Source of the DNA: Bacillota bacterium | Lineage (GTDB): Bacteria; Bacillota; Clostridia; Acetivibrionales; DTU013 | Direction: 5' to 3' | DNA length: 64,000 nucleotides | Assembly (NCBI GenBank): GCA_023435305.1 | Contig: JAEYRV010000053.1 | Location: 64,762-128,761, forward strand | Program-made: the position numbers and the translations under genes | The notes under the pieces: model-generated | Told to the model about the DNA's origin: nothing | Database searches by the model: none | The model's input: the letters and a program-made list of their open reading frames with translations, nothing else | Part shown: one piece after another, positions 1-64,000 of the stretch | How positions within the stretch are numbered: position 1 is the stretch's first letter | Layout of the letters: every line of letters starts with the position of its first letter

Positions 1-918
1 GTTCCCAGAAGAGAACTTCTGAATAAAAAAGGCTATATTACGATAAATACAGTCGAGGCTGTCAGAGGCTGCAGCTTTCCATGCACCTTCTGCGCTTATC
101 CGGCGGCGTTTGGCAGTACTATCCACAAGCGCCCTGTAGATGAAGTTGTAAGAGAAGTCGAAACACTCAATGCCAAAATAATTGTTTTTCCCGATGTGAA
201 TCTGATCGCAGACAGGGCATATGCAATAAAGCTTTTTACAGCGCTTATTCCGCTGAAGATAATTTGGCTCGGACTTGTTACCTCACACATAGGAGTGGAT
301 GAGGAGCTTATAGCTATATTTGAAAAGAGCGGGTGCAGGGGACTGCTCATAGGCTTCGAATCGATCTGGCAGTCATCACAGAAATATATCAATAAAGGTG
401 TAAACCATGTCGAGGACTATGGGGAGTTGATGAAAAAGCTCCATGCCCATGGTATCCTGGTGCAGGGGTGCTTTGCCTTTGGGGGCGACGATGAGGATAA
501 GTCTGTATTTGAGCAAACCGCAGAGATGATCACAAAAATAAAGATCGATTTGCCCAGATACAGCATACTTACACCGTTTCCCAACACCCAGTTGTATAGA
601 GAACTGGACAAGGTAGGACGGATCACAGAACGCAATTGGGCGATGTATGATGTTGAGCACTGTGTTTTCAAACCTGCAAAGATGACTGTGGATGAGCTTG
701 AAGAGGGAATCATATGGGCATGGAAGCATACCTACACCGCAAAGGATATTGCAGCAAGGCTTGCTCCCTTTAGGCACAGCCCCTGGATGTCGATTCCGCT
801 TAATATGGGATATAGAAAATACGCCAATAAGTTTCTGCACTTTACAAGGGACATTATGTGCGACAACTCGGACATTCCGGTTCCGGCTGAAATCAGATCC
901 AGGGATGATCCAGAATAG
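1..918 (+). CDS. Radical SAM protein, paralog of the next gene (5' end outside the window)
   Basis: Frame 1 is open from base 1 and continues into the 196..918 ORF. The upstream translation reads ...VEAVRGCSFPCTFCAYP..., which is a CxxxCxxC radical-SAM cluster motif. Blocks such as LLIGFES and the C-terminal region align by eye with the 1066..2397 product. Confidence 0.8.
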   Translation, partial: VPRRELLNKKGYITINTVEAVRGCSFPCTFCAYPAAFGSTIHKRPVDEVVREVETLNAKIIVFPDVNLIADRAYAIKLFTALIPLKIIWLGLVTSHIGVDEELIAIFEKSGCRGLLIGFESIWQSSQKYINKGVNHVEDYGELMKKLHAHGILVQGCFAFGGDDEDKSVFEQTAEMITKIKIDLPRYSILTPFPNTQLYRELDKVGRITERNWAMYDVEHCVFKPAKMTVDELEEGIIWAWKHTYTAKDIAARLAPFRHSPWMSIPLNMGYRKYANKFLHFTRDIMCDNSDIPVPAEIRSRDDPE

Positions 919-1065
919 AACTATACCGGCACTGCCGTGGTGCGGCGAATAGGTTTAGTATACTTAATGGTGTATGCGCGCCGGAACTTATGCACAGACA
1001 TGCCGGAGCTTATGCATAGTTGTGCCAGATAATTTTGCACAGTACATATTACAAGGAGATATGAA

Positions 1066-2397
1066 ATGAAGCTGACATTTATATTGCCGGCAATAGGGAA
1101 AAAGCCGGGGCAGAAATATATTGGTACGTGGAAAATGGAGCCCTTGACCATCGCCGTGCTGAAAAGTCTGATGCCTGATGACATAGAGACAGCCTTTTAT
1201 GATGACAGAATCGAGCTGATTAACTATGATGAACCTACCGACATTGTGGCGATAGTTGTCGAAACATATACAGCTGCCAGAAGCTATGCGATCAGCAGGG
1301 CTTTCAGGGAAAGAGGAGTCAAGGTGGTCCTGGGGGGCTATCATGTGACGATGGTGCCTGAGGAGGCTGCGCAGCATGCAGATGCCATCATCACAGGCAA
1401 TGCTGAAGCGGTATGGGAAGAAATGCTGAAGGATTGCCAAAATGGTGAACTAAAGCCGTGTTACAGCGGCAGGACCGCATACAGCCCGTTGCTGCCGGAT
1501 AAGTCCATTTTTGCCGGGAAGAGATATATGCCGGTCTCTTTGACCGAGACGGGGAGGGGCTGCTGCAACAATTGCGATTTTTGTTCCATAGCAGGCTATT
1601 ATGGCTGTAAATATCATGCTCGTCCACACGAGCAAATTCTCAATGACATCAAAAGCTCTGAACATAAATATCATTTTCTTGTGGATGACAATCTGATAGC
1701 GGACAAGAAAAATGCAATGGAGCTTTTTGAAAAAATCAGGCCGATGAAAATCAAGTGGGCAGGCCAGGGCACCCTCAGCATGGCAAAGGATGAGGCGCTG
1801 CTGAAGGCCATGAAGGAAAGCGGCTGCGAGATCATCTTGATTGGCTTTGAAAGCCTTGAAGAGGAAAACCTGAGACAGATGAGAAAATCGGTAAATCTGA
1901 ATATAAAGGAAAGAGATGAACTGGTTAAGCGCATCCATGATGCAGGGATAGGCATTTATGCGACTTTCGTATTCGGCTATGATTATGATACAGAGCAGAC
2001 CATTGAAAATGCACTGCGTTTTTCAGAAAAACACAGGTTCTATACAGCAGCCTTCAACCATCTGCTGCCTTTCCCCGGTACGGGTCTGTATGAGCGCCTG
2101 AAGCAGGAAGACAGACTCCTGACAGAGAAATGGTGGCTTGCAGAGGATTACAACTATGGCGAGCTGGCATTCAAGCCGAAGAACATGTCACCGGAAAGGC
2201 TCAGCCGGCTTTGCCGGGATGCCAGGAAGGAGTTTTCCAATGGTAAAAACATACTTCGGAGAGGACTCTCTGCTATGGGAAGGACAAGCCCGCTGCTGTG
2301 GTTCTTGTTCTGGGCTATGAATCTGAGTATCGGCGGAGAGGTTGATGAAAAAATGAATGTGCCTGTTGGGAGGAATCTGGATGAACTTCCCAAATGA
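1066..2397 (+). CDS. B12-binding-domain radical SAM protein
   Basis: 443 aa ORF. The N-terminal Rossmann-like block (DIVAIVVETYTA...GVKVVLGGYHVT) is typical of the cobalamin-binding domain of class B radical SAM enzymes. It is followed by GRGCCNNCDFC (CxxxCxxC) and ILIGFESL. Confidence 0.85.
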   Translation: MKLTFILPAIGKKPGQKYIGTWKMEPLTIAVLKSLMPDDIETAFYDDRIELINYDEPTDIVAIVVETYTAARSYAISRAFRERGVKVVLGGYHVTMVPEEAAQHADAIITGNAEAVWEEMLKDCQNGELKPCYSGRTAYSPLLPDKSIFAGKRYMPVSLTETGRGCCNNCDFCSIAGYYGCKYHARPHEQILNDIKSSEHKYHFLVDDNLIADKKNAMELFEKIRPMKIKWAGQGTLSMAKDEALLKAMKESGCEIILIGFESLEEENLRQMRKSVNLNIKERDELVKRIHDAGIGIYATFVFGYDYDTEQTIENALRFSEKHRFYTAAFNHLLPFPGTGLYERLKQEDRLLTEKWWLAEDYNYGELAFKPKNMSPERLSRLCRDARKEFSNGKNILRRGLSAMGRTSPLLWFLFWAMNLSIGGEVDEKMNVPVGRNLDELPK

Positions 2398-3478
2398 TAA
2401 GTTTGAGCTTGTTCTTGCAGAACACAGCGATTGGCCTTATATAAAATCGATTTATAACAGCGGAGAATTTGATGGAGGGATCGCCGTACAATATTTAAGG
2501 GATCCAAACCCCATAGCTTCGTTTGAGCGGGAAGGGGAAAAAGCAGTCATTCTGATGCTCAGAGACAGGCAGGCGGACAAGACGGCCGGATTTGGAGCCT
2601 GTATTATCAAAAAAGTTTTCAAAGACAATAAAATCGTGAATATGGGGTATTTGACCGGCCTCAAGCTGTTGCCGGAATACCGGAAAAAGGTGTTGTTCAT
2701 TTCTTATGCCTATCAGAAGCTGTATGAGTATACTAAGGATTATGTAGACTTTTATTTCACAACCATACTACAAGAAAATACGGTAGTACAGAAGATGCTG
2801 GAGAAGCCAAGAAAGCTCATGCCCTTATATGAGTATCTGGGAGATTATCGGGTTTACTTCTGCAAATCGGGGATCAGGTCTTTCGGGAGTGGAGTAAATT
2901 CGCGCCGTGGTTCAAAAGCCCAGGATCGATACATAGCCAGACGGTGCTGCAGAAATGAGGCGGAGGCTTTCTTTGCCGGACAGTCTCAGATTGTGGATCT
3001 ATCCCTGGAAAGCATATCGTCGTACGACCTGAAGAATGCTGTCTATTATGGATTATACAAAGAGGGCGCCTTGTGTGCATGCGGCTATGTTCTGAATCAA
3101 CAGCATTATAAGCAGTATGTAGTAAAAAATTATAGCGGAATATACAGGTTGATAAGCAAGCTTCCCACAAGGCTGCTGGGTTACCCTTCATTTCCGCGGA
3201 TAAATAAAGCCGCTAACTGCGCTTGCGCAGGTTTGTGGGCAGAGAACGATAATGCAGCCCTGGCACACAGGCTGTGGCAGTTTATGAGACAGGACGCAAG
3301 AGAGTTCGATTTTATAATGATTGGCTTGCATGAAAGCCACCCCCTCAGATCATATTTTGATAAAACCAAACACATCCAGTATGACAGCCGTATGTATATT
3401 GTCGACTTTGAGCATGACAAAAAAGCTTATGAATCGCTCTTTGGGAAAAAGCTATATGTAGATGTCGCATTTCTATAG
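2381..3478 (+). CDS. Hypothetical protein, possibly a two-lobed GNAT-like acyltransferase fold
   Basis: ORF 2357..3478. I prefer the ATG at 2381 because GGGAGG lies at 2368-2373. That start overlaps the upstream stop (2395-2397) by 17 nt, which suggests translational coupling. The GNAT-like assignment is only an impression from the sequence pattern. Confidence 0.6.
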   Translation: MNFPNDKFELVLAEHSDWPYIKSIYNSGEFDGGIAVQYLRDPNPIASFEREGEKAVILMLRDRQADKTAGFGACIIKKVFKDNKIVNMGYLTGLKLLPEYRKKVLFISYAYQKLYEYTKDYVDFYFTTILQENTVVQKMLEKPRKLMPLYEYLGDYRVYFCKSGIRSFGSGVNSRRGSKAQDRYIARRCCRNEAEAFFAGQSQIVDLSLESISSYDLKNAVYYGLYKEGALCACGYVLNQQHYKQYVVKNYSGIYRLISKLPTRLLGYPSFPRINKAANCACAGLWAENDNAALAHRLWQFMRQDAREFDFIMIGLHESHPLRSYFDKTKHIQYDSRMYIVDFEHDKKAYESLFGKKLYVDVAFL

Positions 3479-3492
3479 GAACAGAAGGACAC

Positions 3493-3820
3493 ATGGTAAC
3501 AGTTCCTTTATGTCAACCGACTTTCAAGGGGATGATAAAGTTTAGCCGTATTTTTATCAAAACGGAAAGACCTGTGCAGAATGCTGACTGCGAGCAAGGA
3601 TACTGGGTATTTACTTCAGTAAATATCGGGGATAATGTTTCCTGTAAGCATGCTCCCGAGTGTGCTGGAATATGTCGGGATGGTACTGCCTGCTGCGTGG
3701 GGATTCAAACTCATGACGAGTGAAGTATTTGACATTAAGCTGCTAATACTGCTCATTGTTATCACGCTGACAGCAATTTTGCTTAATGTGTGTAAGCTAT
3801 TGAAGATTCGGCTTGAGTAA
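3493..3820 (+). pseudogene. Probable remnant of an ABC-2-type transporter permease C-terminus (frameshifted fragment)
   Basis: The 3635..3820 ORF (MFPVSMLPSVLEYVGMVLPAAWGFKLM...) resembles the last TM segments of ABC-2 permeases. A second frame upstream (…GYWVFTSVNIG…) could join it across the GGGG run near 3627-3630. There is no ATPase partner and no intact N-terminus. Confidence 0.3.
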
Positions 3821-4084
3821 TTAGCAGGGCAGACTTTCTGAAAAGTATCCTGATTATGCGGAAAACTCTTAGGGGACTACTCGTTTTTGCAGCTTTTGAA
3901 CAAAAATACGTTCAGAAAGAGCTGTTTTAATGAATAGAAGGCTTATTTCATAGACAATAGACATTTAAAATCTAAAATTTTCTCAGAAATATCGTACATA
4001 ACTTGAAAAAGTGAGTAGTGCCCCCTGCTTCCTTGATGTAAATGTTTGGCTATTGTATTTTGTGATAATGCAGGATAGTATAAA

Positions 4085-4939
4085 ATGTATAATACAAAAT
4101 GCATAAAGGTGGGCTGCCGCTTGAAAATAAAGTCAACAGTGATTATTGCATTATCAGTAATATTGGTTTCTATATCAGTTATCGCCTTTTCTATAGTAAT
4201 GAGAAACAAGCAGGAGCCGAAGACGGATGGGGCGATTGCTGCATCTGACAAAACCGGCGAGGTCAGTCAGCAGCCTTCGGGCGACAATGAAGGAGACAGT
4301 ACCAAAGTGCCTGACGAAAGCAGTGAGAAGCAGTCAGAGGGTACCGAAGACAGCGGTGTTAAAATACCTGACGGGAGTAGTCAGCAGGATGGAGACGCAG
4401 ATGAACCTGAGGGTAGTATTATTGCGCCAGAGAATGCTAAAGAAATTATCGGTGAAACCGCAGGCCTGGTTCTCCGGGCAATAGCGGACAAAGATTTTGA
4501 TACAGTGTCAGATTATACACACCCGGAGTTTGGTGTTAGATTTACTCCGTACACATTTGTTTCTGTTGAGAGTGATTTGGTCTTTACTAAAAATGAAATA
4601 AAAAACTTTCTAAATGACGTGAATGTTTATCATTGGGGCTATTACGATGGTTCGGGCGAAGAAATCAAGTTGACTCCCGGCGAGTACTACGAAAAATTTA
4701 TATATCCCGCGGACTTTGTAAATGCTCCGCAAGTCGGATATAATGAGGTTTTAAGCTTCGGCAACATGTTGGAGAACCAATTTGAAGTATATAAGGGTGC
4801 AATCATTGTCGAGTACTATTATCCGGGATTCGATCCCCAGTATGGCGGAGCGGACTGGAGAAGTCTCAGACTGGTATTTCAGCAATATAAAGGGGAATGG
4901 AAGCTGACAGGGCTGATAAACAACCAGTGGACGACATAA
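4085..4939 (+). CDS. Hypothetical membrane-anchored or secreted protein with an acidic low-complexity linker
   Basis: 284 aa ORF. It has an N-terminal TM or signal anchor (VIIALSVILVSISVIAFSIV), a D/E/S/G-rich linker, and then a globular C-terminal domain. Confidence 0.7.
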   Translation: MYNTKCIKVGCRLKIKSTVIIALSVILVSISVIAFSIVMRNKQEPKTDGAIAASDKTGEVSQQPSGDNEGDSTKVPDESSEKQSEGTEDSGVKIPDGSSQQDGDADEPEGSIIAPENAKEIIGETAGLVLRAIADKDFDTVSDYTHPEFGVRFTPYTFVSVESDLVFTKNEIKNFLNDVNVYHWGYYDGSGEEIKLTPGEYYEKFIYPADFVNAPQVGYNEVLSFGNMLENQFEVYKGAIIVEYYYPGFDPQYGGADWRSLRLVFQQYKGEWKLTGLINNQWTT

Positions 4940-5086
4940 CTAGGCGGTCAAATATCCCGCTTAGTTGAAATACTGCTAAGGCTCTTTGAATCGAGGTGTT
5001 ATAACTAGGTCCGCTGCCTCGTTGAGATACAGTCAGCTTAAGAATTTGAAGTGTTACAGTATGTTGCAGACACGCCAGATAAATGT

Positions 5087-5668
5087 CTATCTAACGTGCC
5101 TGGCACCTAGCAAATTAAGAAGAAACTCCATTAAAGCGGCTTTTTTAGCCGCTTTGCTTATTTCTGCACTGTTATGGAGCACTGCGCTTATACCGGATAA
5201 CAGGAAGTCGGTCAACAGATCCATATCTGTATTTGGAGGAGAAATTTCTCCACGCCTTGTGTAGTCAAGGAGAAGCTCGCTGAATATTGGCTTTAGCGAG
5301 AGGAGTGTCTTTTGATGAAGCATTGTCAGTACTTCTCTGTTGGCAGAGCCGCTGTTCATACTTCGGTATTCCTCCAAAGAGCTTTCCAGGTGAGATAATA
5401 TGTGTTCTATCAGCTCCCAGAAAGCCTCTGCTTTTCCTTTGTTTATGATCTGCCTTAGATCCTCGATATACCTTGTATTATATTGTTCCAGCACTTCTGA
5501 GAATATCGCTTCCTTGGAGGAAAAGTGATGATAAAACATGCCGATCTCTCCGTTTGCCTCACCAACGATAGAACGAATGGAGGTTTTTTCATAGCCTTGC
5601 TGCATAAACTGTCTGAATGCTATTTCAAGTAATTCCTGCTTTCTATGCTCGGGTTTCATTCGTGGCAT
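5087..5668 (-). CDS. TetR/AcrR family transcriptional regulator
   Basis: The N-terminal HTH block (ELLEIAFRQFMQQGYEKTSIRSIVGEANGEIGMFYHHFSSKEAIF) is typical of TetR. The ORF can start at 5677; the ATG at 5668 has better spacing to AAAGGA. It lies 33-42 bp downstream of the hydrolase gene on the same strand. Confidence 0.85.
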   Translation of the reverse strand: MPRMKPEHRKQELLEIAFRQFMQQGYEKTSIRSIVGEANGEIGMFYHHFSSKEAIFSEVLEQYNTRYIEDLRQIINKGKAEAFWELIEHILSHLESSLEEYRSMNSGSANREVLTMLHQKTLLSLKPIFSELLLDYTRRGEISPPNTDMDLLTDFLLSGISAVLHNSAEISKAAKKAALMEFLLNLLGARHVR

Positions 5669-5710
5669 TTCTGTCATCCTTTCTGTTATGAATCTACATT
5701 TTTGATGATT

Positions 5711-6661
5711 CTACACTTGTGATGTTTTCATATATAGAACATGCTCTTTATTGTAGCTGCGTATCCCCCTCCTGATTATTACAGGCATGATAAGATAACG
5801 AAATAGCGCATTGCCTGGATGCAGCCACTCCTTATGGTAAATGGGTGGCATGACCGGTGGTTCTGAATCCATTCCAGCTGAAATTGTGGATAATGAGCAA
5901 CCCTCATCGCTGCCCAATTTTGCGATCACCTCTCCGGCTGCATTTGTGATCAGAGATCCGCCCATCAGCCTGAAGCTTTCATTAATGGCTTTGACTCCGA
6001 TGCCGCCTTTGAATTCAGGGAACGATCCGACAGCGTTTATATATATGGTAGGTACTCTCAAATATTTAGAATATGCAGAAGTAACTGTATATGGCTGTTG
6101 ATCAAAATGTGTCAGGTCTTTTTCAGATATTTGGGCGCTGGTTTTATAAGGAGCAGGACTTGCATGGGGCATCAGCATGAAGTCAATGCCGGCGGCCTTC
6201 ATTCGTTGAAGTCTCCCGGCATAATGGTTGTCAGCGCATAAGCCTATCCCGATCCTTCCGATGTCGGTATCTATAAAAGTATCACCGGTACAGCGCTTGA
6301 AACAGTATGCTTCTGCATTTTCCTTGCGGATTATGCCGCATATATTTCCTTTTGGGCCGCTTAACAGGTATGAGTTATAAAAATCCCTGCCATCAGTCTC
6401 TATAAATCCAGCTCCTATGTATATCCCCAGCTGTGCAGAAAGCCCGCAAGCCCATTTGACGGTCTTCCCATCCGCTGCCTCGGCATATTGCCAGATAGAC
6501 TCGTTGGGAATATAACCGCAGCCGGAAAGCTCTGGCAGTACTGCAATATCAGCTTCTTGAGCTGCTGCTTGTTCAATCATTGAAGCAGCCTTGATGTATC
6601 CTGCCGCCTGTTCCTCGTAATAGTTTTTCAGCTGTATCATGGCGATTTTTACATTTTTCAT
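5711..6661 (-). CDS. Carbon-nitrogen hydrolase (nitrilase superfamily) protein
   Basis: 316 aa. The Glu motif VLPELSGCGY and the Cys motif IGIGLCADNHY are characteristic of the CN-hydrolase E-K-C triad. A GGAGG RBS precedes the ATG at 6661. Confidence 0.8.
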   Translation of the reverse strand: MKNVKIAMIQLKNYYEEQAAGYIKAASMIEQAAAQEADIAVLPELSGCGYIPNESIWQYAEAADGKTVKWACGLSAQLGIYIGAGFIETDGRDFYNSYLLSGPKGNICGIIRKENAEAYCFKRCTGDTFIDTDIGRIGIGLCADNHYAGRLQRMKAAGIDFMLMPHASPAPYKTSAQISEKDLTHFDQQPYTVTSAYSKYLRVPTIYINAVGSFPEFKGGIGVKAINESFRLMGGSLITNAAGEVIAKLGSDEGCSLSTISAGMDSEPPVMPPIYHKEWLHPGNALFRYLIMPVIIRRGIRSYNKEHVLYMKTSQV

Positions 6662-6674
6662 GTGCAGCCTCCTT

Positions 6675-6722
6675 ACAGAACATTGTTCTTTAATTATATT
6701 CTACAGAACATTGTTCTGTCAA
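6675..6722 (-). promoter_or_regulatory. Sigma-A-type promoter with two palindromic operators (probable TetR sites) for the hydrolase-TetR operon
   Basis: On the minus strand the promoter reads TTGACA (6717-6722), an 18 bp spacer, then TATAAT (6693-6698). A perfect 8-1-8 palindrome, ACAGAACATTGTTCTGT (6703-6719), fills the spacer. A second copy, ACAGAACATTGTTCT (6675-6689), sits between the -10 box and the RBS. Confidence 0.65.
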
Positions 6723-6918
6723 TATGATATGGTGCCAGGAGTACCAATCGGATGGTTATTAAACAGTACGTGCCAATAAGTGTCTGGCTCCCGTGCATGA
6801 CATAACATTCAATTTTATGATATTATATGGATATTGATGTAAAGCGTTTTTTTGTTAATAACGTCCTAATGGTATAAACCATCGTATATCTATATATTGA
6901 ATAATATAAAAGGCAGAA

Positions 6919-8340
6919 ATGGTTATGAAAAAGTATATTTTTGCTGTGCTCGTATATGCGCTGCTTCTGACGGGTGCCAGCGATTCATTTGCAGTCGGAC
7001 TGCAGACCAGGGGTATTGACGGATACACCGGAGATATCGACGCATATATGGAAACATCGATGAAGCAGGCTGGAATACATAATTTGTCGATCGGAATAGT
7101 CAGGAATGGGGAAGTAGTTTACCTGCGGGATTATGGAAGATCGCCGGACAGCGGGGACATTATTTATCCGATCGGTTCGCTGAGTAAAATGTTCACGGCT
7201 CTTGCTGTCAGGCAATTGATAAATGACGGCAAACTGAAAGAAGATGCACCTGTTGGCCAGTATCTTCCTGGCTTTAGTGTCAGCTATCAAGGAAATGATG
7301 CAGTTGTAACGATCGGGCAGCTGATTAGACATACAAGCGGCATTTCGGTGATCGACGGCGGTATGCCGTACATCTATAAAGCCGGACACTCACTGTCTGA
7401 TATCGTACAAAAGTCTCTGGACCTGAAGCTGAACAGCAAACCAGGGACTGTATATGAATACTCCAACCTGAATTACATATTTCTTGGAAGGATCGTCGAG
7501 GTGGTTTCGGGGCGCTCGTATATGGATTATGTAAATGAGAACATTCTCGAACCGCTCCGTATGGAACACACCTTCCCAACTGATGCGGGGCTTGAGGACG
7601 GAAAACACATAAAAGGGCATATGCCATTTTATGGGGCGCAGGTTCCCGTATCATACCGCATTTCTGCCGGGGATTCACCTGCCGGAGGTTTCCTTTCAAC
7701 GGCAGAGGACCTTTGCCGCTTTATGATCTGTTATCAGCAAGGCAGTCAAACTGGCGAGGGCTCGCTGATCAGCGGGAATGAAGTTTCAGACTGGCAGTCT
7801 TCAGGGTCTGATGTGTATTATGATATTTATTGGACGATAATCAATTGCAAGCCGGGTATGCGTTTCACCCACAACGGATCTCTGCCGGGGTATTCCTCTT
7901 CGGTCCTGCTGGACACCGATTCCGGCTATAGTATTGTGGTACTTGCCAACTCCTTTGATCAAATGAGTCTTCAAATAAACGCCTCCACTCCATGGAGCAT
8001 CGCAGAGGATGTTCTGGAGTACCTGACAACGGGCAGGTTCCCTGAAAGGACCGATGTTAAATATGATTACTCCATCATGATCTGGCTGATATGCCTGCTC
8101 GCGGGACTTTTGGTTTTTACATTGTTCATGCTCCGGTGTAAAATCAAAAACAAACTTATTGTTATCATTTTCCTAGTGATACCAATACTTTGGATCGTTT
8201 TGGTGCCTCTCATATACGACAGCAGTTGGGAATGGCTGCTTGTGTCCAATCCTGCAGTGAATGTCGGACTGCTTTGTATCATGACGACACTTGCTTTGGT
8301 TGGGATAGTGAAAATACTTGGTTCCAGGCACAACACTTAG
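6919..8340 (+). CDS. Serine hydrolase (beta-lactamase/PBP4* family) with a C-terminal multi-TM region
   Basis: 473 aa with a signal peptide. It has the S-x-x-K motif GSLSKMFTA and a YSN-like motif (YEYSNLNY). The C-terminal roughly 90 aa are strongly hydrophobic. Confidence 0.8.
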   Translation: MVMKKYIFAVLVYALLLTGASDSFAVGLQTRGIDGYTGDIDAYMETSMKQAGIHNLSIGIVRNGEVVYLRDYGRSPDSGDIIYPIGSLSKMFTALAVRQLINDGKLKEDAPVGQYLPGFSVSYQGNDAVVTIGQLIRHTSGISVIDGGMPYIYKAGHSLSDIVQKSLDLKLNSKPGTVYEYSNLNYIFLGRIVEVVSGRSYMDYVNENILEPLRMEHTFPTDAGLEDGKHIKGHMPFYGAQVPVSYRISAGDSPAGGFLSTAEDLCRFMICYQQGSQTGEGSLISGNEVSDWQSSGSDVYYDIYWTIINCKPGMRFTHNGSLPGYSSSVLLDTDSGYSIVVLANSFDQMSLQINASTPWSIAEDVLEYLTTGRFPERTDVKYDYSIMIWLICLLAGLLVFTLFMLRCKIKNKLIVIIFLVIPILWIVLVPLIYDSSWEWLLVSNPAVNVGLLCIMTTLALVGIVKILGSRHNT

Positions 8341-9710
8341 CGAGCGCCTGAAACCATCTCGAATATTGCTTCAGGCCGGGCTCCTTTTACGTTGATCTCA
8401 ACCAGGATATCTCCGTAGAGTATGCCGAACCGCATCCTCGGGCCTGATATATCCCCGGAGTCCGCAACCTCATATGTCCGCCGCAGGACTGTATCCAGCG
8501 TCAGCTCTTCACTTAGGAAGATGGGATCGTCGACGATCTCACGAAGTTCATCCGGAACCGAATCTGCACGCGGAATAGGATAGAACGAAAGGTCGTAGCT
8601 GCGCAGGTCTTTGGTGGAGGTTATCCGCTTTTTATCTCTTTCAGTCAGCCTGGAAACATGCCAGTCGATATGCCCCATGCCTTTTGCCCAAAGGGCGGTA
8701 AGTTCATCACGCTCCTGATTGATAAAGCGTATGGCATCTTCAAATACGAAGCCGTCCGGGAGCGCTGCCGGCAAATATGAGCCGAAATCTGGGTCTGCAC
8801 GTGCCTCGTCCAAATCGAGCCGGTCATTACGCAGCTCGGGTATGACAGGATCAAGTATTTCAAGGTTAGCCGCTCCTCCGTTAATGAGCAGACCAATGAG
8901 TGTGGTGATCTCTTCCCTGACCGTTTCTTTTTCCGAATCTCTGCCGGCAAGCTCAACATAATAAGCTATATCGGAAAGCTTGAAGTTAACAAAGCAGATG
9001 ACATCGCTTTCTCCCTTACTGTTCGGACTGCTCTCAAAGTATCCTGCCGTAACTTCTGTACCCATGACATCCGTGGTATTGATGTCTCCGTCGATAATAT
9101 AGTCGATCGATGTTTCGCCGGGTGCGATCTGAATATACGCTCCGAGGCCGGATACAGTTGCTGTATGAGCATCAATGCTGAATAGGGATGCGCCGTTTTC
9201 ATCGCTCATGAAATTTGCGGTGGCTGTGATGTTGTATTTTAGAACCAGGCCAGGAAAGATTGCCTTGAGTTCATTATTATTAAGCTCCTGCCAGAAATGG
9301 CCTGGGATATAAATTTTGGAAGCCGACTGCATGCCGGCTTTATTGAAAGTAAGAGAGAAATCCTTTGGAAGGACGGATACAGGGATATCTTTGTCGTACT
9401 TACCATCTGGTACAGGTTTATCCATATCCGGCTGTAATACAGAGAAATTGCCATCTGATGTCGATTTGTCTGTATCCGGCTGTAATACAGAAGGATTATC
9501 ACCTGGTATCGACACTGGGCTTCGCTGCAACAGCTTCGGCACAATAGCAGTGCTCAGTAATATCAGGGCAAAGAGGCAAGTGACTGCGGCAAATCGCTTG
9601 AGAATTATCGTTGAGCGTACAGATGCGTTGTTGTTGCGGCCGGCTAATATTTTTCGGTGCAGTGTGTCGGAAACTGATATTTTGTTAATGTATTCTTTAT
9701 ATACTTTCAT
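8337..9710 (-). CDS. Putative anti-sigma factor or membrane-anchored protein cotranscribed with an ECF sigma factor
   Basis: I start the ORF at MKVYKEYINK (9710), which overlaps the sigma gene stop by 14 nt. It has a single TM (FAAVTCLFALILLSTAIV) and a large extracytoplasmic part with an internal duplication (SVLQPDTDKS / SVLQPDMDKP). Confidence 0.7.
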   Translation of the reverse strand: MKVYKEYINKISVSDTLHRKILAGRNNNASVRSTIILKRFAAVTCLFALILLSTAIVPKLLQRSPVSIPGDNPSVLQPDTDKSTSDGNFSVLQPDMDKPVPDGKYDKDIPVSVLPKDFSLTFNKAGMQSASKIYIPGHFWQELNNNELKAIFPGLVLKYNITATANFMSDENGASLFSIDAHTATVSGLGAYIQIAPGETSIDYIIDGDINTTDVMGTEVTAGYFESSPNSKGESDVICFVNFKLSDIAYYVELAGRDSEKETVREEITTLIGLLINGGAANLEILDPVIPELRNDRLDLDEARADPDFGSYLPAALPDGFVFEDAIRFINQERDELTALWAKGMGHIDWHVSRLTERDKKRITSTKDLRSYDLSFYPIPRADSVPDELREIVDDPIFLSEELTLDTVLRRTYEVADSGDISGPRMRFGILYGDILVEINVKGARPEAIFEMVSGAR

Positions 9711-10188
9711 GCTCATCCTCCTCCAACACGAACCTGAGCTTCTGACGGGCACGGGTAAGATGGCTGCGTATGGTAGCCTCCTTTTGCCCGGTCAGCCCTG
9801 ATATGTCCTTAATGGAATAACCCTCATAATAAAACAAATGGATGACAGTCCGATATTTATACGGCAGAGCCATGATCATATCCAACAGTTCATGCTGCTC
9901 CGGCTCAGCGGCAGGATAGGAATCGAGAAGCGGCGATCTGCGCCTGTACCAGGGGGATCGAAGCCGACTGTTGCAAAGGTTTACCGTTACTCTGATGAGC
10001 CATGCCTTTTCATGCTCATCCGATTCAAATTCGGGAGACTTCTCAAACGCACGCCAAAATACCTCCTGTATAATGTCCTCGGCATCGGATGCGTCCCCGG
10101 TGACAGCCAGTGCAGTACGGTAAACCCTATTCTCATGCTTTGTTACAAAGGCCTCGAAGTCCGACCGCCGACAGGACTTGTACGCCAT
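9697..10188 (-). CDS. ECF-type RNA polymerase sigma-70 family factor
   Basis: 163 aa with region 2 (DAEDIIQEVFWRAF...WLIRVTVNLCNSRLR) and region 4 (YRTVIHLFYYEGYSIKDISGLTGQKEATIRSHLTRARQKL). Confidence 0.9.
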   Translation of the reverse strand: MAYKSCRRSDFEAFVTKHENRVYRTALAVTGDASDAEDIIQEVFWRAFEKSPEFESDEHEKAWLIRVTVNLCNSRLRSPWYRRRSPLLDSYPAAEPEQHELLDMIMALPYKYRTVIHLFYYEGYSIKDISGLTGQKEATIRSHLTRARQKLRFVLEEDEHESI

Positions 10189-10218
10189 TCACTCAACTCC
10201 CTCCAACCTGTATACGCT

Positions 10219-10248
10219 TTAGACGAAGGAAAAGCTGCAAAGTATCCC
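10219..10248 (-). promoter_or_regulatory. Candidate ECF-type autoregulated promoter
   Basis: The minus strand reads GGGATAC, 16 nt, then CGTCTAA, about 25 nt upstream of the GGAGGGAG RBS of the sigma gene. This resembles the GGAAC-N16/17-CGTC pattern of ECF promoters. Confidence 0.35.
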
Positions 10249-10463
10249 TGAAAAATTATTGCGCTGTAATAATTCAGATTAAGAATCACTCTTGGCACTT
10301 CTGTTATTCGTGTTTTTACCAGCATGAAATTGCTAATATTAGAAAATAATCCATCAAACCAGACATATTTCTGATAAAATGTTGTTGTATGTATTTTCTT
10401 GTACGGATGGACTAAAAAAATGGTGTCTGACTGATGTGCCGGGCGCCATAAAGGAGGCGGACA

Positions 10464-11804
10464 ATGAGCAACGAAGCTGTCGTGGATTTTGATTATAACG
10501 GAATGGTTTCTTCCTCACGATTGTCGGGTGAGGCAAAGCTGCTGATCTGTGCAGACGGACTTACCCTTGACGGTTTATTTGACCGGGTTTCTGTTAACTA
10601 TGCCGATATTGATTCAATTGTACTTGAGAATTATGTTATACAAGTAAAAACTAATGGAGAAACCATAGTCATATCACAGATCGGTCAGCCATGTGAATGG
10701 TTTCACCGCGATCTTTTGGAGGCCTACAACAAAAAGGTTTTGTCCGCTTTTCATGTAACCGGAGAGCCATTGTTGGAGACCGAAGGACAATACTCATATG
10801 GAGTTTTGAACGGAAATGCGAAAATAAGTGTTTTTTCTGACTGCCTCTGCATACTTTCACCGAATCTTAGAGCCAGGCGTATACCGCTTGTGTTTATAAA
10901 TGGACTAAAAAGAGAAAATTACTCGCTTGCAATCACGTTGAACACTGAGGAGACCTATACATTTTCAATGCTGGGATCTGATTTTGATCCATTGGAAAGG
11001 GCAATCACTGAACGTATACGAGAGCTGAAAAATAATGATATTACCTTTGTTAATAAGCTGATACCTTCTCTTGGCTTTTCTGATAGCACCAAAGTCGGTT
11101 CATTACTGCGCGAGGGGATCGCTGTCCGGTTGAAGCAGCTGCCTCCGGTGCTGGCGGAAGCTATTGAAAAAAAGGTAAGGAACAGTAAAGCGGGTTCTAC
11201 ATATGAGCAGCTAAAAGCAATTTGCAATCACGAGCATCTTGCAGTCGGAATCAAATGCCTGCCGGATGAGGAATTTGAGGCATTGAAGCAGGCTGAGATC
11301 GAAAGGGTGCAAAAGCTTGCTGAAAATGCAGAAGTAAATCCGGGTGCGGGTAAGGGCGCGTGCGAAGTTGCAGGTGTTAGCGGAGCTGCTGCCTCCGGTG
11401 TAGGAGGAGTTGCAGTGTTGACTGCTGAGCAGGAAGATGCTCTGCGATGGGCTATATGGATTGTGGTCCCATCCAGTGACGGCAAGACGGCAGTAGTGGA
11501 GTTATCACTACCGGGCGAGGATGCTGCAACATATCTGTTCCGGGCGGATACTGTATGGGAACGTTTCCTGATGCTCCTGAACCGTGGAATGGAAGCGACA
11601 CAATTTCGGCGGGAAATAATCTCTCTTTCTGATGAAGCGTTGAAAGAAGAAGTGTATTCAGAGCAGCGCATGCTGAAAGTGAGGACACCGGCTCTGCATG
11701 AGCTGCGCAAACGTTTCATCGGCAGAGTGATCCACCGCTCCGCAGAAAGCTGGAAAAAGTCTCTGCTGGAAAAGCTGGGTGCCGGTCAGGACCCGTCTGA
11801 CTGA
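10464..11804 (+). CDS. Hypothetical protein
   Basis: 446 aa ORF with a GGAGG RBS and a strong terminator downstream. I recognise no family. Confidence 0.7.
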   Translation: MSNEAVVDFDYNGMVSSSRLSGEAKLLICADGLTLDGLFDRVSVNYADIDSIVLENYVIQVKTNGETIVISQIGQPCEWFHRDLLEAYNKKVLSAFHVTGEPLLETEGQYSYGVLNGNAKISVFSDCLCILSPNLRARRIPLVFINGLKRENYSLAITLNTEETYTFSMLGSDFDPLERAITERIRELKNNDITFVNKLIPSLGFSDSTKVGSLLREGIAVRLKQLPPVLAEAIEKKVRNSKAGSTYEQLKAICNHEHLAVGIKCLPDEEFEALKQAEIERVQKLAENAEVNPGAGKGACEVAGVSGAAASGVGGVAVLTAEQEDALRWAIWIVVPSSDGKTAVVELSLPGEDAATYLFRADTVWERFLMLLNRGMEATQFRREIISLSDEALKEEVYSEQRMLKVRTPALHELRKRFIGRVIHRSAESWKKSLLEKLGAGQDPSD

Positions 11805-11841
11805 CGTGCCAAGTACCATCACCTTTGTATTTTACAACAAC

Positions 11842-11868
11842 AAAAGGCGTCATAACTGACGCCTTTTA
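11842..11868. terminator. Bidirectional rho-independent terminator
   Basis: AAAAGGCGTCA-taac-TGACGCCTTTT is a perfect 11 bp stem flanked by an A-run and a T-run. Confidence 0.8.
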
Positions 11869-12201
11869 TGTTTGGCGGTAGGCATCTGAGTTAAGGTCAG
11901 GTCTGTACTCCTCGCTGTTTCCGGCTTCACCGATGATGTCGACGGCATAGACCCTGTAATTATTGGATAATGCCATGATCTCGGGGAACCAAAACGCGCT
12001 GTTGCTGCATGAACCATGAAGCAGTATGATAGGCGGATTTGACTCCTGTCCTGCAGTAAGCATGAATGTCCTGCCATACGTTGTATCTGCATATTGCTGT
12101 CCAAAGGGGAACTGACCGAGTACCTGGTTATAGTATGCCCGGATTTTGTCCCGCCCTGCATCAGTCTTGAATACACTGATTTTCATACGATCACTCCTCA
12201 T
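11866..12201 (-). pseudogene. Truncated alpha/beta hydrolase (N-terminal about 110 aa only)
   Basis: The sequence ...PPIILLHGSCSNSAFWFPEIMALSNNYRVYAVDIIGEAGNS... is the oxyanion-hole part of an alpha/beta hydrolase. The ORF stops inside the terminator hairpin before any GxSxG nucleophile elbow. Confidence 0.6.
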
Positions 12202-12634
12202 TATTTTGTTCTGTTAATGCTGCAATCGTGTCCATCATTATTGCCATGAAGCGGACATCGCCCCACAATGTGATGCGTACCATGTTTTCACGTTCGATAT
12301 ATTGTGTCTGCATGGATGACCTGCCGTATTCCGGCGGTTTGGCATTCAGTGAGGCTGTAAGCGTGTTCATGATATGGATGGCATCCTGCCTGCCGTTTAC
12401 ATTGATGTCAACAACTGAAGATGCGATGGTGCTCAGAGCTGTCTGCTTTTCCGAAGCCAGTCCATTGCTGCCCTCACTCTCGATAAAAACGCTCAGATCA
12501 TGGCCGGTTATGCGCCAGCTTTTGCCGATCTTTGATGCGCGCAGCTTTCCCTCGCGGATGTAACGCTGGATTGTTTTTGGATGGATGTTCAGCATTTCTG
12601 AAATTTGATCTACAGTAAAATAATCTTTAGTCAT
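12191..12634 (-). CDS. Helix-turn-helix (excisionase/MerR-like) DNA-binding protein
   Basis: I start it at MTKDYFTVDQISEMLNIHPKTIQRYIREGKLRASKIGKSWRI, preceded by an AAGGAG RBS. The longer 12736 start has no RBS. Confidence 0.75.
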   Translation of the reverse strand: MTKDYFTVDQISEMLNIHPKTIQRYIREGKLRASKIGKSWRITGHDLSVFIESEGSNGLASEKQTALSTIASSVVDINVNGRQDAIHIMNTLTASLNAKPPEYGRSSMQTQYIERENMVRITLWGDVRFMAIMMDTIAALTEQNNEE

Positions 12635-12944
12635 AATAAAGCTCCTTATTGTTTCTTGTAAGGTCATTATAGGGTACAATAGGGAATATGTCAATATGGT
12701 TTTTAAATATTTTTGGATTCTGAGTGAATGAAACATAGATGCATTTGTTATGAGACTGCCTTGATATTGATTATGAACATCTTTAGCCTTCCGATACCAT
12801 GGAAAAAGTGCAAAATCAGGTTTCCCGACTCCAAATATTGGGTAATTATTATTATCGGTCTACACCGTAATATAATATACTTTTTACTATGTTGGACAGA
12901 ATAAAACTAATAATTACAAAGTATTACATAAAGGAGAGATATCA

Positions 12945-13559
12945 ATGAGTAATGTCAAATTAGCGATAATCTATTATAGTATGGGCGGCACCAATTACCA
13001 AATGGCCAAATGGGCCGCTGAAGGCGCGAAAGAAGCGGGAGCTGAAGTAAGGATACTGAAGGTGCATGAGCTTGCTCCCCAATCGGTGATCGACAGCAGC
13101 CCGGCATGGAAGGCGAATGTGGAGGCAACAAGGGACATCCCTGAAGCTCAGACAGCTGATTTGGATTGGGCAGATGCATTTATTTTCAGTACTCCGACAC
13201 GTTTCGGGGGCATGACATCGCAGATGAAACAATTTCTTGACATGCAGGGAGGCCTTTGGGCACAGGGAAAGACCGTGAACAAGGTCGTGAGCGCCATGTC
13301 TTCCGCTCAGAATCCCCATGGCGGACAGGAAGCAACGATTTTGTCGATTTATACTTCAATGCATCACTGGGGAGCGATCGTCGCGGCTCCCGGCTATACT
13401 GATCCGGTCCAGTTCGGAGCAGGTGGGAATCCTTATGGAGTAAGCGTCACAGTCGACCAGAACGGCAATATGATCGAGGATATACAGGCTGCTGTGAAGT
13501 ATCAGGCGAAACGAACCGTTACCGTAGCACAGTGGATCAAGAACGCGGGAGAGGGCTGA
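12945..13559 (+). CDS. wrbA: NAD(P)H:quinone oxidoreductase, WrbA-type flavodoxin-like protein
   Basis: 204 aa. KLAIIYYSMGGTNYQMAKWAAEGAKEAGAEVRILKV...FIFSTPTRFGGMTSQMKQFLD matches the WrbA/type IV NQO pattern. It has an AAGGAG RBS. Confidence 0.85.
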   Translation: MSNVKLAIIYYSMGGTNYQMAKWAAEGAKEAGAEVRILKVHELAPQSVIDSSPAWKANVEATRDIPEAQTADLDWADAFIFSTPTRFGGMTSQMKQFLDMQGGLWAQGKTVNKVVSAMSSAQNPHGGQEATILSIYTSMHHWGAIVAAPGYTDPVQFGAGGNPYGVSVTVDQNGNMIEDIQAAVKYQAKRTVTVAQWIKNAGEG

Positions 13560-13565
13560 CCAGGT

Positions 13566-14150
13566 ATGAAGAATATTGTTGGCAAAGGAAATAAAATGCC
13601 GGAATTGCCTCCGAAGCAGCGCGATGAATTGTTTACGGTTTTAGAAGACCGCTTTGAGAATAATATGAAACGCCACAGCGGACTTAGGTGGGCTGATGTA
13701 CAGGTAAGGCTTGAGGCGGATCCAGCAAAAGCATGGTCGATTTACGAGATGGAAAGAACCGGCGGCGAGCCTGATGTTGTCGGCTATGACAATGGGACAG
13801 GGGAGTATGTTTTTTATGATTGCTCGGCTGAAAGTCCCAAAGGCCGCAGAAGCGTGTGCTACGACCGTGAAGCGCTGGAGTCCAGGAAAGAGCACAGGCC
13901 TGCAGACAGCGCTGTTGATATGGCCAATGCCATGGGAATCGAGCTGTTGACGGAGGAACAATACCGTGAACTGCAGAAGCACGGCAATTTTGATTCAAAA
14001 ACATCCAGTTGGGTGAAAACACCTCCGGAGATACGTAAGCTAGGCGGTGCTATCTTCTGTGATCGTCGCTATAACACTATCTTTATGTACCACAATGGTG
14101 CGGAATCATATTATGCCGCCAGGGGCTTCCGAGGCTTGCTGAGGGTATGA
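13566..14150 (+). CDS. DUF4256 domain-containing protein
   Basis: 194 aa. ...RFENNMKRHSGLRWADVQVRLEADPAKAWSIYEMERTGGEPDVVGYD... matches my memory of the DUF4256 family. An alternative start is at 13596 (MPELPP). Confidence 0.7.
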   Translation: MKNIVGKGNKMPELPPKQRDELFTVLEDRFENNMKRHSGLRWADVQVRLEADPAKAWSIYEMERTGGEPDVVGYDNGTGEYVFYDCSAESPKGRRSVCYDREALESRKEHRPADSAVDMANAMGIELLTEEQYRELQKHGNFDSKTSSWVKTPPEIRKLGGAIFCDRRYNTIFMYHNGAESYYAARGFRGLLRV

Positions 14151-14157
14151 ATCAATA

Positions 14158-14203
14158 AACAGCGGAGCAGCTATCTATATGAGATTGCTCCGCTGTTTTT
14201 TTG
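14158..14203 (+). terminator. Rho-independent terminator
   Basis: CAGCGGAGCA, a loop, TGCTCCGCTG, then TTTTTTT. Confidence 0.8.
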
Positions 14204-14403
14204 TGTGCCCGGCGGGTGTACGCTCTAAAATGTTGTTCTTCTTCATGGAATTCAGCCTGTAGTGATTCTATGTCCTTTCTCTTCAAACTTCTTGTTTTCA
14301 TTATTGATTTCTTGCAGTACTGTTCATATGCAGGATTTTTGATATCATTAAGCATGAGACTATACTTCTTTTATTCGATATGGTCTTTAAGTATGTAGAA
14401 ACA

Positions 14404-14432
14404 TGTAACAAAATGAAGAATTCCTCGTTATA
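14404..14432 (+). promoter_or_regulatory. Candidate ECF-type promoter
   Basis: TGTAAC (14404-14409), 16 nt, then CGTTATA (14426-14432), just upstream of the GAGGAGG RBS of the sigma gene. It resembles TGAAAC-N16-CGTA promoters. Confidence 0.35.
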
Positions 14433-14451
14433 CATATGAGGAGGTGAAAAA

Positions 14452-14940
14452 TTGCTCGAAATAGAAATGCTGTACAACAGATACTTCTCCAGAGTCTACT
14501 CCTTTTTAATAAGGCTGAGCTCCAGTGAAACCATTGCAAGAGAAATAACACAGCAAACATTTTTCAAAGCCCTGGGGAAAGTAAAAGATCTCAATGATAA
14601 TGCCAATGTGTTTTCCTGGCTTTGTCAGATCGCCAAGAATACATATTTCGACTACCTTCGAAAAGAAAAACGAGTCGAATCGCTAGAAAATATAGATGAC
14701 ATAATCGATGAAAGAAGTCTGGAAAAGGAATATTGTCAAAAGGAGCAGATACTTAAGATCCATGAATATCTGCACAGGATGAATGAGCCCTACAAAGAGG
14801 TGTTCATGCTGCGCATCTTTGGGGAGCTGTCATATAAGGAAATTGGCTGTATTTTCAGCAAATCGGAGAATTGGGCAAGAGTGACCTATTACAGAGCAAA
14901 GGTCCAGATACAGGAAGGGATGGAGGGTTATAATGAGTAA
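14452..14940 (+). CDS. ECF-type RNA polymerase sigma-70 family factor
   Basis: 162 aa with a TTG start after GAGGAGG. Region 2 is FSWLCQIAKNTYFDYLRKEKR and region 4 is YKEVFMLRIFGELSYKEIGCIFSKSENWARVTYYRAK. Confidence 0.88.
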   Translation: MLEIEMLYNRYFSRVYSFLIRLSSSETIAREITQQTFFKALGKVKDLNDNANVFSWLCQIAKNTYFDYLRKEKRVESLENIDDIIDERSLEKEYCQKEQILKIHEYLHRMNEPYKEVFMLRIFGELSYKEIGCIFSKSENWARVTYYRAKVQIQEGMEGYNE

Positions 14941-15817
14941 AATCAACTGCGATATCATAAAAGACATAATTCCGCTATATATCGACGGTGTATGCAGTAA
15001 ATATTCCATACAAATGGTTGAAGATCATATAAAAGAGTGTCCGGACTGCAGGGATCTCCTTGAATCATTTCGGAATCCGGCTATTACCGATGAAATCAGG
15101 ACCAGCAATGAAATTGAATTCAAAGAACTGACGCTGAAGGTCAAAAAGAAAAACAGGCTCAAAGCGATACTTCTGGTACTGGGAGCGGTAATTGCCAGTT
15201 TTGTCGGTGCCTTGCTTCTGGGCATTTTTGTTTTAGGCATATTTTCATTAGGAGGAGAAAGCTACGCGACTATTGATACAGATAACTATGGGATATACGA
15301 AGGCCACATAGAAGCTGAAAGGCAGGATTTGTTCAGTGGACTGTACATTTTCCCTGAACGGATCTCACAAAATGCTTCGGTTATTGATTATTTTTACTCC
15401 TGTGAAGGTGGAGGATTCGACAATTCATATCAGCAATTTCTGAAGTGCACGTACTCGCAAGAAGAGTATAATGCGGAAATCAACAGGCTGAAAAATATTA
15501 CGTGTGAGATACCGGTAAGATCCGGACCTGTAGTAAACACTGTGGAATATTCTGATGTGAAGTTCAGCAGTCCAGCTTACATTACAGCTTATGCGAGCCA
15601 TGGCATGTTCGAATATGCTCTGTGTAATGATGCGGACAAAACTATCGTATATGTGTATCTTCAGTTAATAGGGAACGATGATGTAGTGTTCAACAGAGAG
15701 TACCTGCCACTGGAATATCAGGATGGCAAACCGCTGCTTGAGGATGTTAGCTTTAGCAATACAAATATTTACTACGCCTATGTAGGCAACGGAGTATATA
15801 TGAACTATAAAGACTGA
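14933..15817 (+). CDS. Anti-sigma factor (zf-HC2 type) with TM and extracytoplasmic domain
   Basis: It overlaps the sigma gene by 8 nt. It has the motif HIKECPDCRDLL (H-x3-C-x2-C), a TM segment (AILLVLGAVIASFVGALLLGIFVLGIF), and a C-terminal domain of about 190 aa. Confidence 0.8.
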   Translation: MSKINCDIIKDIIPLYIDGVCSKYSIQMVEDHIKECPDCRDLLESFRNPAITDEIRTSNEIEFKELTLKVKKKNRLKAILLVLGAVIASFVGALLLGIFVLGIFSLGGESYATIDTDNYGIYEGHIEAERQDLFSGLYIFPERISQNASVIDYFYSCEGGGFDNSYQQFLKCTYSQEEYNAEINRLKNITCEIPVRSGPVVNTVEYSDVKFSSPAYITAYASHGMFEYALCNDADKTIVYVYLQLIGNDDVVFNREYLPLEYQDGKPLLEDVSFSNTNIYYAYVGNGVYMNYKD

Positions 15818-15915
15818 TCCATTGACTGAAAGACTGATCCATGATATTTAACTGATCCATGGCCTGATTGATCCACGGCCTGATTGATCCACGGCCTGAA
15901 AGACTGATCCATTGT
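15810..15915. repeat. Cluster of six short (C)TGATCCA-containing repeats
   Basis: AAGACTGATCCATTG, AAGACTGATCCATG, AACTGATCCATGG, CCTGATTGATCCACGG twice, and AAGACTGATCCATTG. The first copy overlaps the anti-sigma stop codon. Confidence 0.8.
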
Positions 15916-16192
15916 CCGCGGGGCGACGACGGCACGGTTTGATGGACTGCTTCGCTGCCACGGTTCGCTGGCCTGTCAAGCCAAACTATTTCCAAGCGGC
16001 TGACCGGGGTGTGCAAAAAACACGTCATCTGGGGACCTAATGGTATCGTTGAGTATACATAACTCTGCAATCTCCATATTATGTACCCTTTATAAGTAAT
16101 AAATATGGTGTAATAACAATAAATCCAATGGGGTTGTGCCCAGAAGTCGCCATTTTTGCACACCGCGCTATGAAGCATCACCCCACATTGCC

Positions 16193-16349
16193 AAATCCGA
16201 ACGTTGCAACCCTAATCTGCATGTCCAATCCCCACGTCCCACTACTAAATCCGAACGTAACAACCCTAATCTGCATGTCCAATCCCCACGTCCCACTACT
16301 AAATCCGAACTCCCGAACCGAACTCCCGAACCGAACTCCCGAACCGAAC
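16193..16349. repeat. 54-bp tandem repeat (2.2 copies) followed by a 13-bp repeat TCCCGAACCGAAC (3 copies)
   Basis: The units at 16193-16246 and 16247-16300 differ at 2 positions. A partial third unit follows at 16301-16310, then three 13-mers to about 16349. Confidence 0.9.
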
Positions 16350-16518
16350 TCCGCGTACTATGTAATCCGCATGCTATACCCGATTTTACCGCTCACTTTA
16401 AGTATCACACGCCCCACCCCGGGAAAATGCACACCTTACTCCTGGTATGTACTATCTCTGCCTAATTTGGTATAATTGGTAAAGCTGATTTTATTTAAAT
16501 GCTTGGGGAGACTTCAAA

Positions 16519-17376
16519 ATGGATTTTTTCGAGCTCGTGTTATTATTTTCAACCGGTTATTACACGATTATAAGCATATACGGCTGGTATCAAAGGCTGC
16601 CTGGCATCGGGCCTGTAAGCCGGGATAAAACCACTAAGTATGTGATGGGTCTGCTGCCGGCCGTTTCATTTGTCATAATTACTTTTACACTGAAGGTTCT
16701 GGCATCGTTTGACGTTGTGGACGATATGATTTACATAATATTTTATGTTGTATTGGGGTATGCCTGGACTTTCCTTGGTATGCGTGCAGTCTTTATTTTC
16801 TTTGATATCTCATGGATCGACGATGTCCTGAGTTTAAACAACAAGGCCGCTTTATATGCCGTCAGCGGAGCATTTCTCGGATTGGTGACAATATATTCAG
16901 GAGCAAATATAGGAGATGGTCCGGGCTGGTGGTGTGTTATTTTTGCAGGAGGACTGGGGCTGATCTCGTGGTTCATTCTTGCAAGGGTCTTAAATTCATT
17001 TACACAGGTATTTGAACGTATTACTGTAGATCGCGACATCTATTGCGGAATTCGTTTCGGCGCATATCTGCTGGCCAGCGGTATTATTCTGGCGAGGGCA
17101 TCTGCAGGTGACTGGACATCATTTTACAGCACGATAATCGAATTTCTTGTCGGATGGCCGGTTTTACCGTTGACCGGGCTGGCGATATTAATTGAACGCT
17201 ATTATATATATAAAGCCAAACTGAATGAAAGCATCACCAACACATATTTGTTTGGCTCGCTGTACTGGGCCATGGCTTACCTTATGATTGCTGTTGCAAG
17301 CATTGTTGTGTTCCCGCTGGTTGAAAATCCGATATACGGCATTGTGTCCGCAGTACTTCCAGGTGTCGTGCTATGA
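16519..17376 (+). CDS. Integral membrane protein, possibly a DUF350-type repeat protein
   Basis: 285 aa with about 8 hydrophobic segments. Segments such as DDVLSLNNKAALYAVSGAFLGLV resemble the DUF350 N-x-A-x-A signature. Confidence 0.7.
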   Translation: MDFFELVLLFSTGYYTIISIYGWYQRLPGIGPVSRDKTTKYVMGLLPAVSFVIITFTLKVLASFDVVDDMIYIIFYVVLGYAWTFLGMRAVFIFFDISWIDDVLSLNNKAALYAVSGAFLGLVTIYSGANIGDGPGWWCVIFAGGLGLISWFILARVLNSFTQVFERITVDRDIYCGIRFGAYLLASGIILARASAGDWTSFYSTIIEFLVGWPVLPLTGLAILIERYYIYKAKLNESITNTYLFGSLYWAMAYLMIAVASIVVFPLVENPIYGIVSAVLPGVVL

Positions 17377-18581
17377 AAAAATCAATTGAACTGGCACTGA
17401 TTCCGAACGAGCAATATTCCGAATACCGATACAATGTTATATTCAAGGCGTATAAATGGGATCCGCAGGTGGGGGACCATAATACCATAGCAAAGCATGT
17501 TGTCCTGATGGACCAGGAGACTGTCGGCCAGCTGGAAACATGGGCCGAACAACTATCGGAAGAGACCATGCTGATGGAAGAGGCCTTTATTCATAAGCCG
17601 GAATTAGCGAAAAAACTGGGCCTGCCGCGGAAGGTCCTTAAAACATTGGACCGGCTCTCAAACTATGACAGGGACCAAAACGTCAGATTTATGCGGTTCG
17701 ATTTCCATCCGACGACAGACGGCTGGGCAGTGTCCGAAGTCAACAGTGATGTGCCCGGCGGCCTTGCCGAGGCATCTGTTCTGCCTCGGATTGCAAGCGC
17801 ATATTTTGACGGTTATGAACCTCGCCGGCACATTGGTGAAAGCCTATTACAAGCATTTTCGGAGAGGGTCGAAAAAGACGGCGTTATTGCATTTGTTCAT
17901 GCCACATCCTATTCTGATGACCGCCAGGTCATGGAATTTTTAAGCGACTATTTTCAGGCGAATGGATACCGTACTGTTTTTGCCGCGCCGGACCATATAG
18001 TATGGAAAGACAATAATGCGATGTGCATCATTGAAGGCAGGGAAGGCCCTATAGACGGTATCGTGAGGTTTTTCCCGCTGGAATGGCTGACAAATCTGCC
18101 CCGCCGGTCAGACTGGAAGGGGTATTACGATTGCATGACTGCTTCCTGCAACCACCCTGTTGCGATATTTACCCAATCAAAACGGCTGCCGCTGGTTTGG
18201 GATGGATTAGGTGTCGATGTATCCGCGTGGAAAAAATTATTGCCTGAGACCAGGGAGCCTAAAACGATCAGGCAGCAGGATGAAGATTGGATATATAAGC
18301 CTGCCCTGGGCAGAGTGGGCGAGGGCATTTCCATCAAAGGGGCGATAACTGAAAAAGAGCGTCTGCGTATCGTGAAGGCAGCACACAGGGACTCCGGGAA
18401 CTGGCTGGCCCAACGGAAATTTACCAGCCAGCCTCTGACGGATGTGAACGGGGAGGTATTCCATCTGTGTGTAGGTGTGTTTACGGTGAATGGAAAGAGC
18501 GCGGGCTTTTATGGAAGGATAAGTCCGTACCCCAGAATCGATGACAGAGCGAAAGACATACCATTATTAGTGAAAAAATAA
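17373..18581 (+). CDS. Glutathionylspermidine synthase-like ATP-grasp family protein (YjfC/YgiC-like)
   Basis: 402 aa with an ATGA start/stop overlap with the upstream gene. ...VRFMRFDFHPTTDGWAVSEVNSDVPGGLAEASV... resembles the GSP_synth family core (RFDF...EYNADTP). Confidence 0.65.
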   Translation: MKKSIELALIPNEQYSEYRYNVIFKAYKWDPQVGDHNTIAKHVVLMDQETVGQLETWAEQLSEETMLMEEAFIHKPELAKKLGLPRKVLKTLDRLSNYDRDQNVRFMRFDFHPTTDGWAVSEVNSDVPGGLAEASVLPRIASAYFDGYEPRRHIGESLLQAFSERVEKDGVIAFVHATSYSDDRQVMEFLSDYFQANGYRTVFAAPDHIVWKDNNAMCIIEGREGPIDGIVRFFPLEWLTNLPRRSDWKGYYDCMTASCNHPVAIFTQSKRLPLVWDGLGVDVSAWKKLLPETREPKTIRQQDEDWIYKPALGRVGEGISIKGAITEKERLRIVKAAHRDSGNWLAQRKFTSQPLTDVNGEVFHLCVGVFTVNGKSAGFYGRISPYPRIDDRAKDIPLLVKK

Positions 18582-18640
18582 AGGAATAATTCAAGCCTGA
18601 CCCCGATTTTGAATAAAGGAATAATTCAAGCCTGACCCCG
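18578..18640. repeat. Two direct half-copies of the dispersed palindromic element (AATAAAGGAATAATTCAAGCCTGACCCCG)
   Basis: Identical 29-mers lie at 18578-18606 and 18612-18640, between the stop of the ATP-grasp gene and the RBS of the next gene. Confidence 0.9.
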
Positions 18641-18658
18641 AAAAAGGAGGATGTAAAA

Positions 18659-19417
18659 TTGAGAAATAATTTGGAGGCGTATAGAGCATGGGCACCCGAT
18701 GATGCATTGTGGACACAGTGGGCTAAGCCTGTTTTGTTTATGCGATCAGCGGAAGTAAGCTTTAAGGGACTGGAAATACCCGAAGCTGGCTGGGTGCAGA
18801 GCCTGGATAATCAAGCGATGCTTATTGTTGATCTCCCAGGGCAGAAAGGAGTCATCGAAAGCCTGGCGCTGGCACGCATGGGCTATCGGCCTGTCCCGCT
18901 TTATAATGGCGTGGACGGACGCGCTTCATCAATGCTCGTTGAGGTTGGTGAAATAGCAAAAGCCCTGTTTTGCGGTGCGGACATGCTGGCCGCATATGAT
19001 ATCAGCCAGGAGGCTCCTCCTGTGTTCATGCTTGATTCAAACAGGATGAATGGAAGAGGAAAGCAGCCTGGGACATACGACAACCGGTGGTGCGTTTTTC
19101 CTCAGGACATGCCGTCAGCCGCGTTTTTGCAGAACGCGGGGATTCACAGGGTAATTGTGTGTTCAGCCGGGATACAGAACGATTTGTCGCATATATTGCA
19201 TCGCTACCAGAAAGAAGGCATTGAAATCTGCCTATGTACCGGTGCCGGCAGAGAAATCGAGAAGATCTCGGTAGTCAGGCCCTCCAGCTTCAAAAGCCTG
19301 TCTTACCGCTTCGGTGTGATCGCGGGCCTGACCAGGAACGCCGCCGGCGGCTTCGGAGGCAGTATACCCGAGCCCACGCAGAGAAGCTCCAGCGGAAGAT
19401 ATTACGGGTTCGGATAA
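18659..19417 (+). CDS. Hypothetical protein (third gene of the membrane protein/ATP-grasp operon)
   Basis: 252 aa with a TTG start 8 nt after AAGGAGG. I recognise no family. It has a Gly/Ser-rich tail ending ...SSSGRYYGFG. Confidence 0.6.
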   Translation: MRNNLEAYRAWAPDDALWTQWAKPVLFMRSAEVSFKGLEIPEAGWVQSLDNQAMLIVDLPGQKGVIESLALARMGYRPVPLYNGVDGRASSMLVEVGEIAKALFCGADMLAAYDISQEAPPVFMLDSNRMNGRGKQPGTYDNRWCVFPQDMPSAAFLQNAGIHRVIVCSAGIQNDLSHILHRYQKEGIEICLCTGAGREIEKISVVRPSSFKSLSYRFGVIAGLTRNAAGGFGGSIPEPTQRSSSGRYYGFG

Positions 19418-19612
19418 AAATGGTGCCCTCCGGCCACCATTTGAATATGCAGTGTTATAATGTTTATTATCCATTTGAGGATTGATTTTTAACGCTTTTT
19501 TACTTTTGTCTCAATTTCATTGAAATAATGCCGGATTTACAGTATTATTTTCACATGTAGCCTTAAGGAAACACCCAATTATCTCTTTAGTATTCATATA
19601 AAAACATTATCA

Positions 19613-20941
19613 ATGCCAAACAAAAGAATGGTTGTACCAGCTTACCCAAAAACACCAGAATTTATTGTCGAAAGGATGCGTCGAATGGATAGTAACACTA
19701 TAACTGCACCAAAATTTAATCGTTGGATACCTGTTGCTGCAAGTTTAGCAATCCAGCTATGCCTGGGTACTGCATACATATGGAGTGTATTCCAGTCATA
19801 CCTCATTATTGGTCCGTCAACTCCAAACGCTTTGTTCAACTGGCCTGCATCGCATGGTACATTAGCATATTCACTGCTGCTGGGAGTATTGACAGTGGGA
19901 AGTACTATCGGTGGGAAATTGCAGGAGAGATTAAAACCAAGGCCGGTAATTATCGCAGCCGGAATTATACTGGGATTGGGTTTCTTTTTAGCAAGGTTCA
20001 CTACTGAATCGACACCCTGGGTGCTTTGGCTGACTTATGGTGTATTAGGCGGTTTTGGTATGGGAATGTCATATACGACTACGATAGCCAACAGTCAGAA
20101 GTGGTTCCCGGATAAAAGAGGACTCGTGACCGGAATTATCGTTTCAGCCCTTGGATTTGGCGGACTCGTTTTTACACCTGTTGCCGAAGCTTTGATAAAC
20201 GCATATGGTGTGCTTAATACTTTTTCCATACTGGGTGTTGTGTTTTTTGTCGTAAATATAGCTGGAGCATTTTTCATAATTGCTCCACCGGAAGGCTACA
20301 AACCAAAAGGGTGGACACCTCCGGCTCCAAAGGACGGAATAATCGCACAAAGCTTTACGCCTTCGGAAGCCTTGAAAACACCACAGTTTTATATGGTGAC
20401 ACTCGCATTCATGTGTGCAACGGCTGCAGGATCAATGATGATACCTATGGCAAAGATCCTCGGTCTGCAGCCGGACAGCGGTTTGACAAAAGAAGCTGCT
20501 GTTGTCGGAGTTATGATCATCACCGGCTTCAACTCCTTCGGGCGTCTTTTCTGGGCGGGTATTTCGGATAGACTGGGAAGAAAGAAAGTACTGCTGATAC
20601 TTCTCGTTATCGCGGCCCTCTCAATAGTAGGAGTTTCTTTCACCAAGGCATATTTGATGCTTGCCTTTATCGCAGTAATAGGATTTTCATATGGCGGCTT
20701 CCTTGGAGTCTTCCCGGCATTGACCGCCGACTTCTGGGGAACGAAAAGTGTTGCTATGACTTATGGCATGATCCTTCTTGGATTCGGTGCAGGAGCAGTA
20801 GCTTCATCATATATAGTTGCATACTTCAGCGCAGCCAAAGCATTCACGACAGCATTTGTAATAGCTGGAGTCGCAGCAGTCGTAGGCTTTGTAATAATTG
20901 CGCTGCTGAAGGCTCCAAAACTCAAAGCTGAAAAAATGTAA
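19613..20941 (+). CDS. MFS transporter, oxalate/formate antiporter (OFA)-like family
   Basis: 442 aa with about 12 TM segments. FNRWIPVAASLAIQLCLGTAYIWSVF is typical of the OFA N-terminus. The true start may be one of the internal Met codons (MRRMDS). Confidence 0.8.
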   Translation: MPNKRMVVPAYPKTPEFIVERMRRMDSNTITAPKFNRWIPVAASLAIQLCLGTAYIWSVFQSYLIIGPSTPNALFNWPASHGTLAYSLLLGVLTVGSTIGGKLQERLKPRPVIIAAGIILGLGFFLARFTTESTPWVLWLTYGVLGGFGMGMSYTTTIANSQKWFPDKRGLVTGIIVSALGFGGLVFTPVAEALINAYGVLNTFSILGVVFFVVNIAGAFFIIAPPEGYKPKGWTPPAPKDGIIAQSFTPSEALKTPQFYMVTLAFMCATAAGSMMIPMAKILGLQPDSGLTKEAAVVGVMIITGFNSFGRLFWAGISDRLGRKKVLLILLVIAALSIVGVSFTKAYLMLAFIAVIGFSYGGFLGVFPALTADFWGTKSVAMTYGMILLGFGAGAVASSYIVAYFSAAKAFTTAFVIAGVAAVVGFVIIALLKAPKLKAEKM

Positions 20942-20974
20942 TTGCAATTTTTATATACTTCTATCATAATTAAA

Positions 20975-21020
20975 AAGCAGATAGCTGTTTAACAAGAATG
21001 GCTGTCTGCTTTCTTTATTT
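20975..21020 (+). terminator. Rho-independent terminator
   Basis: AAGCAGATAGC, a loop, GCTGTCTGCTT, then a T-rich tail. Confidence 0.7.
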
Positions 21021-21110
21021 CGTGGTGATCAGAGATCCGCCAGATGGGGTTACGATATTTTCATGAAGGCGATTTCAGAGCCCGGTCGGGTAAGGCAAAA
21101 ATAAATAAGC

Positions 21111-21941
21111 ATGGAGAAAGATTTGAGCAACATGGAAACGGAATTCATAAAGGGCAATATGTCGCAAGTACATAGAGATGGTAATGTTGTGCAAAGAGAT
21201 TTGAAACCTCAAAGCAAAACAATACACAGGCTGATGCGGCATCTTGAGGGCAAGGGTATAGTGTTTGTTCCGCGTTTTCTGGGCCTGAATGGTGAAAATA
21301 TGGAGATGCTGAGTTTTGTTGAAGGTACAACATTGGACGACTACCCTCCGGCCAGTGATATTCAAACCAGGCTGAAAATAGCCCGGGCAGCTGCTGAAAT
21401 GCTAAGGGAATACCATGATGCAACAATCGATTTTGTAAGGCAGCCGGAGGATATCTGGTTTTTGGAGTACCAAGGCGGTTTGGATAAAGAAGTCATATGT
21501 CATAATGATTTTGCACCTTATAATGTAACATTTAATAATAATATGCCTGTGGGCATGATCGATTTTGATACTGCATGTCCCGCGCCCAGGATCTGGGATG
21601 TTGCATATGCAGTATATCGTTTTGTACCACTGGGTGCAGAAACATTCGATCTGGAAAAAAATCGGTACCGGGGATATGATAAAGCGTTGGACTGCGCAGA
21701 AAGAAAGCTTTTACTCAGGGCATTCATTGATGCATATCAAGGCATGGATGCTAATCCGAAGCTGGAAGTTTCAGATGTATTGGACAATGTAGTATTGCGG
21801 CTGCAGGCTTTAGTCAGGCTTTTTGACGAGGAATGCCGAAAGGGAAATCCGGCCTTTGTCAAAATGAAGGAGGAAGGACATCAGCAGCTTTATATCAACG
21901 AAATTGAATTCATTAAGGATAATATGCAGGAATGGAAATGA
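21111..21941 (+). CDS. Phosphotransferase (APH/choline kinase-like) family protein
   Basis: 276 aa with the Brenner motif VICHNDFAPYN and the metal-binding MIDFD. Confidence 0.8.
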   Translation: MEKDLSNMETEFIKGNMSQVHRDGNVVQRDLKPQSKTIHRLMRHLEGKGIVFVPRFLGLNGENMEMLSFVEGTTLDDYPPASDIQTRLKIARAAAEMLREYHDATIDFVRQPEDIWFLEYQGGLDKEVICHNDFAPYNVTFNNNMPVGMIDFDTACPAPRIWDVAYAVYRFVPLGAETFDLEKNRYRGYDKALDCAERKLLLRAFIDAYQGMDANPKLEVSDVLDNVVLRLQALVRLFDEECRKGNPAFVKMKEEGHQQLYINEIEFIKDNMQEWK

Positions 21942-21946
21942 AACTT

Positions 21947-22006
21947 GGGGGTCAGGCTTGAGTAATTCCTTTATTTGAATAAAGGAATTACTCAAGCCTG
22001 ACCCCC
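21947..22006. repeat. Perfect 60-bp palindrome of the GGGGTCAGGCTTG element family
   Basis: GGGGGTCAGGCTTGAGTAATTCCTTTATT-tg-AATAAAGGAATTACTCAAGCCTGACCCCC, with 29 bp arms. Confidence 0.95.
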
Positions 22007-22031
22007 ATCGAGGCCTCACCCAAAAAGGTGA

Positions 22032-22571
22032 GAACCCTTTGGTGACGGCTCGCCTGCGGAGCGTATTTCGGGCGGAGGTGAATCCAGGGTTTCCCACACC
22101 TATGAGAAGGCCGGTGAATATTCTGCCAAGGTGATGTTGTATGACAAAAAGGGCAAGGCGCTCTCCTTCGACAGCGTAGGCATCATACTTGAAGAAAAAG
22201 AGACGGAATCACCTGTGGTGAACGGCAGCGAGAATGTGCCGGAGCAGCCCGGCGTGACGCAGGATGGAGAGAAACAGCCCGAACCCGGCGAATACGCATG
22301 GGTACTGGTGGAAACTGTGACCTATGATGCCAAAGAGCAAATATTCAATTTCTCCACACTGTCAGGAAGAAAGCAGATTACATGCTTTGAGCCAAAGGCT
22401 CGGCGCAAAACTTCCTCCGCTGCCGGTCATTATGCCTACAGAAGCTACGAATCTGACTGCCTCGGCTGTATAACCGGAAATGTCCTTCTCGTCTCTGGAG
22501 TATCTGGGCGAAATCCAATTTGGTATCTGCAGTCTATTCCCGTTAATACAAGAACGCAGGGACATGAGTAA
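22032..22571 (+). pseudogene. 3' remnant of a PKD-domain surface protein gene (no start or N-terminus)
   Basis: The frame is open from 22032 and reads ...FGDGSPAERISGGGESRVSHTYEKAGEYSAKVMLYDKKGKA..., which is the classic PKD signature (FGDGS...HTY..G.Y.V.L.V.D). There is no signal peptide, RBS or plausible start. It begins 26 bp after the palindrome. Confidence 0.55.
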
Positions 22572-22592
22572 ATCAAGCGTCCCTGCGTTTTA
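22553..22592 (+). terminator. Rho-independent terminator
   Basis: AACGCAGGGAC, a loop containing the stop codon, GTCCCTGCGTT, then TTATT. Confidence 0.7.
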
Positions 22593-22739
22593 TTATATGA
22601 GTGTTAACAAATCAAAAATTTACAAAAATAATATAAAAAAGTATAATCAATATGTGATTTACATGAAAACTATCAGTGTTGGTAACAGCTTGTGCCATAA
22701 CTAAGACTTGAGGCAGTTTACCAATGGAATCGGGGGCGA

Positions 22740-23474
22740 ATGTTGATATACAGATTAATATTTTTTCTATTAACAGTAATAGTAATGATTGTTTTTATTA
22801 TATTAGGGGTTCACCCATTTTTAGCTGCTGTGATTACATTGCCATTCATTTTGGCTATATATATCGTTATAGGTATCGTGCGGACCAAATATCGTGTGGG
22901 TCTTCTGGATGATAGCTGTGACCCTGAGGCATTTCTTGAAAGAACAGATATGCAGATGAATATAACTGGAAGAAATCCTAAGATATACAATATTCTTCTT
23001 ATTGATAAAGCAGCAGGACTAATGACATTGGGCAGATTTCATGAAGCAAAGGAAATACTTTTCTCTATCGATAAACGATTTTTTACACCCCACAATGGTT
23101 TTCTTCTTGTATATACAATTAATTTGATTTACTGCTTTTATGAATTAGGAGAAATCGACCGTGCTGAAGAACTGTTTGAAACCGAGATGGCTGTTCTGCC
23201 GCCAATAAGCCCAAGAGCAAGGCTTGCGGTAAAAATGCTTGTAGCTGAGAGGTTCTTCTATTTGAAGCGGTATGGTGAAAGCCGGGAGCAGTTCAGCAAA
23301 TTACTTGATCAAAAGTTAAGCAAGCGTATGCGCATGAGTATACTTTTCTATTTGGCTCAGATGGATGAAATGGAAGGCAATAGTGAGTCTGCTATGCTGA
23401 AGTATAGTGAAGTCGCAAGAAAAGGGAACAAGCTTTGGATTGCAGTACAGTCAGGTACCAGACATATTCATTAG
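22740..23474 (+). CDS. Hypothetical membrane protein with a TPR-like helical C-terminal part
   Basis: 244 aa. It has two N-terminal TM helices followed by helical repeats (…LMTLGRFHEAKEIL…YELGEIDRAEELF…). Confidence 0.65.
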   Translation: MLIYRLIFFLLTVIVMIVFIILGVHPFLAAVITLPFILAIYIVIGIVRTKYRVGLLDDSCDPEAFLERTDMQMNITGRNPKIYNILLIDKAAGLMTLGRFHEAKEILFSIDKRFFTPHNGFLLVYTINLIYCFYELGEIDRAEELFETEMAVLPPISPRARLAVKMLVAERFFYLKRYGESREQFSKLLDQKLSKRMRMSILFYLAQMDEMEGNSESAMLKYSEVARKGNKLWIAVQSGTRHIH

Positions 23475-23480
23475 CCTCAT

Positions 23481-24449
23481 ATGAAATGGAGATATTTCAG
23501 CAAAGACATCCAAACTTGGCAACTTTCCTCTGTCATTCACGTCTATTATTCATATGAAAAATGTGTTAGGGACGATTATAAGATGTTTTATCCAAACCAA
23601 ATACAAAGGTTAAATAGAATCGACAAATTCAGCCTTCAGCCGAAAAAACGCAGTAAATTCAGAGCAATAGCCGGAAAGGGCTACTATAAGCTTTTACGCT
23701 ATATGCTTTGGTATACCGGTCATATCAGATATGCTCATAATAGAAGCTTGCAGTATTTACAGTATACTTATTTTGCACACAAAACACCTTTACTACGCAA
23801 ATTACGAGACGTAGACATGCAGTATCAATATAACAAGATCATTAACTTGAAGCTGGCTGTTAAGAAGCTTGATGGGATCATATTATTGCCGGGCGAAACC
23901 TTTAGTTACTGGCGGCTGATCGGCAAGCCTTCCGCTGGAAAAGGATATGTACCGGGTATGGTACTGCACTGCGGCGAATTCAGGATGGGAATCGGCGGAG
24001 GCTTATGCCAGCTCTCCAATCTGATTTATTGGATGTCTCTGCATACGCCATTGACCGTTGTTGAGCGCTATCGCCATTCATATGATGTTTTTCCCGACTC
24101 GAACCGCACGCAGCCCTTTGGAACAGGGGCTACATGTGTGTATCCATACAGGGATCTGATGATAAGGAATGATACGGATGCGAATTTTCAGCTTCAGCTC
24201 AGGGTGGGAGAGGAGTTTTTGGAGGGTAGTTGGCTGTCCGATCGTATACCGGAGCATAGATATGAAATAATTGAAAAAAACCATCATTTCAAGCCTGAGT
24301 ATTGGGGCGGGTTCAGCAGACATAACGAAATCTGGCAGAGTAACTATACCATCGATGGCAGCTTTATAAGTGAAGAGTTTATTACCGAAAATCATGCTTT
24401 GATGATGTATTCTCCATTCCTGCCCCCATCCAGCCAGACCTGTATGTAA
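23481..24449 (+). CDS. VanW family protein
   Basis: 322 aa. …LLPGETFSYWRLIGKPSAGKGY…GGGLCQLSNLIYW… matches the VanW domain signature. An alternative start is at 23583. Confidence 0.8.
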   Translation: MKWRYFSKDIQTWQLSSVIHVYYSYEKCVRDDYKMFYPNQIQRLNRIDKFSLQPKKRSKFRAIAGKGYYKLLRYMLWYTGHIRYAHNRSLQYLQYTYFAHKTPLLRKLRDVDMQYQYNKIINLKLAVKKLDGIILLPGETFSYWRLIGKPSAGKGYVPGMVLHCGEFRMGIGGGLCQLSNLIYWMSLHTPLTVVERYRHSYDVFPDSNRTQPFGTGATCVYPYRDLMIRNDTDANFQLQLRVGEEFLEGSWLSDRIPEHRYEIIEKNHHFKPEYWGGFSRHNEIWQSNYTIDGSFISEEFITENHALMMYSPFLPPSSQTCM

Positions 24450-24490
24450 AGTGTGTCTGCGGAGTAAAACGATTCGGTTTAAATACTGCC

Positions 24491-24555
24491 TGTGATGCGG
24501 TGGTTCTATCGCTGACTGCGATGCAGTGGTTCTATGTGGATTGCGATGCAACCGA
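24491..24555. repeat. Short tandem repeat (TGCGATGCAGTGGTTCTAT-like unit, about 2.5 copies)
   Basis: TGTGATGCGGTGGTTCTATCGCTGAC, TGCGATGCAGTGGTTCTATGTGGAT, TGCGATGCAACCGAC. Confidence 0.6.
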
Positions 24556-24706
24556 CTAGTCATGCTAAGGTTAATCTACTTGTTGCAGTACAGTCCGGAA
24601 AATCAAAGGCTCCAGGCACGACACTCCAAGCAGGGCACTTCAGGCACGACACTTATCGAAGCATAAATGTACAGTAAGTGCCTAAGTATCGTGCCTGATA
24701 CCGTTG

Positions 24707-25450
24707 CTATTCCCACTTGAAAAACTTAATTGCAATAAACGAGCATACGACTGCAATCGCTGCCATAACAATCACGGGCAGCAGGACATTGTCCAGCGGC
24801 AGGCCGAGTGTTGCTGCTTTTAGTATCTTGTTGCCCTGTGTCAGCGGCAGCAAATCGACTGCCTTTTGCATAGCTGCCGGCATTACTTCATATGGCAGTG
24901 TTCCGCCGGAAAATATCAGCATTGGGAAATACAGCACACTTGCCAGGATCCCTGCGATTTTTGAGTTTTTAGCCAGACCGCCCACCATCATACCGATACT
25001 GAACATTGACACCATTACCAGAAGCCATCCGAGAAGGAACTGCAGAACACTGCCCTGTATTTTGGCTCCGAAAATAAGTATTGCTGCAGCAAATACTATA
25101 ATCAGTGAAGCCAATGCATAAAGAGCGTAAATTGATACCTGTACCAGTAAGATTATTACTGGGCTGGCGGGGGTGACTTTGAATCTTTTCAGGATATACT
25201 TGCTTCTGTAGTCTGAGATTACAAGGGGCAATCCCATTACGCCGCCTGCACAGATCGCTATGGTGGCAACTGCTCCCAGGGACTGTTCGAGAAATGTGTA
25301 ATTGGCACCGTCAAATGCTGGTTTACTGCCGTAAATCACTCCGAGCACTATAAGTACTATGAAAGGCATGATTATCGCGAAAATCAGCATATTCATGTCC
25401 CGCAGTGAAAGTTTGAGTTCTGTTTTCAGCATTGTTCTATAAGCTTTCAT
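24707..25450 (-). CDS. ABC-2 type transporter permease
   Basis: I start it at MKAYRTMLKTELKLSLRD, overlapping the ATPase stop by 14 nt. It has 6 TM segments typical of ABC-2 permeases. Confidence 0.85.
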   Translation of the reverse strand: MKAYRTMLKTELKLSLRDMNMLIFAIIMPFIVLIVLGVIYGSKPAFDGANYTFLEQSLGAVATIAICAGGVMGLPLVISDYRSKYILKRFKVTPASPVIILLVQVSIYALYALASLIIVFAAAILIFGAKIQGSVLQFLLGWLLVMVSMFSIGMMVGGLAKNSKIAGILASVLYFPMLIFSGGTLPYEVMPAAMQKAVDLLPLTQGNKILKAATLGLPLDNVLLPVIVMAAIAVVCSFIAIKFFKWE

Positions 25451-26171
25451 CTTGCATAACCTCCTCATCCGTAAACCAAAGATAGGCATCTTCCAGCTTC
25501 TCGTATGGACTTGCTGCAATAGCCTCGGCAACTGTTCCATAAAAGACTGTTTTTCCTTTTTTCAAAATGCAGATCGAATCGCAAAGGGTCTCGACCTCAT
25601 CCATAAAGTGCGATGTCAGGAGAATTGAAAGACCTTTACTCTTGAGGCTGCACAGCGTTTTCCATACATCACGCCTGGCCCTTGCATCCAGTCCTGTAGT
25701 CAGTTCATCCAGAAATACGAGCCTTGGATTTGGTATAAGCGCCAGAACAATAAAAAGACGCTGCTTTTGTCCGCCGGAAAGCTCCTTCACCAGTGATTTT
25801 GCTTTGTCTGCGATCCCAAACTCTGAGAGCAGATCGTTGTAATCTGCAGGATTCCTATACAGAGAAGCAGTCACTTCGCATAGTTCGCATACTCTGATAT
25901 TATCCTGGTAATTCGGTTCCTGAAACTGTACCCCGACTTGCTCAAACAGCTCCTTGCGGTTTGCTTTTGGGTCGAGTCCCAATACTGATACTGTGCCGCC
26001 ATCCAGCTTTCTGGTGCCTAAAATGCACTCTATGGCAGTGGTCTTTCCGGCGCCATTGGCTCCAAGCAAGCCAAAGACTGAGCCTTTTTTTAGTGTGAAG
26101 CTCAGGACGTTAACTGCAATCATATTGCCGTAAGCTTTTGTCAGGTGATCCAGATTTATCACATCATCCAC
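25437..26171 (-). CDS. ABC transporter ATP-binding protein
   Basis: Walker A GANGAGKTT, signature LSGGQKQRL, and Walker B LVFLDELTTGLD. Confidence 0.92.
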   Translation of the reverse strand: MDDVINLDHLTKAYGNMIAVNVLSFTLKKGSVFGLLGANGAGKTTAIECILGTRKLDGGTVSVLGLDPKANRKELFEQVGVQFQEPNYQDNIRVCELCEVTASLYRNPADYNDLLSEFGIADKAKSLVKELSGGQKQRLFIVLALIPNPRLVFLDELTTGLDARARRDVWKTLCSLKSKGLSILLTSHFMDEVETLCDSICILKKGKTVFYGTVAEAIAASPYEKLEDAYLWFTDEEVMQDESL

Positions 26172-26325
26172 GTGTGTTTACCTCCTACCTTTCTCTGATA
26201 CAAAAGAATAGCACCTAAGATAAACCTGGTGTTATAGTGGAGGGTTTGAAATATTATTTTATTGCATTTTATTGTATAATGTAGAAGTAAGTCTGGTGCC
26301 AGGCACCTTAATTAAGGAGGAAGCT

Positions 26326-28293
26326 ATGGGTGTGATAAGTGTAAAGGGAAACAGCGTCATATTTCAAAAGAGGGATGAAACAGCTGTGATCGTGCCATGG
26401 GGGAAGGACAGCCTGCGTTTCAGATCTACTCCCAACTCCCAGATAACAAGTGAAAACTGGAATCTTCTTGACCAGCCGGAAGCTGAGTGCTGCATTCAGG
26501 CAGATGCTGAAAAGGCAACTATAGTAAATGGCAAAATATCTGCTGAAATATATAGAAGCGGGAAGGTCATCTATTACAAAAACGGGAAGGAAATCATCAC
26601 AGAACGCTCGGAAATGGCATTCAACAGCAGATACAGGGAATATCTGTCCCGAGGAGCCGATAATCACCGGGCAACGGTGATTTTTGAGCCAAATGCTGAT
26701 GAGCATTTCTATGGGCTGGGACAGGAGCAGAATGACTGCTTTGACCTGAAAGGCTCAACAAGCCAGCTTTTGCATAAGAACACAAAAACCTCGATACCCT
26801 TCGTATATTCCTCCAGAGGCTACGGCTTCCTTTGGAACAATCCATCCGTCGGACGTTGTGATCTGACAGCAAATCACACGCTGTGGGAGGCAAACTCCAC
26901 TAAGCAGGTGGATTATGTAGTTATCGCGGGAGATACACCGGCAGAGGTGATGTCAAAGTATGCCGATCTCACAGGTCATTCGCCAAAATTCCCGGCATGG
27001 GCTTCAGGCTTCTGGCAGTGCAAATTGAGATATGAAACACAGGATGAGCTTCTTAAGGTGGCAAGAGAGTATAAAAAACGGGGAATACCGATATCGGTTA
27101 TAATAATTGACTTCTTCCACTGGACAGAACAGGGAGATCTGAAGCTGGATCCGGTGTATTGGCCTGACCCGAAAAAAATGTGCGAGGAACTGGCTGAGAT
27201 GGGTATCAGGGTCATCGCATCAGTGTGGCCGACTATAAACCCAAAGAGCGAAAACTATGCATATATGGATGAACGGAATATGCTTGTAAGGACAGAAAGG
27301 GGCCAGTACGGCATATTCGATTTCCATAACCTCCAGACATATTTTGACCCCATGAATCCAGAAACCAGGGAATATGTATGGTCTAAAGTCCATGAGAACT
27401 ATTACAGTAATGGCATAAAGGCCTACTGGCTGGATCAGGCAGAACCGGATTTTGTGCCGAACCAATACGATAATCTGCGCCTTTATATGGGCAACGGAGA
27501 AGAAGTCGCACTGCTGTATCCGTATTACTATTCGAAGCTTTTCTATGAAGGACTGAAAAGCGCCGGCGAAAGCGATATTATATCTCTGACGCGGTCTGCC
27601 TGGATCGGTAACCAGAAATACGCCACACTCGTGTGGTCGGGAGATATCCCATCCACCTTCGAAGCCCTCCGTATGAGTGTAAAGACCGGGCTGAACATGG
27701 CCATGTGCGGGATACCATGGTGGAACAGTGATATAGGCGGCTTCTGGGGCGGCGATACAGAGAGTGATTACTTCCGTGAACTGATCGTGCGGTGGTTCCA
27801 GTTCGGCGTATTCTGTCCGGTCACAAGACTGCACGGGGACAGAAAAAGAACAAAGGATCAGCCGGAGCCGGCACCGGGAATCAAGCAGCCAAGCGGTGGA
27901 GACAATGAGATATGGAGCTTCGGAGAAAGGGCATATCCCATATTGAAGAATTTGATCGATCTGAGAGAGAGGCTTCGCCCATATATCCATAAGCACATGG
28001 AAGCTGCCAGCGAAACAGGGGCACCATTGATGCGGCCGATGTTCTATGAATATCCGGAGGATGAAGTCTGCTATACTCTGGGAGATCAATATATGTTTGG
28101 CAGTGATATACTCTTTGCCCCCATCGTTACTCAGGGCCAGACAGAACGCAAGGTGTATCTGCCGGCGGGAACCTGGGTCGATGTCAATGACGGGCAGGAG
28201 TATGAAGGCGGCAGATATGTAAATGCCCATGCTGAACTTGAAAGGTTCATTGCTTATGTTAGGAAAGGTGCGGAAGTCCTTTCGGCATTTTGA
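26326..28293 (+). CDS. Glycoside hydrolase family 31 (alpha-xylosidase/alpha-glucosidase-like)
   Basis: The ATG at 26326 follows AAGGAGG. Motifs are GIKAYWLDQAEPD (nucleophile region, compare WxDMNEP), WSGDIPSTFEAL (acid/base region) and WWNSDIGGF. Confidence 0.85.
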   Translation: MGVISVKGNSVIFQKRDETAVIVPWGKDSLRFRSTPNSQITSENWNLLDQPEAECCIQADAEKATIVNGKISAEIYRSGKVIYYKNGKEIITERSEMAFNSRYREYLSRGADNHRATVIFEPNADEHFYGLGQEQNDCFDLKGSTSQLLHKNTKTSIPFVYSSRGYGFLWNNPSVGRCDLTANHTLWEANSTKQVDYVVIAGDTPAEVMSKYADLTGHSPKFPAWASGFWQCKLRYETQDELLKVAREYKKRGIPISVIIIDFFHWTEQGDLKLDPVYWPDPKKMCEELAEMGIRVIASVWPTINPKSENYAYMDERNMLVRTERGQYGIFDFHNLQTYFDPMNPETREYVWSKVHENYYSNGIKAYWLDQAEPDFVPNQYDNLRLYMGNGEEVALLYPYYYSKLFYEGLKSAGESDIISLTRSAWIGNQKYATLVWSGDIPSTFEALRMSVKTGLNMAMCGIPWWNSDIGGFWGGDTESDYFRELIVRWFQFGVFCPVTRLHGDRKRTKDQPEPAPGIKQPSGGDNEIWSFGERAYPILKNLIDLRERLRPYIHKHMEAASETGAPLMRPMFYEYPEDEVCYTLGDQYMFGSDILFAPIVTQGQTERKVYLPAGTWVDVNDGQEYEGGRYVNAHAELERFIAYVRKGAEVLSAF

Positions 28294-28412
28294 TCAATGA
28301 GTGAGCCCGGCACCTTCAATTGATGTAAAGCTTCTGCTGATAAATAAAGTTACCTGACAACAGCTGTGTATGCCAAGTAAAGAAAAAGCATACATCATGG
28401 TCTTCAATATCT

Positions 28413-28441
28413 AAACCACACTCTGAGCAGTGTGGTTTTTG
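28413..28441 (+). terminator. Rho-independent terminator
   Basis: AAACCACACT-ctgagc-AGTGTGGTTT, then TT. Confidence 0.7.
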
Positions 28442-28541
28442 CTTGCCTGTACAGACTGTAGGAAAATTGCTGCAGAAATAGTAAAATTAACTGTGACTTT
28501 TTATTCTCCTCGGTTGTCTTATTTATGAAAGGAGCGAAGAA

Positions 28542-29042
28542 ATGGAGAATGTAACTTGTGCTGACCAATTGGCCTCCGATGAATTGATACTTAAAAAGTA
28601 CGATTTGTACAAGAACATGCTGTTTCAAATTGCTGTTTCATATCTGGGCAATAAACATGATTGCGAGGATATAATTCAGGAGGCGTTTATCAGATTATGC
28701 TACCACGCCCCTGATTTCGAGCATGAAGAGCATGAAAAAAGATGGCTGGTACGTGTGGCGATCAATCTGTGTAAAAACCATGTACGCAGCTTCTGGCACA
28801 GAATGAAGGTGGATGGCGATGATGCACTGGAGCAGCGTTTCTGTCTTGAAGAGGAGAAAACAGTTATGTCCGACATAGTTCGTTTGCCGGGCAAATATAA
28901 AACCGTTATCCTCCTGTACTATATCGTAGGGTACAAAATATCTGAAATCGCCCAGACACTTGAGTTATCTGAATCAGCGGTCAAGATGAGGCTAAAGCGC
29001 GGGAGAGAATTATTAAGAATAGAATTGGAGGGAGAGAAATGA
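28542..29042 (+). CDS. ECF-type RNA polymerase sigma-70 family factor
   Basis: 166 aa. Region 2 is CEDIIQEAFIRL...RWLVRVAINLCKNHVRS and region 4 is YKTVILLYYIVGYKISEIAQTLELSESAVKMRLKRGRELL. Confidence 0.9.
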   Translation: MENVTCADQLASDELILKKYDLYKNMLFQIAVSYLGNKHDCEDIIQEAFIRLCYHAPDFEHEEHEKRWLVRVAINLCKNHVRSFWHRMKVDGDDALEQRFCLEEEKTVMSDIVRLPGKYKTVILLYYIVGYKISEIAQTLELSESAVKMRLKRGRELLRIELEGEK

Positions 29043-29968
29043 AAGAGAGCGAATTAAAAAAAATAATGACAACACCGGTTATGGACGAGACCATGGATCA
29101 GAATATAGCTGAAGCATTGTTAAATTATAGTACAGACAGCAATATGAAGAGCCGCAGAATCATAAAATCCAATTTACCTAAAATAGCTGCTGCCATATTA
29201 GTACTGGTTACACTCGGAACGGGTGCGGTATTGGCATCAAGCTATTTTGTAAGAACATATCTGAATGATATTGAGATCAAATCCGCCCAGGAGTTGGGGA
29301 TCGACCTTGATGAACAAGTATCGGACCTTTATGGGGATGATACTGTAAAGAAGCATTTCGGAGCCGGTGAGGGAATGGTATCCCAGCTGAAGTATAAGAA
29401 TGGCGGTGCCACGGTGACGAATGAGGATGGCTTTTATGTTTTTGAAAATGGATCAAGACTGGTCGCACCGGGCCTGACCGGCTCTGATCGTCATGAAAAT
29501 GCCCGGATAAGCGGTGAGGATGCATTTGTCGAGTTAGGGTACCCCAACCTTGTGCCATCATATATATATGAGCATTATATACTGGATGACAGCGGTTTCA
29601 TATGTTATGAAAATGAGACAGACAATACTGTTAATAAATGGCTGATGGCGCGTTTTTCCGATTCTGCTGACTATTTATCCAAGTTAATCTACGTAACATT
29701 CATACCCAGAGAGTCGCCGGTGAAAGGTGAAGGCAATATATACTTCACTGATGATAAGACGGATGAGGATTTCATCCATTCCGGCTATACCACTAAAAAC
29801 GGTGTACAATGCTCTATTGTTGAGGAGATCGGCGGCAATATAAACGCTCATATATTCTTTGAAATCGATACAATAGGAAATGGTGAAATAATGTTTGAGT
29901 TCGATGGATTTGAGATGGATAAAGTAAAGGAGATCCTTGATACTGTTCAGTTTGGAGAGGGGATATAG
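29039..29968 (+). CDS. Putative anti-sigma factor or membrane-anchored protein
   Basis: It has an ATGA overlap with the sigma gene, a single TM (IAAAILVLVTLGTGAVLASSYF), and an extracytoplasmic domain of about 240 aa. Confidence 0.7.
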   Translation: MKESELKKIMTTPVMDETMDQNIAEALLNYSTDSNMKSRRIIKSNLPKIAAAILVLVTLGTGAVLASSYFVRTYLNDIEIKSAQELGIDLDEQVSDLYGDDTVKKHFGAGEGMVSQLKYKNGGATVTNEDGFYVFENGSRLVAPGLTGSDRHENARISGEDAFVELGYPNLVPSYIYEHYILDDSGFICYENETDNTVNKWLMARFSDSADYLSKLIYVTFIPRESPVKGEGNIYFTDDKTDEDFIHSGYTTKNGVQCSIVEEIGGNINAHIFFEIDTIGNGEIMFEFDGFEMDKVKEILDTVQFGEGI

Positions 29969-30039
29969 AGCGGGTGAAGGGCACCTTGATTCATGTAAAG
30001 TTTCTGTTAACAATGAATCTGAAGACATCTAAAAAACTC

Positions 30040-30069
30040 TTGACAGATGTGTGATTTTTAGCTTATAGT
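30040..30069 (+). promoter_or_regulatory. Sigma-A-type promoter of the T-box leader
   Basis: TTGACA (30040-30045), an 18 nt spacer, then TATAGT (30064-30069). Confidence 0.6.
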
Positions 30070-30074
30070 AGATT

Positions 30075-30376
30075 TAACAATGAACTAAACCGATGATCGG
30101 GAATAGTAAATTCGTCGGCCACCTCGAAGAGAGCCGCAGGCGGTGCGATTGCGGCAGGCAGGGACGGATCGAATGGACTTGTGAGGGCAGACCGAAAGCA
30201 GGCGTTAGGCCTTGTAAGTAGTATCTGACGGGAACTTCACCCGTTACAAAGGAAGCGCGCGGAAATAGGCGCGGAACGAGAAGATGCGGGCTGTGTTGAG
30301 ACAGCAGCATCATTTGGGTGGTACCGCAGGAATCATACTCTTGCCCCTTGATTTAGGGGCAGGAGTTTTTTATTTG
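30075..30376 (+). promoter_or_regulatory. T-box riboswitch leader, tryptophan specifier (UGG)
   Basis: The stem I base is CGATGATCGGGAATAGTA, followed by an AGAGAG box. The specifier-loop context is GAA-UGG-A, with TGG at 30174-30176. The conserved T-box sequence TTTGGGTGGTACCGCAGG lies at about 30313-30330. It is followed by the terminator CTCTTGCCCCT-tgattt-AGGGGCAGGAG-TTTTTTATTT (30337-30376). Confidence 0.85.
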
Positions 30377-30588
30377 GCAAAGGCCAATTTGAAGAGATGA
30401 GATGAGAATAGAAGAGGGAGATGAGATGAGAGTATGAAGTGTGAAATTCACGTATTTCGATGGCGAATCCGACTATCAGGTCTTGTATCAGTTTCTTAAT
30501 ATCAAAAATTTCATGACAAAAAAGGATTGCGAAATCCGACAATAAATAATACTAAAATCAAAACTAATTTTGAAAAAGGAGAATTATT

Positions 30589-31815
30589 ATGTTGAATCCT
30601 AATGTTGACTTTGCGTTATATAGGAAGCAGACCCCTACAAAGGATGGTTATTTTGGCACATATGGAGGAGCATACATCCCTCCGCAGTTGGTTGCAGAGT
30701 TTGAGAAAATAAACACCGGATATCAGACCATATGCCAGAGTTCAAAATTTATAAGCGAGCTCAGGAGGATCCGCAAGGAGTTCCAGGGCCGTCCCACACC
30801 GACATATCACTGCGAAAGATTGTCCAACATGCTGGGAAACTGCCAGATATATCTGAAGAGGGAAGATTTGAATCACACCGGTGCGCATAAGCTCAATCAC
30901 TGTATGGGAGAGGCGCTTCTGGCAAAGTATCTGGGCAAGAAGAAGATAATAGCTGAGACAGGCGCAGGCCAGCATGGTGTTGCATTGGCAACTGCAGCCG
31001 CATTTTTCGGTATGGAATGCGATATTTACATGGGTGAGGTGGACATAGCAAAGCAGGCACCCAATGTCGCCAGAATGAAGCTGCTTGGAGCCAAGGTTGT
31101 TCCTGTATCACATGGTCTGAAAACGCTGAAGGAAGCTGTTGATGCGGCATTTGAAGCATATATGACAGAGTTTGAAGATGCGATGTACTGTATAGGTTCC
31201 GTTGTCGGACCACATCCGTTCCCGCTTATGGTCAGGGATTTCCAGACCGTCGTCGGCATTGAAGCAAGGGAACAGTTCCAGGAGATGACAGGAAACCTTC
31301 CTGATGCGGTAGTAGCTTGTGTTGGCGGAGGTTCAAACGCAGCCGGCATTATGACTCCGTTTTTGAATGATCCCGTAAAGCTCTACGGAGTCGAACCCCT
31401 CGGGATAGGCACCAAAAAGGGAGAGCATGCCGCAAGCCTGACATATGGTACAGAGGGCGTAATGCATGGCTTCAACTCCATCATGCTGCAGGATGAGAAG
31501 GGTGAACCGGATCCTGTATATTCAATAGCAAGCGGACTCGATTATCCGTCAGTTGGACCTGAGCATGCATATCTGAGGGATCTGGGCAGAGTGACATATG
31601 TATCGGCAGGCGATGAAGAAGCAATAGACGCATTCTTCACGTTATCGAGGATGGAGGGCATCATCCCGGCATTGGAAAGCGCTCACGCCGTTGCATACGC
31701 TATGAAGCTGGCAAAAGAGTATGGAACCGGGTCGATCCTGGTCAACTGCTCGGGCAGAGGCGACAAGGACCTGGATTACGTACTCGAGCGTTTCGGGGAC
31801 AGATTGGGTGTATAA
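30589..31815 (+). CDS. trpB: Tryptophan synthase beta chain-like PLP enzyme (stand-alone TrpB)
   Basis: 408 aa. …[38 protein letters not shown]…[30 protein letters not shown]…[21 protein letters not shown]…[10 protein letters not shown] is collinear with TrpB, including the PLP lysine (HTGAHK). No trpA is adjacent. Confidence 0.88.
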
Positions 31816-31974
31816 CATACGGCAATTAGTGTTGGTTTTATGACGGACCGGGTGTATACCATACGACAATTAGTGCTGTATTTCGTGACGGACCGGGTGT
31901 GTACCATTCGACAATTAGTATTGTATTTCGTGACGGACCGGGTGTATACCATACGACATTAAAATGCTGTATTG
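31806..31974. repeat. 45-bp tandem repeat, about 3.7 copies, starting inside the last codons of trpB
   Basis: Units lie at 31806-31849, 31850-31894 and 31895-31939, with a partial unit at 31940-31974. The consensus is GGGTGTATACCATACGACAATTAGTGCTGTATTTCGTGACGGACC. In unit 1 the sequence GGGTGTATAA includes the stop codon. Confidence 0.9.
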
Positions 31975-31997
31975 ATGTGGATGAATGAAAGTGTATA

Positions 31998-32043
31998 AAG
32001 AGGCAGATGGAGGGAATAAAAACCTGTTGTCTGCCTCTTTTAT
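31998..32043 (+). terminator. Rho-independent terminator (downstream of the trpB 3' repeats)
   Basis: AAAGAGGCAGA, a loop, TCTGCCTCTTT, then TAT. Confidence 0.7.
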
Positions 32044-32180
32044 AATTGAAAAAAATTGTTATTTGCGGTATATTCGTATAATAACGAGATGGAAATGTCT
32101 CCTGCCTCTTGGCGGGCATTGAACGATGCGTTATTACAGAAGAATGAAATTCATGTCTTTACAGAGAAGGAGGAGTCAGT

Positions 32181-33329
32181 ATGATAATCCAGAGAGGACC
32201 AATCGATGAAACACCGGAATTGACCGGATATGACAGCAGCAGAGTTGAGGCATTGAATACCCACCTTTGGAAAATGATCGATGATAAACGATTGGTAGGA
32301 GCAAGCTATTGTATAGCTAAAAATGACAAGGTCATCGCCAACAATGCATTGGGCTTCAGCAGCTACAAGAGAGAGCAGGGCGGTCTCATGCAGCCGAATT
32401 CTGTCATGCGGATAGCATCAGTAACCAAGCTGGTGACTGTAGTGGCGGTGTTTAAGCTTGTCGAGGATGGTTATATCCGTCCCGACGAGAAAATGTCCCA
32501 ATACATTCCGCAAATGGATAAAGAGCCGTTCAAGGACATAACGATAGCCCAGGTGCTGTCACATTCCTCCGGCCTTCCCTTTGGTTCTGATGAAGCAACC
32601 GATCCGTTTTCTTACATAGATAAATGTAAGAAGGGTGATGATTGGATCGAAGCAGGACTCAAAGCCGGAGTTACCTGTAAGCCGGGGGAACAGTGGTTAT
32701 ACTGTTCATTTGGTTATGAATTGCTTGGCGCTTTGATTCAAAATGTTTCGGGAGTCAGTGCCAGGGAGTATATCACAAAGAACATACTGGAACCGCTGGG
32801 TATGATGGATTCCAGTTTCACTCCGGGTCCGGAGCTTTGCAGACGTCATCTGATCCAGTTTGAGGACGATGAGCAAAAGATCACTAATGTAATCAACGGC
32901 ATACCGGAACCAGACAGCATTTGGAGTGATATGCCGAGTACTGGGGGAGGACTACACTCAACAAGCATGGATTTGTCGCGGTTCGCACGAATGCTCTGTA
33001 ATGGAGGCCGCCTTGGAAATGAGCGCGTTTTGGGGAAAATGGCTATTGAAAAAATGCGAACCCAGTATCTCTTCAATGTTCCCGACTACTGCTGGGGTGC
33101 AAATAATAAAAACCGGCTATATGGAATGGGACCGGACCTGCGAAGGGGAGATGCGGTCATCACCAGCCCCGATTTCTTTTTTCATGAAGGCTGGGGATTC
33201 CTGTGCGTCGCAGTAGATCCCAGAGAAAAGCTGGCTGCCGCATGGCTGGTGCCGTATACGAACGGGCAGCTGTGGCATCCGGAAAGCCTGCTGAATGTCA
33301 AGAATATCATTTGGTCGGGACTGATATAG
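32181..33329 (+). CDS. Serine hydrolase (beta-lactamase family, class C-like esterase/peptidase)
   Basis: 382 aa with the S-x-x-K motif IASVTKLVT and no signal peptide. It has a GGAGGAG RBS. Confidence 0.8.
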   Translation: MIIQRGPIDETPELTGYDSSRVEALNTHLWKMIDDKRLVGASYCIAKNDKVIANNALGFSSYKREQGGLMQPNSVMRIASVTKLVTVVAVFKLVEDGYIRPDEKMSQYIPQMDKEPFKDITIAQVLSHSSGLPFGSDEATDPFSYIDKCKKGDDWIEAGLKAGVTCKPGEQWLYCSFGYELLGALIQNVSGVSAREYITKNILEPLGMMDSSFTPGPELCRRHLIQFEDDEQKITNVINGIPEPDSIWSDMPSTGGGLHSTSMDLSRFARMLCNGGRLGNERVLGKMAIEKMRTQYLFNVPDYCWGANNKNRLYGMGPDLRRGDAVITSPDFFFHEGWGFLCVAVDPREKLAAAWLVPYTNGQLWHPESLLNVKNIIWSGLI

Positions 33330-33438
33330 TGGATAGTAAGCCCGGGCGGACAGCATGCCCGGGTGTATAATTAGCTCAGGCGGAAAGAAGTATGGAAAGA
33401 AGCACGGGAAGAAACACTGCAAAGGAATGGTTAAGTAG

Positions 33439-34464
33439 ATGAAAAAAATAAAAATAGCAGATATCATCCTACTGATACTTGCAGCGGCATCATTAGTCGG
33501 ATGCATATTGGAGTTCCAAAGAAGATCCCGGTTGCTGTACTATTTCATACCGTTGGTTTTTTTCATCTTTTTTCTGCTGGAGCGAAGAATCAGTAAAACA
33601 GAGAAGAGAAAAATCATTAAAATGGCAGCTCTTTTTGCAGGTGTCATATTAGCTATTTACTTTTCAGTTGTTTTCTATTTGCAGAGTACACCTATCGCAT
33701 ATGTCAGAGATGCGCAAAGTGAAGTATACCTGGAGAAAATAGAAAGTGTTGAACAGTTGTCCATACCTTCTATGAACGGACATACTGATGGTTGGCTGTA
33801 CAAACAGTCTGATGAAAAGGCCCCGCTGATCATATTTTTCAATGGAGCCGGAGAATGTTCAGCTGCAATAGTACGGAAGTTTCACGAGAACGGGATTTTA
33901 TCAGAGTATTTTCCAGGATACAACTTTATGAGCACTGATTACCCAAGCTATGGGATAAGTGACGGATACGTCTCAGAAGCGGCCATGAAGGAACTCGCCA
34001 TTGATACATATGATACCGCGATACAGTGGGATTTTGTCGATAAATCCAATATCATAGTCATGGGTTACAGCATCGGAACAGGGCCGGCTTCTTATCTTGC
34101 AGCACACAGGAATCTGACATCCCTTGTTCTGCTGGCCCCTTATGATGATTTTTGGGATAACAGGGTCAGAAATATAGAGATGCTTGGTAAGCGTAAAGGC
34201 TACGGGAAGACTTTCGAATGCTTATTCTACGGACTGTTTTGGGGCTATAACATAGATCCGGTCAGATATGCCGGAGATATTGAGGAACCTGTGCTGATCC
34301 TCTCATCCATGGATGACACAACGATAGTACATGAGGCTTCCCTGAGGGTGGCTGAAAGGATAGACAATTGCGAAGTGGCTACACTCACTGGGATCAAACA
34401 TGAGGATATGCTTTGCGATACCTCCTATGAGACTATTAACAAGTTTCTATACCAAAACCAATAG
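33439..34464 (+). CDS. Alpha/beta hydrolase with N-terminal TM segments
   Basis: 341 aa with three N-terminal hydrophobic helices, the nucleophile elbow GYSIGTG, and late Asp/His (SSMDD…IKHEDM). Confidence 0.8.
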   Translation: MKKIKIADIILLILAAASLVGCILEFQRRSRLLYYFIPLVFFIFFLLERRISKTEKRKIIKMAALFAGVILAIYFSVVFYLQSTPIAYVRDAQSEVYLEKIESVEQLSIPSMNGHTDGWLYKQSDEKAPLIIFFNGAGECSAAIVRKFHENGILSEYFPGYNFMSTDYPSYGISDGYVSEAAMKELAIDTYDTAIQWDFVDKSNIIVMGYSIGTGPASYLAAHRNLTSLVLLAPYDDFWDNRVRNIEMLGKRKGYGKTFECLFYGLFWGYNIDPVRYAGDIEEPVLILSSMDDTTIVHEASLRVAERIDNCEVATLTGIKHEDMLCDTSYETINKFLYQNQ

Positions 34465-34475
34465 CTTAGTGTTCA

Positions 34476-35504
34476 TTAAACCATCTCATTTAAATTATCA
34501 ACATCAGATAGATCATCGGCATCAGATAGATTGTCAACATTAGATCGATCATCAGCATCAGATAGATTATCAGCATCAGATAGATTATCAGCATCAGATA
34601 ATTTATCAGCATTAGATAGATTATCAACATCAGATAATTTATCAGCATTAGAGTTTTTGTTCGGAAGCAGTTCTCTTAAAAGAGTGTGCATCTCGTTGAA
34701 CTTTTTTGCACGTATACATATTCGTTTCCCAAGACGAGCCGCAAGAATATAGGCAAAATCTCTGCAAGCGCCTCTGTCATACAACTGTATTGTGCTTAAA
34801 TGCAACATTTTAACACCCATTCTATTAAGAACAGCTGAACGAACAGCATCTTTCGCCAATTCTGATGGACTGCTGTGATATGCGTAGCTGTCATATTCAA
34901 CACCCAATTTTGCATACTTATAGTACAGATCCACAAAACAATGGTCTTGTCCCAGACGTATCCTCGCTTCACCCTTTAGCTTTATCTTATGGTTAAAAAC
35001 TGCCCCGCTGAGTCCGTAACCTCCCAGAGCATGAGGCAGTACCAGGATCATATAAGAAAGTGATTCCATGATCGATGCAGACCCATTTTCCACGAACCTC
35101 AACGCCCGTATAGCTTTCGGGTGTCCACGGTGCCCAACGGTCTTTGCCAGAAATGCAGCGATTTTTTGCTTTGTAGTGATCGCATCACAAGGGAGTCCCT
35201 GTGGATGCGAGCATAACTGAAGACCGAGCAGGATAAGGCGGTGGATGCTCAATTTTCTTGCCAGCTCCAGGAACAATAACTCAGGTGACGCAACCATTTT
35301 ACTGTTTCGGACCGTTACAGCCCCATTGGGAAGAGCTAATTTTGTTGTATAGACATTTACTCCTTTCGTGTAAAACCGAGCATCATTACTTGGCACCGTA
35401 AAATCGGTATCGACGCCTTTTGCATTTTCGGTACCAATTACAGCTTCAATGCAAGGAATATCCCACATAATAGCAGCAGTAAAATAACTATAATATCCAT
35501 CCAT
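34476..35504 (-). CDS. DUF559/Vsr-like endonuclease-fold protein (AbiEi-like N-terminal region) with a C-terminal D-x-D-N-L-S hexapeptide repeat tail
   Basis: 342 aa. …CFVDLYYKYAKLGVEYDSYAYHSSPSELAKDAVRSAVLNRMGVKMLHLS… resembles the DUF559 core (D…EYDG..H……D..R…L…GW.V.R). The last 55 aa or so are about 9 copies of (D/N)(A/V)D(N/K/D)LS. Confidence 0.6.
   Translation of the reverse strand: MDGYYSYFTAAIMWDIPCIEAVIGTENAKGVDTDFTVPSNDARFYTKGVNVYTTKLALPNGAVTVRNSKMVASPELLFLELARKLSIHRLILLGLQLCSHPQGLPCDAITTKQKIAAFLAKTVGHRGHPKAIRALRFVENGSASIMESLSYMILVLPHALGGYGLSGAVFNHKIKLKGEARIRLGQDHCFVDLYYKYAKLGVEYDSYAYHSSPSELAKDAVRSAVLNRMGVKMLHLSTIQLYDRGACRDFAYILAARLGKRICIRAKKFNEMHTLLRELLPNKNSNADKLSDVDNLSNADKLSDADNLSDADNLSDADDRSNVDNLSDADDLSDVDNLNEMV
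34497..34660. repeat. 18-bp coding tandem repeat (about 9 copies) in the 3' end of the 34476..35504 gene
   Basis: The plus strand reads ATCAGATAGATTATCAGC, reiterated with variants. Confidence 0.85.
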
Positions 35505-35665
35505 GCAAATATATTACAACTTGATAGGAAAAATGTCAACTTATGGGAAATAGAAGAACCGAACCATGGTGCTGCAGTGAGAAGGAAGAGATAAAGATAA
35601 CTGACTCCACAACAAAATTACGTTACCGATACGGGTAAACTGATTTTTCTCGTGCTTTCTAAGCA

Positions 35666-35772
35666 CAGCTGTTATAAGTACCGGCATACCCTAAGCCAGC
35701 TGTTATAAGTACCGGCATACCCTAAGTCCAGCTGTTATAAGTACCGGCATACCCTAAGTCCAGCTGTTATCC
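35666..35772. repeat. 31-32-bp tandem repeat, about 3.4 copies
   Basis: CAGCTGTTATAAGTACCGGCATACCCTAAG(T)C lies at 35666, 35697 and 35729, with a partial copy at 35761. Confidence 0.9.
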
Positions 35773-35894
35773 AAAACCATCATTCTAAAAGACTGGATGT
35801 GATCCAAATTGCGATGCTTAACCCAGATGTTTTTCATAGCGTCATACTTTATGTCCAGCTGCTATCCAAGCCGCCTATATCAGAAGCAAGGTAC

Positions 35895-36037
35895 ACAAAA
35901 TTTTGAGTTGTGGGGAAATATCCTTAGGAAAATCTATGACTAGGGATCATTAAGGTTACATAAGAAGGAAATTTGTACTTTATTGGGCGAATACTCGTAT
36001 GCCAGGTAATTTATTTCCCCACAACTCAAAATTTTGT
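35895..36037. repeat. Perfect 26-bp inverted repeat pair flanking a 91-bp spacer
   Basis: ACAAAATTTTGAGTTGTGGGGAAATA (35895-35920) pairs with TATTTCCCCACAACTCAAAATTTTGT (36012-36037). Confidence 0.9.
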
Positions 36038-36198
36038 ACACCCTACTCTGGTAGAACCATTGGAGACGGCGGCGGATCCCGCTAAGAGGCGGCAAAGGAT
36101 CCTGCAAGGGGGTGTAAACTGGAGTTATTGTGGATAATCAGACAAAAGTAATTGAAAATAATTGCCATAGTCCATATAATTATAATGTGCGCTTGCAT

Positions 36199-36503
36199 AA
36201 AGCAGCGATTTCACATGGCAGGCGCAGAACAAGCAGCGATTTCTCATGGCAGGCGCAGAATAAGTAGCGATTTCACACGGCGGGTGCAGAGCAAGTAGCG
36301 ATTTCGCATGGCAGGCGCAGAGTAAGTAGCGATTTCACATTGCAGGCGTAGAACAAGCAGCGATTTTTACATAGAAGGCGCAGAGTAAGTAGCGATTTCA
36401 CATGGCGGGCATAGAACTAATAGCGATTCTGTATAGCGCAGAACAAGTAGAATAAGTAGAATAAGTAGAATAAGTAGAAATCCCGCATGACGGGTGCAGA
36501 ATA
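36199..36503. repeat. Degenerate 31-bp tandem array (about 8 copies) plus a 9-bp microsatellite (AAGTAGAAT, about 3.5 copies), upstream of the GH9 gene
   Basis: The unit is AAGCAGCGATTTCACATGGCAGGCGCAGAAC and its variants. Units abut head to tail with no unique spacers. The array ends about 30 bp before the GH9 start. Confidence 0.9.
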
Positions 36504-36534
36504 TATCGATAAGATGTAATATGGGGGGAACAGG

Positions 36535-38874
36535 ATGAAAAAGTTTTGGTCATTGTTGTTGGTTGGATGTCTCGTGCTGTTTATGACTGCCTGTAGTACT
36601 GGGAATCAGGAAGCGGTCGGGGATCAGCCCGGAGAGCAAACTGAAGAACAGAAGGCCCCGGATCAGTCTGTTGTGACGGATCAGCCGGGCGGTGAGACAG
36701 AGCCGCCAGAAGCAGAGCCGCCAGAAGCAGAGCCGCCAGAAGCAGCTCCGCCTGCAGAAGAGGTCCAGCTTACCGAGGAAGAGCAAAAAGGCAATCTTAT
36801 TCCCGGCGGTTACTTCAACAAAATCGATAACAAGTGGGGCCTGTACAAGGAATCAGGCGGACAGGGATCCACAGCAGTGAAGGATGGGCAGCTTGAGGTG
36901 ACCATTGAAAAGATCGGCACGGTAAAGCACGCCGTACAGGTATATTGCGACGGCTTCGAAGTGCTGCAGAATGCAGAGTATAAAGTGGCATTCGATATGA
37001 AGTCGAGTGTTGACAGGGTAATCGATTGGCGCATACAGATCAATGGCGGAGATTACCATGCTTATACAGGCCAGGAGGATGTGAAGGTAACCTCGGAAAT
37101 GAAGCATTATGAGTTTACTTTCACGATGGAGGAAGCATCGGACCCGGCTCCAAGGTTCTGCTTCAATATGGGCTTTCATGAGCCTGACGGGGAGCTTGGC
37201 GCACATACTGTCATTATAGATAATGTGGAACTGATGGTATTGGATGATTCAAAAGCTCAAACCATATCTTCCGGGGATGTCGGACCTGAAATAAACATTA
37301 ATCAGATAGGATACCGGACAGGAGACAAGAAGACTGCAATTTTCCGCGACAGCAGCAAGGATACGAGATTTGATGTTGTGGATGTAAAGACCGGGAAAAC
37401 AGTGTTCACAGGGAATGTGTCCGGCGCCGTACAAACCGCAAGTGCAGGAGAGACGGTAGCCTATGGCGATTTCTCCAGTGTGAATGTGCCCGGTAAATAC
37501 AAGATAACAGCTGCCAATAGCGGTGAATCATATGAATTCGAGATAGCTGATGATGTTTACAGCGATATATTTGCAGATACTATAAAAATGCTGTACATGC
37601 AGCGCTGCGGAAGCAATCTGGACAAGAAGCATGCAGGTGATTTCGCCCATAAAGTCTGCCATACACAGAAGGCAACTGTTTACGGCACGAAGATCACAAA
37701 GGATGTTTCGGGCGGATGGCATGATGCAGGAGACTTCGGACGCTATGTGGTGCCGGGTTCGAAGGCTGTTGCCGATTTACTTCTGGCTTATGAGGATTAC
37801 AGTGCGATTTTCAGTGACAGCGTCGGTATTCCTGAAAGCGGAAACGGCATTCCCGATGTACTTGATGAGGCCAGATATGAACTTGAATGGATGCTGAAGA
37901 TGCAGGATGAGAAATCGGGCGGTGTGTACCACAAGGTAACGGGTTTGAATTTTGAAGGCAATGTTATGCCTGATACGGTCAAGGATGATTTGTATATCAT
38001 GCCAATCTCCAACTGTGCAACAGGCGATTTTGCTGCTGTTATGGCAATGGCTGCAAGAATATATGAGAAATTTGATGCTGCTTTTGCAAAGAAATGCCTT
38101 GCCGCAGCAAAAAATGCGCTTACATATATGGAAGGCAGTGAAAATAAAGGCGGCTATAAGAATCCGAATGATGTTCTCACCGGAGCATACCCGGACGAAG
38201 AGGATGCAGATGAGTATTTCTGGGCTTTGGCAGAGATTTACAAAACCACAGGCGACGCTGCTTTCAACAAGAAGCTGAGCTCGGTGGACATAGCATCACT
38301 TGAAAGAGGTCTGGGCTGGGAGGCAGTTGACCTGTATGGCTGCTATGCATACCTTACCTCAAAAAATCAGGATGCAGGTTTGGCAAACAAGATAAAGGAC
38401 AAATTCAATACCTATATTGCATCTATCGAGAAAAATGTGCAAAATGAAGGTTATTTCTCCACAATGGGTGCGGTTTATCCTTGGGGAAGCAATATGACAA
38501 TTGCCAACAACGGTGCGGTCGTTCTGATGGCAAACAAAGTGCTTGGAAAGGATACCGAACTGGCACAGAAGCAGCTTGATTACTTGCTTGGAGCGAACCC
38601 GACATCATACTGCTTTGTAACCGGATACGGCACACAGACGCCGGATGATACTCACCACAGACCATCCATGGTGTTGAAGAAGACAATGAAGGGTATGCTG
38701 GTAGGCGGTGCAAATTCCAACCTTGAGGATCCGTATGCAAAGAACGTGCTTGCTGACAAGCCAGCAGCAAAATGCTATACAGACAATTCTCAGAGCTTTT
38801 CATGCAATGAGGTGACGATTTACTGGAATTCACCGCTTGTTTATCTGCTGGCGGGTTTGCAGGCTGATAAATAG
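36535..38874 (+). CDS. Glycoside hydrolase family 9 endoglucanase lipoprotein with a CBM4/9-like module and an Ig-like (CelD_N) domain
   Basis: 779 aa. The lipobox is LVLFMTAC, followed by a (PEAEP)n linker and a CBM-like module. The Ig-like segment is ININQIGYRTGDKKTAIF. GH9 motifs are DVSGGWHDAGDFGRYV, DEARYELEWMLKMQ, HHRPS and NEVTIYWNSPLVYLL. Confidence 0.88.
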   Translation: MKKFWSLLLVGCLVLFMTACSTGNQEAVGDQPGEQTEEQKAPDQSVVTDQPGGETEPPEAEPPEAEPPEAAPPAEEVQLTEEEQKGNLIPGGYFNKIDNKWGLYKESGGQGSTAVKDGQLEVTIEKIGTVKHAVQVYCDGFEVLQNAEYKVAFDMKSSVDRVIDWRIQINGGDYHAYTGQEDVKVTSEMKHYEFTFTMEEASDPAPRFCFNMGFHEPDGELGAHTVIIDNVELMVLDDSKAQTISSGDVGPEININQIGYRTGDKKTAIFRDSSKDTRFDVVDVKTGKTVFTGNVSGAVQTASAGETVAYGDFSSVNVPGKYKITAANSGESYEFEIADDVYSDIFADTIKMLYMQRCGSNLDKKHAGDFAHKVCHTQKATVYGTKITKDVSGGWHDAGDFGRYVVPGSKAVADLLLAYEDYSAIFSDSVGIPESGNGIPDVLDEARYELEWMLKMQDEKSGGVYHKVTGLNFEGNVMPDTVKDDLYIMPISNCATGDFAAVMAMAARIYEKFDAAFAKKCLAAAKNALTYMEGSENKGGYKNPNDVLTGAYPDEEDADEYFWALAEIYKTTGDAAFNKKLSSVDIASLERGLGWEAVDLYGCYAYLTSKNQDAGLANKIKDKFNTYIASIEKNVQNEGYFSTMGAVYPWGSNMTIANNGAVVLMANKVLGKDTELAQKQLDYLLGANPTSYCFVTGYGTQTPDDTHHRPSMVLKKTMKGMLVGGANSNLEDPYAKNVLADKPAAKCYTDNSQSFSCNEVTIYWNSPLVYLLAGLQADK

Positions 38875-38904
38875 GCAGTCCGTAGGGAGAGCGAAGTATT
38901 GAAT

Positions 38905-38952
38905 AAAAGGGCAGGATCCGTTATTGTTCGGTTCCTGCCCTTAATATTTTTT
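38905..38952. terminator. Bidirectional terminator between convergent GH9 and purH genes
   Basis: AAGGGCAGGATCCG, a loop, CGGTTCCTGCCCTT, flanked by A-rich and T-rich runs. Confidence 0.65.
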
Positions 38953-39020
38953 CGTATAGAATCCTCATGACTATTTTGCAACTGCAGAGAAAACTCATGG
39001 ATTACGACTATCTACGATTA

Positions 39021-40199
39021 TCAGTGATGGAACAGCCTGATACCCGTAAATGACATTACCATGCCATATTTGTCGCAGCACTCTACTACCAGATCATCCC
39101 TGACAGAGCCGCCCGGCTGGGCAATATAGCGCACTCCGCTCTTGTGTGCTCTCTCGATGTTGTCGGAGAAGGGGAAGAATGCATCCGAGCCAAGAGTTAC
39201 GTCCTGCATGTTATTCAGCCAGGCTTTTTTCGCTTCTCTGGAGAATACTTCCGGCCTGACCTTGAAACGCTTCTGCCATTCGCCGTCTCTGAGGACATCC
39301 TCGTATTCGTCGCCTATATATACATCGATGGTATTGTCACGGTCTGCCCTTCCGAGAGAATCAACGAATTGCAGGCCAAGGACCTGGGGCGACTGGCGGA
39401 GGAACCAATTGTCCGCCTTGCTGCCGGCCAGTCTGGTGCAGTGGATCCTGGACTGCTGGCCCGCGCCTATGCCTATTGCCTGGCCGTCCTTTACATAGCA
39501 CACAGAATTTGATTGTGTATATTTCAGCGTTATCAAAGCTATTTTCATATCTGTCAGCGCGCTGTCAGGTATATCTTTATTTGCTGTGACAATATTCGAT
39601 AGAAGGCCGCTGTTTATATCGAGCTCATTACGGCCCTGTTCAAATGTGATTCCATAGACCTGTTTTCTTTCGATGGGATCGGGTGTGTATTGCGGATCGA
39701 TTTCAATCACGTTGTAATTGCCGCCCTTCTTGGATTTGAGGATTTCAAGGGCTTCATCCGTGTATCCGGGTGCGATCACACCATCGGACACTTCTCTTTT
39801 TATCAGTCTTGCCGTATCCGAATCGCATACATCTGAAAGCGATACAAAGTCACCGAAGGAAGACATTCTGTCAGCGCCTCTGGCTCTTGCATACGCGCAT
39901 GCCAGCGGAGATAATTCACCAAGGTCATCCACCCAGTAAATCCTCGCGAGGGTATCGTTTAATGGAAGTCCGACAGCAGCGCCGGCTGGTGATACATGCT
40001 TGAAGGATGTGGCAGACGGCAGGCCTGTCGCGGCTTTCAGTTCCTTCACCAGCTGCCAGCCGTTGAAGGCATCGAGGAAGTTGATATACCCGGGTTTTCC
40101 GTTCAGGACCTTTACAGGCAGCTGGCCGCCGTCGGCCATATAGATCCTGGATGGTTTCTGATTGGGATTACAGCCATATTTCAATTCCATTTCGTTCAT
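39021..40199 (-). CDS. purH: Phosphoribosylaminoimidazolecarboxamide (AICAR) formyltransferase, stand-alone AICARFT-type PurH
   Basis: 392 aa. …LKYGCNPNQ…SFKHVSPAGAAVG…GSDAFFPFSDNIERAHKSGVRYIAQPGGSVRDD… matches the AICARFT half of PurH. There is no MGS-like IMP cyclohydrolase domain. Confidence 0.88.
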   Translation of the reverse strand: MNEMELKYGCNPNQKPSRIYMADGGQLPVKVLNGKPGYINFLDAFNGWQLVKELKAATGLPSATSFKHVSPAGAAVGLPLNDTLARIYWVDDLGELSPLACAYARARGADRMSSFGDFVSLSDVCDSDTARLIKREVSDGVIAPGYTDEALEILKSKKGGNYNVIEIDPQYTPDPIERKQVYGITFEQGRNELDINSGLLSNIVTANKDIPDSALTDMKIALITLKYTQSNSVCYVKDGQAIGIGAGQQSRIHCTRLAGSKADNWFLRQSPQVLGLQFVDSLGRADRDNTIDVYIGDEYEDVLRDGEWQKRFKVRPEVFSREAKKAWLNNMQDVTLGSDAFFPFSDNIERAHKSGVRYIAQPGGSVRDDLVVECCDKYGMVMSFTGIRLFHH

Positions 40200-40215
40200 A
40201 GCGCACCTCTGTTAT

Positions 40216-40929
40216 TTATACATTTTTATTTATTATTCTGGTTTCATGTCTGCCGGAAGCAATATCTATATACCTGACAAATAGTGAGACCTTGTTGTCA
40301 TCATTCAGACTGTTCCATATCATGCCGGTAAATGTATCGATGTCATCCGAAATACCGATAAGCTTGGGCTCGCCCTCAAAACTCGGCAGCGGATCGCCGT
40401 CTTGCATATAGGTATGGATAAAACGGCCTTCTCCGGCGACGGGGTTCTCATATGCGAAAGTGAACCGGTTACAGCTTTTGGGATTGCCGTTGCTGCTTTT
40501 CAGAATGGACATGGCATAGTTGCAGCTGTTATTTTCAATATGCATTATTCCTGATATGCGGGGAGTGTAGTTGGGACTGTCCGGCTCAAACTCACGGCAC
40601 CTCAAGGACTGCTCGAAGGTCAGCTGCTTGTCCATTCCTGCATAAATGGTGTCTGTCTGGTCACCGTTTGTTACAATTGTTTTATTGCCAAGCACTCTCA
40701 CCGGGGCATAAATTATCAGGCTCGGATCTGACATTTTGGATGGGTCAAAGGCCTGTGTGCGGATACCCGCTCCATCCTGGACAAACACTCTGTTTCTGCT
40801 GTTAGTGCTCCTGCCCATTATAAAGTACGCCGTCACTGCCTGGTTTCCATCCTGCGACCTGCCTATAACAATTCCTCGGCCGGGATATGAGTTTGATTTG
40901 AGCTCATGCTCAAGTGACATAATCTTCAT
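40216..40929 (-). CDS. purO: IMP cyclohydrolase, PurO-like family
   Basis: 237 aa. …NSYPGRGIVIGRSQDGNQAVTAYFIMGRSTNSRNRVF… matches the archaeal-type IMP cyclohydrolase family. It lies directly upstream of purH. Confidence 0.8.
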   Translation of the reverse strand: MKIMSLEHELKSNSYPGRGIVIGRSQDGNQAVTAYFIMGRSTNSRNRVFVQDGAGIRTQAFDPSKMSDPSLIIYAPVRVLGNKTIVTNGDQTDTIYAGMDKQLTFEQSLRCREFEPDSPNYTPRISGIMHIENNSCNYAMSILKSSNGNPKSCNRFTFAYENPVAGEGRFIHTYMQDGDPLPSFEGEPKLIGISDDIDTFTGMIWNSLNDDNKVSLFVRYIDIASGRHETRIINKNV

Positions 40930-40950
40930 TTATTCAACCTCCTGCGCATA

Positions 40951-41078
40951 AAAAATAAAAAACGCCTGGACAAACTATAATGTTTGCCCAGACGGTCGGC
41001 TCAGAAATATGCGCGCTCCCTGCAGGTCAACCTGCCACATCCTGTATTTGGATGCTTTCCGTCAGTTGCGCGGCCCAT
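40951..41078 (-). promoter_or_regulatory. ZTP (pfl-motif) riboswitch with expression-platform terminator
   Basis: The minus-strand RNA reads …GGGCCGCGCAACUGACGGAAAGC…GGAGCGCGC…GAGCCGACCGUCUGGGCAAAC… The ACUGACGGAA and CCGACCGUCUGGGCA blocks match the two conserved ZTP sub-domains, with a GACGG/CCGUC pseudoknot. The 3' block overlaps the terminator GUCUGGGCAAAC-auuauag-UUUGUCCAGGC-UUUUUUAUUUUUU. Confidence 0.8.
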
Positions 41079-41281
41079 ATGAATAATTTACATTATTGAT
41101 AAAAAAATTTCAAGCTATTTTATCATACTCAGGACTTTGATTTTACCTTTTCTGCGGACGAAACCTTATTGGCGAGGTACTTGACATAAAATATCTCTTG
41201 ACAATTTTTGCATTATTAAGTAGGATGATAAGGAAATAATTGTTGCAGTTAAATTCTTATGTGATTTAAGGGGGATGGAGT

Positions 41282-41632
41282 ATGAGTTGGTTTTTAGCAG
41301 TTATTCAAAAGTATGCAGTGTTTTCCGGGCGCGCAAGACGTAAAGAATATTGGATGTTCTTCCTGTTCTACTTTATTTTCAATGTTGCTGCAAACATAAT
41401 CGACGGCATTCTGGGCACTTATCTCATAGTTCCGCTTTTAAGCCTGGCTCTGCTGGTACCAAACCTTGCAGTAGCAGTAAGAAGACTGCACGATATCGGA
41501 AAAGCAGGAACATGGATCTTCATAGCTTTTATTCCGGTTATCGGAGCAATATGGCTGATAATCCTTCTGGCAAAAGAAGGAGACCGTGGATCAAACAATT
41601 ATGGCGAAGATCCGAAGGAAGGCTCTTTATAA
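41282..41632 (+). CDS. DUF805 domain-containing inner membrane protein
   Basis: 116 aa. GRARRKEYWMFFLF…VAVRRLHDIGKAGTW… is the DUF805 (YhaH/YhaI-like) signature. Confidence 0.85.
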   Translation: MSWFLAVIQKYAVFSGRARRKEYWMFFLFYFIFNVAANIIDGILGTYLIVPLLSLALLVPNLAVAVRRLHDIGKAGTWIFIAFIPVIGAIWLIILLAKEGDRGSNNYGEDPKEGSL

Positions 41633-41661
41633 TCCAAACAGATAAATATGATCAGTTACAT

Positions 41662-41691
41662 AAAGGCTGCAGAGATGCAGCCTTTTTTGTA
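41662..41691 (+). terminator. Rho-independent terminator
   Basis: AAGGCTGCA-gaga-TGCAGCCTT, then TTTT. Confidence 0.8.
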
Positions 41692-41735
41692 TGCTGCATG
41701 TCCGGTGAGGCCGGCCGCACTGGCCACGCTGGCGT

Positions 41736-41830
41736 CACTGACCGCGGATGCCATACAGACTGCGCATGCCTCCCTGACCGCGGATGCCGTACAGACTGCG
41801 CATGCGTCACTGACCGCGCATGCCGTAAAA
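41736..41830. repeat. GC-rich 36-bp tandem repeat, about 2.6 copies
   Basis: CACTGACCGCGGATGCCATACAGACTGCGCATGCCT (41736-41771), a near-identical copy at 41772-41807, and a partial third copy. Confidence 0.9.
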
Positions 41831-41913
41831 ATTCGGTATGGAAAGATATGGCCAAGTATGATAAATTAGAAAAAACATGAATAAGCAAAAAAAATGTCGA
41901 AAGGGTTGGTCAA

Positions 41914-42621
41914 ATGTATCTTTTAGCGTTGGCTGTCGCACCCTCCATAGCAATATTGGTCTATATTTATACCAAGGATAAATATGACAAGGAGCCGAAG
42001 AAATTCCTGCTGCTTCTTTTTGGACTCGGCTGTCTGACTGTTATTCCCGTTTGTATTCTGGAACTGATCATACAGGGTGTGGCCGGATTTGACAAATCCC
42101 TGCCCAGCGTGTTCCTGGAAGCATTCTTCGGGGTAGCTCTGATAGAAGAGGGCGTCAAGTACTTTGTCATGAGAACTGCGGCAGGGAAACGCTGCAGACA
42201 TTTTAACCAAATGTTCGACGGCATCGTATATTCTGTTTACATTTCACTGGGCTTTGCAACTGTAGAAAATATACTATATGTATTTCAAAATGGATTCACC
42301 ACCGGTGTTATGAGAGCCCTCACGGCGGTGCCGTGTCATGCGATCACCGCTGTAGCCATGGGATACTATCTGGGGATCGGCAGATTCCGTGTGGACACCC
42401 GGGACAGGAACAAATTCATGGCATTGGGTCTGATCGTGCCTGTGATACTGCACGGTGTATATGATTTTCTTGTTCTTTCGGGAAATACGATCCTTGTGCT
42501 GATTTGTATCCCATTCATAGTATTTATGTATATTTACGCATTCAAAAAAATCAAGAAGCTTGCAGCATACAACCATATGGTCAGGGATGAGGAAACCGGA
42601 AAGATCACCGATCTTTCATGA
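41914..42621 (+). CDS. prsW: PrsW family intramembrane glutamic/metalloprotease
   Basis: 235 aa. It has the motifs EEGVKY and HGVYDF in a multi-TM protein, as in the PrsW family. Confidence 0.8.
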   Translation: MYLLALAVAPSIAILVYIYTKDKYDKEPKKFLLLLFGLGCLTVIPVCILELIIQGVAGFDKSLPSVFLEAFFGVALIEEGVKYFVMRTAAGKRCRHFNQMFDGIVYSVYISLGFATVENILYVFQNGFTTGVMRALTAVPCHAITAVAMGYYLGIGRFRVDTRDRNKFMALGLIVPVILHGVYDFLVLSGNTILVLICIPFIVFMYIYAFKKIKKLAAYNHMVRDEETGKITDLS

Positions 42622-42725
42622 ATATGTGCAGGTCTTATGCCTTTGCTGCCGTTGTTATATACTGTGATTTGTTAGTTGTCTGACTTGTTGGTATTATATA
42701 TGTATCGACAGCAAAGGATTTGATT

Positions 42726-45395
42726 ATGAAGAAACTTGTCATAGGAATACTGGCACATGTTGATGCCGGCAAGACAACCTTATCAGAGAGCCTGCTATAT
42801 TTGAGCGGCAGGATCCGCAAGCTGGGCAGGGTGGACAACAGGGATGCCTATCTGGATAATTATGAGCTTGAAAGGGCCCGGGGCATCACCATTTTTGCCA
42901 AGCAGGCAGTTTTTGATACAGTGGATGCCCGGATCACACTGCTGGATACCCCCGGCCATGTAGATTTTTCAGCCGAAATGGAGAGGACGCTCCAGGTGCT
43001 GGATTATGCGATCCTGGTAATAAGCGGGGCAGACGGCATACAGGGACATACCAGGACCTTGTGGCGCCTGCTTTCTGTCTATCGGATACCTGTCTTTATT
43101 TTCATCAACAAAATGGATCAGAACGGTACGAATAAAGAAATAGTAATGGCCCAATTGAAAAAACAGTTGGATGACAGTTGTATCGAATTCACACAGGATG
43201 AAACAGACCATTTCCGCGAACAGTTGGCCATGTGTGATGAGGCCCTGATGGAGGCTTACCTTGATAAGGGCAAAATCGGGGTCGGTCTTGTCAGGGAAAC
43301 GATAAAAGCGCGTAGAATATTTCCGTGCTTTTTTGGTTCTGCCTTAAAGCTTGAAGGTGTGGATGAGTTCCTGCAGAGTCTGGTGATGTATTCTGATATG
43401 CCCTCGTATCGGGAAGAATTCGGAGCCAAAATATTCAAGATAAACAGAGATGACCAGGGAAACCGCCTTACTCATATGAAAATAACCGGAGGAAGGCTCA
43501 AGGTGAGGGATACATTGGGCAACGGTTCCCAAACGGAGAAGGTCAATCAGATAAGAGTCTATTCGGGACAAAAATTCGAAACGATAAATGAGGCGGAGGC
43601 AGGAACGGTATGTGCGGTGACCGGGCTTACCCGGACCAGGCCGGGAGAAGGTCTGGGAACGGAGGAAACCTCCGGCGCGCCTGTACTGGAGCCTGTGCTG
43701 TCATATCGGATAATACTGCCTGAGGGCTGTGATCCAAGGGTGATGCTCCCCAAGCTTCGCCAGATCGAGGAGGAGGAGCCTGAGCTTCGTGTTGTATGGG
43801 ATGAAAGCCTTAAAGAAATCAGAGCGCAGATAATGGGAGAGGTACAGACAGAGGTACTGCAAAGTACTATACAAAGCAGGTTTGGTATCGAAGCTGGTTT
43901 CGGATCAGGAAGGATACTTTATAAGGAGACCATTGCAGATAAAGTGGAGGGAGTCGGGCATTTTGAACCGCTGAGGCATTATGCGGAGGTGCATTTGCTG
44001 ATGGAGCCGGGAGAGCCCGGAAGCGGCCTTCGTTTTGCAGTTGACTGCAGTGACGATGTATTGGCTAAGAGCTGGAAGAATCTGATCCTGACTCATCTGG
44101 AGGAGAAGGTCCACAAAGGTGTCCTCACAGGCTCTGCAATAACGGATATGAAAATCACTTTAATCTCAGGCAAAGCCCATAACAAGCATACGGAAGGCGG
44201 GGACTTCAGAGAGGCGACTTACAGGGCTGTACGCCAGGGACTTATGGAAGCTCAGTCCGTATTGCTGGAGCCCTTCTACTCTTTCAGCCTTGAGGTTCCC
44301 GATAATCTTATAGGCCGGGCAATGTCCGATATTGAAAAAATGTCAGGAACCTGCAATGTCACCGAGATAACAGGTGAGACGGCAGTGCTTGAAGGGATCG
44401 CACCCGTAGCCGCCATGCAGAATTACCAGAAAGATGTGGCGGCATATTCAAAAGGCCTTGGCAGGCTTTTTTGCAGCCTGATGGGATACAGGCCCTGTCA
44501 TAATACCGAAGAAGTGGCGGAGATGATAGGATACGACCCTGACAGAGATATTGCAAATCCTGCATGGTCGGTATTCTGTGAAAATGGCGCAAGCTTTCCG
44601 GTCAACTGGGACAGTGTTAAAGACTATATGCATGTGGAAAGCTGCTTCAGCAAGAGCAGTGACAGCATCGGGGAAACAGAGCAAAAGCCGGATCCCGAGT
44701 GGAAAGAGGAGCAATGGATCGGCCCCGAGGAGGTCGACAGGATATTCAAGCGCACTTTTTTTGCCAATCAGGGGAAGAAAACCGTCTGGAAGAAGCGCAA
44801 GGCTGCCGCCGGAAGCTATCATGCGCCATCGCCGTCAGCAGATACCGGCAGATCAGGAGAAATCGGGAAGCTGACGGCAGCGAAGAATGAGTATCTGCTT
44901 GTGGATGGCTACAATATTATTTTTGCATGGCCCGAGCTAAAGGAGCTTGCCGATGAGAACATGGACGGGGCCAGATCAAAGCTGATCGATTATCTAAGCA
45001 AATATCAGCACTTCAGAAAATGCCGCATCATTGTCGTGTTTGATGCATACCGCGTGCTCGGGCATAACGAAGAGATGATCGATTATGGCAATGTTTATGT
45101 TGTTTTTACAAGGGAAGCCCAGACAGCAGATCACTTTATCGAGAAATTCGCCCACAGCAACAAGCACAGATATGACATAACTGTTGCGACCTCGGACGGC
45201 CTGCAGCAGATAATAATAAGAGGCGCAGGCTGCGCTGTTATTTCTGCCAGAGACTTGAAGGAAGAGCTCATCAGCGCTGATAGGAAAATAATGCAGGCAT
45301 ATCATGAAAAACAGCAGCCGGGACGCAATTATATCGGAGATGTGCTGCCCGATGAGAAAAAGCAGCAGATCGAAGAAATCACAAAGGATGAATGA
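42726..45395 (+). CDS. EF-G/TetM-like translational GTPase fused to a C-terminal YacP/Rae1-type NYN ribonuclease domain
   Basis: About 889 aa. The N-terminal roughly 640 aa are collinear with TetM/EF-G-type GTPases: G1 AHVDAGKT, G2 RGITI, G3 DTPGH, G4 NKMD, then domain II-V-like sequence. After a basic linker of about 90 aa (…KKTVWKKRK…), residues from about nt 44889 read EYLLVDGYNIIFAWPELK…IIVVFDAY…TADHFIE…VATSDGLQQIIIRGAG. That segment is collinear with B. subtilis YacP (LLVDGYNMIGAW…VVFDA…TADERIE…VATSD). I prefer the ATG at 42726 (AAAGGA RBS); the ORF opens at 42720. Confidence 0.85.
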   Translation: MKKLVIGILAHVDAGKTTLSESLLYLSGRIRKLGRVDNRDAYLDNYELERARGITIFAKQAVFDTVDARITLLDTPGHVDFSAEMERTLQVLDYAILVISGADGIQGHTRTLWRLLSVYRIPVFIFINKMDQNGTNKEIVMAQLKKQLDDSCIEFTQDETDHFREQLAMCDEALMEAYLDKGKIGVGLVRETIKARRIFPCFFGSALKLEGVDEFLQSLVMYSDMPSYREEFGAKIFKINRDDQGNRLTHMKITGGRLKVRDTLGNGSQTEKVNQIRVYSGQKFETINEAEAGTVCAVTGLTRTRPGEGLGTEETSGAPVLEPVLSYRIILPEGCDPRVMLPKLRQIEEEEPELRVVWDESLKEIRAQIMGEVQTEVLQSTIQSRFGIEAGFGSGRILYKETIADKVEGVGHFEPLRHYAEVHLLMEPGEPGSGLRFAVDCSDDVLAKSWKNLILTHLEEKVHKGVLTGSAITDMKITLISGKAHNKHTEGGDFREATYRAVRQGLMEAQSVLLEPFYSFSLEVPDNLIGRAMSDIEKMSGTCNVTEITGETAVLEGIAPVAAMQNYQKDVAAYSKGLGRLFCSLMGYRPCHNTEEVAEMIGYDPDRDIANPAWSVFCENGASFPVNWDSVKDYMHVESCFSKSSDSIGETEQKPDPEWKEEQWIGPEEVDRIFKRTFFANQGKKTVWKKRKAAAGSYHAPSPSADTGRSGEIGKLTAAKNEYLLVDGYNIIFAWPELKELADENMDGARSKLIDYLSKYQHFRKCRIIVVFDAYRVLGHNEEMIDYGNVYVVFTREAQTADHFIEKFAHSNKHRYDITVATSDGLQQIIIRGAGCAVISARDLKEELISADRKIMQAYHEKQQPGRNYIGDVLPDEKKQQIEEITKDE

Positions 45396-45506
45396 TCATA
45401 CTGACTAAGGCACAAAGTCAGCAATACAGGTTAGGATGGACTTATTGACATAAATACTGATTATCGTTAATCTTAATTTATATCGATGTATTAGCGGGGT
45501 GTTTTA

Positions 45507-48506
45507 ATGGAAGAACGGTATCCGTTCAAATATGATGCTTTCATAAGCTACAGGCACTGTGAGCCTGACAAGAGTGTCGCCGACAGACTCCACAGGATGC
45601 TGGAAGGCTTCAGGATCCCGAAGTCGATAGCGAAGACCTGCGGGCGGAAGCAAATAAAGCGTGTCTTCAGAGACAGGGAGGAACTCCCTACCTCATCAAA
45701 CCTTGCCGGTAATATTACCGAAGCACTGAAGGACTCGGAGTTCCTGATAGTGATCTGCTCTCCAAGGACACCTGAGTCTCAGTGGGTCTTAAAGGAAATA
45801 GAAGATTTCAAGGCGATCCATGGTCATAACAAGGTACTTGCCCTTTTGATCGAAGGCGAACCAGGAGAGTCATTCCCTGAGCAGCTTTGCTATGTAAAGA
45901 GCAAGGATGTGTACGGGGATGGGAGCGGGGCGGAAGAAGTAATACAGGTTGAACCGCTTGCTGCAGATATCAGGGCATCTTCGGAAAAGGAGATGTTCAA
46001 AAAGCTCAGGACAGAAATGCTTCGCCTGCTTGCTCCAATGCTGAACTGCGGGTATGACGATCTGAGGCAGCGCCACAGGGAGCGAAGGATAAAAGCCATA
46101 TTAACGGCTTCAATATCGGTTTCGGCATTTTTCATTGCCTTTGGGGCCTTCAGCATGTATCAGTCAATGGTAATCAGCAAGCAAAATCATGAAATCAGCA
46201 AAAAAAATGAAGAAATAGTTGTACAGATCGAAAAAACGCAGATAAGCCAGTCAAGATATCTTGCTGATATTTCATCCAGACTTTTGAAAGAGGGAGACCG
46301 CTACAGAGCGATCCTGGTAGCCCGTGAAGCTCTGCCGAAGGATCTGGACAACAAGGACAGGCCCTATGTAGAAGAGGCGGAATATGCGCTTGCCCGAGCG
46401 CTGGGAGTCTATGAGATCGATACGATGTACGACATGGACATGGTCCTGGATCACAACAAACCAGTCAGCTACATCGAGCTGAGTCCGGACAGTAAAACAC
46501 TGCTGACATTGTCAGGTGACGGCTATTCACGTATGTGGAATGTGGAGGACGGCAAATGTATAGGTGAGTATTTCACTAATCATTCATCACTGTTCAGCGG
46601 CGATACGATTGAGTTTATTGACAACGGTACAATTGTTTCGGGTAACTACGAAAATATCACTTGTTTCGATATAGAGGGGAATTTAAAGTGGCAGAGGGAG
46701 TTCATAGCAACAAAGATAAGTGTTTCAGGGAACAGAGTTGCCGTTTTGTCATCAAGAGATATTATGGTACTGGATGCATCCACCGGTGATACTATCGTTG
46801 AAATCGACCTGGAAAGTCATATGGACTTCACGGACTTCAGCAGCTTTATAAGCAGTATCAGTTTCAGTGCTGACGGCGGCATGATAGGCATAGGCAGCAA
46901 CTTTGGCAAGGCATTTGTGTTTGAAACAGAGACCGGAAAAATGCTTGAATCATACAGTACTGGCCTGCAGTTTGTGTCAGATCTGGCCTTTTCACCTGAG
47001 GGATACATTGCGGTGGCTTCAACTGAGGGTACTGATGATCTGCTTGGGAGAGGGAACGGTATGCTGGATGTCTATTCGACCCAGGGGGGAGAACCCGGTA
47101 TTTCAATAGCATTCACACATGCGGCAGTTGATAATGTGCAATTTTCTTCTTTTGACACAAATATGATAATTTTAACGGAAGGGGAAAAATTGAATGTTTG
47201 TGATATCAGCAGCGGAAAGGTAGTATATTCCTTTATAAGCGGAGACAATATTACTGACTACGAAGTATATGACGGCTTTATTGTCACATCCTCCAATGAT
47301 GGGACGATAAGATTCTGCTTCATGAAAAACAGCGGGTACGAAAGCGAATGGCACAGGATCACCCGCCCTGAGCCGATAACAGGCATGGAAATCGGCAACG
47401 GCAGTATAGCTATAACATGTCAGTTATCAAAAAAGGTATACATAATGAATGTATTATTCAATGACAATACCATAAAGCTTGCAGATCATAATGACTCTAT
47501 CTCCAGAGCGGATTTTTCTCCTGATGGCAGTATGTCTGTGAGCGCAGGGAATGATAGTGAACTGGTGCTTTGCAGTTTATCTGATAAAAAGATTGTTAAT
47601 TCTGTTTCTCTCGACAGCAGCATAAAAGACTGCAGATTTGTAAAAAACGACAGGATAATTGTAGTTCTTTCAGATGGAGGAGTCATGCTTCTGGACAATG
47701 ATCTGCAGACCATAAAGGAAGAGACTACGGAAAGCATATCATGGGTAAGCTATGGCCCTGATGACACAGCTTTTGCCATATGCTGCGGCAAACAGGTAAC
47801 AGTGTTTTCTTCAGATGACCTCAGGACGATCGCGTCCGTTGAAGCCGGATATTCGGCCTCATGCTCATTTTCTTCCGATAATAAGCTTATGCTTTCCGAC
47901 CGCAACGGCATAGCCAAGCTTGTCGATCTCAATACCGGTCTGGAGACATTGCTGGGCGATGATGCAGGTATGGTCACAGGTGCGGTAAGCGGTGACGGAA
48001 CGAAATATGCATTGGCCTGGGATGATAAAACAATTAAGCTTTACGATACCGTGGACAGAAATAAGGAACCCGTTATTATGAAGGGCGCTGTCAATGATGC
48101 TGTCACACTGATTTTCAGTCCAGACTCCAAATTGCTGTTTGCCGGCTATGACGACTATGGAATCGAAATATTCAACTGCCAGGACGGAAGCCTGCTGACT
48201 GCCATTAGCTCTGATTTCTTCGGGAGCGGTCTGGGAAGAGTCATATTCAGCAGGGATGGCAGCCGTATTGCATGTATCGATAAATCAAAGTACGCTGTTA
48301 TTATGGATTCATCTTCGTATAAAATACTTGCACGGGTATCGATAGCAGATATAGACAGTAATTTTGAAAAAATATTGTCCTACTGGAGCTCGGAGCTGTT
48401 CCTTGCTCCGGTCTATACTACGCAAATGCTTCTGGATGAGGCTGATAAGCAGCTAAATGGCAGGACACTCACTGAGAGAGAAAAGATAGAGATGTTTATA
48501 GAATAG
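45507..48506 (+). CDS. TIR domain, single TM helix and WD40/PD40-like beta-propeller repeat protein
   Basis: 999 aa. The N-terminal TIR_2-like domain is YDAFISYRHCEPDKSVADRL…RDREELP…FLIVICSPRTPESQWVLKEIEDF. A basic stretch, RQRHRERRIK, is followed by the TM helix AILTASISVSAFFIAFGAFSMY (about nt 46095-46160). There are 10 or more propeller-blade-like repeats (SPDSKTLLTLSGDGYSRMWNVEDG, FSPDGSMSVSAGND, FSPDSKLLFAGYDD, FSRDGSRIACIDKS…). Confidence 0.85.
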   Translation: MEERYPFKYDAFISYRHCEPDKSVADRLHRMLEGFRIPKSIAKTCGRKQIKRVFRDREELPTSSNLAGNITEALKDSEFLIVICSPRTPESQWVLKEIEDFKAIHGHNKVLALLIEGEPGESFPEQLCYVKSKDVYGDGSGAEEVIQVEPLAADIRASSEKEMFKKLRTEMLRLLAPMLNCGYDDLRQRHRERRIKAILTASISVSAFFIAFGAFSMYQSMVISKQNHEISKKNEEIVVQIEKTQISQSRYLADISSRLLKEGDRYRAILVAREALPKDLDNKDRPYVEEAEYALARALGVYEIDTMYDMDMVLDHNKPVSYIELSPDSKTLLTLSGDGYSRMWNVEDGKCIGEYFTNHSSLFSGDTIEFIDNGTIVSGNYENITCFDIEGNLKWQREFIATKISVSGNRVAVLSSRDIMVLDASTGDTIVEIDLESHMDFTDFSSFISSISFSADGGMIGIGSNFGKAFVFETETGKMLESYSTGLQFVSDLAFSPEGYIAVASTEGTDDLLGRGNGMLDVYSTQGGEPGISIAFTHAAVDNVQFSSFDTNMIILTEGEKLNVCDISSGKVVYSFISGDNITDYEVYDGFIVTSSNDGTIRFCFMKNSGYESEWHRITRPEPITGMEIGNGSIAITCQLSKKVYIMNVLFNDNTIKLADHNDSISRADFSPDGSMSVSAGNDSELVLCSLSDKKIVNSVSLDSSIKDCRFVKNDRIIVVLSDGGVMLLDNDLQTIKEETTESISWVSYGPDDTAFAICCGKQVTVFSSDDLRTIASVEAGYSASCSFSSDNKLMLSDRNGIAKLVDLNTGLETLLGDDAGMVTGAVSGDGTKYALAWDDKTIKLYDTVDRNKEPVIMKGAVNDAVTLIFSPDSKLLFAGYDDYGIEIFNCQDGSLLTAISSDFFGSGLGRVIFSRDGSRIACIDKSKYAVIMDSSSYKILARVSIADIDSNFEKILSYWSSELFLAPVYTTQMLLDEADKQLNGRTLTEREKIEMFIE

Positions 48507-48526
48507 CGTTTTGAGGAGGTAGTAAC

Positions 48527-49516
48527 ATGAGTAAAACTATTGTCAACTGGGGAGTGATCGGGTGTGCCGAGATCGCTGAAAAATCTGTGATCCCCGGAAT
48601 ACTTGCCGCAGAGAATGCCAGATTGTACGCTGTCTCAAGCAGGTCGGCGGGAAGCAGGCTGGATGATTTCCGGGACAGGTTCAGCCCTGTCAAAGCCTAT
48701 ACAAGCTATGAAGAGCTATTGGAAGACCCGGAGATAGATGCCGTTTACATTCCTCTTCCGAATTCGCTCCATTATGAATGGACACTGAAGGCTGCTGAAA
48801 GTAAAAAGCATATATTGTGTGAAAAGCCTCTCGGGATCAACGCTGAAGAGGTAAAAGCCATGAAGGCGGCCGCGGATAAAAACGGTGTATTATTAATGGA
48901 AGCCTTCGCTTACCGTCACAGTCCTCTGACCAGGAAAGTGAAGGAGCTTGTGGATGCCGGCACAATAGGTAAAATCAAATTTATGGAATCACATTTCAGC
49001 TTCATTCTGAACAACCCGGCGAATGTAAGGCTTGTTTCGGAGCTTGGAGGAGGAGCGACCTATGATATCGGATGCTACAATCTGAACATCATCAGATATA
49101 TCATCGGTTCAGAACCCACCAGGATCACGGCCTCCGGGGAGGTGGATCACAGGACCGGAGTCGATATGAGCAGCTGTATCATGCTTGAGTTTGAGGGCGG
49201 GGTAAAGGCTGTATCATATTGCTCATTTGCATGCTCCCCCAGAGTAGAATACACCATTGTAGGCGAGGCCGGCTATATTCATGTTCCTGTTGTGTTTAAT
49301 GCAGCCGGGGACAACACTATTAAAATCGTCCGGAATGACGGAAAAGAAGAGATAGTCATAGACTGTCCCCACAATTATATGCTGGAGGTAGAGCAGTTCG
49401 GAAGGTGCATACTAAACGGGGAAAAACCGTTGATCACCTATGAGGAATCACTCGGCAACGCAAAAACTATCGACTCGGTACTGGAACAAATCGTTCCTCC
49501 TGCGGAGATGAAATAG
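48527..49516 (+). CDS. Gfo/Idh/MocA family oxidoreductase
   Basis: 329 aa. It has an N-terminal Rossmann motif NWGVIGCAEIAEK and the EKP motif (ILCEKPLG). GAGGAGG lies 20 bp after the upstream stop. Confidence 0.88.
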   Translation: MSKTIVNWGVIGCAEIAEKSVIPGILAAENARLYAVSSRSAGSRLDDFRDRFSPVKAYTSYEELLEDPEIDAVYIPLPNSLHYEWTLKAAESKKHILCEKPLGINAEEVKAMKAAADKNGVLLMEAFAYRHSPLTRKVKELVDAGTIGKIKFMESHFSFILNNPANVRLVSELGGGATYDIGCYNLNIIRYIIGSEPTRITASGEVDHRTGVDMSSCIMLEFEGGVKAVSYCSFACSPRVEYTIVGEAGYIHVPVVFNAAGDNTIKIVRNDGKEEIVIDCPHNYMLEVEQFGRCILNGEKPLITYEESLGNAKTIDSVLEQIVPPAEMK

Positions 49517-49741
49517 TTTGATCTGCTAATCATGCCTGGGCGAACCTTGTCTGGCGAATCTTGTCGTAATTTTTAAAAGTACTTGATATAACGACTGCTA
49601 ATTGATAGAATTGTATTATATAAATATGGTGAAATGGTAAAATTTCAATAGAGTATTGTAATATACACTTATATGTTGCTGCATGACCCCAAGGTTTTAC
49701 TTATATACAGCTCACTATGTTGCCACTAAATACATTATGAA

Positions 49742-51928
<2,187 letters not shown>

Positions 51929-51947
51929 CAGCGGCGATAATTGTTGT

Positions 51948-51977
51948 AAGGCACCTGCTATACAGGTGCCTTATTTT
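51948..51977 (+). terminator. Rho-independent terminator
   Basis: AAGGCACCTG-ctata-CAGGTGCCTT, then ATTTT. Confidence 0.8.
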
Positions 51978-52076
51978 AACATAACCAGCAATATAGGTGA
52001 GGATGAGGATTTTTACAGCATTGTTTCATATATACAGCTTTTTGTGATATTATATTAATCGGGAGATGGTTATCCG

Positions 52077-52946
52077 TTGATAGAAATTTTGAATGGACTG
52101 CACGAAACTGTTGATTACCGCGGAGATTTCAAAATCAGGCTGTATATGAACAAGGAGTCTGAGGATTACCCGCGGCACTGGCACACTGATGCCGAGGTCA
52201 TACTGCCGGTCGACAATTCCTATAGGGTCGTCATGGATGACAACATATATGATCTGAACGTCAACGACATCATGATCATACCTCCGGGCGAGCTGCATCA
52301 GATATATTCTCCGTCCAGCGGCTGCAGGATAATATTGCAGTTTGACTGTACGCTGCTTTACAGCCTTAAAGGGTTCAGTACGGCTTTTAACATGTTTCAC
52401 CCTTGTATTGTAGTTACACCCGCCTCAATGCATAATATACATTCAGAGTTGGTCTCGCTGATAATGAATATGGCATCTGAATATTTTACGAGCCAGCCTT
52501 TTAAGGAAGCCCTTGTATACTCGATGCTGATCAGGTTTTTCTCCATTATAGGGCGAAATTGTATTAAAACGGAGGAGAACTTTACAAATATAAAGAATCA
52601 GAAGCAGGTGGAATATATCAAGCTTTTTGTAAAGGTATGCAACTATATGAACCGGCATTGCACTGAAAACATCAAGGTAGAGGACATAGCCAATATAGCC
52701 GGTTTCAGCAAATTTCACTTCGCCCGTCTTTTCAAGCAGGTCATGAACATGTCGTGGTATGATTACCTGATCAACAGAAGGATCATGCAGGCCGAGAAGC
52801 TTTTGGCCGATCATGATCTATCCATAATGCAGGTAGCGATGAAATCCGGTTTCAGCAGTCTTGCTACGTTTAACCGCGTGTTCAGAGCGAAAAAAAGCTG
52901 TACTCCATCAGAATATAAAGCGCAATATGGAAAATCATACAAATAA
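52077..52946 (+). CDS. AraC family transcriptional regulator (cupin sensor plus HTH)
   Basis: 289 aa with a TTG start. The C-terminal dual HTH is IANIAGFSKFHFARLFKQ…MQVAMKSGFSSLATFNRVFRAKKSCTPSEYK. Confidence 0.88.
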   Translation: MIEILNGLHETVDYRGDFKIRLYMNKESEDYPRHWHTDAEVILPVDNSYRVVMDDNIYDLNVNDIMIIPPGELHQIYSPSSGCRIILQFDCTLLYSLKGFSTAFNMFHPCIVVTPASMHNIHSELVSLIMNMASEYFTSQPFKEALVYSMLIRFFSIIGRNCIKTEENFTNIKNQKQVEYIKLFVKVCNYMNRHCTENIKVEDIANIAGFSKFHFARLFKQVMNMSWYDYLINRRIMQAEKLLADHDLSIMQVAMKSGFSSLATFNRVFRAKKSCTPSEYKAQYGKSYK

Positions 52947-53290
52947 TTTGTTGGTTTGTGTAAATTAATGATATGAGTTATGAATATATCAAATATTGCT
53001 ATTTATTTAGTGGCATATAACAGCCGATATGAGAGAATATATAATAAGCAGATAGGAAATGTATAAATATTGATGAATAAATGTGTTGTATTTTATTAAC
53101 ATTTTCACTAAAAAAAATAGTGATTTTTAATTAAAATTTAGCAAAAGGTTATAGAAATCATCAGTAAATATACATAAAACTAGCAATATTTGATAAATAG
53201 ATAGCAATATACAAGAAGCACAGTATATAAATATGTTATATAATTTTCATGCAGTAGTAAGTTTATACATATATTAAAAGGAGGGAAACC

Positions 53291-54727
53291 ATGAAAAGAA
53301 TTTTGGCAACTATTCTCGCGTGCACGCTCCTCGTTACTATGCTGTTAACAGGCTGCGGCAAGACAGTAAACCCACCCGTAACTCCGGACGCTCCGGCAAC
53401 AACTGACCAACCCGCAACAGGGGACAAACCGGTTGACACAGCTCCTCCGGCTACAGATGTAGCTGACGATCCGAGCATAAAGACAGTCAACCTGTGGACA
53501 TTCACAGATGAAATCCCGAAGATGATGGACAAGTTTAAGGAAATCAATCCTGATTTCTCACTCGAAATCAAACCGACCATCATTGCAACTACTGACGGTG
53601 CATACCAGCCCGCACTCGACCAGGCTCTGGCAGGCGGCGGCGCAGACGCTCCGGACATGTATGCAGCAGAGAGCGCATTCGTTCTGAAATATACACAGGG
53701 CGACGCTTACAAATTTGCAGCAGCATACAAGGATCTCGGTATTGACGTTGACAAGCTCCTCAAAGAGTCTGCAATCGCTCAGTACACAGTTGATATCGGA
53801 ACTAATCCGAATGGTCAGCTCGTAGGTCTCGGATACCAGGCAACCGGCGGTGCTTTCATTTATCGTCGTTCACTGGCAAAAGACACTTGGGGAACTGATG
53901 ACCCGGCAACTGTTACCGGCAAGATCGGTCCCGGCTGGGATAAGTTCTTCGCAGCAGCAGCTGAACTGAAAGCTAAGGGTTACGCTATCATCTCTGGTGA
54001 CGGTGACCTCTGGCACGCAGTTGAAGGCGCTTCTGACAAGGGTTGGATCGTTGACGGCAAGCTCTTTATCGATCCTTCACGTGAAGCATTCCTTGATTAT
54101 TCAAAGACTATCAAAGACAATGGTTGGAGCAATGATACTCAGGACTGGACAGATGCTTGGTATGCTGACATGAAAGATGCCAGCGCACAGAAAGTATTCG
54201 GATTCTTTGGTCCTGCTTGGCTCATCAACTACGTTATGGCTGGTAACTCCGGCGGAACTAAGATCGGTGAAGGCACATACGGCGACTGGGCAGTTGCTGA
54301 ACCTCCGGTTGGCTTCTTCTGGGGCGGCACATGGGTAATGGGCAACAAGGATACCAAGATCAAGAAGTCAGTCGGCGACATAATCGAGTGGATCACTCTT
54401 GACAGCTCTGAAACTGGTCTCCAGTACTTCTGGGCAAACGGAACACTTAATGGACCTGGCGGCACAAAGGATACAGTTGCTTCCGGTACAGTAATGTCCA
54501 AGTCTGACGGTAAAGTTGACTTCCTCGGCGGACAGAATATGTTTGACGTATTCGTTCCTGCTGGCGAGTTTGCAACCGGTAAGAACAAGACTCAGTACGA
54601 CGAAACTATCAATTCTCACTGGCGTAACCAGGTACGTGAGTACTCCAATGGTAACAAGAGCCGTGATCAGGCGATAGCTGACTTCAAGCAGTTGATAATA
54701 GACAACCTTGATATCGTAGTCGAGTAA
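53291..54727 (+). CDS. Carbohydrate ABC transporter substrate-binding lipoprotein
   Basis: 478 aa with the lipobox LLTGCGK and a Pro/Thr/Asp linker. Its size and position upstream of two CUT1-type permeases fit this call. Confidence 0.85.
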   Translation: MKRILATILACTLLVTMLLTGCGKTVNPPVTPDAPATTDQPATGDKPVDTAPPATDVADDPSIKTVNLWTFTDEIPKMMDKFKEINPDFSLEIKPTIIATTDGAYQPALDQALAGGGADAPDMYAAESAFVLKYTQGDAYKFAAAYKDLGIDVDKLLKESAIAQYTVDIGTNPNGQLVGLGYQATGGAFIYRRSLAKDTWGTDDPATVTGKIGPGWDKFFAAAAELKAKGYAIISGDGDLWHAVEGASDKGWIVDGKLFIDPSREAFLDYSKTIKDNGWSNDTQDWTDAWYADMKDASAQKVFGFFGPAWLINYVMAGNSGGTKIGEGTYGDWAVAEPPVGFFWGGTWVMGNKDTKIKKSVGDIIEWITLDSSETGLQYFWANGTLNGPGGTKDTVASGTVMSKSDGKVDFLGGQNMFDVFVPAGEFATGKNKTQYDETINSHWRNQVREYSNGNKSRDQAIADFKQLIIDNLDIVVE

Positions 54728-54740
54728 GAATAATGTTAGC

Positions 54741-54778
54741 AAGGGCGGGCGGATGCCTTTCCGACCCGCCCAAATTTT
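54741..54778 (+). terminator. Hairpin or attenuating terminator after the binding-protein gene
   Basis: GGGCGGGCGG, a loop, CCGACCCGCCC, then AAATTTT. The stem is imperfect. Confidence 0.45.
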
Positions 54779-54826
54779 ATGTAAAAAACAAATTTGAACT
54801 AACGCTTTACCCGGAGGTGAATTCTT

Positions 54827-55777
54827 ATGCGACGCAAGAGCGTTAGCTACGCTAAATATGGATATATCTTTTCAGCACCATTTATACTTGCGTTCCTGAT
54901 ATTTTCCCTTTACCCGATTATATACACTGCCATAATTGGGTTCACAGACCTTAAGGGTTTGGGAAAGACAGATTTTAAGTTTCTGGAGAATCCTTTCCAG
55001 AATTTCTCGACAATATTCAAAAATCCATCTTTTCAGGTGTCAATAACTAATACGGCAATTATGTGGATCATCAACTTTATACCACAGATTGTGCTAGCTC
55101 TCCTGCTCACTGCTTGGTTCACCAGCACACGCCACAAAGTAAAGGGACAGGGGTTGTTTAAAGTTCTGTTTTACATGCCCAATATCATAACAGCAGCGAC
55201 GATAGCAATACTCTTCAACTCGCTTTTCGGATATCCTATGAGCCCTATGAATGATATCCTGCAAAAGCTGGGTCTGATAGATGCTCCTATAAACTTTATG
55301 CTCCAGAAGTGGACTACGAGAGGCATCATTTCGTTCATACAATTCTGGCAGTGGTATGGATACACGATGATAGTACTGATATCGGGAGTATTGGGAATCA
55401 ATCCCGAGCTCTTCGAAGCCTCTGAGATAGATGGCGCAACAAGGTCGCAGACGTTTTTCTTTATAACGCTGCCATGCTTAAGGACAATATTGCTGTTCAC
55501 ATTGGTCACAAGCTTGATAGGTGGTCTGCAGATGTTCGATATACCAAGGCTGTTGAACCTTGGAGGACCGGACAATTCAACGCTTACCACGAGTGTGTTC
55601 ATTTACAATCAGGCATTCTCGGGAAGCTATTTGTATAACCGTGCTGCAGCAGCAAGTATGATCATGTTTGTCGTGATATCAGCACTTTCTGGTTTGCTCT
55701 TCTATTCCATGAGGGATAAATATGCAGCCAAGATCAAGAAGCTTGAGAAAAAAGCGCAAAGGAGGGCGGCAGCATGA
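54827..55777 (+). CDS. Carbohydrate ABC transporter permease (MalF/UgpA-like)
   Basis: 316 aa with 6 TM segments. The EAA-loop region is EASEIDGATRSQTFFFITLP. Confidence 0.9.
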   Translation: MRRKSVSYAKYGYIFSAPFILAFLIFSLYPIIYTAIIGFTDLKGLGKTDFKFLENPFQNFSTIFKNPSFQVSITNTAIMWIINFIPQIVLALLLTAWFTSTRHKVKGQGLFKVLFYMPNIITAATIAILFNSLFGYPMSPMNDILQKLGLIDAPINFMLQKWTTRGIISFIQFWQWYGYTMIVLISGVLGINPELFEASEIDGATRSQTFFFITLPCLRTILLFTLVTSLIGGLQMFDIPRLLNLGGPDNSTLTTSVFIYNQAFSGSYLYNRAAAASMIMFVVISALSGLLFYSMRDKYAAKIKKLEKKAQRRAAA

Positions 55778-56625
55778 GTAAGCGTAAAACAGATGTATCA
55801 CAATATACATTGAAAATAGTGATTTATGTTGTATGTATAATACTGTCAATACTGAGCATACTGCCGTTCTGGATAATGCTCATGAACGCTACCAGAGGTA
55901 CGTTCGAGATACAGCAGAGCGCTATTTCGCTGATACCAGGCACAAGATTGCTTGATAACTTCGCAGTACTGGCCGGCAAGACCTTTGACCCGATAAAAGG
56001 TTTCTTTAACTCTCTGATAATCTCTTCCGGTGCAACGATTGCTACAGTATATTTTTCAGCTCTTACAGCATTTGCATTGGTTGCATATGACTGGAGAATG
56101 CGTAAACCGTTCTTTACTTTCATAATGGCAGTTTTAATGATTCCTGCACAGGTTTCAGGTATTGGTTTTTATCAGTTCATGTACCGTTTGCACTGGACCA
56201 ACAGCTTTTTACCGCTGATTCTTCCGGCTATTGCGGCACCTGCGACTGTATTCTTTATGAGACAGTACCTGCTGGCCACACTTTCAATGGATGTTGTCAA
56301 TTCTGCAAGAATAGATGGCGCCGGCGAATTCTACACATTCAATGCAATAATCATGCCTATAGCAAAACCTGCTATAGCAACACAAGCCATTTTCTCATTC
56401 GTGGGAAACTGGAACAACTTCTTTATGCCGCTGATCCTGTTGACTGATAACAGCAAGTATACAATGCCTATAATGGTCAGTCTTCTCAGAGGCGATATTT
56501 ACAAGACAGAGTACGGCTCAATTTATTTGGCATTATCATTGACAGTGCTTCCGCTGTTCGTTATATATTTCCTGCTTTCGAAATATATTATCGCCGGTGT
56601 AGCATTAGGCAGTATCAAGGAATAA
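55774..56625 (+). CDS. Carbohydrate ABC transporter permease (MalG/UgpE-like)
   Basis: 283 aa with an ATGA overlap with the previous gene. The EAA-loop is NSARIDGAGEFYTFNAIIMP. Confidence 0.9.
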   Translation: MSKRKTDVSQYTLKIVIYVVCIILSILSILPFWIMLMNATRGTFEIQQSAISLIPGTRLLDNFAVLAGKTFDPIKGFFNSLIISSGATIATVYFSALTAFALVAYDWRMRKPFFTFIMAVLMIPAQVSGIGFYQFMYRLHWTNSFLPLILPAIAAPATVFFMRQYLLATLSMDVVNSARIDGAGEFYTFNAIIMPIAKPAIATQAIFSFVGNWNNFFMPLILLTDNSKYTMPIMVSLLRGDIYKTEYGSIYLALSLTVLPLFVIYFLLSKYIIAGVALGSIKE

Positions 56626-56689
56626 AATATACGATACTGAGCCCGGATGACAGCTCAAGTACATAATAGAAAGTAAGAGTATGCAACAA

Positions 56690-56731
56690 AAAGGCCTCCT
56701 GTCAAGCAAAATAGCAGGAGGCTGATTTTTT
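56690..56731 (+). terminator. Rho-independent terminator
   Basis: GCCTCCTG, a loop, CAGGAGGC, then TGATTTTTT. Confidence 0.75.
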
Positions 56732-56854
56732 CCATTCCATACAGCCCTATTTCATGTTTAAAAAACATTATCAGGGGAATATATTCACTGTTGCGGGCTT
56801 AGACTGCAGCAAAAATTTATACTTAATATATATCATTATAAAGGAGAGGTCGTT

Positions 56855-57388
56855 ATGAACTTAAAAGGAACCAAAACTGAAAAAAATTTAAGGGACGCTT
56901 TTGCAGGCGAATCTCAGGCAAGAAATAAGTATACATATTTTGCTTCCGTAGCAAAAAAAGAAGGATATGAGCAGATCGCTGCCATATTTGAAGCAACTGC
57001 AAACAATGAAAAAGAGCATGCAAAGCTTTGGTTCAAAGCTCTGGGCGAATTAGGCGATACTGCAGCAAACCTTCTTCATGCAGCAGAGGGCGAAAACTAC
57101 GAGTGGACCGATATGTATGAAAGATTCGCAAAGGATGCCGAGGAAGAAGGCTTCAAGGCATTGGCCGCCCAGTTCAGGATGGTTGCTATGATCGAAAAGT
57201 CGCATGAAGAGAGATATCGTGCACTTCTTAATAATGTTGATATGAAGGCAGTATTCGAAAAATCCGAACAAACCATGTGGGAATGCAGGAACTGCGGGCA
57301 TCTCGTAATGGGCAAGAAAGCTCCGGAAATATGCCCCGTATGCGCACACCCCAAGAGCTACTTCGAAGTAAGAAAAGAAAATTATTAA
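56855..57388 (+). CDS. rbr: Rubrerythrin
   Basis: 177 aa. It has a ferritin-like di-iron domain (…[12 protein letters not shown]…EKEHAKLW…) plus a C-terminal rubredoxin-type CRNCGH…CPVCAHPK. Confidence 0.9.
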
Positions 57389-57399
57389 TTTGTTTGTAT

Positions 57400-57514
57400 C
57401 GGGGTCAGGCTTGAATTTTAGTTGGGGGTCAGGCTTGAAATATTCCTTTATTCATATAATGAATAAAGGAATATTTCAAGCCTGACCCCCTAATAAAATT
57501 CAAGCCTGACCCCG
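57400..57514. repeat. Nested double palindrome of the GGGGTCAGGCTTG element family
   Basis: The outer arms are CGGGGTCAGGCTTGAATTTTA and TAAAATTCAAGCCTGACCCCG. They enclose the inner arms GGGGGTCAGGCTTGAAATATTCCTTTATTCA and TGAATAAAGGAATATTTCAAGCCTGACCCCC. Confidence 0.95.
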
Positions 57515-57628
57515 TTTTACCGTTTTAGACTATTTACAATAGTTTGCCCACATGCTCTTAGTATAAATATAGTATGGTATAATTTGCATGAATACTTTAC
57601 TTTATTTATACAAAGGGGGTCTGTCAAG

Positions 57629-58786
57629 ATGAAAAGATCGATTACCATGCTGTTGGTGCTTATGCTGCTGATGGCCTTGATCACAGGGTGCGGTTCCGGA
57701 GCTGTTAGCAATGATGTCGCCGACAGTTCTGCTGGACAGATTGATGAAGATAACAGTCAGGCGAAGGATGAGCAAGTACCTGATGCGGTGCAGGATGTCA
57801 GCACTGCAGATGAAAGTCAAATATCCGATACAACAAAGGATATCAGTGCCGTAGATGAGAGTCAGAATACTGATGCAGCAGAGGACCAGCAGGTTGATAC
57901 TGCTTCAGAAGATTCCATAAAAGAAATTCCAAATGTATATATGACAACAAGTATCAGTCCTGAAGGGTTGATGAATGTTTATAAGGCTCTTGACCGTGCT
58001 GCAGAAGGAAAGGTAGCTATAAAGCTGCATATGGGTGAGCCCGGAGGCCACAATTTTCTGTCTCCCGACCTTGTAAAGGATTTTGTCCAGTCGCTCAATG
58101 GTACATTTGTCGACTGCAATACTGCTTATGGCGGACTTAGGGGAACAACAAAGATGCATATGCAGGCGGCCGAAGATCATGGCTTCACTGAAGTTGCTCC
58201 TGTTGACATAATGGATGCGGACGATACTATCAGCCTTCCTATAAAAAACGGAAAACATCTGAAAGAAGACATAGTTGGTTCGCACTTTGAAAACTACGAT
58301 TTCTATGTAGTTCTATCCCATTTTAAAGGTCATGAAATGGGCGGTTTTGGCGGAGCGATCAAAAATATGTCAATAGGCATCGCATCTGTAAAGGGTAAAA
58401 ACCTGATACATACTGCAGGCAAAAGCAGCAGCAGTATGTGGGGCGGAATACAGGACAATTTTCTGGAGTCGATGGCTGAAGCAGCTAAAGCTGTAGCTGA
58501 TAACAGGGGAGAACGTATACTCTACATCAATGTAATGAATAACCTGTCCATTGACTGTGACTGCAATAACCACCCGGCAAAACCGGATATGGCTGATATA
58601 GGCATTCTGGCATCACTTGACCCGGTAGCTCTTGACAAAGCCTGTGTGGATCTTGTATACGCCGCTCCTGATGGACAATCACTAATAAAGCGTATGGAAG
58701 CAAAAAATGGGATACATACGCTGGAGTATGCAGAAGAAATAGGCTTGGGAAGCCAAAAATACAAACTTATAAAACTGGATGATTGA
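57629..58786 (+). CDS. DUF362 domain-containing lipoprotein
   Basis: I start it at MKRSITMLLVLMLLMALITGCGS (lipobox) after AAAGGGGG. An acidic linker is followed by a DUF362-like core (…VAIKLHMGEPGGHNFLSP…DCNTAYGG…). Confidence 0.7.
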   Translation: MKRSITMLLVLMLLMALITGCGSGAVSNDVADSSAGQIDEDNSQAKDEQVPDAVQDVSTADESQISDTTKDISAVDESQNTDAAEDQQVDTASEDSIKEIPNVYMTTSISPEGLMNVYKALDRAAEGKVAIKLHMGEPGGHNFLSPDLVKDFVQSLNGTFVDCNTAYGGLRGTTKMHMQAAEDHGFTEVAPVDIMDADDTISLPIKNGKHLKEDIVGSHFENYDFYVVLSHFKGHEMGGFGGAIKNMSIGIASVKGKNLIHTAGKSSSSMWGGIQDNFLESMAEAAKAVADNRGERILYINVMNNLSIDCDCNNHPAKPDMADIGILASLDPVALDKACVDLVYAAPDGQSLIKRMEAKNGIHTLEYAEEIGLGSQKYKLIKLDD

Positions 58787-58789
58787 TAA

Positions 58790-59689
58790 ATGATAGATAT
58801 ATTTGAACGAGAAGCGATATACCTGTGGTTTTATTTCAGTGTCCAGCTCAATCAGATCATCTGGTACTGGATAGTGGGTATTTTGCTGGGATCAGTGATA
58901 TCTGTATTTGGTAAAGAGAAGATCCACAAGCTTTTTTCTTCGATGGCTGACAAACGCCTTGGGATATTCGGGGTGGTGCCGGCGAGTATGATCGGTATCG
59001 CCTCTCCTCTTTGCATGTATGGAACCATTCCTATAGCTGCTTCCTTTTCCGAAAAGGGAATAAGAGATGACTGGCTGGCTGCCTTTATGATGAGCTCCAT
59101 ATTGCTCAATCCCCAGTTGCTCATATACAGCGCTGCGCTTGGAAAGACAGCTTTGGCGGTGCGATTTGTAAGCTGTTTTTTGTGCGGCATGGCTGCAGGT
59201 CTGTTCGTTCGGATATTCTATAAGAATAAACGCTTTTTCAATTTCGACGGCTTTACAGAAGCATCGAACAGGGACACACACCCAAATATATTAATACGCT
59301 TGTTGAAGAACATATGGAGAAATATCAAGGCCACAGGTGTGTATTTCCTGATAGGTGTTGCACTATCTGCACTGTTTCAACGATATGTGCCCTCAGAAAT
59401 TTTCGCAGGGCTTTTCGGCAGGAACCATGGTTTTGGTGTCTTAATGGCAGCCACCATCGGTGTGCCGCTTTATGTATGCGGCGGAGGAACGATCCCTTTG
59501 CTCGCGGAATGGTTACAGTCAGGAATGAGTATGGGGTCGGCAGCAGCTTTCATGATTACCGGACCTGCAACAAAAATCACTAATCTGGGAGCTGTTAAAA
59601 TTGTTCTCGGTGTAAGGCGATTTATACTGTATATATTGTTTTCAGTGCTGTTTGCTGCTGTAACCGGTATAATTATTAATATATTGTGA
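58790..59689 (+). CDS. Permease (predicted YraQ/ArsP-like permease family)
   Basis: 299 aa and polytopic. The motifs …SPLCMYGTIP…LLNPQLLIYS…ITGPATKITNLGAVK… recall the 'predicted permease' family. Confidence 0.7.
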   Translation: MIDIFEREAIYLWFYFSVQLNQIIWYWIVGILLGSVISVFGKEKIHKLFSSMADKRLGIFGVVPASMIGIASPLCMYGTIPIAASFSEKGIRDDWLAAFMMSSILLNPQLLIYSAALGKTALAVRFVSCFLCGMAAGLFVRIFYKNKRFFNFDGFTEASNRDTHPNILIRLLKNIWRNIKATGVYFLIGVALSALFQRYVPSEIFAGLFGRNHGFGVLMAATIGVPLYVCGGGTIPLLAEWLQSGMSMGSAAAFMITGPATKITNLGAVKIVLGVRRFILYILFSVLFAAVTGIIINIL

Positions 59690-59690
59690 A

Positions 59691-59780
59691 CGGGGTCAAG
59701 CTTGAAATATTCCTTTATTCATAAAATGAATAAAGGAATATTTCAAGCCTGACCCCCATTTAAATTCAAGCCTGACCCCG
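59691..59780. repeat. Palindrome plus an extra half-copy of the GGGGTCAGGCTTG element family
   Basis: CGGGGTCAAGCTTGAAATATTCCTTTATTCA-taaaa-TGAATAAAGGAATATTTCAAGCCTGACCCCC, then ATTTAAATTCAAGCCTGACCCCG followed by TTTTT. Confidence 0.95.
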
Positions 59781-59786
59781 TTTTTA

Positions 59787-60365
59787 TCAGTCCTGTCTGC
59801 CCTCGATTGCGCACAGAAGTAGTCCTGCGGCAAGGCCCAGACGTCTGTCAAGTATATGGTTGGTATCCTTAGCAAAATCGACATCAAGCTTCATTATAAA
59901 AGGATTGAATCTTTGTCTGCATACACCGACGACCTGCCCGTTAATTTCAATATCAAATGACTGGGGAATAAGATTTGTAAGGAAACGTCTGAGCAAAGCA
60001 AGTCCTGTACTATCTTCCTTTATGAATCCGATCTGATTGTCATTGGCGTCGAGTATCAGCCATTCATCCTTTATTATTGACTTGAGACCTTTCCTCTTCA
60101 ATGCTCCTACCTTTTCGCCGGTCACTGCATCAATAACATCATATGCCGCTGAAAAATCGATTACTTGTCTTGCTTGAATGGTTATGAGTTCATTTTGCAT
60201 GTCTTCGCCAGTGTAAAGCCGTATATCCTCCTTCAGCTTGAAGGCCTTCATTTTAGAAAACATGATTACCTGGCCGCTGGGATCAAAAACATGGAATTTC
60301 GCACCTACAAGTGTCAGGACTTTCCTTCGGATCAGATAATTCGGAAGCTCATAAAGGTTACTCAA
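59787..60365 (-). CDS. LURP-one/scramblase-like (DUF567-type) family protein
   Basis: …YLIRRKVLTLVGAKFHVFDPSGQVIMFSKMKAFKLKEDIRLY…LKRKGLKSIIKDEWLILDANDNQIG… fits the tubby-like scramblase/LURP1 family. I prefer the TTG at 60365, which lies 8 nt after AGGAG. The ORF can extend to 60428. Confidence 0.65.
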   Translation of the reverse strand: MSNLYELPNYLIRRKVLTLVGAKFHVFDPSGQVIMFSKMKAFKLKEDIRLYTGEDMQNELITIQARQVIDFSAAYDVIDAVTGEKVGALKRKGLKSIIKDEWLILDANDNQIGFIKEDSTGLALLRRFLTNLIPQSFDIEINGQVVGVCRQRFNPFIMKLDVDFAKDTNHILDRRLGLAAGLLLCAIEGRQD

Positions 60366-60529
60366 ATCAATCACTCCTATGTAAGATTTTACTGTAATAA
60401 TACCATATTTAGTGACAATTTTCCACATTTTTCATCATTTGAGTAATTCTTTTTTATACTGAGTAATCATTATGAATATATTGTCTTAGAAGTGATGCAA
60501 TTTGTTTTAACCAGGTGGGATGTCCCATC

Positions 60530-61855
60530 TCATGGGACATCCTTGTAGCTCCGCTTCTCATTGAGTGCATCGGTCAACTGTGCGAGCCTTGATATATCAC
60601 CTATAAGGATGACGCCCGCCAGGCGGTTATCAATAAAAAAGTACTTTTCGTAGGTGTTTTTTGCTGTATCCCTGACTTCTCTTGTTTTATATTTGATATC
60701 TGCATTCCTGCCATTATCACCTGCTGCAAACAGAGATGTGTCCATACCCTCAAATGTAAGAGCTGGCGGAACAGGCTTGTATTCGAGCTGTTCTCCTGCA
60801 GCGTTGGCACCTGCGATCTTTCCCATATCAAGAGCCTGAGACCAGAGAGAATAGTTGGTCCCATTGTAATATGCGCAGTCTCCGCAGGCATATATGTCCG
60901 GAATGTTTGTCTCCATTTTTTCATTGACGACTACGCCGCGATCGACTGCCAGACAGGCTTCTTTTGCCAAAGCAGTATTCGGACGCACTCCGCAGGATAT
61001 TATAACTAGGTCGGCTGGATAGCGTGTACCATCTTCCAGTTCGACACCTGTTACTGAGCTGTCGCCGGTTATTGCTCTGATATTGGCGCTCAGCCTGAAA
61101 TCTATACCCTTGCTTCTTATTATATCAGCAATAAAATCCCCGGCCGCATCGTCAAGCTGCCGCACCATGAGCTTATCGGCGACTTCAAGTACTGTCACGT
61201 GGCTTGATTTGCTCATTTCCCAGGCTGCCTCAAGACCGAGTACGCCTCCTCCGATAACGACAGTATTTTTTACGATCGGGGTGAGTTCCCTGATCTTTTT
61301 CACATCTGATACACGACGTATTGCGACTATTTCCGGTTTGCCTGTGTACAGGTTCGGTGGTATAAAGCACTCGGAGCCGAGAGCGTATATGCATTTGTCA
61401 TATTTCAACAGGCTGCCGTCACTGAGGGTCACTGATTTGCCAGCAGTGTCGATCTTCTCTGCACTGATACCGAGCATAGTGACGATGTTATTCTGTTTAT
61501 ACCAATCTGCATCATGGACAGCAATTTCGTCAGCATTTACCAGCGTGCTCAGAGCTTTTGTCAGCATGGGCCGGTTGTAGCTGGGTACAGGCTCATCAGA
61601 TACCATGATTATGGAACATGTAGAATTCCTTTTCCTTATTTCCTCTGCTGCGCTGATCCCGGCGGCACCATTGCCCAATATAAGGAATACCTCTTCCGTA
61701 TCCTTTCTGAACGATGTTTCCTCTTCTTCAAAAGGTTCAAACAGATCGGGTCCTACACCGCAAACAGGGCATGTATCAAGCGATGCATCAAATACAGCGC
61801 CGCATATGAGGCATCTTACCTTTTTTGCTTTTCCATTAAGCTTGTACTCTTCCAT
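60530..61855 (-). CDS. FAD/NAD(P)-dependent pyridine nucleotide-disulfide oxidoreductase with an N-terminal rubredoxin-like zinc ribbon
   Basis: 441 aa. It has CLICGAVF…CPVCG, then the dinucleotide motifs ILGNGAAGISAA and VIGGGVLGLEAA, and CGDCA near the C-terminal third. Confidence 0.8.
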   Translation of the reverse strand: MEEYKLNGKAKKVRCLICGAVFDASLDTCPVCGVGPDLFEPFEEEETSFRKDTEEVFLILGNGAAGISAAEEIRKRNSTCSIIMVSDEPVPSYNRPMLTKALSTLVNADEIAVHDADWYKQNNIVTMLGISAEKIDTAGKSVTLSDGSLLKYDKCIYALGSECFIPPNLYTGKPEIVAIRRVSDVKKIRELTPIVKNTVVIGGGVLGLEAAWEMSKSSHVTVLEVADKLMVRQLDDAAGDFIADIIRSKGIDFRLSANIRAITGDSSVTGVELEDGTRYPADLVIISCGVRPNTALAKEACLAVDRGVVVNEKMETNIPDIYACGDCAYYNGTNYSLWSQALDMGKIAGANAAGEQLEYKPVPPALTFEGMDTSLFAAGDNGRNADIKYKTREVRDTAKNTYEKYFFIDNRLAGVILIGDISRLAQLTDALNEKRSYKDVP

Positions 61856-62117
61856 ACCAGTCTCCTTATTTATGAATATCTGCTTTTATTTTATACCATA
61901 AAGCTGAGGTATTAAACTATAATTTCTAATGTTTTCCGCTGTCTAAGAAAGATTACCGTATGTGTCCATCGACAATTCGACTCATGACTTGTTTACGTTA
62001 CAACTATTTTATAGAAAATAAAAATTGTATATAACTCTTTATTTATATACCACATAATGGCGATGATGGTGTAAAATATTCTCACGTGTTTATTTGATAT
62101 TACGTGGGGTAGTTGAT

Positions 62118-63950
62118 ATGGAAAAACAAAAGATCGGCAGGATCCGTGCTATCGGCAATATTTTTTATGCCGTCAGGCTCATGTGGGGGATGTGCAGGGG
62201 AATAGTCGTACATACAGCTCTTATGAATGCTGTTGAGTATTTTGGATGGATATTTTATGACCTGTTTTTTATTCGCTATCTGATCGGTGCTATAGAAAAC
62301 CAGGAGAGCTTTTCATATATAATGAGGTTTATTTTGATTTCCGGCCTGGTATTCCTCATAGTTTCTGCCTACGTCTCATATATTGAGGGAACATTCCGTC
62401 CTATGGCCGGTGCGACACTGTACCGCAAGCTTTACGGCATGCTGTATAAAAAAGCCGGGAGCGTGGAACTCAGATGCTTTGAAGACAGCGCCTTCTATAA
62501 CAAGTATGCACTGGCTGTTGACAAGGCTGACGAGAACCTGTTCATGATCGTCCGCAACCTTTTTGGCATAGTCTTCGGCGGAATAGCGGCTGTGGTAGTG
62601 TTTTACGCCATGTATACCATAGACAGCATAGCTGTGCTTTTTGTTTTCTTTCCCATCATAGGCAATTTTGTTTTCGGATACATATACAATAAAATGCTGT
62701 TCAAACGCGAGCAGGCGCTGGTTCCGTACAAACGAAGGATCGAATATGTGAACCGTGTAATGCACCTGGCCGATTTTTCAAAGGAAATGCGCCTGTCCAA
62801 TGTATATAACCTCATGAAATACAAATACTTGAAGGCACTGGATGGGATCTTCGAGACCGTCGAAAAGTATGTATTCAAAATAAATATTCCGCTTTGGTTC
62901 AGGAATATTTTCACCTTTACCATAATCTTTGAAGGGGTGCTTCTCTACGGAGCTTACCGCACCATTGTCAGCAAATCCATGAGTCTGGCCGAGCTGGCCG
63001 TGTTGTCCACTGCCATGGTGTCAGCCACATGGATATTGATAGGCTTTACAGAGCACATACTGCAAAGCGTCAAGCTGGGTATATTTACGGAAAACATTCG
63101 CAGTTTCCTTGCATATGAGCCGAAGCTGCCTGAGGACTATGACGGGATCATTCCCGAGAAGGATATTGAATCGATAGAGTTCAGAAATGTCAGCTTCGCC
63201 TATAAGGAAGACAGTGATTATACCATCAGGAATCTTTCGTTCAGGATCGATGCAAAATCCAGCCTGGCTCTGGTTGGCCACAACGGCGCGGGCAAAACGA
63301 CTATCATAAAGCTGCTCTTCCGCCTTTACGATCCAACCGAGGGTGAGATCCTGCTGAACGGGCGAAACATAAAGGAATACAACCTCAAGGCTTATCGCGG
63401 TCTGTTTGCGGCGGCATTTCAGGATTATAAGGTATTTGCACTGAGCATCAGAGAAAATGTCATGATGCGAAAGGCTGATTCGCAGGACGATGAGGTGGTA
63501 TATGACGCTCTTAAAAAGGCAGGCGTATACGAAAAGGTAATGTCCCTGCCCAAGAAGGCCGATACCGTACTTACAAAGGAATTCGATGAAGAAGGAGCAT
63601 TGCTTTCAGGGGGAGAATACCAGAAAATCGTGGTTGCCAGAGCTTTCGCAAAGGATGTTCCTATCAAGGTTTTTGACGAACCATCCAGCGCATTGGACCC
63701 GATAGCTGAATACGAACTGTATGAAAGCATTTTACGGGACAGCAGGGGAAAGACGATGATTTTCATATCACACAGGCTTTCTTCAGTACGCAATGCAGAT
63801 ATGATACTGATGCTTGAAAACGGAGAGATCATTGAGCGTGGAACACATAAGGAGCTTATGGAGCAAAACGGCGCTTACGCTGATATGTACAACAAGCAGG
63901 CGAAAAATTACCTTGCCGTTGAGAGCCTTAAGGAGGTGGGCGCAGTTTGA
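62118..63950 (+). CDS. ABC transporter ATP-binding/permease fusion (ABCB-type exporter half-transporter)
   Basis: I start it at MEKQKIGR. It has 6 TM segments, then Walker A GHNGAGKTT, signature LSGGEYQKI and Walker B KVFDEPSSALD. Confidence 0.88.
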   Translation: MEKQKIGRIRAIGNIFYAVRLMWGMCRGIVVHTALMNAVEYFGWIFYDLFFIRYLIGAIENQESFSYIMRFILISGLVFLIVSAYVSYIEGTFRPMAGATLYRKLYGMLYKKAGSVELRCFEDSAFYNKYALAVDKADENLFMIVRNLFGIVFGGIAAVVVFYAMYTIDSIAVLFVFFPIIGNFVFGYIYNKMLFKREQALVPYKRRIEYVNRVMHLADFSKEMRLSNVYNLMKYKYLKALDGIFETVEKYVFKINIPLWFRNIFTFTIIFEGVLLYGAYRTIVSKSMSLAELAVLSTAMVSATWILIGFTEHILQSVKLGIFTENIRSFLAYEPKLPEDYDGIIPEKDIESIEFRNVSFAYKEDSDYTIRNLSFRIDAKSSLALVGHNGAGKTTIIKLLFRLYDPTEGEILLNGRNIKEYNLKAYRGLFAAAFQDYKVFALSIRENVMMRKADSQDDEVVYDALKKAGVYEKVMSLPKKADTVLTKEFDEEGALLSGGEYQKIVVARAFAKDVPIKVFDEPSSALDPIAEYELYESILRDSRGKTMIFISHRLSSVRNADMILMLENGEIIERGTHKELMEQNGAYADMYNKQAKNYLAVESLKEVGAV

Positions 63951-64000
63951 AAAAGGATAGTAAGCAAAAGCAGAATATAAAGAAAATATTATCAAATAAC
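63947..64000 (+). CDS. Start of a second gene, probably the partner ABC half-transporter (3' end outside the window)
   Basis: The TTG at 63947 overlaps the TGA of the previous gene and lies 10 nt after AAGGAGG. The frame is open to the window end (LKKDSKQKQNIKKILSNN). The function is inferred only from the usual heterodimer gene pairing. Confidence 0.4.
   Translation, partial: MKKDSKQKQNIKKILSNN

Follow-up and report, generated by a model that had tools for sequence, protein, structure and literature searches.

The gene at 42726–45395 (+ strand, as for all features given below) of the window, the whole 64,000-nucleotide stretch of Clostridial DNA that was analysed, encodes a translational GTPase joined by a flexible linker to a Rae1/YacP-type NYN endoribonuclease domain. 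This fusion is a real single gene and is conserved across many Clostridia. The coding sequence is complete, with 889 codons and a TGA stop. The longest frame in the ORF listing (42720–45395) opens at a TTG. The ATG at 42726, which gives 889 aa, has an AAAGGA Shine-Dalgarno sequence (42713–42718) 7 nt before it, and the protein then begins with MKK, as in the homologues. A consensus scan identified a promoter-like site, a pattern match only (TTGTTA, 17 nt, TG-TATTAT; 42669–42697), and the 5′ UTR of about 25 nt behind it is too short to hold an attenuator or a leader peptide. A tet(M)-style leader RNA or attenuator was rejected on the same ground and because no Rfam match at E ≤ 1 was obtained in 42400–45700. 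No antisense or overlapping ORF with a Pfam match was found within the gene. A protein identical to that of the window (P0001) was found in public assemblies.

Uninterrupted single-ORF fusions were present in all 80 independent genome loci that were fetched (80 species genomes of at least 600 matches), in all 120 best 90%-identity clusters and, among the 150 best representatives at the 50%-identity level, in about 130. The first-pass annotation had raised the possibility that a sequencing or assembly error joined two genes; such an artefact is ruled out by these loci and by hundreds of clusters from both isolates and metagenomes. The family covers at least three orders of Clostridia at 68–70% identity, which is a housekeeping-like constraint. 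It includes the dominant human-gut genera Roseburia, Blautia, Dorea, Mediterraneibacter, Agathobacter and Intestinimonas, as well as the industrial cellulolytic A. thermocellus, whose complete genomes carry the fusion and whose protein (P0062/P0065/P0066) is 68% identical to that of the window over the full length. The gene is near-universally single copy and vertically conserved.

The existence of the fusion is not new, since it has been in print since 2015 and 2017, in both cases without experiments. Atkinson (2015) included the C. thermocellum orthologue in a list of 'Tet' proteins that also carry NYN_YacP (PMC4342817), and Matelska et al. (2017) reported 'TetM-NYN_YacP fusion proteins' in Clostridia (PMC5499597). 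The protein described here has the same arrangement, an N-terminal Tet-like GTPase and a C-terminal NYN_YacP domain, and is homologous to the proteins listed there; over its first 280 residues, the A. thermocellus fusion coincides exactly with the segment of YP_001036467 printed in Additional file 8 of Atkinson. The literature search found no experimental work on the GTPase-NYN fusion, in agreement with the first-pass annotation, but the architecture itself was already known, and the mechanism is the timely part. The search also found no functional literature on the C. thermocellum orthologue under Cthe_0033, its putative locus tag as judged from gene order.

The N-terminal 593 residues form a complete five-domain EF-G/Tet-like GTPase according to Pfam. 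Specifically, the G domain (aa 1–222; 42726–43391; Pfam GTP_EFTU 4–222, 1.4e-50) has a reduced G′ insert and carries the motifs AHVDAGKT (10–17, G1), RGITI (52–56, G2), DTPGH (74–78, G3), NKMD (128–131, G4) and GSAL (204–207, G5), so that all the G1–G4 motifs first read from the ORF are present. In an alignment of 129 sequences that were 40–88% identical to the query, D13, G15, K16, T55, D74–H78 (with the catalytic His78), K129 and D131 were invariant. Domains II (aa 233–308) and III (aa 322–392), which together span 43422–43901, matched EF-G_D2 (4.8e-10) and EFG_III (1.6e-05), the latter with 25.3 bits, slightly below the cut-off of 27; both had AlphaFold2 pLDDT values above 90 and EF-G as the top Foldseek matches. 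Domain IV (aa 395–510; 43908–44255; Pfam EFG_IV, 3.8e-20) and domain V (aa 512–593; 44259–44504; Pfam EFG_C, 4.8e-16) complete the module. The two tip loops of domain IV are family-specific, namely G411-H-F-E-P-L-R-H-Y-A-E-V422 (loop I) and G482-K-A-H485-N-K487-H488-T489-E-G-G-D493-F-R (loop III), and alignments showed both to be invariant or nearly so across the fused family. The pLDDT exceeded 90 over aa 1–646, and the top Foldseek matches of the AlphaFold2 model were ribosome-bound EF-G structures. Pfam, AlphaFold2, Foldseek and the G motifs all pointed to an EF-G fold of five domains whose GTPase centre is intact.

The GTPase had initially been assigned to the TetM/TetO class, and the Tet-like layout was borne out: like Tet(M) and Tet(O), it has five EF-G-like domains and a reduced G′ insert, and it gives a single collinear alignment to TetO 1–613. 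Tet proteins were its best NCBIfam profile and PDB sequence matches, the Atkinson classifier places the family in the Tet subfamily (PMC4342817), and many records are named as TetM/TetW/TetO/TetS family proteins. Atkinson (2015) suggested that such a protein could be a tetracycline ribosomal-protection protein, with the RNase domain adding to resistance, which we consider very improbable. The identity to Tet(M) and Tet(W) is only about 30%, and the scores were far under every curated NCBIfam Tet cut-off (tet_protect, 423.8 vs 775; Otr(A), 315 vs 900; TetM/W/O/S, 291 vs 1100; Tet(M), 250 vs 1420; Tet(Q), 251 vs 1425). Cryo-EM of TetM and TetO has shown that the YYSP residues of loop III dislodge tetracycline. 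In the fusion, A484-H485-N486-K487 aligns with Y506-Y507-S508-P509 of TetO, and this replacement is conserved family-wide. Moreover, EF-G (62.5 bits) matched domains IV–V no worse than TetO (61.1 bits) and TetM (54.9 bits) did. TetO (639 aa) has about 26 residues past the aligned region, whereas the fusion has a 50-aa mini-domain instead, and the fusion gene is chromosomal and is not carried on mobile elements. Judged from its sequence, the GTPase is very probably not a tetracycline-resistance protein, and the scores and the lost YYSP loop exclude it from genuine TetM/TetO.

The resemblance to EF-G is also limited. The Foldseek match (E about 1e-52) extends across some 680 aligned columns, the GTPase motifs are all preserved, and His485 in loop III aligns with H573 of T. 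thermophilus EF-G, a residue relevant to translocation. However, the fusion scored 300 bits against TIGR00484 (cut-off 659.4) and 312.7 against NF009381 (cut-off 583). In addition, its loop I is four residues shorter and has the family-invariant sequence GHFEPLRHYAEV, its G′ insert is shorter, and it has an extra C-terminal mini-domain and a nuclease. Many records name the family 'TetM/TetW/TetO/TetS family tetracycline resistance ribosomal protection protein' or 'elongation factor G'. Both database names are contradicted here and may inflate resistance-gene counts in gut metagenomes.

Domain V is followed by a family-specific C-terminal mini-domain of about 50 residues (aa 594–646; 44505–44663; pLDDT about 96), for which no match was found in Pfam or among PDB sequences. 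AlphaFold2 predicted a helix, a beta-hairpin and two short helices, and Y603, D608, S615, F617, G621, W628 and H636 are conserved. A flexible linker of about 75 aa (aa 647–722; 44664–44891) then separates the EF-G-like body from the NYN domain; both of these were predicted confidently, and the linker between them is disordered, with weak conservation and pLDDT below 50 at residues 651–655, 657–666 and 678–716. Counted as aa 637–722, the linker varies from 62 to 141 aa in the family, with a median of 83. It had been described as basic, which is true of its second half (net +6) but not of its first half, which is acidic (net −5); in total, aa 637–722 contain 15 K/R and 14 D/E. A short conserved helix lies within it (aa 664–679; 44715–44762; AlphaFold2 helix 667–678, low confidence), with the consensus [DE]E[LIV][DE]xI[FI]xRT[FY]G and with I673 kept in at least 90% of the aligned sequences. 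This helix occurs only in the fused members.

The GTPase core also occurs unfused in Lactobacillaceae, annotated as 'translation factor GTPase family protein', on megaplasmids of Ligilactobacillus salivarius and on chromosomes of Companilactobacillus, Levilactobacillus, Paucilactobacillus and Pediococcus. The unfused core on Lactobacillaceae chromosomes is a new finding of this analysis. These proteins are 50% identical to the fusion over query residues 1–638, share the loop I signature and the C-terminal mini-domain, and are likewise uncharacterised and misnamed TetM or EF-G. In contrast to the fusion, they stop shortly past the mini-domain, about 31 residues after the SVFC motif, and have neither linker nor NYN domain. 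Loop III differs as well: where a search pattern matched it (39 of 120 sequences), it reads S-[NI]-V-H-[ST] and not the H-x-K-H-T of the fused proteins. Two short representatives of the family, P0255 and P0269, terminate exactly where the genuine unfused proteins do and are accordingly read as unfused members, not as fragments. Because the unfused core retains the same loop I and mini-domain, we regard the core as a ribosome factor in its own right, with the NYN domain as an added effector. The unfused relatives show that the GTPase has some nuclease-independent function. Fused or not, the core is a distinct, uncharacterised translational GTPase subfamily of Firmicutes.

The proposed C-terminal NYN domain was readily detected (aa 723–886; 44892–45383; Pfam NYN_YacP 724–886, 2.7e-52). 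The match to PF05991 reached 177.6 bits against a cut-off of 24.6 and covered profile positions 1–165 of 166, so the C-terminal 165 aa correspond to a full-length NYN_YacP domain. The motifs LVDGYN (aa 725), VVFDAY (770), TADHFIE (800) and ATSDG (821) were located, and the domain was modelled with pLDDT values of 94–98. It aligned with the B. subtilis YacP/Rae1 crystal structures 5MQ8 and 5MQ9 (E 4.5e-25), with 59 of 137 columns identical (43%). The hallmark of the NYN_YacP family is a first-strand Asp followed by GYN, with at least four active-site Asp residues (PMC5499597). In the fusion family, the D727-G-Y-N730 motif and D727, D773, D802 and D824, which align with D7, D53, D81 and D104 of Rae1, were invariant in the 129 aligned sequences, as the assignment of a catalytic nuclease had required. 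By comparison with Rae1, the expected activity would be metal-dependent endonucleolytic cleavage of RNA in a ribosome context. Rae1 is a separate protein of some 170 aa, usually encoded in a gltX-cysS-mrnC-rlmB-yacP operon (PMC5499597), whereas this NYN domain is part of the same polypeptide as a translational GTPase and is encoded by a lone gene in variable contexts. Given this fusion to a GTPase of 646 aa and the lack of any conserved neighbour in 79 loci, the protein is a Rae1-domain protein and, by context, not a canonical Rae1 orthologue. No second NYN ORF was found in the window or in 84 loci of about 16 kb each.

Rae1 cuts mRNAs, in dependence on their translation, on stalled or collided ribosomes and feeds tmRNA (PMC12407103, PMC13622287). 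The first-pass annotation had suggested a GTP-gated, ribosome-targeted cutter on the premise that Rae1 acts at the A site, the site shared with the GTPase. That premise was revised in 2025–26, when Rae1 was found to act at collided ribosomes, feeding trans-translation (PMC13622287), and same-site co-delivery is therefore not the logic of the fusion. The other part of the suggestion holds: both modules are complete and their catalytic residues are under strong selection in more than 130 representatives, which makes a ribosome-delivered, GTP-controlled nuclease the natural reading. We consider it quite possible, if somewhat short of probable, that the fusion is a GTP-gated nuclease working through the ribosomal factor site and cutting mRNA on stalled or collided ribosomes as Rae1 does.

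If so, the gene would produce a ribosome quality-control enzyme in one polypeptide. The N-terminal 646 residues would be a translational GTPase from the EF-G/Tet lineage, active and ribosome-dependent, whose GTP form may dock in the factor-binding site with the tip of domain IV reaching the decoding region, and a flexible tether of about 60–140 residues would carry an active Rae1-type NYN endoribonuclease. The GTPase would serve as sensor and anchor, picking stalled or collided ribosomes in which the factor site or A site is still accessible, and the tethered NYN domain would then cleave mRNA on or beside that ribosome. If the analogy with Rae1 holds, cleavage would occur at the ribosome edge, between the stalled and the trailing ribosome; the truncated mRNA could be resolved by trans-translation (tmRNA/SmpB), and GTP hydrolysis at the sarcin-ricin loop would release the factor. 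Ribosome binding, the mRNA substrate, the position of the cut and the link to tmRNA are the inferred parts of this scheme. Two points count against the proposal. The unfused relatives indicate a GTPase function that requires no nuclease, and the geometry is demanding. At −12, the Rae1 cut falls on the side where mRNA leaves the stalled ribosome, which, judging from published EF-G–70S and disome structures, probably lies far from that ribosome's own factor site. With this geometry, the tether must reach round, or the factor sits on the trailing ribosome.

The proposed combination of a ribosome-state sensor with an RNA-cleaving or ribosome-splitting module resembles that of the collision or no-go-decay nucleases SmrB of E. 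coli and Cue2 of yeast and of the ATPase-plus-Smr protein MutS2/RqcU of B. subtilis, which act on stalled or collided ribosomes (PMC13622287), and MutS2 is likewise an NTPase joined to a nuclease-type domain. However, the folds are unrelated (Smr vs NYN; ABC/MutS ATPase vs translational GTPase), and these factors recognise the 30S disome interface, whereas the fusion is predicted to enter via the GTPase factor-binding site. With slightly less confidence than for the scheme above, it can be speculated that the fusion is the first translational GTPase with its own nuclease, a factor-site-delivered no-go-decay enzyme in which the GTPase licenses the cut of a tethered Rae1; the unfused Lactobacillaceae paralogue would then be the same sensor without an attached nuclease or with a free Rae1.

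An alternative that we regard as unlikely is that the substrate is rRNA or tRNA, with the GTPase docking on 70S or pre-70S particles for maturation or a 'test-drive', or for the decommissioning of ribosomes during starvation. A comparable case in eukaryotes is the formation of the 18S 3′ end by Nob1, a PIN nuclease that the GTPase eIF5B assists. Domain IV would adjoin 16S h44, h18 and h34, and the tether would begin near the sarcin-ricin loop, as suggested by EF-G structures. The operon that YacP shares with mrnC and rlmB first led to the proposal that it processes rRNA/tRNA (PMC5499597, PMC4342817), and one relative of the fusion (L086) sits between rsmH and gltX. However, this neighbourhood is not conserved, and the sole demonstrated substrates of the YacP family are mRNAs on translating ribosomes. 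A cutter of rRNA would also pose a danger to the cell if no partner inhibitor accompanied it, and no conserved partner gene was found.

The route by which Rae1 reaches stalled or collided ribosomes is an explicit question in the field. Its binding to ribosomes is only transient, and a 2026 preprint on CART noted that there is no ribosome-bound Rae1 structure for this reason (PMC13622287); the fusion suggests one recruitment route. The family is carried by hundreds of Clostridial species and therefore likely represents a large part of bacterial ribosome quality control that has gone unstudied. Translational GTPases can be locked on ribosomes with GTP analogues that resist hydrolysis. Hence, if the proposed mRNA-cutting mechanism is true, the fusion would be a natural means of holding a Rae1-type nuclease on its substrate with GDPNP or GDPCP, for structural studies.

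The genomic context is that of a free-standing gene with its own promoter-like site, native GC and no conserved immunity gene. All-against-all clustering of four genes on each side in 79 loci revealed no positionally conserved neighbour; the biggest neighbour cluster, response-regulator-like, comprised 13 loci at scattered positions, and the contexts in A. thermocellus and on a 1.2-Mb contig were wholly unlike that of the window. The next gene in the window encodes a 999-aa TIR-WD40 protein. TIR domains are common in defence systems, and this adjacency could point to a conditional translation-shutoff toxin or an anti-phage (abortive infection) effector that destroys mRNA or ribosomes, the shutoff option having been raised in the first-pass annotation. 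The authors of the Rae1 work also speculated that Rae1-type cleavage may hit phage mRNAs (PMC13622287). We nevertheless consider such a role improbable, because PADLOC gave no family match at E ≤ 0.001 for either the fusion or the TIR-WD40 protein, the adjacency is not kept in the 79 loci, and the gene is near-universally a single, vertically conserved copy (68–70% identity between orders) with native GC, no flanking repeats and no conserved partner; the 'phage' records that contain it, discussed below, likewise give no support.

A mobile-element origin was rejected, as no GC anomaly was observed and flanking repeats were absent. A phage origin was rejected as well: both 'Bacteriophage sp.' records that contain the fusion bear the mark UNVERIFIED, and the one that was examined, MT835514, is a mislabelled bacterial chromosome, since it encodes AddAB, FeoB, RsmH, GltX and glycerol kinase. 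The plasmid matches that contained the entire fusion were secondary replicons of 250–520 kb in Monoglobus and Agathobacter.

The sole long ORF at its position (42720-45395, plus strand) encodes 889 residues from an ATG at 42726, and the translated N-terminus is MKKLVIGILAHVDAGKT. A Shine-Dalgarno sequence (AAAGGA) was read 7 nt 5' of this ATG, and a promoter-like element, TTGTTA-17-TG-TATTAT, was found by consensus pattern at 42669-42697, both on the plus strand. Pfam assigned GTP_EFTU (aa 4-222, E 1.4e-50), EF-G_D2 (aa 233-308), a marginal EFG_III (aa 322-392), EFG_IV (aa 395-510), EFG_C (aa 512-593) and NYN_YacP (aa 724-886, E 2.7e-52), the last covering the entire profile. The NYN part also matched the sequence of the B. 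subtilis YacP/Rae1 crystal structures (5MQ8/5MQ9; E 4.5e-25, 43% identity over 137 columns). The fusion of a GTPase with a NYN_YacP nuclease, noticed in the first-pass annotation, is thus confirmed, and all the GTPase and NYN motifs quoted there are in place in the 889-aa protein. The linker, described there as basic, is basic in its second half, but its first half is acidic and it is net neutral overall.

The best NCBIfam model for the GTPase was tet_protect, with 423.8 bits where the cut-off is 775; the EF-G models scored 300-313 bits (cut-offs 583-659). Among PDB sequences, the GTPase part ranked TetO (259.5 bits) before TetM (246.1) and EF-G (236.9), and domains IV-V alone ranked EF-G (62.5 bits) before TetO (61.1) and TetM (54.9). 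Loop III residues Y506-Y507-S508-P509 of TetO align with A484-H485-N486-K487 of the fusion, of which H485 aligns with H573 of T. thermophilus EF-G; loop I is four residues shorter than its EF-G counterpart, and its invariant sequence is distinct. The fusion GTPase is only ~30% identical to genuine Tet(M)/Tet(W) genes, and tetracycline protection by the fusion, to which the ranking of tet_protect might point, is considered extremely improbable. The scores below both sets of cut-offs and the distinct loops indicate that the GTPase belongs to a separate Tet/EF-G-like subfamily, outside both Tet and EF-G.

In alignments of 129-151 sequences, the following residues were invariant or nearly so: D13, G15 and K16 (G1), T55 (G2), D74-T-P-G-H78 (G3), K129 and D131 (G4), G204 and A206 (G5), G411-H-x-E-P-L-x-H-Y-A-E-V (domain IV loop I), K487-H488-T489 ... 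D493-F-R (domain IV loop III), Y603, D608, S615, F617, G621, W628 and H636 (a mini-domain at aa 594-646), and D727-G-Y-N730, D773, T795, D802 and D824 (NYN). The catalytic aspartates of the NYN domain (D727, D773, D802 and D824) are therefore conserved among the fusion homologues; they align with D7, D53, D81 and D104 of Rae1 and match the NYN_YacP active site of 'at least four Asp' with its GYN signature (PMC5499597). By this conservation of catalytic residues, both the GTPase and the nuclease centres are under purifying selection. Meanwhile, the linker (aa 647-722) is weakly conserved and differs in length between members (aa 637-722 correspond to 62-141 residues, median 83), except for a short conserved motif, [DE]E[LIV][DE]xI[FI]xRT[FY]G, at aa 664-679. 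The AlphaFold2 model built from the alignment of 129 sequences has a mean pLDDT of 90.8 (pTM 0.73), with confident regions at aa 1-646 and 721-860 and pLDDT below 50 at aa 651-716, save for a weak helix at 667-678. Foldseek against the PDB returned EF-G family structures, mostly ribosome-bound (E ~1e-52, ~680 columns). The predicted picture is one of two folded functional modules joined by a flexible tether.

A search of 5.8 billion proteins with the fusion protein as query returned at least 120 clusters that match it from end to end at 68-100% identity, each with PF05991 and EF-G domains, from A. thermocellus, Desulfosporosinus, Desulfitobacterium, Anaerocolumna, Anaerovoracaceae and others. 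When 1.84 billion representatives of 50%-identity clusters were scanned exhaustively with HMMER, 129 of the best 150 matches were 830-960 aa long, nearly all aligning as one stretch over both modules (41-57% identity). Additionally, one genome per GTDB species was scanned with two family-specific domain IV peptides as probes, giving at least 600 matches; the best 80 loci came from Lachnospiraceae, Oscillospiraceae, Desulfitobacteriaceae, Anaerovoracaceae, Clostridium, Eubacterium, Fusibacter and other Clostridia. Each of these 80 loci held a single NYN-bearing ORF, which was the same ORF as the GTPase. The joining of two genes by a sequencing or assembly error is ruled out by the uninterrupted fusion ORF in 80 of 80 loci and in at least 120 clusters. 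The named carriers span at least three orders of Clostridia (NCBI taxonomy), and the fusion is real, very widespread and ancient within this class.

Two carriers from metagenome-assembled genomes have non-Firmicutes labels, namely a Prevotella sp. contig (CAVIPV010000011.1, locus L067) and a protein of a Patescibacteria group bacterium (P0019). Because all other carriers are Clostridial genomes, these labels are probably binning errors, not true occurrences outside Clostridia. Two GenBank records from human faeces named 'UNVERIFIED: Bacteriophage sp.' (MT835514.1, locus L086, and MT835563.1) also hold the fusion gene. The one examined, MT835514.1, is bacterial chromosomal DNA and not a phage (AddAB, CspB protease, FeoB, RsmH, GltX and glycerol kinase), with the fusion gene between rsmH and gltX. 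In databases, members of the family go by names that disagree with one another and mostly mislead, among them 'TetM/TetW/TetO/TetS family tetracycline resistance ribosomal protection protein', 'elongation factor G', 'Tetracycline resistance protein TetM from transposon Tn916', 'NYN domain-containing protein' and 'small GTP-binding protein'.

The architecture itself is already known, which limits discovery credit. 'Tet' proteins bearing an NYN_YacP domain were described by Atkinson 2015 (PMC4342817). A C. thermocellum orthologue is listed in Additional file 8 of that paper, and the N-terminal sequence displayed there is identical to that of three database matches (P0062, P0065 and P0066) that are 68% identical to the fusion protein in the window. 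'TetM-NYN_YacP fusion proteins' were also noted in some Clostridia, with their role left open, by Matelska et al. 2017 (PMC5499597). No experimental study of the fusion was found in the literature.

The new point of this analysis is that the GTPase core exists unfused. In a tblastn search against plasmids, 10 of the 12 matches listed were Ligilactobacillus salivarius megaplasmids, and 44 Ligilactobacillus records matched overall. The L. salivarius CDS is intact and encodes 644 aa that are 50% identical to fusion residues 1-638; like the fusion, it has the loop I sequence GHFEPLRHY and the C-terminal mini-domain, and it ends seven residues past the latter. A search with this protein returned 120 clusters, mostly of 635-665 aa with a few fragments, from chromosomes of Companilactobacillus, Levilactobacillus, Paucilactobacillus, Lactiplantibacillus and Pediococcus, and none of the 120 had PF05991. 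The unfused proteins end a median 31 residues past the SVFC motif, and loop III reads S-[NI]-V-H-[ST] in those where the search pattern matched. No NYN gene was found near the unfused GTPase gene in the Lactobacillaceae loci inspected. The GTPase with its mini-domain is hence an autonomous factor, to which Clostridia have added the NYN domain and the linker, conserved helix included.

The unfused core of 640-665 aa is widespread in Lactobacillaceae, where annotations variously call it TetM, TetO or elongation factor G; examples are 5986-7920 of locus L085 (L. salivarius plasmid NZ_CP117984.1) and loci L087-L090. The L. salivarius gene divergently adjoins an rpsN (ribosomal protein S14) paralogue and a 'putative metal homeostasis protein' gene, and in Companilactobacillus HflX is encoded 6 kb upstream.

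The fusion gene in the window follows genes for a PrsW-family protease and a DUF805 protein and precedes those for a 999-aa TIR-WD40 protein, an oxidoreductase, an MCP and an AraC regulator. Its contexts in A. thermocellus and one further genome are wholly unlike this one, and clustering of neighbours at 79 loci found no conserved partner gene. The fusion locus has no Rfam element, GC anomaly or flanking repeats, and the antisense ORFs internal to the gene have no Pfam match. The gene behaves as a free-standing, chromosomal gene of the housekeeping type. The TIR-WD40 gene (45507-48506, plus strand) starts 111 nt downstream and encodes an N-terminal TIR domain (TIR_2, ThsB_TIR) followed by long WD40 beta-propeller repeats. 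Such a neighbour might hint at a toxin or defence role for the fusion; however, neither protein had a PADLOC match and the adjacency is not kept in other genomes, and we regard this role as very unlikely.

The picture of Rae1, which the first-pass annotation took to act at the A site, has since been revised (Deves et al.; Tetreault et al. 2026, PMC13622287). Collided ribosomes are the target on which Rae1 generates tmRNA substrates, according to Tetreault et al. 2026, who emphasise that there is no structure of Rae1 on the ribosome and that how it recognises its target is unknown. The fusion bears directly on the question of what brings Rae1-type nucleases to stalled ribosomes. The analysis shows that the ribosome-type GTPase and the Rae1-type nuclease are both intact, that the tether is flexible and conservation strong, that no partner gene accompanies the fusion and that the GTPase core is autonomous. 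We rate the fusion as a single polypeptide uniting a Tet/EF-G-like GTPase with a putative ribosome-associated nuclease of the Rae1 type, both putative activities being conserved across the family. The GTP form would bind the factor site of ribosomes left accessible by stalling, the tethered NYN domain would cut the mRNA, GTP hydrolysis would release the protein, and tmRNA would then handle the truncated mRNA. We hold this whole model tentatively, at somewhat less than even confidence, and the earlier reading of a GTP-gated, ribosome-targeted RNA cutter is partly supported. Judging from published EF-G-70S and disome structures, a factor on the stalled ribosome would have the Rae1-type -12 site across the 30S subunit from it; for a factor on the trailing, collided ribosome, the mRNA entry channel of that ribosome, near the factor site, would adjoin this same stretch of mRNA between the two ribosomes. 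The nuclease might instead target rRNA or tRNA, which seems unlikely, and part of the probability is assigned to none of these readings.

Elsewhere in the window, a ZMP/ZTP (pfl) riboswitch (40979-41079, minus strand; 45 bits against a gathering score of 39) lies directly upstream of an archaeal-type IMP cyclohydrolase gene (PF07826, PurO-like; 40216-40929, minus strand), which is followed by an AICARFT-only PurH fragment (PF01808, profile positions 76-311; 39021-40199, minus strand). Together they resemble a split pair of purine-biosynthesis genes controlled by ZTP. Six tandem copies of an 18-nt unit (41696-41840, plus strand) lie between the DUF805 and PrsW-family protease genes, inside ORFs without a Pfam match, and would give a hexapeptide periodicity if translated. 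Moreover, a GH9 cellulase with CBM4_9 and CelD_N domains is encoded at 36535-38874 (plus strand), which, with the similarity to genes of A. thermocellus and other Clostridia, suggests that the window is from a cellulolytic member of Clostridia.

Follow-up and report, generated by a model that had tools for sequence, protein, structure and literature searches.

Can a TIR NADase be gated across the membrane by a single helix? This question is raised by one gene in a 64-kb stretch of DNA from a clostridial species of gut or rumen (hereafter the window), which encodes a protein of 999 aa. To our knowledge, the characterised bacterial TIR enzymes are all soluble and respond to events inside the cell. 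The best reading of this gene product, from its sequence, is a predicted single-pass type II (N-in/C-out) membrane receptor. A first-pass annotation had proposed the domain order of TIR, basic stretch, single transmembrane (TM) helix and large repeat domain, and this order is real. Its interpretation stood for the architecture, the glutamate and the predicted topology; the anti-phage framing gained no support from the context.

The features of the gene are collected in Table 1. The ATG start of the open reading frame has the upstream ribosome-binding site GGGG(T)G, and the gene probably has its own promoter within the leader; this promoter is inferred only, because a simple consensus promoter scan listed no site passing its rules there. 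The homology search returned a protein 100% identical to the window protein (P0001) and more than 3,000 homologues, with E-values in the family down to 0, and these matches are far above chance level. The AlphaFold2 model of the complete protein has a pLDDT of 87.6. The HMM searches recommended in the first-pass annotation gave both TIR_2 and WD40 above threshold. An NTPase domain was absent from the window protein in the Pfam and NCBIfam searches. A STAND/NLR-like TIR sensor of the Avs or bNACHT type was thus rejected, as the central P-loop STAND NTPase is missing and residues 180-305 are made up of the TM helix, stalk and helical cap.

Table 1. Features of the TIR-propeller gene and its leader, in window coordinates.
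Feature	Position	Strand	Basis
Leader, 111 bp, intergenic; TTGACA box and GGGG(T)G ribosome-binding site before ATG	45396..45506	+	sequence reading
Complete ORF, 999 aa, TIR - TM - stalk/cap - double WD40 propeller	45507..48506	+	ORF listing
TIR domain, residues 9-179	45531..46043	+	Pfam, AlphaFold2 model, ApTir comparison
Codon GAA, Glu97, TIR catalytic-glutamate position (W93 + 4)	45795..45797	+	codon read, alignments
Basic juxtamembrane motif CGYDDLRQRHRERRIK, residues 181-196, conserved, predicted cytoplasmic	46047..46094	+	alignments, charge statistics
Single predicted TM helix AILTASISVSAFFIAFGAFSMY, residues 197-218	46095..46160	+	only hydrophobic segment
Stalk helix 219-261 and helical cap 265-299 ('LLKEGDRYRAILVAREALP...RPYVEEAEYALARAL'), before propellers	46161..46421	+	AlphaFold2, alignments
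Tandem WD40-type double beta-propeller, residues 306-968, predicted extracytoplasmic	46422..48410	+	Pfam, AlphaFold2, Foldseek
C-terminal helical tail, residues 969-999, conserved	48411..48503	+	AlphaFold2, alignments

The N-terminal domain belongs to the TIR domain superfamily (Pfam clan STIR), with three profiles above their curated thresholds. TIR_2 (PF13676) matched residues 12-131 with 39.4 bits against a gathering score of 28, and gave 44.5 bits with the isolated N-terminus. PF01582 (TIR) matched residues 43-173 with 28.7 bits (35.2 for the isolated N-terminus; cut-off 21.3), and the ThsB_TIR model scored 29.7 bits (32.9; cut-off 21.2). The first-pass annotation was right about a TIR_2-type domain but placed its end too early, at about 140 aa; since the PF01582 alignment reaches residue 173, the domain ends at about 175. 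It contains an inserted beta-hairpin (129-147), a conserved 'VEPLAADIR' strand and a final helix (160-179). The AlphaFold2 model displays an alternating strand/helix pattern over residues 9-179 with pLDDT of about 80-88, and the Foldseek list for the whole model was filled by propeller matches.

A glutamate is present at the catalytic position of enzymatic TIR domains on helix alphaC, and it is the conserved Glu after the S-x-W motif pointed out before. In alignments, E97 falls on the Glu of 'SKWCLMEL' of the L6 TIR from flax and on that of 'SPWVNQEIE' in ApTir, a protein of Actinoplanes sp. ATCC 31044 / SE50 whose TIR domain is 35% identical to the window TIR (E 6e-15). Glu97 is invariant in family alignments of 35 and of 95 sequences (95/95), and so is the surrounding S-x-W-V-x-x-E-I motif in the 95 sequences. 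The isolated TIR domain of ApTir is listed as a cADPR producer in Table S2 of PMC9092222, and ApTir is listed as an NADase, attributed to Essuman 2018, in PMC8494770. The best reading of the output is NAD+ cleavage or nucleotide signalling. The glutamate does not assure NADase activity, because the isolated TIR domain of a TIR-TM homologue from Bacteroides ovatus, which is 30% identical to the window protein across residues 8-196, yielded no product in vitro (PMC9092222 Table S2). Many other TIR domains carrying Glu at the catalytic position are given as inactive in the same screen, and no assayed member of the clostridial family was found in the literature.

The only hydrophobic segment of the protein, AILTASISVSAFFIAFGAFSMY, reaches a Kyte-Doolittle 19-residue mean of 2.01, and no window elsewhere in the protein exceeds 1.2. 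It has the 22 residues described in the first-pass annotation, and the basic stretch RQRHRERRIK precedes it. In the juxtamembrane motif, C181, L186 and R189 are invariant in both family alignments (A1, A2), D184 is invariant in A1 and nearly so in A2, and D185, Q188, H190, E192 and R193 are nearly invariant; the actinobacterial counterpart of the motif is 'EGEDVRQHRRARRL'. A hydrophobic segment is found at the equivalent position in 34 of 35 family members, and a TM helix with a Kyte-Doolittle 19-residue mean of 2-3 in 100 of 102 ApTir-like proteins. Lys and Arg in the 15 residues flanking the helix average 6.2 before and 2.7 after it. The N-terminal flank is the richer one in 100% of 207 family sequences (94 + 113) and in 90% of the ApTir-like set. 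One TM helix and a positive-inside bias, the sequence features of a type II receptor, are thus both present, and the orientation drawn earlier from the positive-inside rule, with the TIR domain predicted to be cytoplasmic and the propellers outside, is predicted consistently for all 207 members.

Composition of the part behind the helix was compared with proteins encoded in the same loci. Its net charge per residue (-0.063) resembles that of secreted proteins (-0.059) and not that of cytoplasmic ones (-0.023), and its cysteine content of 1.18% lies between the secreted (0.94%) and the cytoplasmic (1.56%) values. In the window protein the helix is of only moderate hydrophobicity, with a summed Hessa-scale estimate of about +0.4 kcal/mol. 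The window protein has no signal peptide, and none of the family members was found to carry a classical cell-surface domain by which the orientation could be settled.

The region after the membrane had been described as a short coiled region. Instead, AlphaFold2 predicts one unbroken helix from residue 183 to 261, of which the TM helix is a part, followed by a conserved helical cap; the stalk and cap helices have pLDDT of 83-96, and G263, P286 and Y302 are invariant in the family alignments. Stalk length varies within the family, with a median of 43 aa; in some members the coiled coil is as long as about 156 aa, and with ApTir included the stalks span about 30 to about 190 coiled-coil residues. 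Beyond the cap, WD40 (PF00400) matched with 42.9 bits (cut-off 27), ANAPC4_WD40 with 55.5 bits (cut-off 22.9), and many further propeller models of Pfam also match. Repeat profiles and fold together identify a WD40-type beta-propeller. The propeller region has about 63 strands, mostly with pLDDT above 90, and therefore about 15-16 blades in two propellers; the repeats were recognised correctly in the first-pass annotation and their number, 'at least ten', is corrected accordingly. The alternative label PD40 found no support in the window protein, and PQQ_2 was marginal. The best Foldseek matches are tandem WD40 propellers (2ymu, Utp21, Aip1, Apaf-1; E down to 1.7e-29), all of them cytosolic or nuclear proteins. 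The tail, with helices at 972-983 and 990-995, has 50% mean identity, with L975 invariant in A2 and P968, A979 and L988 nearly invariant.

The TIR-TM-propeller family is very large and unstudied at full length. Clustered at 50% identity, it has at least 2,724 clusters (E<=1e-30), and in species-representative genomes, mostly those of Lachnospiraceae, at least 572 stretches matched. With this size and with the actinobacterial homologue ApTir, the architecture is no oddity. The statement that it is functionally uncharacterised applies to full-length members, as no functional study of one was found in the literature search, but not to the isolated TIR domain of ApTir, which was assayed as an NADase. 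Mean identity across the family is 25-28% in the propellers, 62% in the TIR domain and 52-64% in the N-terminal module. In comparison with an 82%-identical orthologue, dN/dS is 0.10-0.19 in the main domains (0.15-0.19 in the propellers), and the gene is therefore under purifying selection; dN is 0.12 in the propellers versus 0.05 in the signalling module. Two or tandem paralogues are found in some genomes.

The genomic context is that of housekeeping genes and not of a defence island. The window locus is syntenic with the locus of the 82%-identical orthologue, and the neighbours in the window and in related loci are housekeeping or transport genes which differ between lineages. PADLOC has no model matching the window protein or DHH-X, the putative partner in related loci (see below), and no relatives were found on viral contigs. 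The context thus gives no support to the anti-phage framing of the first-pass annotation. Thoeris was also rejected: a ThsA-type neighbour (SIR2 or Macro/SLOG) is absent in the window and in the 87 related loci clustered, and PADLOC called no Thoeris in the window. The NCBIfam models Thoeris_type3_ThcB4 (16.6 bits; cut-off 220) and retron-TIR (15.4 bits; cut-off 600) remained far below their thresholds.

We further found a conserved gene near related TIR receptors, named DHH-X here, which encodes an NrnA/DhhP-like DHH-DHHA1 phosphodiesterase of about 500 aa. It adjoins the receptor gene in 45 of 87 loci and lies within four genes of it in 50, in four different arrangements, with gaps often of -4 to +40 bp. 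Conversely, a TIR module is present at 36 of 80 DHH-X loci, and at 20 of the 47 where both flanks are available. DHH-X holds all catalytic motifs (DxD, D, DHH, D, GGGH), and the catalytic residues of the DHH, DHH-motif and GGGH are invariant; identity is 50-60% across families. Fold and catalytic motifs are common to the stand-alone DHH-DHHA1 phosphodiesterases NrnA, Rv2837c/CnpB, the GdpP catalytic domain, S. aureus Pde2 and Borrelia DhhP (Foldseek E of about 1e-17 to 1e-14 over about 340 columns). DHH-X differs from them in its genomic linkage to a TIR receptor and in an extra C-terminal all-beta domain of about 180 aa, for which no Pfam or PDB sequence match was found. The partner suggests nucleotide signalling or turnover, not a stand-alone killer. 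DHH-X also occurs without a TIR gene nearby, and therefore may have an independent housekeeping role. In the entire 64-kb window DHH-X is absent (tblastn, E 1e-3), and it is also missing at the closest relatives (L001, L002, L008), so that the window locus does not contain the two-gene module of TIR-TM-WD40 and DHH-X as defined here.

ApTir is one of the closest known proteins, and sequence comparison indicates that the clostridial family is homologous to actinobacterial TIR-TM-coiled-coil-WD40 proteins including it. ApTir and the window protein have the TIR domain, acidic-basic juxtamembrane motif, TM helix, coiled-coil stalk and helical cap in the same order, with a similar cap motif ('RRLLGQAGEARDRDPRTAIQLGIAA' vs 'SRLLKEGDRYRAILVAREA'). 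This order was compared from the TIR domain to the cap; the propeller is known from relatives of ApTir, which combine TIR_2 with a WD40 propeller. The actinobacterial proteins differ in size and layout: the relatives have about 600-700 aa and a single propeller, on a long stalk of about 190 aa. The ApTir literature examined deals with the isolated TIR domain only, and the membrane and propeller parts were not found addressed there.

Animal Toll-like receptors, like the receptor predicted here, are single-pass proteins with an external repeat or solenoid sensor and a cytoplasmic TIR domain, and a presumed common logic is that external ligand-driven dimerisation unites the TIR domains inside. 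They are type I proteins with a signal peptide, an N-terminal LRR ectodomain and a C-terminal TIR domain, which serves as a scaffold for MyD88/TRIF adaptors and is not an enzyme. The window protein has the opposite polarity and a WD40 instead of an LRR sensor. An animal-type Toll-like receptor was rejected on its N-terminal TIR domain, its WD40-type repeats and the lack of a signal peptide and of any LRR Pfam match, and nothing was found to indicate that the two architectures as a whole share an ancestor. They resemble each other only in their logic, which makes the protein an analogue and not a member. The topology predicted here is identical to that of the Gram-positive receptor Ser/Thr kinases, with a cytoplasmic N-terminal enzyme, juxtamembrane linker, TM helix and C-terminal external sensor. 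These kinases carry an external NHL beta-propeller in M. tuberculosis PknD or PASTA repeats in PknB/PrkC and are activated via ligand-induced dimerisation; the output domain here is TIR and not a kinase, and the sensor is a WD40-type double propeller. A TIR domain with Glu at the catalytic position is also common to Thoeris ThsB, TIR-STING, TIR-SAVED, SPARTA TIR-APAZ and SARM1, which act on NAD+ in a self-association-dependent manner. Those proteins are soluble, cytoplasmic and triggered by intracellular cues or second messengers, and, unlike the bacterial ones, the window protein has no ThsA, STING, SAVED or Argonaute partner. Finally, residues 306-968 match Apaf-1 and other tandem WD40 sensors best (3sfz, 2ymu, 1nr0, 4nsx), in which two fused propellers form a ligand-binding clamp. 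The matches are cytosolic or nuclear, at 10-19% sequence identity, and the STAND ATPase of Apaf-1 is absent here.

We give about an even chance to a single-pass receptor in which external propellers gate NAD+ cleavage or nucleotide signalling by the TIR domain, with DHH-X as partner in about half of the loci. The propellers, outside the membrane of the monoderm bacterium, would bind a surface or cell-wall-associated cue. Binding would change how the receptor oligomerises, or shift the register of the stalk, TM and linker helices, and thereby let the TIR domains self-associate, as TIR NADases must in order to be active. NAD+ might then be cleaved to nicotinamide and ADP-ribose or a cyclic ADPR-type nucleotide, as by the isolated TIR domain of ApTir. 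Cytoplasmic DHH-X would turn over, or respond to, this nucleotide, and the system would be an outside-in nucleotide signalling pathway and not merely an NAD+-depleting suicide switch. The window copy, an 'orphan' without adjacent DHH-X, may use a distant partner gene or act alone. Candidate roles are phage or competitor sensing and envelope or developmental signalling; the housekeeping surroundings and the vertical inheritance in a syntenic locus are more in keeping with a physiological role.

The hydrophobic segment might instead form the core of a coiled-coil oligomer, or anchor the protein only peripherally, and the protein would then be a wholly cytoplasmic sensor. Its propellers would recognise a target inside the cell, for instance a phage protein, in the manner of Apaf-1 or STAND/Avs-type sensors, and thereby activate the TIR NADase. 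The cytosolic location of the nearest structural matches including Apaf-1, the cysteine content, which is not clearly depleted after the helix, and the moderate hydrophobicity of the window helix fit this explanation. We consider it improbable, since the segment is conserved in position in both the clostridial and the ApTir-like sets and is strongly hydrophobic in the latter, and the charge bias found in every one of the 207 sequences would be needless for a soluble coiled coil. An NTPase or other switch domain is moreover absent. A third reading is a non-enzymatic TIR domain, which would either be a scaffold for protein-protein contacts, like the TIR domains of animal TLR signalling, or, in what is mainly a surface adhesin or cell-wall organiser, anchor a cytoplasmic partner. 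The inactive TIR domain of the B. ovatus homologue and the many inactive Glu-bearing domains in the PMC9092222 screen speak for such roles, both of which we regard as very improbable: the invariance of Glu97 and S-x-W-V-x-x-E-I is hard to account for without catalysis, the homologue ApTir is active, and the conserved neighbouring gene codes for a nucleotide phosphodiesterase whose catalytic motifs are intact, and not for an adaptor.

With defence as the role and NAD+ depletion as the effector step, the receptor model narrows to a dedicated abortive system against phages or competitors. The propellers would detect phage adsorption, DNA injection or an envelope toxin, and the TIR domain would deplete NAD+ and stop growth. 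A role of bacterial TIR NADases as effectors in defence is established (Thoeris, TIR-STING, SPARTA), the propellers diverge faster than the signalling module, in identity (25-28% vs 62%) as in dN, and paralogues occur in some genomes. Nevertheless such a system appears unlikely to us, given the syntenic housekeeping and transport surroundings, the lack of PADLOC matches for receptor and DHH-X and of relatives on viral contigs, the overall purifying selection on the propellers, and a partner that is a highly conserved housekeeping-type enzyme.

If the external sensor of the membrane-spanning TIR receptor is true, bacteria couple surface recognition directly to NAD+-derived chemistry, which is the formal logic of animal TLRs built from different parts and with opposite polarity. 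We tentatively extend this to a functional counterpart of TLR logic in Clostridia (gut, rumen) and ApTir-clade Actinobacteria, although we think it somewhat doubtful as a whole. The external propeller would recognise a surface pattern, e.g. a phage, another cell nearby or a fragment of wall or host glycan, and via the one membrane helix would activate the cytoplasmic TIR enzyme. The NAD-derived nucleotide would serve as second messenger, with a DHH-DHHA1 phosphodiesterase dedicated to reading or erasing it. Thousands of species would then possess an outside-in route of nucleotide signalling that has so far gone unrecognised. Lachnospiraceae, in which the family is abundant (Roseburia, Butyrivibrio, Agathobacter), are major members of gut and rumen communities, and ADPR-type metabolites have been reported in gut microbiomes. 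The signal, product and DHH partner of the family could therefore matter for the dynamics between phages and their hosts, for the sensing of other cells or of the host, and for the ADPR-type metabolite pool.

The gene of the receptor, as we call the window protein with its TIR domain, membrane helix (TM), stalk and cap, and double WD40 propeller, follows a 111-bp intergenic leader and has a G-rich ribosome-binding site 5' of its ATG. Its N-terminus matches the Pfam family TIR_2 at 39.4 bits (gathering score 28), and at 44.5 bits when this part is scanned alone. The PF01582 alignment spans residues 43-173, so the TIR domain extends to about residue 175 and is longer than the roughly 140 aa assigned to it in the first-pass annotation. 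A phmmer comparison to PDB sequences pairs SPRTPESQWVLKEIEDF of the window protein with SGYADSKWCLMELAEI of the flax L6 TIR domain, which places Glu97 at the catalytic glutamate position. Kyte-Doolittle scanning found only one hydrophobic segment, residues 197-218, where the 19-residue mean peaks at 2.01; elsewhere in the protein it never rises above 1.2. Many WD40-type propeller models of Pfam match residues 300-980, and no Pfam family matches the linker/TM/cap region (141-310) or the C-tail.

An AlphaFold2 model of the window protein was built from the 95-sequence family alignment (mean pLDDT 87.6, pTM 0.73), and its elements are listed in the table together with the genes discussed here. 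The earlier description as a TIR domain, a single hydrophobic helix and propeller repeats is correct overall, subject to three adjustments: beside the longer TIR domain, the repeats are present and are of WD40 type with about 15-16 blades, and the supposed coiled region after the TM helix is a portion of one long helix. The best PDB matches of the model in Foldseek are tandem WD40 double propellers, with E down to 1.7e-29, including 2ymu, Utp21 and other SSU-processome WD proteins, Aip1 and Apaf-1. Every one of these best matches resides in the cytosol or the nucleus, a caveat on the topology proposed below.

Coordinates of the receptor, its structural elements, and the genes near it or its relatives
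Feature	Location	Position	Strand	Remark
PrsW-type intramembrane (site-1) protease	window	41914-42621	+	NCBIfam 194 bits, cut-off 225; two genes upstream of receptor
EF-G/TetM-like GTPase - YacP-type NYN fusion, 891 aa	window	42720-45395	+	directly upstream of receptor
Receptor ORF	window	45507..48506	+	999 codons, ATG start
Gfo/Idh/MocA oxidoreductase	window	48527-49516	+	begins 20 bp past receptor stop codon
Alpha/beta TIR domain	window protein	residues 9-179		AlphaFold2 model
Single unbroken helix containing the hydrophobic segment	window protein	residues 183-261		AlphaFold2 model
Helical cap	window protein	residues 265-299		AlphaFold2 model
About 63 beta strands	window protein	residues 308-968		AlphaFold2 model
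Two C-terminal helices	window protein	after the strands		AlphaFold2 model
TIR-TM-WD40 tandem pair	related locus L011	2781-5900 and following gene		
Membrane protein gene, ~499 aa	related locus L007	6330-7796	-	Rossmann-like middle, C-terminal RyR-like domain
DHH-X	related locus L010	9004-10500	-	
DHH-X	related locus L024	9024-10586	+	
DHH-X	related locus L043	152-1651	+	

In 34 of the 35 members aligned, the hydrophobic segment occupies the same place. Lys and Arg residues were counted over 15 residues on either side of it. The N-terminal flank holds 6.2 and the C-terminal flank 2.7 in the family alignment A2 (n = 94), against 6.5 and 2.7 in the representatives of 50% clusters (n = 113), with an N-terminal excess in 100% of both sets; in proteins like ApTir, a TIR protein of Actinoplanes, the values are 4.8 and 2.9, with the excess in 90% (n = 100). 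In actinobacterial homologues the segment is strongly hydrophobic (19-residue mean 2-3), so the homologous position is hard to read except as a membrane span. The window protein has no signal peptide and 196 residues precede the span; the consistent prediction is thus N-in/C-out, with a cytoplasmic TIR domain and external propellers, as in the Toll-like topology proposed at first. Two measures of composition gave a mixed picture: the net charge per residue after the span is -0.063 and matches predicted secreted (-0.059) and not cytoplasmic (-0.023) proteins of the same loci, and the Cys content of 1.18% lies between those of secreted (0.94%) and cytoplasmic (1.56%) proteins. The stalk from membrane to cap is mostly 30-55 residues long, lengthening to a coiled coil of 100-156 residues in some members and of about 190 in ApTir, and this variable length would fit a spacer pushing the domain through the cell wall, no proof in itself. 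No classical cell-surface domain was found at the C-terminus of family members, which carry only propellers or unassigned sequence there. Altogether, we regard a location of the propellers outside the membrane as quite probable.

Of 8,000 candidates scored in a search of 5.8 billion proteins, 3,392 match at E<=1e-5. Nearly all of the top 120 have a length of 965-1,116 aa and contain TIR_2 and propeller domains; their names are simply 'TIR domain-containing protein' or 'WD40 repeat protein'. By phmmer against 1.84 billion cluster representatives, residues 1-305 match 2,724 clusters at E<=1e-30, a number that rises to 9,280 at E<=1e-10. At least 572 matching stretches were confirmed by scanning one genome per species; the best 80 of these loci come nearly all from Lachnospiraceae (Roseburia, Butyrivibrio, Agathobacter, Acetatifactor), the others from Ruminiclostridium, Epulonipiscium, Clostridiaceae, Cellulosilyticaceae and Oscillospiraceae. 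Some genomes encode two TIR-TM-WD40 paralogues, such as L010 and L015 in one metagenome-assembled genome, L045 and L052, and the tandem pair of L011. The 3,072 TIR domains from gut metagenomes of Bangladeshi children in Table S1 of PMC9092222 include one that belongs here, RSYIYDAFISYRH...LIAEGEPSEVFP.

Conservation differs strongly along the protein. Mean identity to the window protein is 62% for the TIR domain, 64% for the linker (141-196), 52% each for the TM helix and for the stalk and cap, and 50% for the C-terminal tail, with only 28% and 25% for propellers 1 and 2. Little or no variation is seen across the family alignments at Glu97 or in the motifs FISY-H, FRD-EL, EPLAAD-R and DDL-QRHRER. 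Compared to the 82%-identical orthologue (locus L001), the TIR, linker, TM/cap and propeller regions show a dN/dS of 0.10-0.19 and the short tail at the C-terminus one of 0.36, and these low values denote a functional receptor gene. Purifying selection acts on the propellers, more loosely than on the TIR domain; their dN/dS of 0.15-0.19 rules out gene-wide positive selection at this resolution.

ApTir of Actinoplanes sp. ATCC 31044 is listed with the product cADPR in Table S2 of Weagley et al. 2022 (PMC9092222), sourced to Essuman et al. 2018. Its printed sequence consists, in order, of the TIR domain, KEDLDGEDVIRHRQMLRMRR, a hydrophobic helix, the coiled coil and RRLLGQAGEARDRDPRTAIQLGIAARHIYPGP, the last being similar to the cap motif of the window protein. 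The two TIR domains share 35% identity (E 6e-15) with the Glu aligned. A search with ApTir found 168 relatives in Actinobacteria, Chloroflexota and Dormibacterota; among the 102 of at least 260 aa, 100 possess the single helix near residue 185, where it follows the conserved motif EGEDVRQHRRARRL, and many consist of TIR_2 and one WD40 propeller in about 600-700 aa. Bovatus_RS13830 of Bacteroides ovatus aligns across residues 8-196 (30% identity, E 1e-18), with a membrane helix next. These matches to ApTir and B. ovatus indicate that the TIR-linker-TM module is an old unit common to several phyla, and the window protein belongs to the TIR and WD40 superfamilies and, with ApTir, to a TIR-TM-propeller superfamily. 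The isolated TIR domain of Bovatus_RS13830 gave no product in the screen that lists ApTir (PMC9092222), so that the assayed carriers of the module are one active and one inactive; none of the 160 domains assayed there is a clostridial family member. No description of the membrane and propeller parts, the receptor family or the DHH linkage was found in the literature searched, that on ApTir included.

All ORFs of 87 loci were clustered by all-against-all BLASTP, and one neighbour stood out. DHH-X, a DHH-DHHA1 phosphoesterase of about 500 aa (DHH 53-55 bits), lies within four genes of the receptor in 50 of the 87 loci, and in 45 the two are immediate neighbours. Next in frequency come an ABC ATPase, which 12 loci have within four genes, and GlnS, which adjoins the receptor gene in 10. 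In the 51 loci with positions for both genes, DHH-X shares the receptor's strand in 29 cases upstream and in 14 downstream, and has the opposite strand in 8; gaps often measure -4 to +40 bp. Reciprocally, a TIR module lies within 7 kb of DHH-X in 36 of 80 metagenome loci, and likewise in 20 of the 47 loci with at least 3.5 kb on both sides; DHH-X is also found without a TIR neighbour. The DHH-X family has 3,631 matches, with 50-60% identity between clostridial families. Its catalytic motifs (D21/D23, D84, D104-H105-H106, D157 and GGGH 280-283) are invariant in 51 sequences. The structure model (pLDDT 91.2) matches NrnA, Rv2837c/CnpB, the GdpP catalytic domain, TM1595, Pde2 and DhhP at E of about 1e-17 to 1e-14. 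An additional all-beta C-terminal domain of about 180 residues has no Pfam match and no PDB sequence match, and matches to the DHH part occupy the Foldseek list for the whole model. Receptors of the DHH-X loci share only 27-46% identity with the window protein, and DHH-X is absent from the 64-kb window. The window gene is thus an orphan copy of a family that is often half of a two-gene module. Of the two paralogues in the L010/L015 genome, one adjoins DHH-X and the other does not.

Two further DHH-X loci were noted. In Defluviitalea saccharophila (CP121687, locus L089, 6001-13476) three genes come after DHH-X, encoding proteins of 162 aa, 778 aa (TIR_2-Trypsin_2) and 984 aa (TIR-TM-WD40), so that two different TIR proteins cluster with one DHH-X; the TIR-Trypsin protein has another TIR type and no clear TM helix, and the topology argument leaves it aside. 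On a Methylomusa-like contig (L090, 6001-13494) DHH-X has no TIR neighbour and lies beside a secreted 452-aa protein, a 700-aa PD40/Tricorn propeller protein with Calx-beta and Integrin_beta domains and an nSTAND1-CHASE2 protein, a neighbourhood that is conflict-system-like.

The mechanism proposed here would build on features that are directly seen or predicted with good support: how the domains are ordered, a catalytic residue without variation, one span whose charge bias is uniform, a stalk, TM segment and linker that form one continuous helix, two propellers in tandem, and the link to a nucleotide phosphodiesterase with intact catalytic motifs. The propellers would bind something at the cell surface; binding would alter the association of the helices and thereby assemble the TIR domains into the active oligomer which, to our knowledge, all known TIR NADases need. 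The TIR domain might then cleave NAD+ to nicotinamide and ADPR or a cyclic isomer, and DHH-X might hydrolyse or sense the product. Kaur et al. 2020 (PMC7159879) describe conflict systems in which nucleotide-generating TIRs recurrently occur together with a phosphodiesterase, there of calcineurin type. The main uncertainty is experimental and concerns topology, activity and ligand.

In its working the protein would resemble the Gram-positive receptor kinases PknD or PknB, but its output is a TIR domain and it is not a member of that group. It shares the logic of TLRs and differs from them in polarity, repeat type and the enzymatic TIR, and is no member there either. Thoeris was ruled out, with no ThsA found and family models far below cut-offs; the only NCBIfam models matching the window protein are those of Thoeris and retron-TIR, far sub-threshold. 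A STAND/NLR-type TIR sensor was excluded since the protein has no NTPase. Our literature search found no functional description of a bacterial TIR-TM-WD40 protein, of membrane-anchored TIRs or of a DHH-TIR link.

The receptor may act in defence or kin recognition or may have a physiological role, and both the fast-diverging propellers and the paralogy are compatible with the former. Defence-island context is lacking around the gene, and this and three other observations count somewhat against a classical mobile defence gene. PADLOC gave nothing significant for the window protein, its two neighbours and DHH-X; the viral-contig scan found no relatives, and a phage-borne origin was rejected; and synteny with the L001 orthologue is stable across at least 12 genes. 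The GC content at the locus is unremarkable, the genes on either side of the receptor in the window are unrelated to it, and more distant members are flanked by unrelated transporters and metabolic genes.

The fusion protein upstream of the receptor comprises GTP_EFTU and EF-G domains II-V (tet_protect 424 bits, below the 775 cut-off) and a C-terminal YacP/Rae1-type NYN ribonuclease domain (177.6 bits), a composition suggestive of an RNase docked on the ribosome; L001 encodes the same fusion. The Gfo/Idh/MocA gene has its own GGAGG site, and no terminator separates it from the receptor gene. The two may be co-transcribed, in this clade only (also L001 and L002). Proteolytic release of the tethered TIR domain is a conceivable activation route given the PrsW-type neighbour, which is kept in L001 and missing from other loci, and its presence is therefore probably coincidental synteny. 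In six loci without DHH-X (L007, L021, L028, L061, L078 and L085) the gene adjoining the receptor codes for a membrane protein (about 499 aa) with a Rossmann-like middle part, whose C-terminal RyR-like domain scores 25.5 bits with PF02026, under the gathering score of 27.4. The match is curious, as animal ryanodine receptors are classically modulated by cADPR; this neighbour may be mere clade-specific synteny.

Follow-up and report, generated by a model that had tools for sequence, protein, structure and literature searches.

A TIRtron- and REPIN-like repeat system unusually expanded in a Clostridia genome

The palindromic elements described here form a repeat system of a known kind (TIRtron/REPIN-like), which is unusually expanded in a Clostridia genome. 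They are probably non-autonomous derivatives of a TIRtron, having the ends of a tyrosine-transposase element and being moved by the hairpin mechanism proposed below. One gene of the same genome matches, on published feature descriptions alone, a TIRYT (i.e. RAYT group 1 or TnpA-Y1 subclass 2.1). Its product would be the enzyme that mobilizes the doublets, the link between gene and repeats being one of association.

Within the window (the whole 64-kb stretch of DNA that was analysed), the core GGGGTCAGGCTTG is present in 11 copies at four loci, as the sequence-only reading had described, against 1.1 expected. When up to two mismatches are allowed, 12 matches are found against 1.09 expected, a number reached in none of 100 shuffles of the window; the twelfth match, at 43278 and with two mismatches, looks like a chance occurrence. 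The four loci comprise:

18577..18605, minus strand: half-unit 1, one TIR unit of 28 nt with a closing G (core at 18592-18604)
18612..18640, minus strand: half-unit 2, an identical tandem copy of half-unit 1 in direct orientation, with a 35-nt period
21947..22006, unstranded: simple TIR doublet, a REPIN-like hairpin whose perfect arms of 29 bp enclose a centre of 2 nt
57400..57420, plus strand: left arm of the outer pair in the nested element (short-form TIR, 21 nt)
57424..57490, unstranded: inner full-length TIR doublet of the nested element (67 nt, 32-bp perfect stem, 3-nt tip)
57494..57514, minus strand: outer right arm of the nested element, partner of the 21-bp left arm
59691..59757, unstranded: TIR doublet, a single base of its left core being substituted (GGGGTCAAGCTTG)
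59762..59780, minus strand: extra outer right half-core, followed by TTTTT

Each locus starts 1-11 nt past a stop codon or contains the stop itself, in agreement with the earlier description of the copies as intergenic and close to stop codons. The inner end of half-unit 1 supplies the TAA stop (18579-18581) of a GSP_synth-family gene (17373-18581); at the orthologous position one half-unit is found in G008 and G005 and none in G001, half-unit 2 being seen in the genome that carries the window (G000) only. The doublet at 21947..22006, with a fold of -34 kcal/mol (z -14.8), lies 6 nt past the stop of an APH-family kinase gene (21111-21941), and synteny with relatives breaks off there. The nested element 57400-57514 starts 11 nt past the stop (57388) of a rubrerythrin gene and folds at -64.2 kcal/mol as a whole, its inner doublet (-36.4 kcal/mol, z -16) being centred on the symmetry axis of the outer pair; G008 and G007 have an intrinsic terminator at the site taken by this element. 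Finally, the doublet 59691..59757 begins 1 nt past the stop of an ArsP permease gene (59689), and the half-core 59762..59780 ends 6 nt short of the stop of a convergent gene (59787-60428, minus strand), the counterpart of this gap in G008 being occupied by a GC-rich bidirectional terminator. As single-stranded DNA, the hairpins of the window fold with energies between -30 and -64 kcal/mol (z between -13 and -20).

The repeat unit, 28 nt long and not palindromic, reads (C)GGGGTCAGGCTTGA-WWW-ATTCCTTTATT, with the consensus end (T)CGGGGTCAGG. Positions 14-16 from the core start vary (AAA, ATA, TAA and others) and conservation is 95% or more at the flanking positions, so that the variable stretch of 4-6 nt noticed in the window is real. 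The unit start GGGGTCAG is found in all 144 exact-core copies of the genome and at six homologous loci, and fits GGGGWSAS (GGGG[AT][CG]A[CG]), the terminal-repeat motif described for the TIRtron/TIRYT pair (Di Nocera et al. 2013, PMC3733652; also given in PMC6006769). Taken alone, a unit has a folding energy of -1.1 kcal/mol (z 0.17), i.e. with no structure beyond that of shuffled controls, and folding is a property of inverted pairs only; these are the commonest form of the unit and give perfect hairpins of 28-32 bp, 65-72 nt long. Direct tandem arrays (++, +++, --) and lone half-units also occur, and are unaccounted for by simple doublet transposition, while the order -+ was found at no locus genome-wide. 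No Rfam family matched at the elements at gathering thresholds. The sequence-only reading had proposed a REP/BIME-type or MITE-like family, and the dispersed, mobile-looking and palindromic character of the elements has been borne out; the REP/BIME label has not, because the unit lacks both self-complementarity and a GTAG or CGTC tetranucleotide at its head and is the TIR of a TIRYT-type gene, so that TIRtron with REPIN-like doublets is the better label.

Genome-wide, 144 exact cores and a further 8 with one mismatch are distributed over 39 of the 63 contigs and can be grouped into roughly 57-74 loci (about 74 as assembled), the core being the most abundant 14-mer of the genome. These 144-152 cores dispose of a family confined to the four sites of the window. 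The hundreds of copies extrapolated from the density of the window were, on the other hand, an overestimate, copies being about three times as dense in the window as in the genome on average. Short-read assembly is interrupted by the hairpins, with 35 of the 126 contig ends terminating inside a repeat copy; the other repeat ends found at contig termini have unrelated sequences. A long IS joined to the repeat at contig ends was considered and rejected, since the contigs run into the palindrome and then stop. Read failures of the poly-G type are seen right at the hairpin foot.

The abundance of the core differs widely among relatives. The 14-mer core is counted 144 times in G000, 37 times in G007 and at most 22 times in the rest of the family, with a range of 0-144 within one genus, and the 15-mer core reaches at most 11 copies in the rest of a sample of 301 genomes of the class; among the approximately 340 Clostridia sampled, the expansion in G000 is the largest. 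At orthologous sites in related genomes, copies are present or absent and variously decayed, which is the presence/absence polymorphism for which a comparison of strains had been suggested, here found between related species. With respect to the earlier suggestion of a recombination hotspot, 2 of 10 informative element-bearing gaps are collinear with relatives, compared with 18 of 31 gaps taken as controls (Fisher p = 0.067), which hints at an enrichment of elements at synteny breaks but falls short of significance.

Almost every locus falls outside open reading frames, in a genome of which 87% is coding, and of the 64 element sides directed towards the 3′ end of a gene, 52 are no more than 20 nt away from the stop (median 6.5 nt); six loci are placed between divergent genes. 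Proximity to stop codons could reflect purifying selection instead of targeting. A T-run is found on 8 of the 29 transcriptionally relevant sides and on 11 of 56 sides overall, against a background of 8%, and a simple scan with sigma-70 and terminator consensus sequences did not call the elements. As only about one quarter of the copies have a U-tract, the transcription terminator role put forward from the window is unproven; of that proposal the stable hairpin stands, being always present. A role as a putative RNA-stabilizing or processing hairpin is plausible. Transcribed copies would fold as RNA hairpins of -46 to -108 kcal/mol, which could stop 3′ exonucleases or be substrates of RNase III, and the minority with a U-tract could terminate transcription.

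These observations bear on whether the elements might be a structural signal selected by the host (a 3′-end hairpin, a terminator substitute, an RNase III site or a protein-binding site), spread and kept mainly by recombination or gene conversion together with selection, the transposase gene simply bearing the motif. Such a signal would be consistent with the position of the 52 sides just past stop codons, with the intrinsic terminators that relatives have at the position of the element in two collinear sites, with compensatory changes that preserve pairing and with the high stability of the RNA hairpins. It is distinctly unlikely, however, in the light of the small fraction of relevant sides with a T-run, the silence of the terminator scan, the loci between divergent genes and the presence/absence and decay of copies between species and their spread from 0 to 144 within one genus, which are typical of selfish elements.

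That whole doublets have been copied is indicated by the recurrence of identical hairpin centres (e.g. CACCCAAGTG and CACTTGGGTG) at several unlinked loci, contig ends included. The two arms are perfect in 22 of 32 pairs and share the variable triplet or tetranucleotide in 26 of 32 (7.4 expected); across 32 positions, Watson-Crick pairing amounts to 97%, and more than one type of pair is found at nine positions, as the result of compensatory changes. Arm identity could also come from hairpin-templated repair or fold-back synthesis rather than from copying of the unit. Nine nested ++-- loci are included in the census, eight of which are symmetric; all eight have near-equal outer arms, and in every one of them the inner doublet sits at the centre of the outer one. 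Inner and outer pairs often belong to different variants and therefore stem from separate events. As judged from such patterns in the repeats themselves, two inverted repeats and their spacer appear to make up a REPIN-like hairpin that would replicate as one unit.

The palindromes might instead have arisen in place, single units being doubled there by fold-back (template-switch) synthesis or tandem slippage, with only the 28-nt units being dispersed, by whatever means. The perfect arms would be expected from such a process, and the spacers of nested loci, locus-specific yet palindromic, the half-units found alone and in tandem arrays, and partial terminal duplications (GGGGTC plus 4-7 nt) at six loci against 0.8 expected also speak for it. 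Nevertheless, the same centres at unlinked loci and contig ends and the different variants of inner and outer pairs make it very unlikely.

The search for an associated RAYT- or IS200-like transposase, suggested by the sequence-only reading, gave a positive result, namely one intact, single-copy gene, outside the window and on another contig (G000:C42:13973-14902), bracketed by inverted 28-nt units at C42:13947(+) and 14993(-), with a further unit at 15108(-). Its 310-residue product is an HUH/Y1 transposase (Pfam Y1_Tnp, E = 2e-16; best NCBIfam match REP_Tyr_transpos), in which H59-V-H61 and Y118-IHK-N122-P123 (the class-2 Y---NP motif) are invariant across 12 homologues. When the AlphaFold model was searched with Foldseek, the top PDB match was 4ER8, TnpA-REP (E = 6e-8, TM 0.72), and residues 220-308 of the model match domain IV of DnaA (3PVP and 1J1V; TM 0.75-0.76, rmsd approximately 3 Å). 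Furthermore, Pfam Bac_DnaA_C hits the 310-residue protein with E = 1.1e-4, at a score below gathering, and PF08299 is precomputed for several homologues; the C-terminal tail is thus predicted to be a helix-turn-helix (HTH) like that of DnaA domain IV. Tails of this sort are known in TIRYTs, whose C-terminal HTH extension is of the Bac_DnaA_C, HTH_23 or HTH_28 type, and in TnpA-Y1 subclass 2.1, where it is Bac_DnaA_C-like (Quentin et al. 2018, PMC6006769). Two paralogous Y1 genes of the genome (on C62 and C15) are merely 29-38% identical to it and are both without the core. A 13-nt probe of the terminator-like hairpin that lies beside the transposase gene finds two real copies only (C42:15042 and C27:50919).

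Inverted flanks of the GGGGTCAGGCTTGAA type are found at all six homologues of 50-75% identity, namely those of G007, GWB2_37_7, two MAGs, Desulfosporosinus and C. aceticum, and the 15-nt core is unchanged even in homologues whose proteins are only 50% identical. Between the gene loci of G000 and G007 (75% identity), homology ends exactly at the units and the outer flanks are unrelated. An orthologue of the gene was found in just 2 of 12 genomes of the genus; G001 and G003, with 22 and 18 cores, have none in their assemblies, so that either the repeats persist without the gene or the gene is unassembled. Conversely, gene carriers are mostly unexpanded (5 cores in C. aceticum, 2-4 in the two MAGs and approximately 3 in GWB2_37_7), and the enzyme alone is therefore no predictor of amplification.

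A conventional MITE, i.e. an internally deleted IS whose 28-bp TIRs are recognized in double-stranded DNA by a DDE transposase acting in trans, would have the same anatomy (two 28-bp inverted repeats with next to nothing between them, 65-72 nt in all, and an AT-rich interior), but is scarcely credible, as none of 23 complete internal loci shows target-site duplications, the sole element that has these ends and contains a gene codes for a Y1/HUH and not a DDE enzyme, the other repeat ends at contig termini are unrelated in sequence, and nesting exactly at hairpin centres better suits the targeting of single strands or hairpins.

For the TIRtron derivatives that we favour, the following course of events may be proposed. 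On single-stranded DNA, e.g. at a replication fork, the inverted units would pair into a long hairpin, or, in the gene-bearing element, the paired ends would form a panhandle. The invariant, GC-rich foot of 15 bp (CGGGGTCAGGCTTGA) would be recognized by the enzyme, plausibly via its DnaA-domain-IV-like HTH, and the HUH/Tyr centre would nick the strand at the foot and rejoin the strands, so that the doublet would move or be copied as one unit, with no target-site duplication. Neither target-site duplications nor other flanking direct repeats were detected at the 23 complete internal loci, and the target preference before the element is weak (T at -2 and C at -1). The central position of the inner doublet in the eight symmetric nested loci makes hairpin tips the apparent preferred landing sites, and copies would survive almost only within a few bases past stop codons. 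A bolder and rather unlikely extension is that the TIRYT inserts doublets preferentially into exposed tips of DNA hairpins, whether of its own copies or of intrinsic terminators past stop codons, over time replacing the terminators of the host and taking over 3′-end formation. Insertion into terminator loops with surviving stems was looked for and is not supported by the flanks, complementarity between them of at least 5 nt being found at only 2 of 23 complete loci. If tip insertion were true, neither such a choice of target nor such a relationship between host and element would have been described for Y1 transposases before, and the large, functionally unassigned subclass 2.1 or RAYT group 1 would gain a demonstrable activity.

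Subclass 2.1 is the second-largest Y1 subclass, found in approximately 15% of strains, and has been reported as being without associated repeats (PMC6006769); in RAYT group 1, flanking 16-mers have only about 12 occurrences (Bertels et al. 2017, PMC5581495), and according to PMC3733652 and PMC6006769 binding, cleavage or mobilization of its terminal repeats by the enzyme has been demonstrated for no TIRYT. The genome described here offers a natural test case for this subclass, with one intact gene and approximately 150 near-identical putative hairpin substrates, a smaller set of copies in a close relative, decaying relics in relatives and a candidate recognition sequence of 15 nt that does not vary across Clostridia. 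Since the elements break assemblies, supply stop codons, uncouple neighbouring genes and occupy the terminator positions of relatives, annotation and expression models of such genomes should allow for them.

In the literature, the core sequence itself was matched by unrelated primers only. Like the RNA-hairpin MITEs (Correia/NEMIS, RUP and ERIC), the elements are small, intergenic, bounded by TIRs and likely to be co-transcribed with upstream genes, but those measure 100-160 bp, have their origin in DDE insertion sequences and duplicate their target. With IS200/IS605 (IS608 and ISDra2) they share the catalytic fold, a presumed single-strand chemistry and the absence of target-site duplications; however, in the IS200/IS605 elements the hairpins are subterminal and on one strand, TIRs are lacking and the target is a defined tetra- or pentanucleotide, whereas the ends are here inverse complements of each other and preceded by the weak T-C preference. 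The catalytic domain finds its best structural match in TnpA-REP of E. coli (YafM; PDB 4ER8), with HUH and Y motifs that align, and the E. coli REP/BIME repeats are likewise extragenic and just past genes; they are, however, imperfect palindromes of approximately 35 nt with a GTAG head, alternating in BIMEs, unlike the unstructured 28-mers found here, the clusters of which are always nested (+...-) and never alternating, and TnpA-REP has no DnaA-like HTH domain.

The REPIN-RAYT systems of Pseudomonas and enterobacteria (Bertels & Rainey 2011, PMC3116915) come closer in that a hairpin-forming inverted doublet is the apparent replicating unit, a single-copy Y1 transposase lies between the same repeats, copies are extragenic and populations are larger where the gene is present. 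In contrast, the present unit has neither an internal palindrome nor a GTAG head and the enzyme belongs to a different RAYT group. Group 2 and 3 RAYTs are typically inherited vertically at a fixed position, whereas the gene contexts are unrelated in the two species that share the gene (G000 and G007), and such strictly vertical, fixed-position inheritance is therefore not apparent here. The TIRtrons, finally, have a RAYT-like Y1/HUH gene flanked by long TIRs instead of REP hairpins, as is the case here, and are further resembled in a repeat start that fits their motif, a C-terminal Bac_DnaA_C-like HTH, a low-copy gene and repeats that are also scattered as singles, dimers and clusters. The published cases are mainly from Proteobacteria and Acidobacteria, with repeat families termed 'moderately abundant', whereas the present one is from Clostridia, has 144 cores and takes, as its dominant form, the perfect hairpin doublet of 65-72 nt.

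The sequence-only reading had placed 11 core copies at four loci of the window, and this arrangement was borne out exactly. The core GGGGTCAGGCTTG, i.e. the GC-rich start (13–15 nt) of a 28-nt unit, has 12 matches with at most two mismatches in the window, where 1.09 would be expected (0 of 100 shuffles reach 12); 11 of these matches make up the four loci, and the twelfth (43278, 2 mismatches) appears to be a chance match. Folded as single-stranded DNA, the paired forms at the window loci give energies between −30 and −64 kcal/mol (z between −13 and −20); no folding was found for the two direct half-copies at 18577–18640, and one unit by itself is unstructured (−1.1 kcal/mol, z 0.17). The open frame at 22032–22571, 3′ of the palindrome at 21947–22006, has no Pfam match at E ≤ 1e-5, and no counterpart was found beside the kinase gene in the related genomes G008, G005 and G007, so that synteny stops at the palindrome. 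The sole Rfam match within the window is a ZMP/ZTP (pfl) riboswitch at 40979–41079 on the minus strand (45 bits, gathering score 39).

Across the source genome (G000; 3.54 Mb in 63 contigs, 45.6% G+C, completeness 84%, the window being C27:64762–128761), 144 exact and eight one-mismatch cores make up about 74 loci in the assembly, spread over 39 contigs; as the assembly breaks in palindromic copies, with 35 of 126 contig ends stopping inside one, there are at least as many copies, and at most as many loci, as counted. The commonest 14-mer of the genome is GGGGTCAGGCTTGA, and the consensus unit, or terminal inverted repeat (TIR), reads (T)C-GGGGTCAGGCTTGA-[A/G][A/T][A/T]-ATTCCTTTATT, in which the first 15 nt are essentially invariant and are followed by three variable positions and then by 11 conserved at 80% or more. 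With up to two mismatches, cores are arranged as +−, ++−−, ++−, +−−, ++, −−, ++−−− and +++, and the order −+ is never present; clusters are therefore always nested, with their GC-rich cores facing outward.

Some features of the assembly deserve mention. Poly-G and AT-rich junk directly 3′ of CGGGGT, found in 10 places at contig ends (C27 at both ends, and C31, C35, C51 and C58) and internally at C43:26419–26497, has the appearance of reads failing at the hairpin foot under two-colour sequencing chemistry; at the internal stretch, two failed read ends are joined into an artificial palindrome, and the assembly is probably wrong across it. Two abundant 14-mers unrelated to the TIR family, GCCCCTAATTGAAA (83 copies) and AGGACTTTACTTGA (72 copies), may represent CRISPR repeats or additional repeat families, and several other repeats recurrent at contig ends are probably insertion sequences.

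The doublet, i.e. the inverted +− pair, behaves as the element's unit. Of the 32 inner pairs, 22 are perfect over 28 nt, with stems of 28–32 bp, tips of 1–15 nt and a modal length of 65–68 nt, and in 26 of the 32 the variable positions are identical between both arms, against 7.4 expected. Among 27 doublets, Watson–Crick pairing reaches 97% across 32 stem positions, nine of which show at least two pair types; position 16 is A-T in 14 doublets and T-A in 13, with no mismatch. Identical centre sequences are shared between unlinked loci and contig ends. At all eight symmetric ++−− loci (nine ++−− in the census) the outer arms are near-equal in length, so that the inner doublet is offset by no more than a few bases from the outer one's centre of symmetry, and inner and outer pairs are often of different variants and hence separate events.

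The sequence-only reading had also proposed a search for an associated RAYT/IS200-like transposase, and tracing single cores inside contigs led to such a gene on contig C42, bracketed by inverted units:

C42:13973–14902, minus strand: 310-aa open reading frame, Y1_Tnp transposase
C42:13947, plus strand: unit bracketing the frame
C42:14993, minus strand: unit bracketing the frame, inverted with respect to that at 13947
C42:15108, minus strand: further unit

The protein matches Y1_Tnp at E = 2e-16, and its top NCBIfam match is the REP-associated tyrosine transposase (68.8 bits, below the cutoff of 80). The HUH motif (H59-V-H61) and Y118-x3-N122-P123 are invariant across 12 homologues. The structure closest to the AlphaFold model (pLDDT 80) is that of E. 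coli TnpA-REP (4ER8; E = 6e-8, TM 0.72), ISDra2/IS608 TnpA ranking next, and modelled residues ~220–308 resemble DnaA domain IV (TM 0.76). The gene is single-copy in G000, and no core was found near its two paralogues (29–38% identity) there. Only two places have a single unit with a terminator-like hairpin (GGAAACGG...CCGTTTCC plus T-run) after it: C27:50867–50960, outside the window, and C42:15020–15120, immediately upstream of the transposase element; this arrangement may be what is left of a longer element end. A second repeat, (A)AAGTTGAGAAGCGTCCCCAA (inverse TTGGGGACGCTTCTC), is present in 27 copies, all inside 75 kb of C62 (48794–122265), one of them ~180 nt upstream of a paralogous Y1 gene (C62:67851–68729); it resembles the GGGGACGGTTCTC inverted repeats flanking TIRYT paralogues in other genomes and may be a second TIR family, spreading locally.

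The link between gene and repeat recurs elsewhere. In G007 (an uncultured Oscillospiraceae MAG), the orthologue (75% identity) is flanked by the same units, and DNA homology between the two gene loci ends exactly at the units, the flanks being unrelated. Homologues at 65, 64, 60, 57 and 50% identity (Clostridiales bacterium GWB2_37_7, two metagenomic contigs, a Desulfosporosinus MAG and Clostridium aceticum CP009687) all have GGGGTCAGGCTTGAA...TTCC at their 5′ flank and the inverse of it at their 3′ flank, the 3′ unit encoding their last residues (...GIIQA) and TGA stop. A Paramaledivibacter homologue (51%) has the related core GGGTCAGGCT, and other GGGGAC-type inverted flanks are found on more distant paralogues. 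Among 38 family genomes, the 14-mer core is found 144 times in G000, 37 in G007, 22 in G001, 18 in G003, 13 in G018, 11 in G008 and fewer than 11 in the remaining carriers; it is absent from 24, and a reversed-core control gives 0 in all 38. The 15-mer core occurs in 14 of 301 Clostridia genomes (G000 121, G007 35, then 11, 9 and ≤4). Several gene carriers have no core expansion (C. aceticum 5, two MAGs 2 and 4, GWB2_37_7 ~3). Within the genus, the orthologue was found in G000 and G007 only; G001 and G003 retain ~20 cores, and no orthologue was found in them.

Comparison of orthologous sites shows gain, vertical inheritance, tip deletion and decay of the element. At 57400 and 59691, the collinear G008 (84–89% identity) has canonical intrinsic terminators where G000 has the element, as has G007 at 57400. 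At 18577, G000 has two half-units, G008 and G005 one each and G001 none; in G001 (L055), a GTGA overlap joins the GSP_synth-family gene to the next gene and suggests that the two are translationally coupled, and in G000, G008 and G005 (window 18560–18662) the inserted half-unit cuts the upstream gene short with its own TAA and separates the two. At C51:11418 a full 70-nt hairpin in G000 corresponds to a 33-nt form with a deleted centre at that site in G008, and the insertion at C40:14788 is common to G000 and G008, four other species being without it. Element-bearing gaps are collinear with relatives in 2 of 10 cases versus 18 of 31 control gaps, a difference that is not significant (p = 0.067). 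Further observations concern the surroundings of elements: a 2.3-kb segment (C51:5629–7969), bounded by the element at C51:7890, is absent from G008; at G007:C4:86926–91643 the transposase gene directly adjoins a region orthologous to C51:1929–5629; and in both G003 and G001 the two flanks of the C42:18986 element are found on separate contigs.

Coding sequence makes up 87% of the genome, and nearly all loci are outside ORFs. Of the element sides facing gene 3′ ends, 52 of 64 lie no more than 20 nt from the stop (median 6.5 nt); the median distance is 91.5 nt on sides facing 5′ ends (n = 48). Predicted RNA hairpins reach −46 to −108 kcal/mol for full-length forms, and −27 and −31 kcal/mol for two centre-deleted short forms; in transcripts, the elements could hold back exonucleases or be cleaved by RNase III. 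A T-run follows 11 of 56 sides, and 8 of the 29 transcriptionally relevant ones (background 8%), so that no more than a minority are plausible terminators.

Neither target-site duplications nor pairing between the flanks were found at the elements, which, with the single-strand HUH-type catalytic domain, fits single-strand cut-and-rejoin. The strand would be cut and rejoined at the foot of the hairpin or panhandle made by two inverted units; the enzyme, perhaps through its DnaA-like HTH, would probably recognise the invariant 15-bp foot, and, as nested copies sit at hairpin centres, it may prefer hairpin tips. Partial terminus duplications (GGGGTC or GGGGTCA plus 4–7 nt) just outside the outer core, found at six G000 loci against 0.8 expected, may be footprints of transposition chemistry:

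C9:3495, partial terminus duplication
C17:40847, partial terminus duplication
C24:28637, partial terminus duplication
C27:81, partial terminus duplication
C48:8940, partial terminus duplication
C63:103, partial terminus duplication

C. aceticum, G007 and GWB2_37_7 show similar terminus stutters upstream of their transposase genes (L127, L022, L023).

TIRYTs are RAYT-like genes with a long terminal inverted repeat on either side, and together with these repeats they are known as TIRtrons; many of the repeats share a GGGGWSAS motif (Di Nocera et al. 2013, PMC3733652), and some families are moderately abundant, as singles, dimers or clusters (PMC3733652). Twenty of 26 TIRYTs were assigned to TnpA-Y1 subclass 2.1, beside the genes of which no REPs were found (Quentin et al. 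2018, PMC6006769), which has C-terminal HTH domains, including the Bac_DnaA_C type, and to which 291 of 292 RAYT group 1 sequences map (PMC6006769). RAYT group 1 occurs in Clostridia, with flanking 16-mers of only ~12 occurrences (Bertels et al. 2017, PMC5581495). The G000 element displays every described TIRtron feature testable here, whereas its unit is not palindromic and lacks the GTAG/CGTC head of a classical REP; together, these traits indicate a TIRtron with terminal repeats amplified as REPIN-like doublets. Judged from sequence, the hairpins are a strongly expanded, putatively mobile Clostridia case of this already known type. The REP/BIME- or MITE-like family first proposed is thus real and abundant, and its likeness was rightly sensed, but it is more precisely described as a TIRYT/TIRtron-derived, REPIN-like hairpin family.
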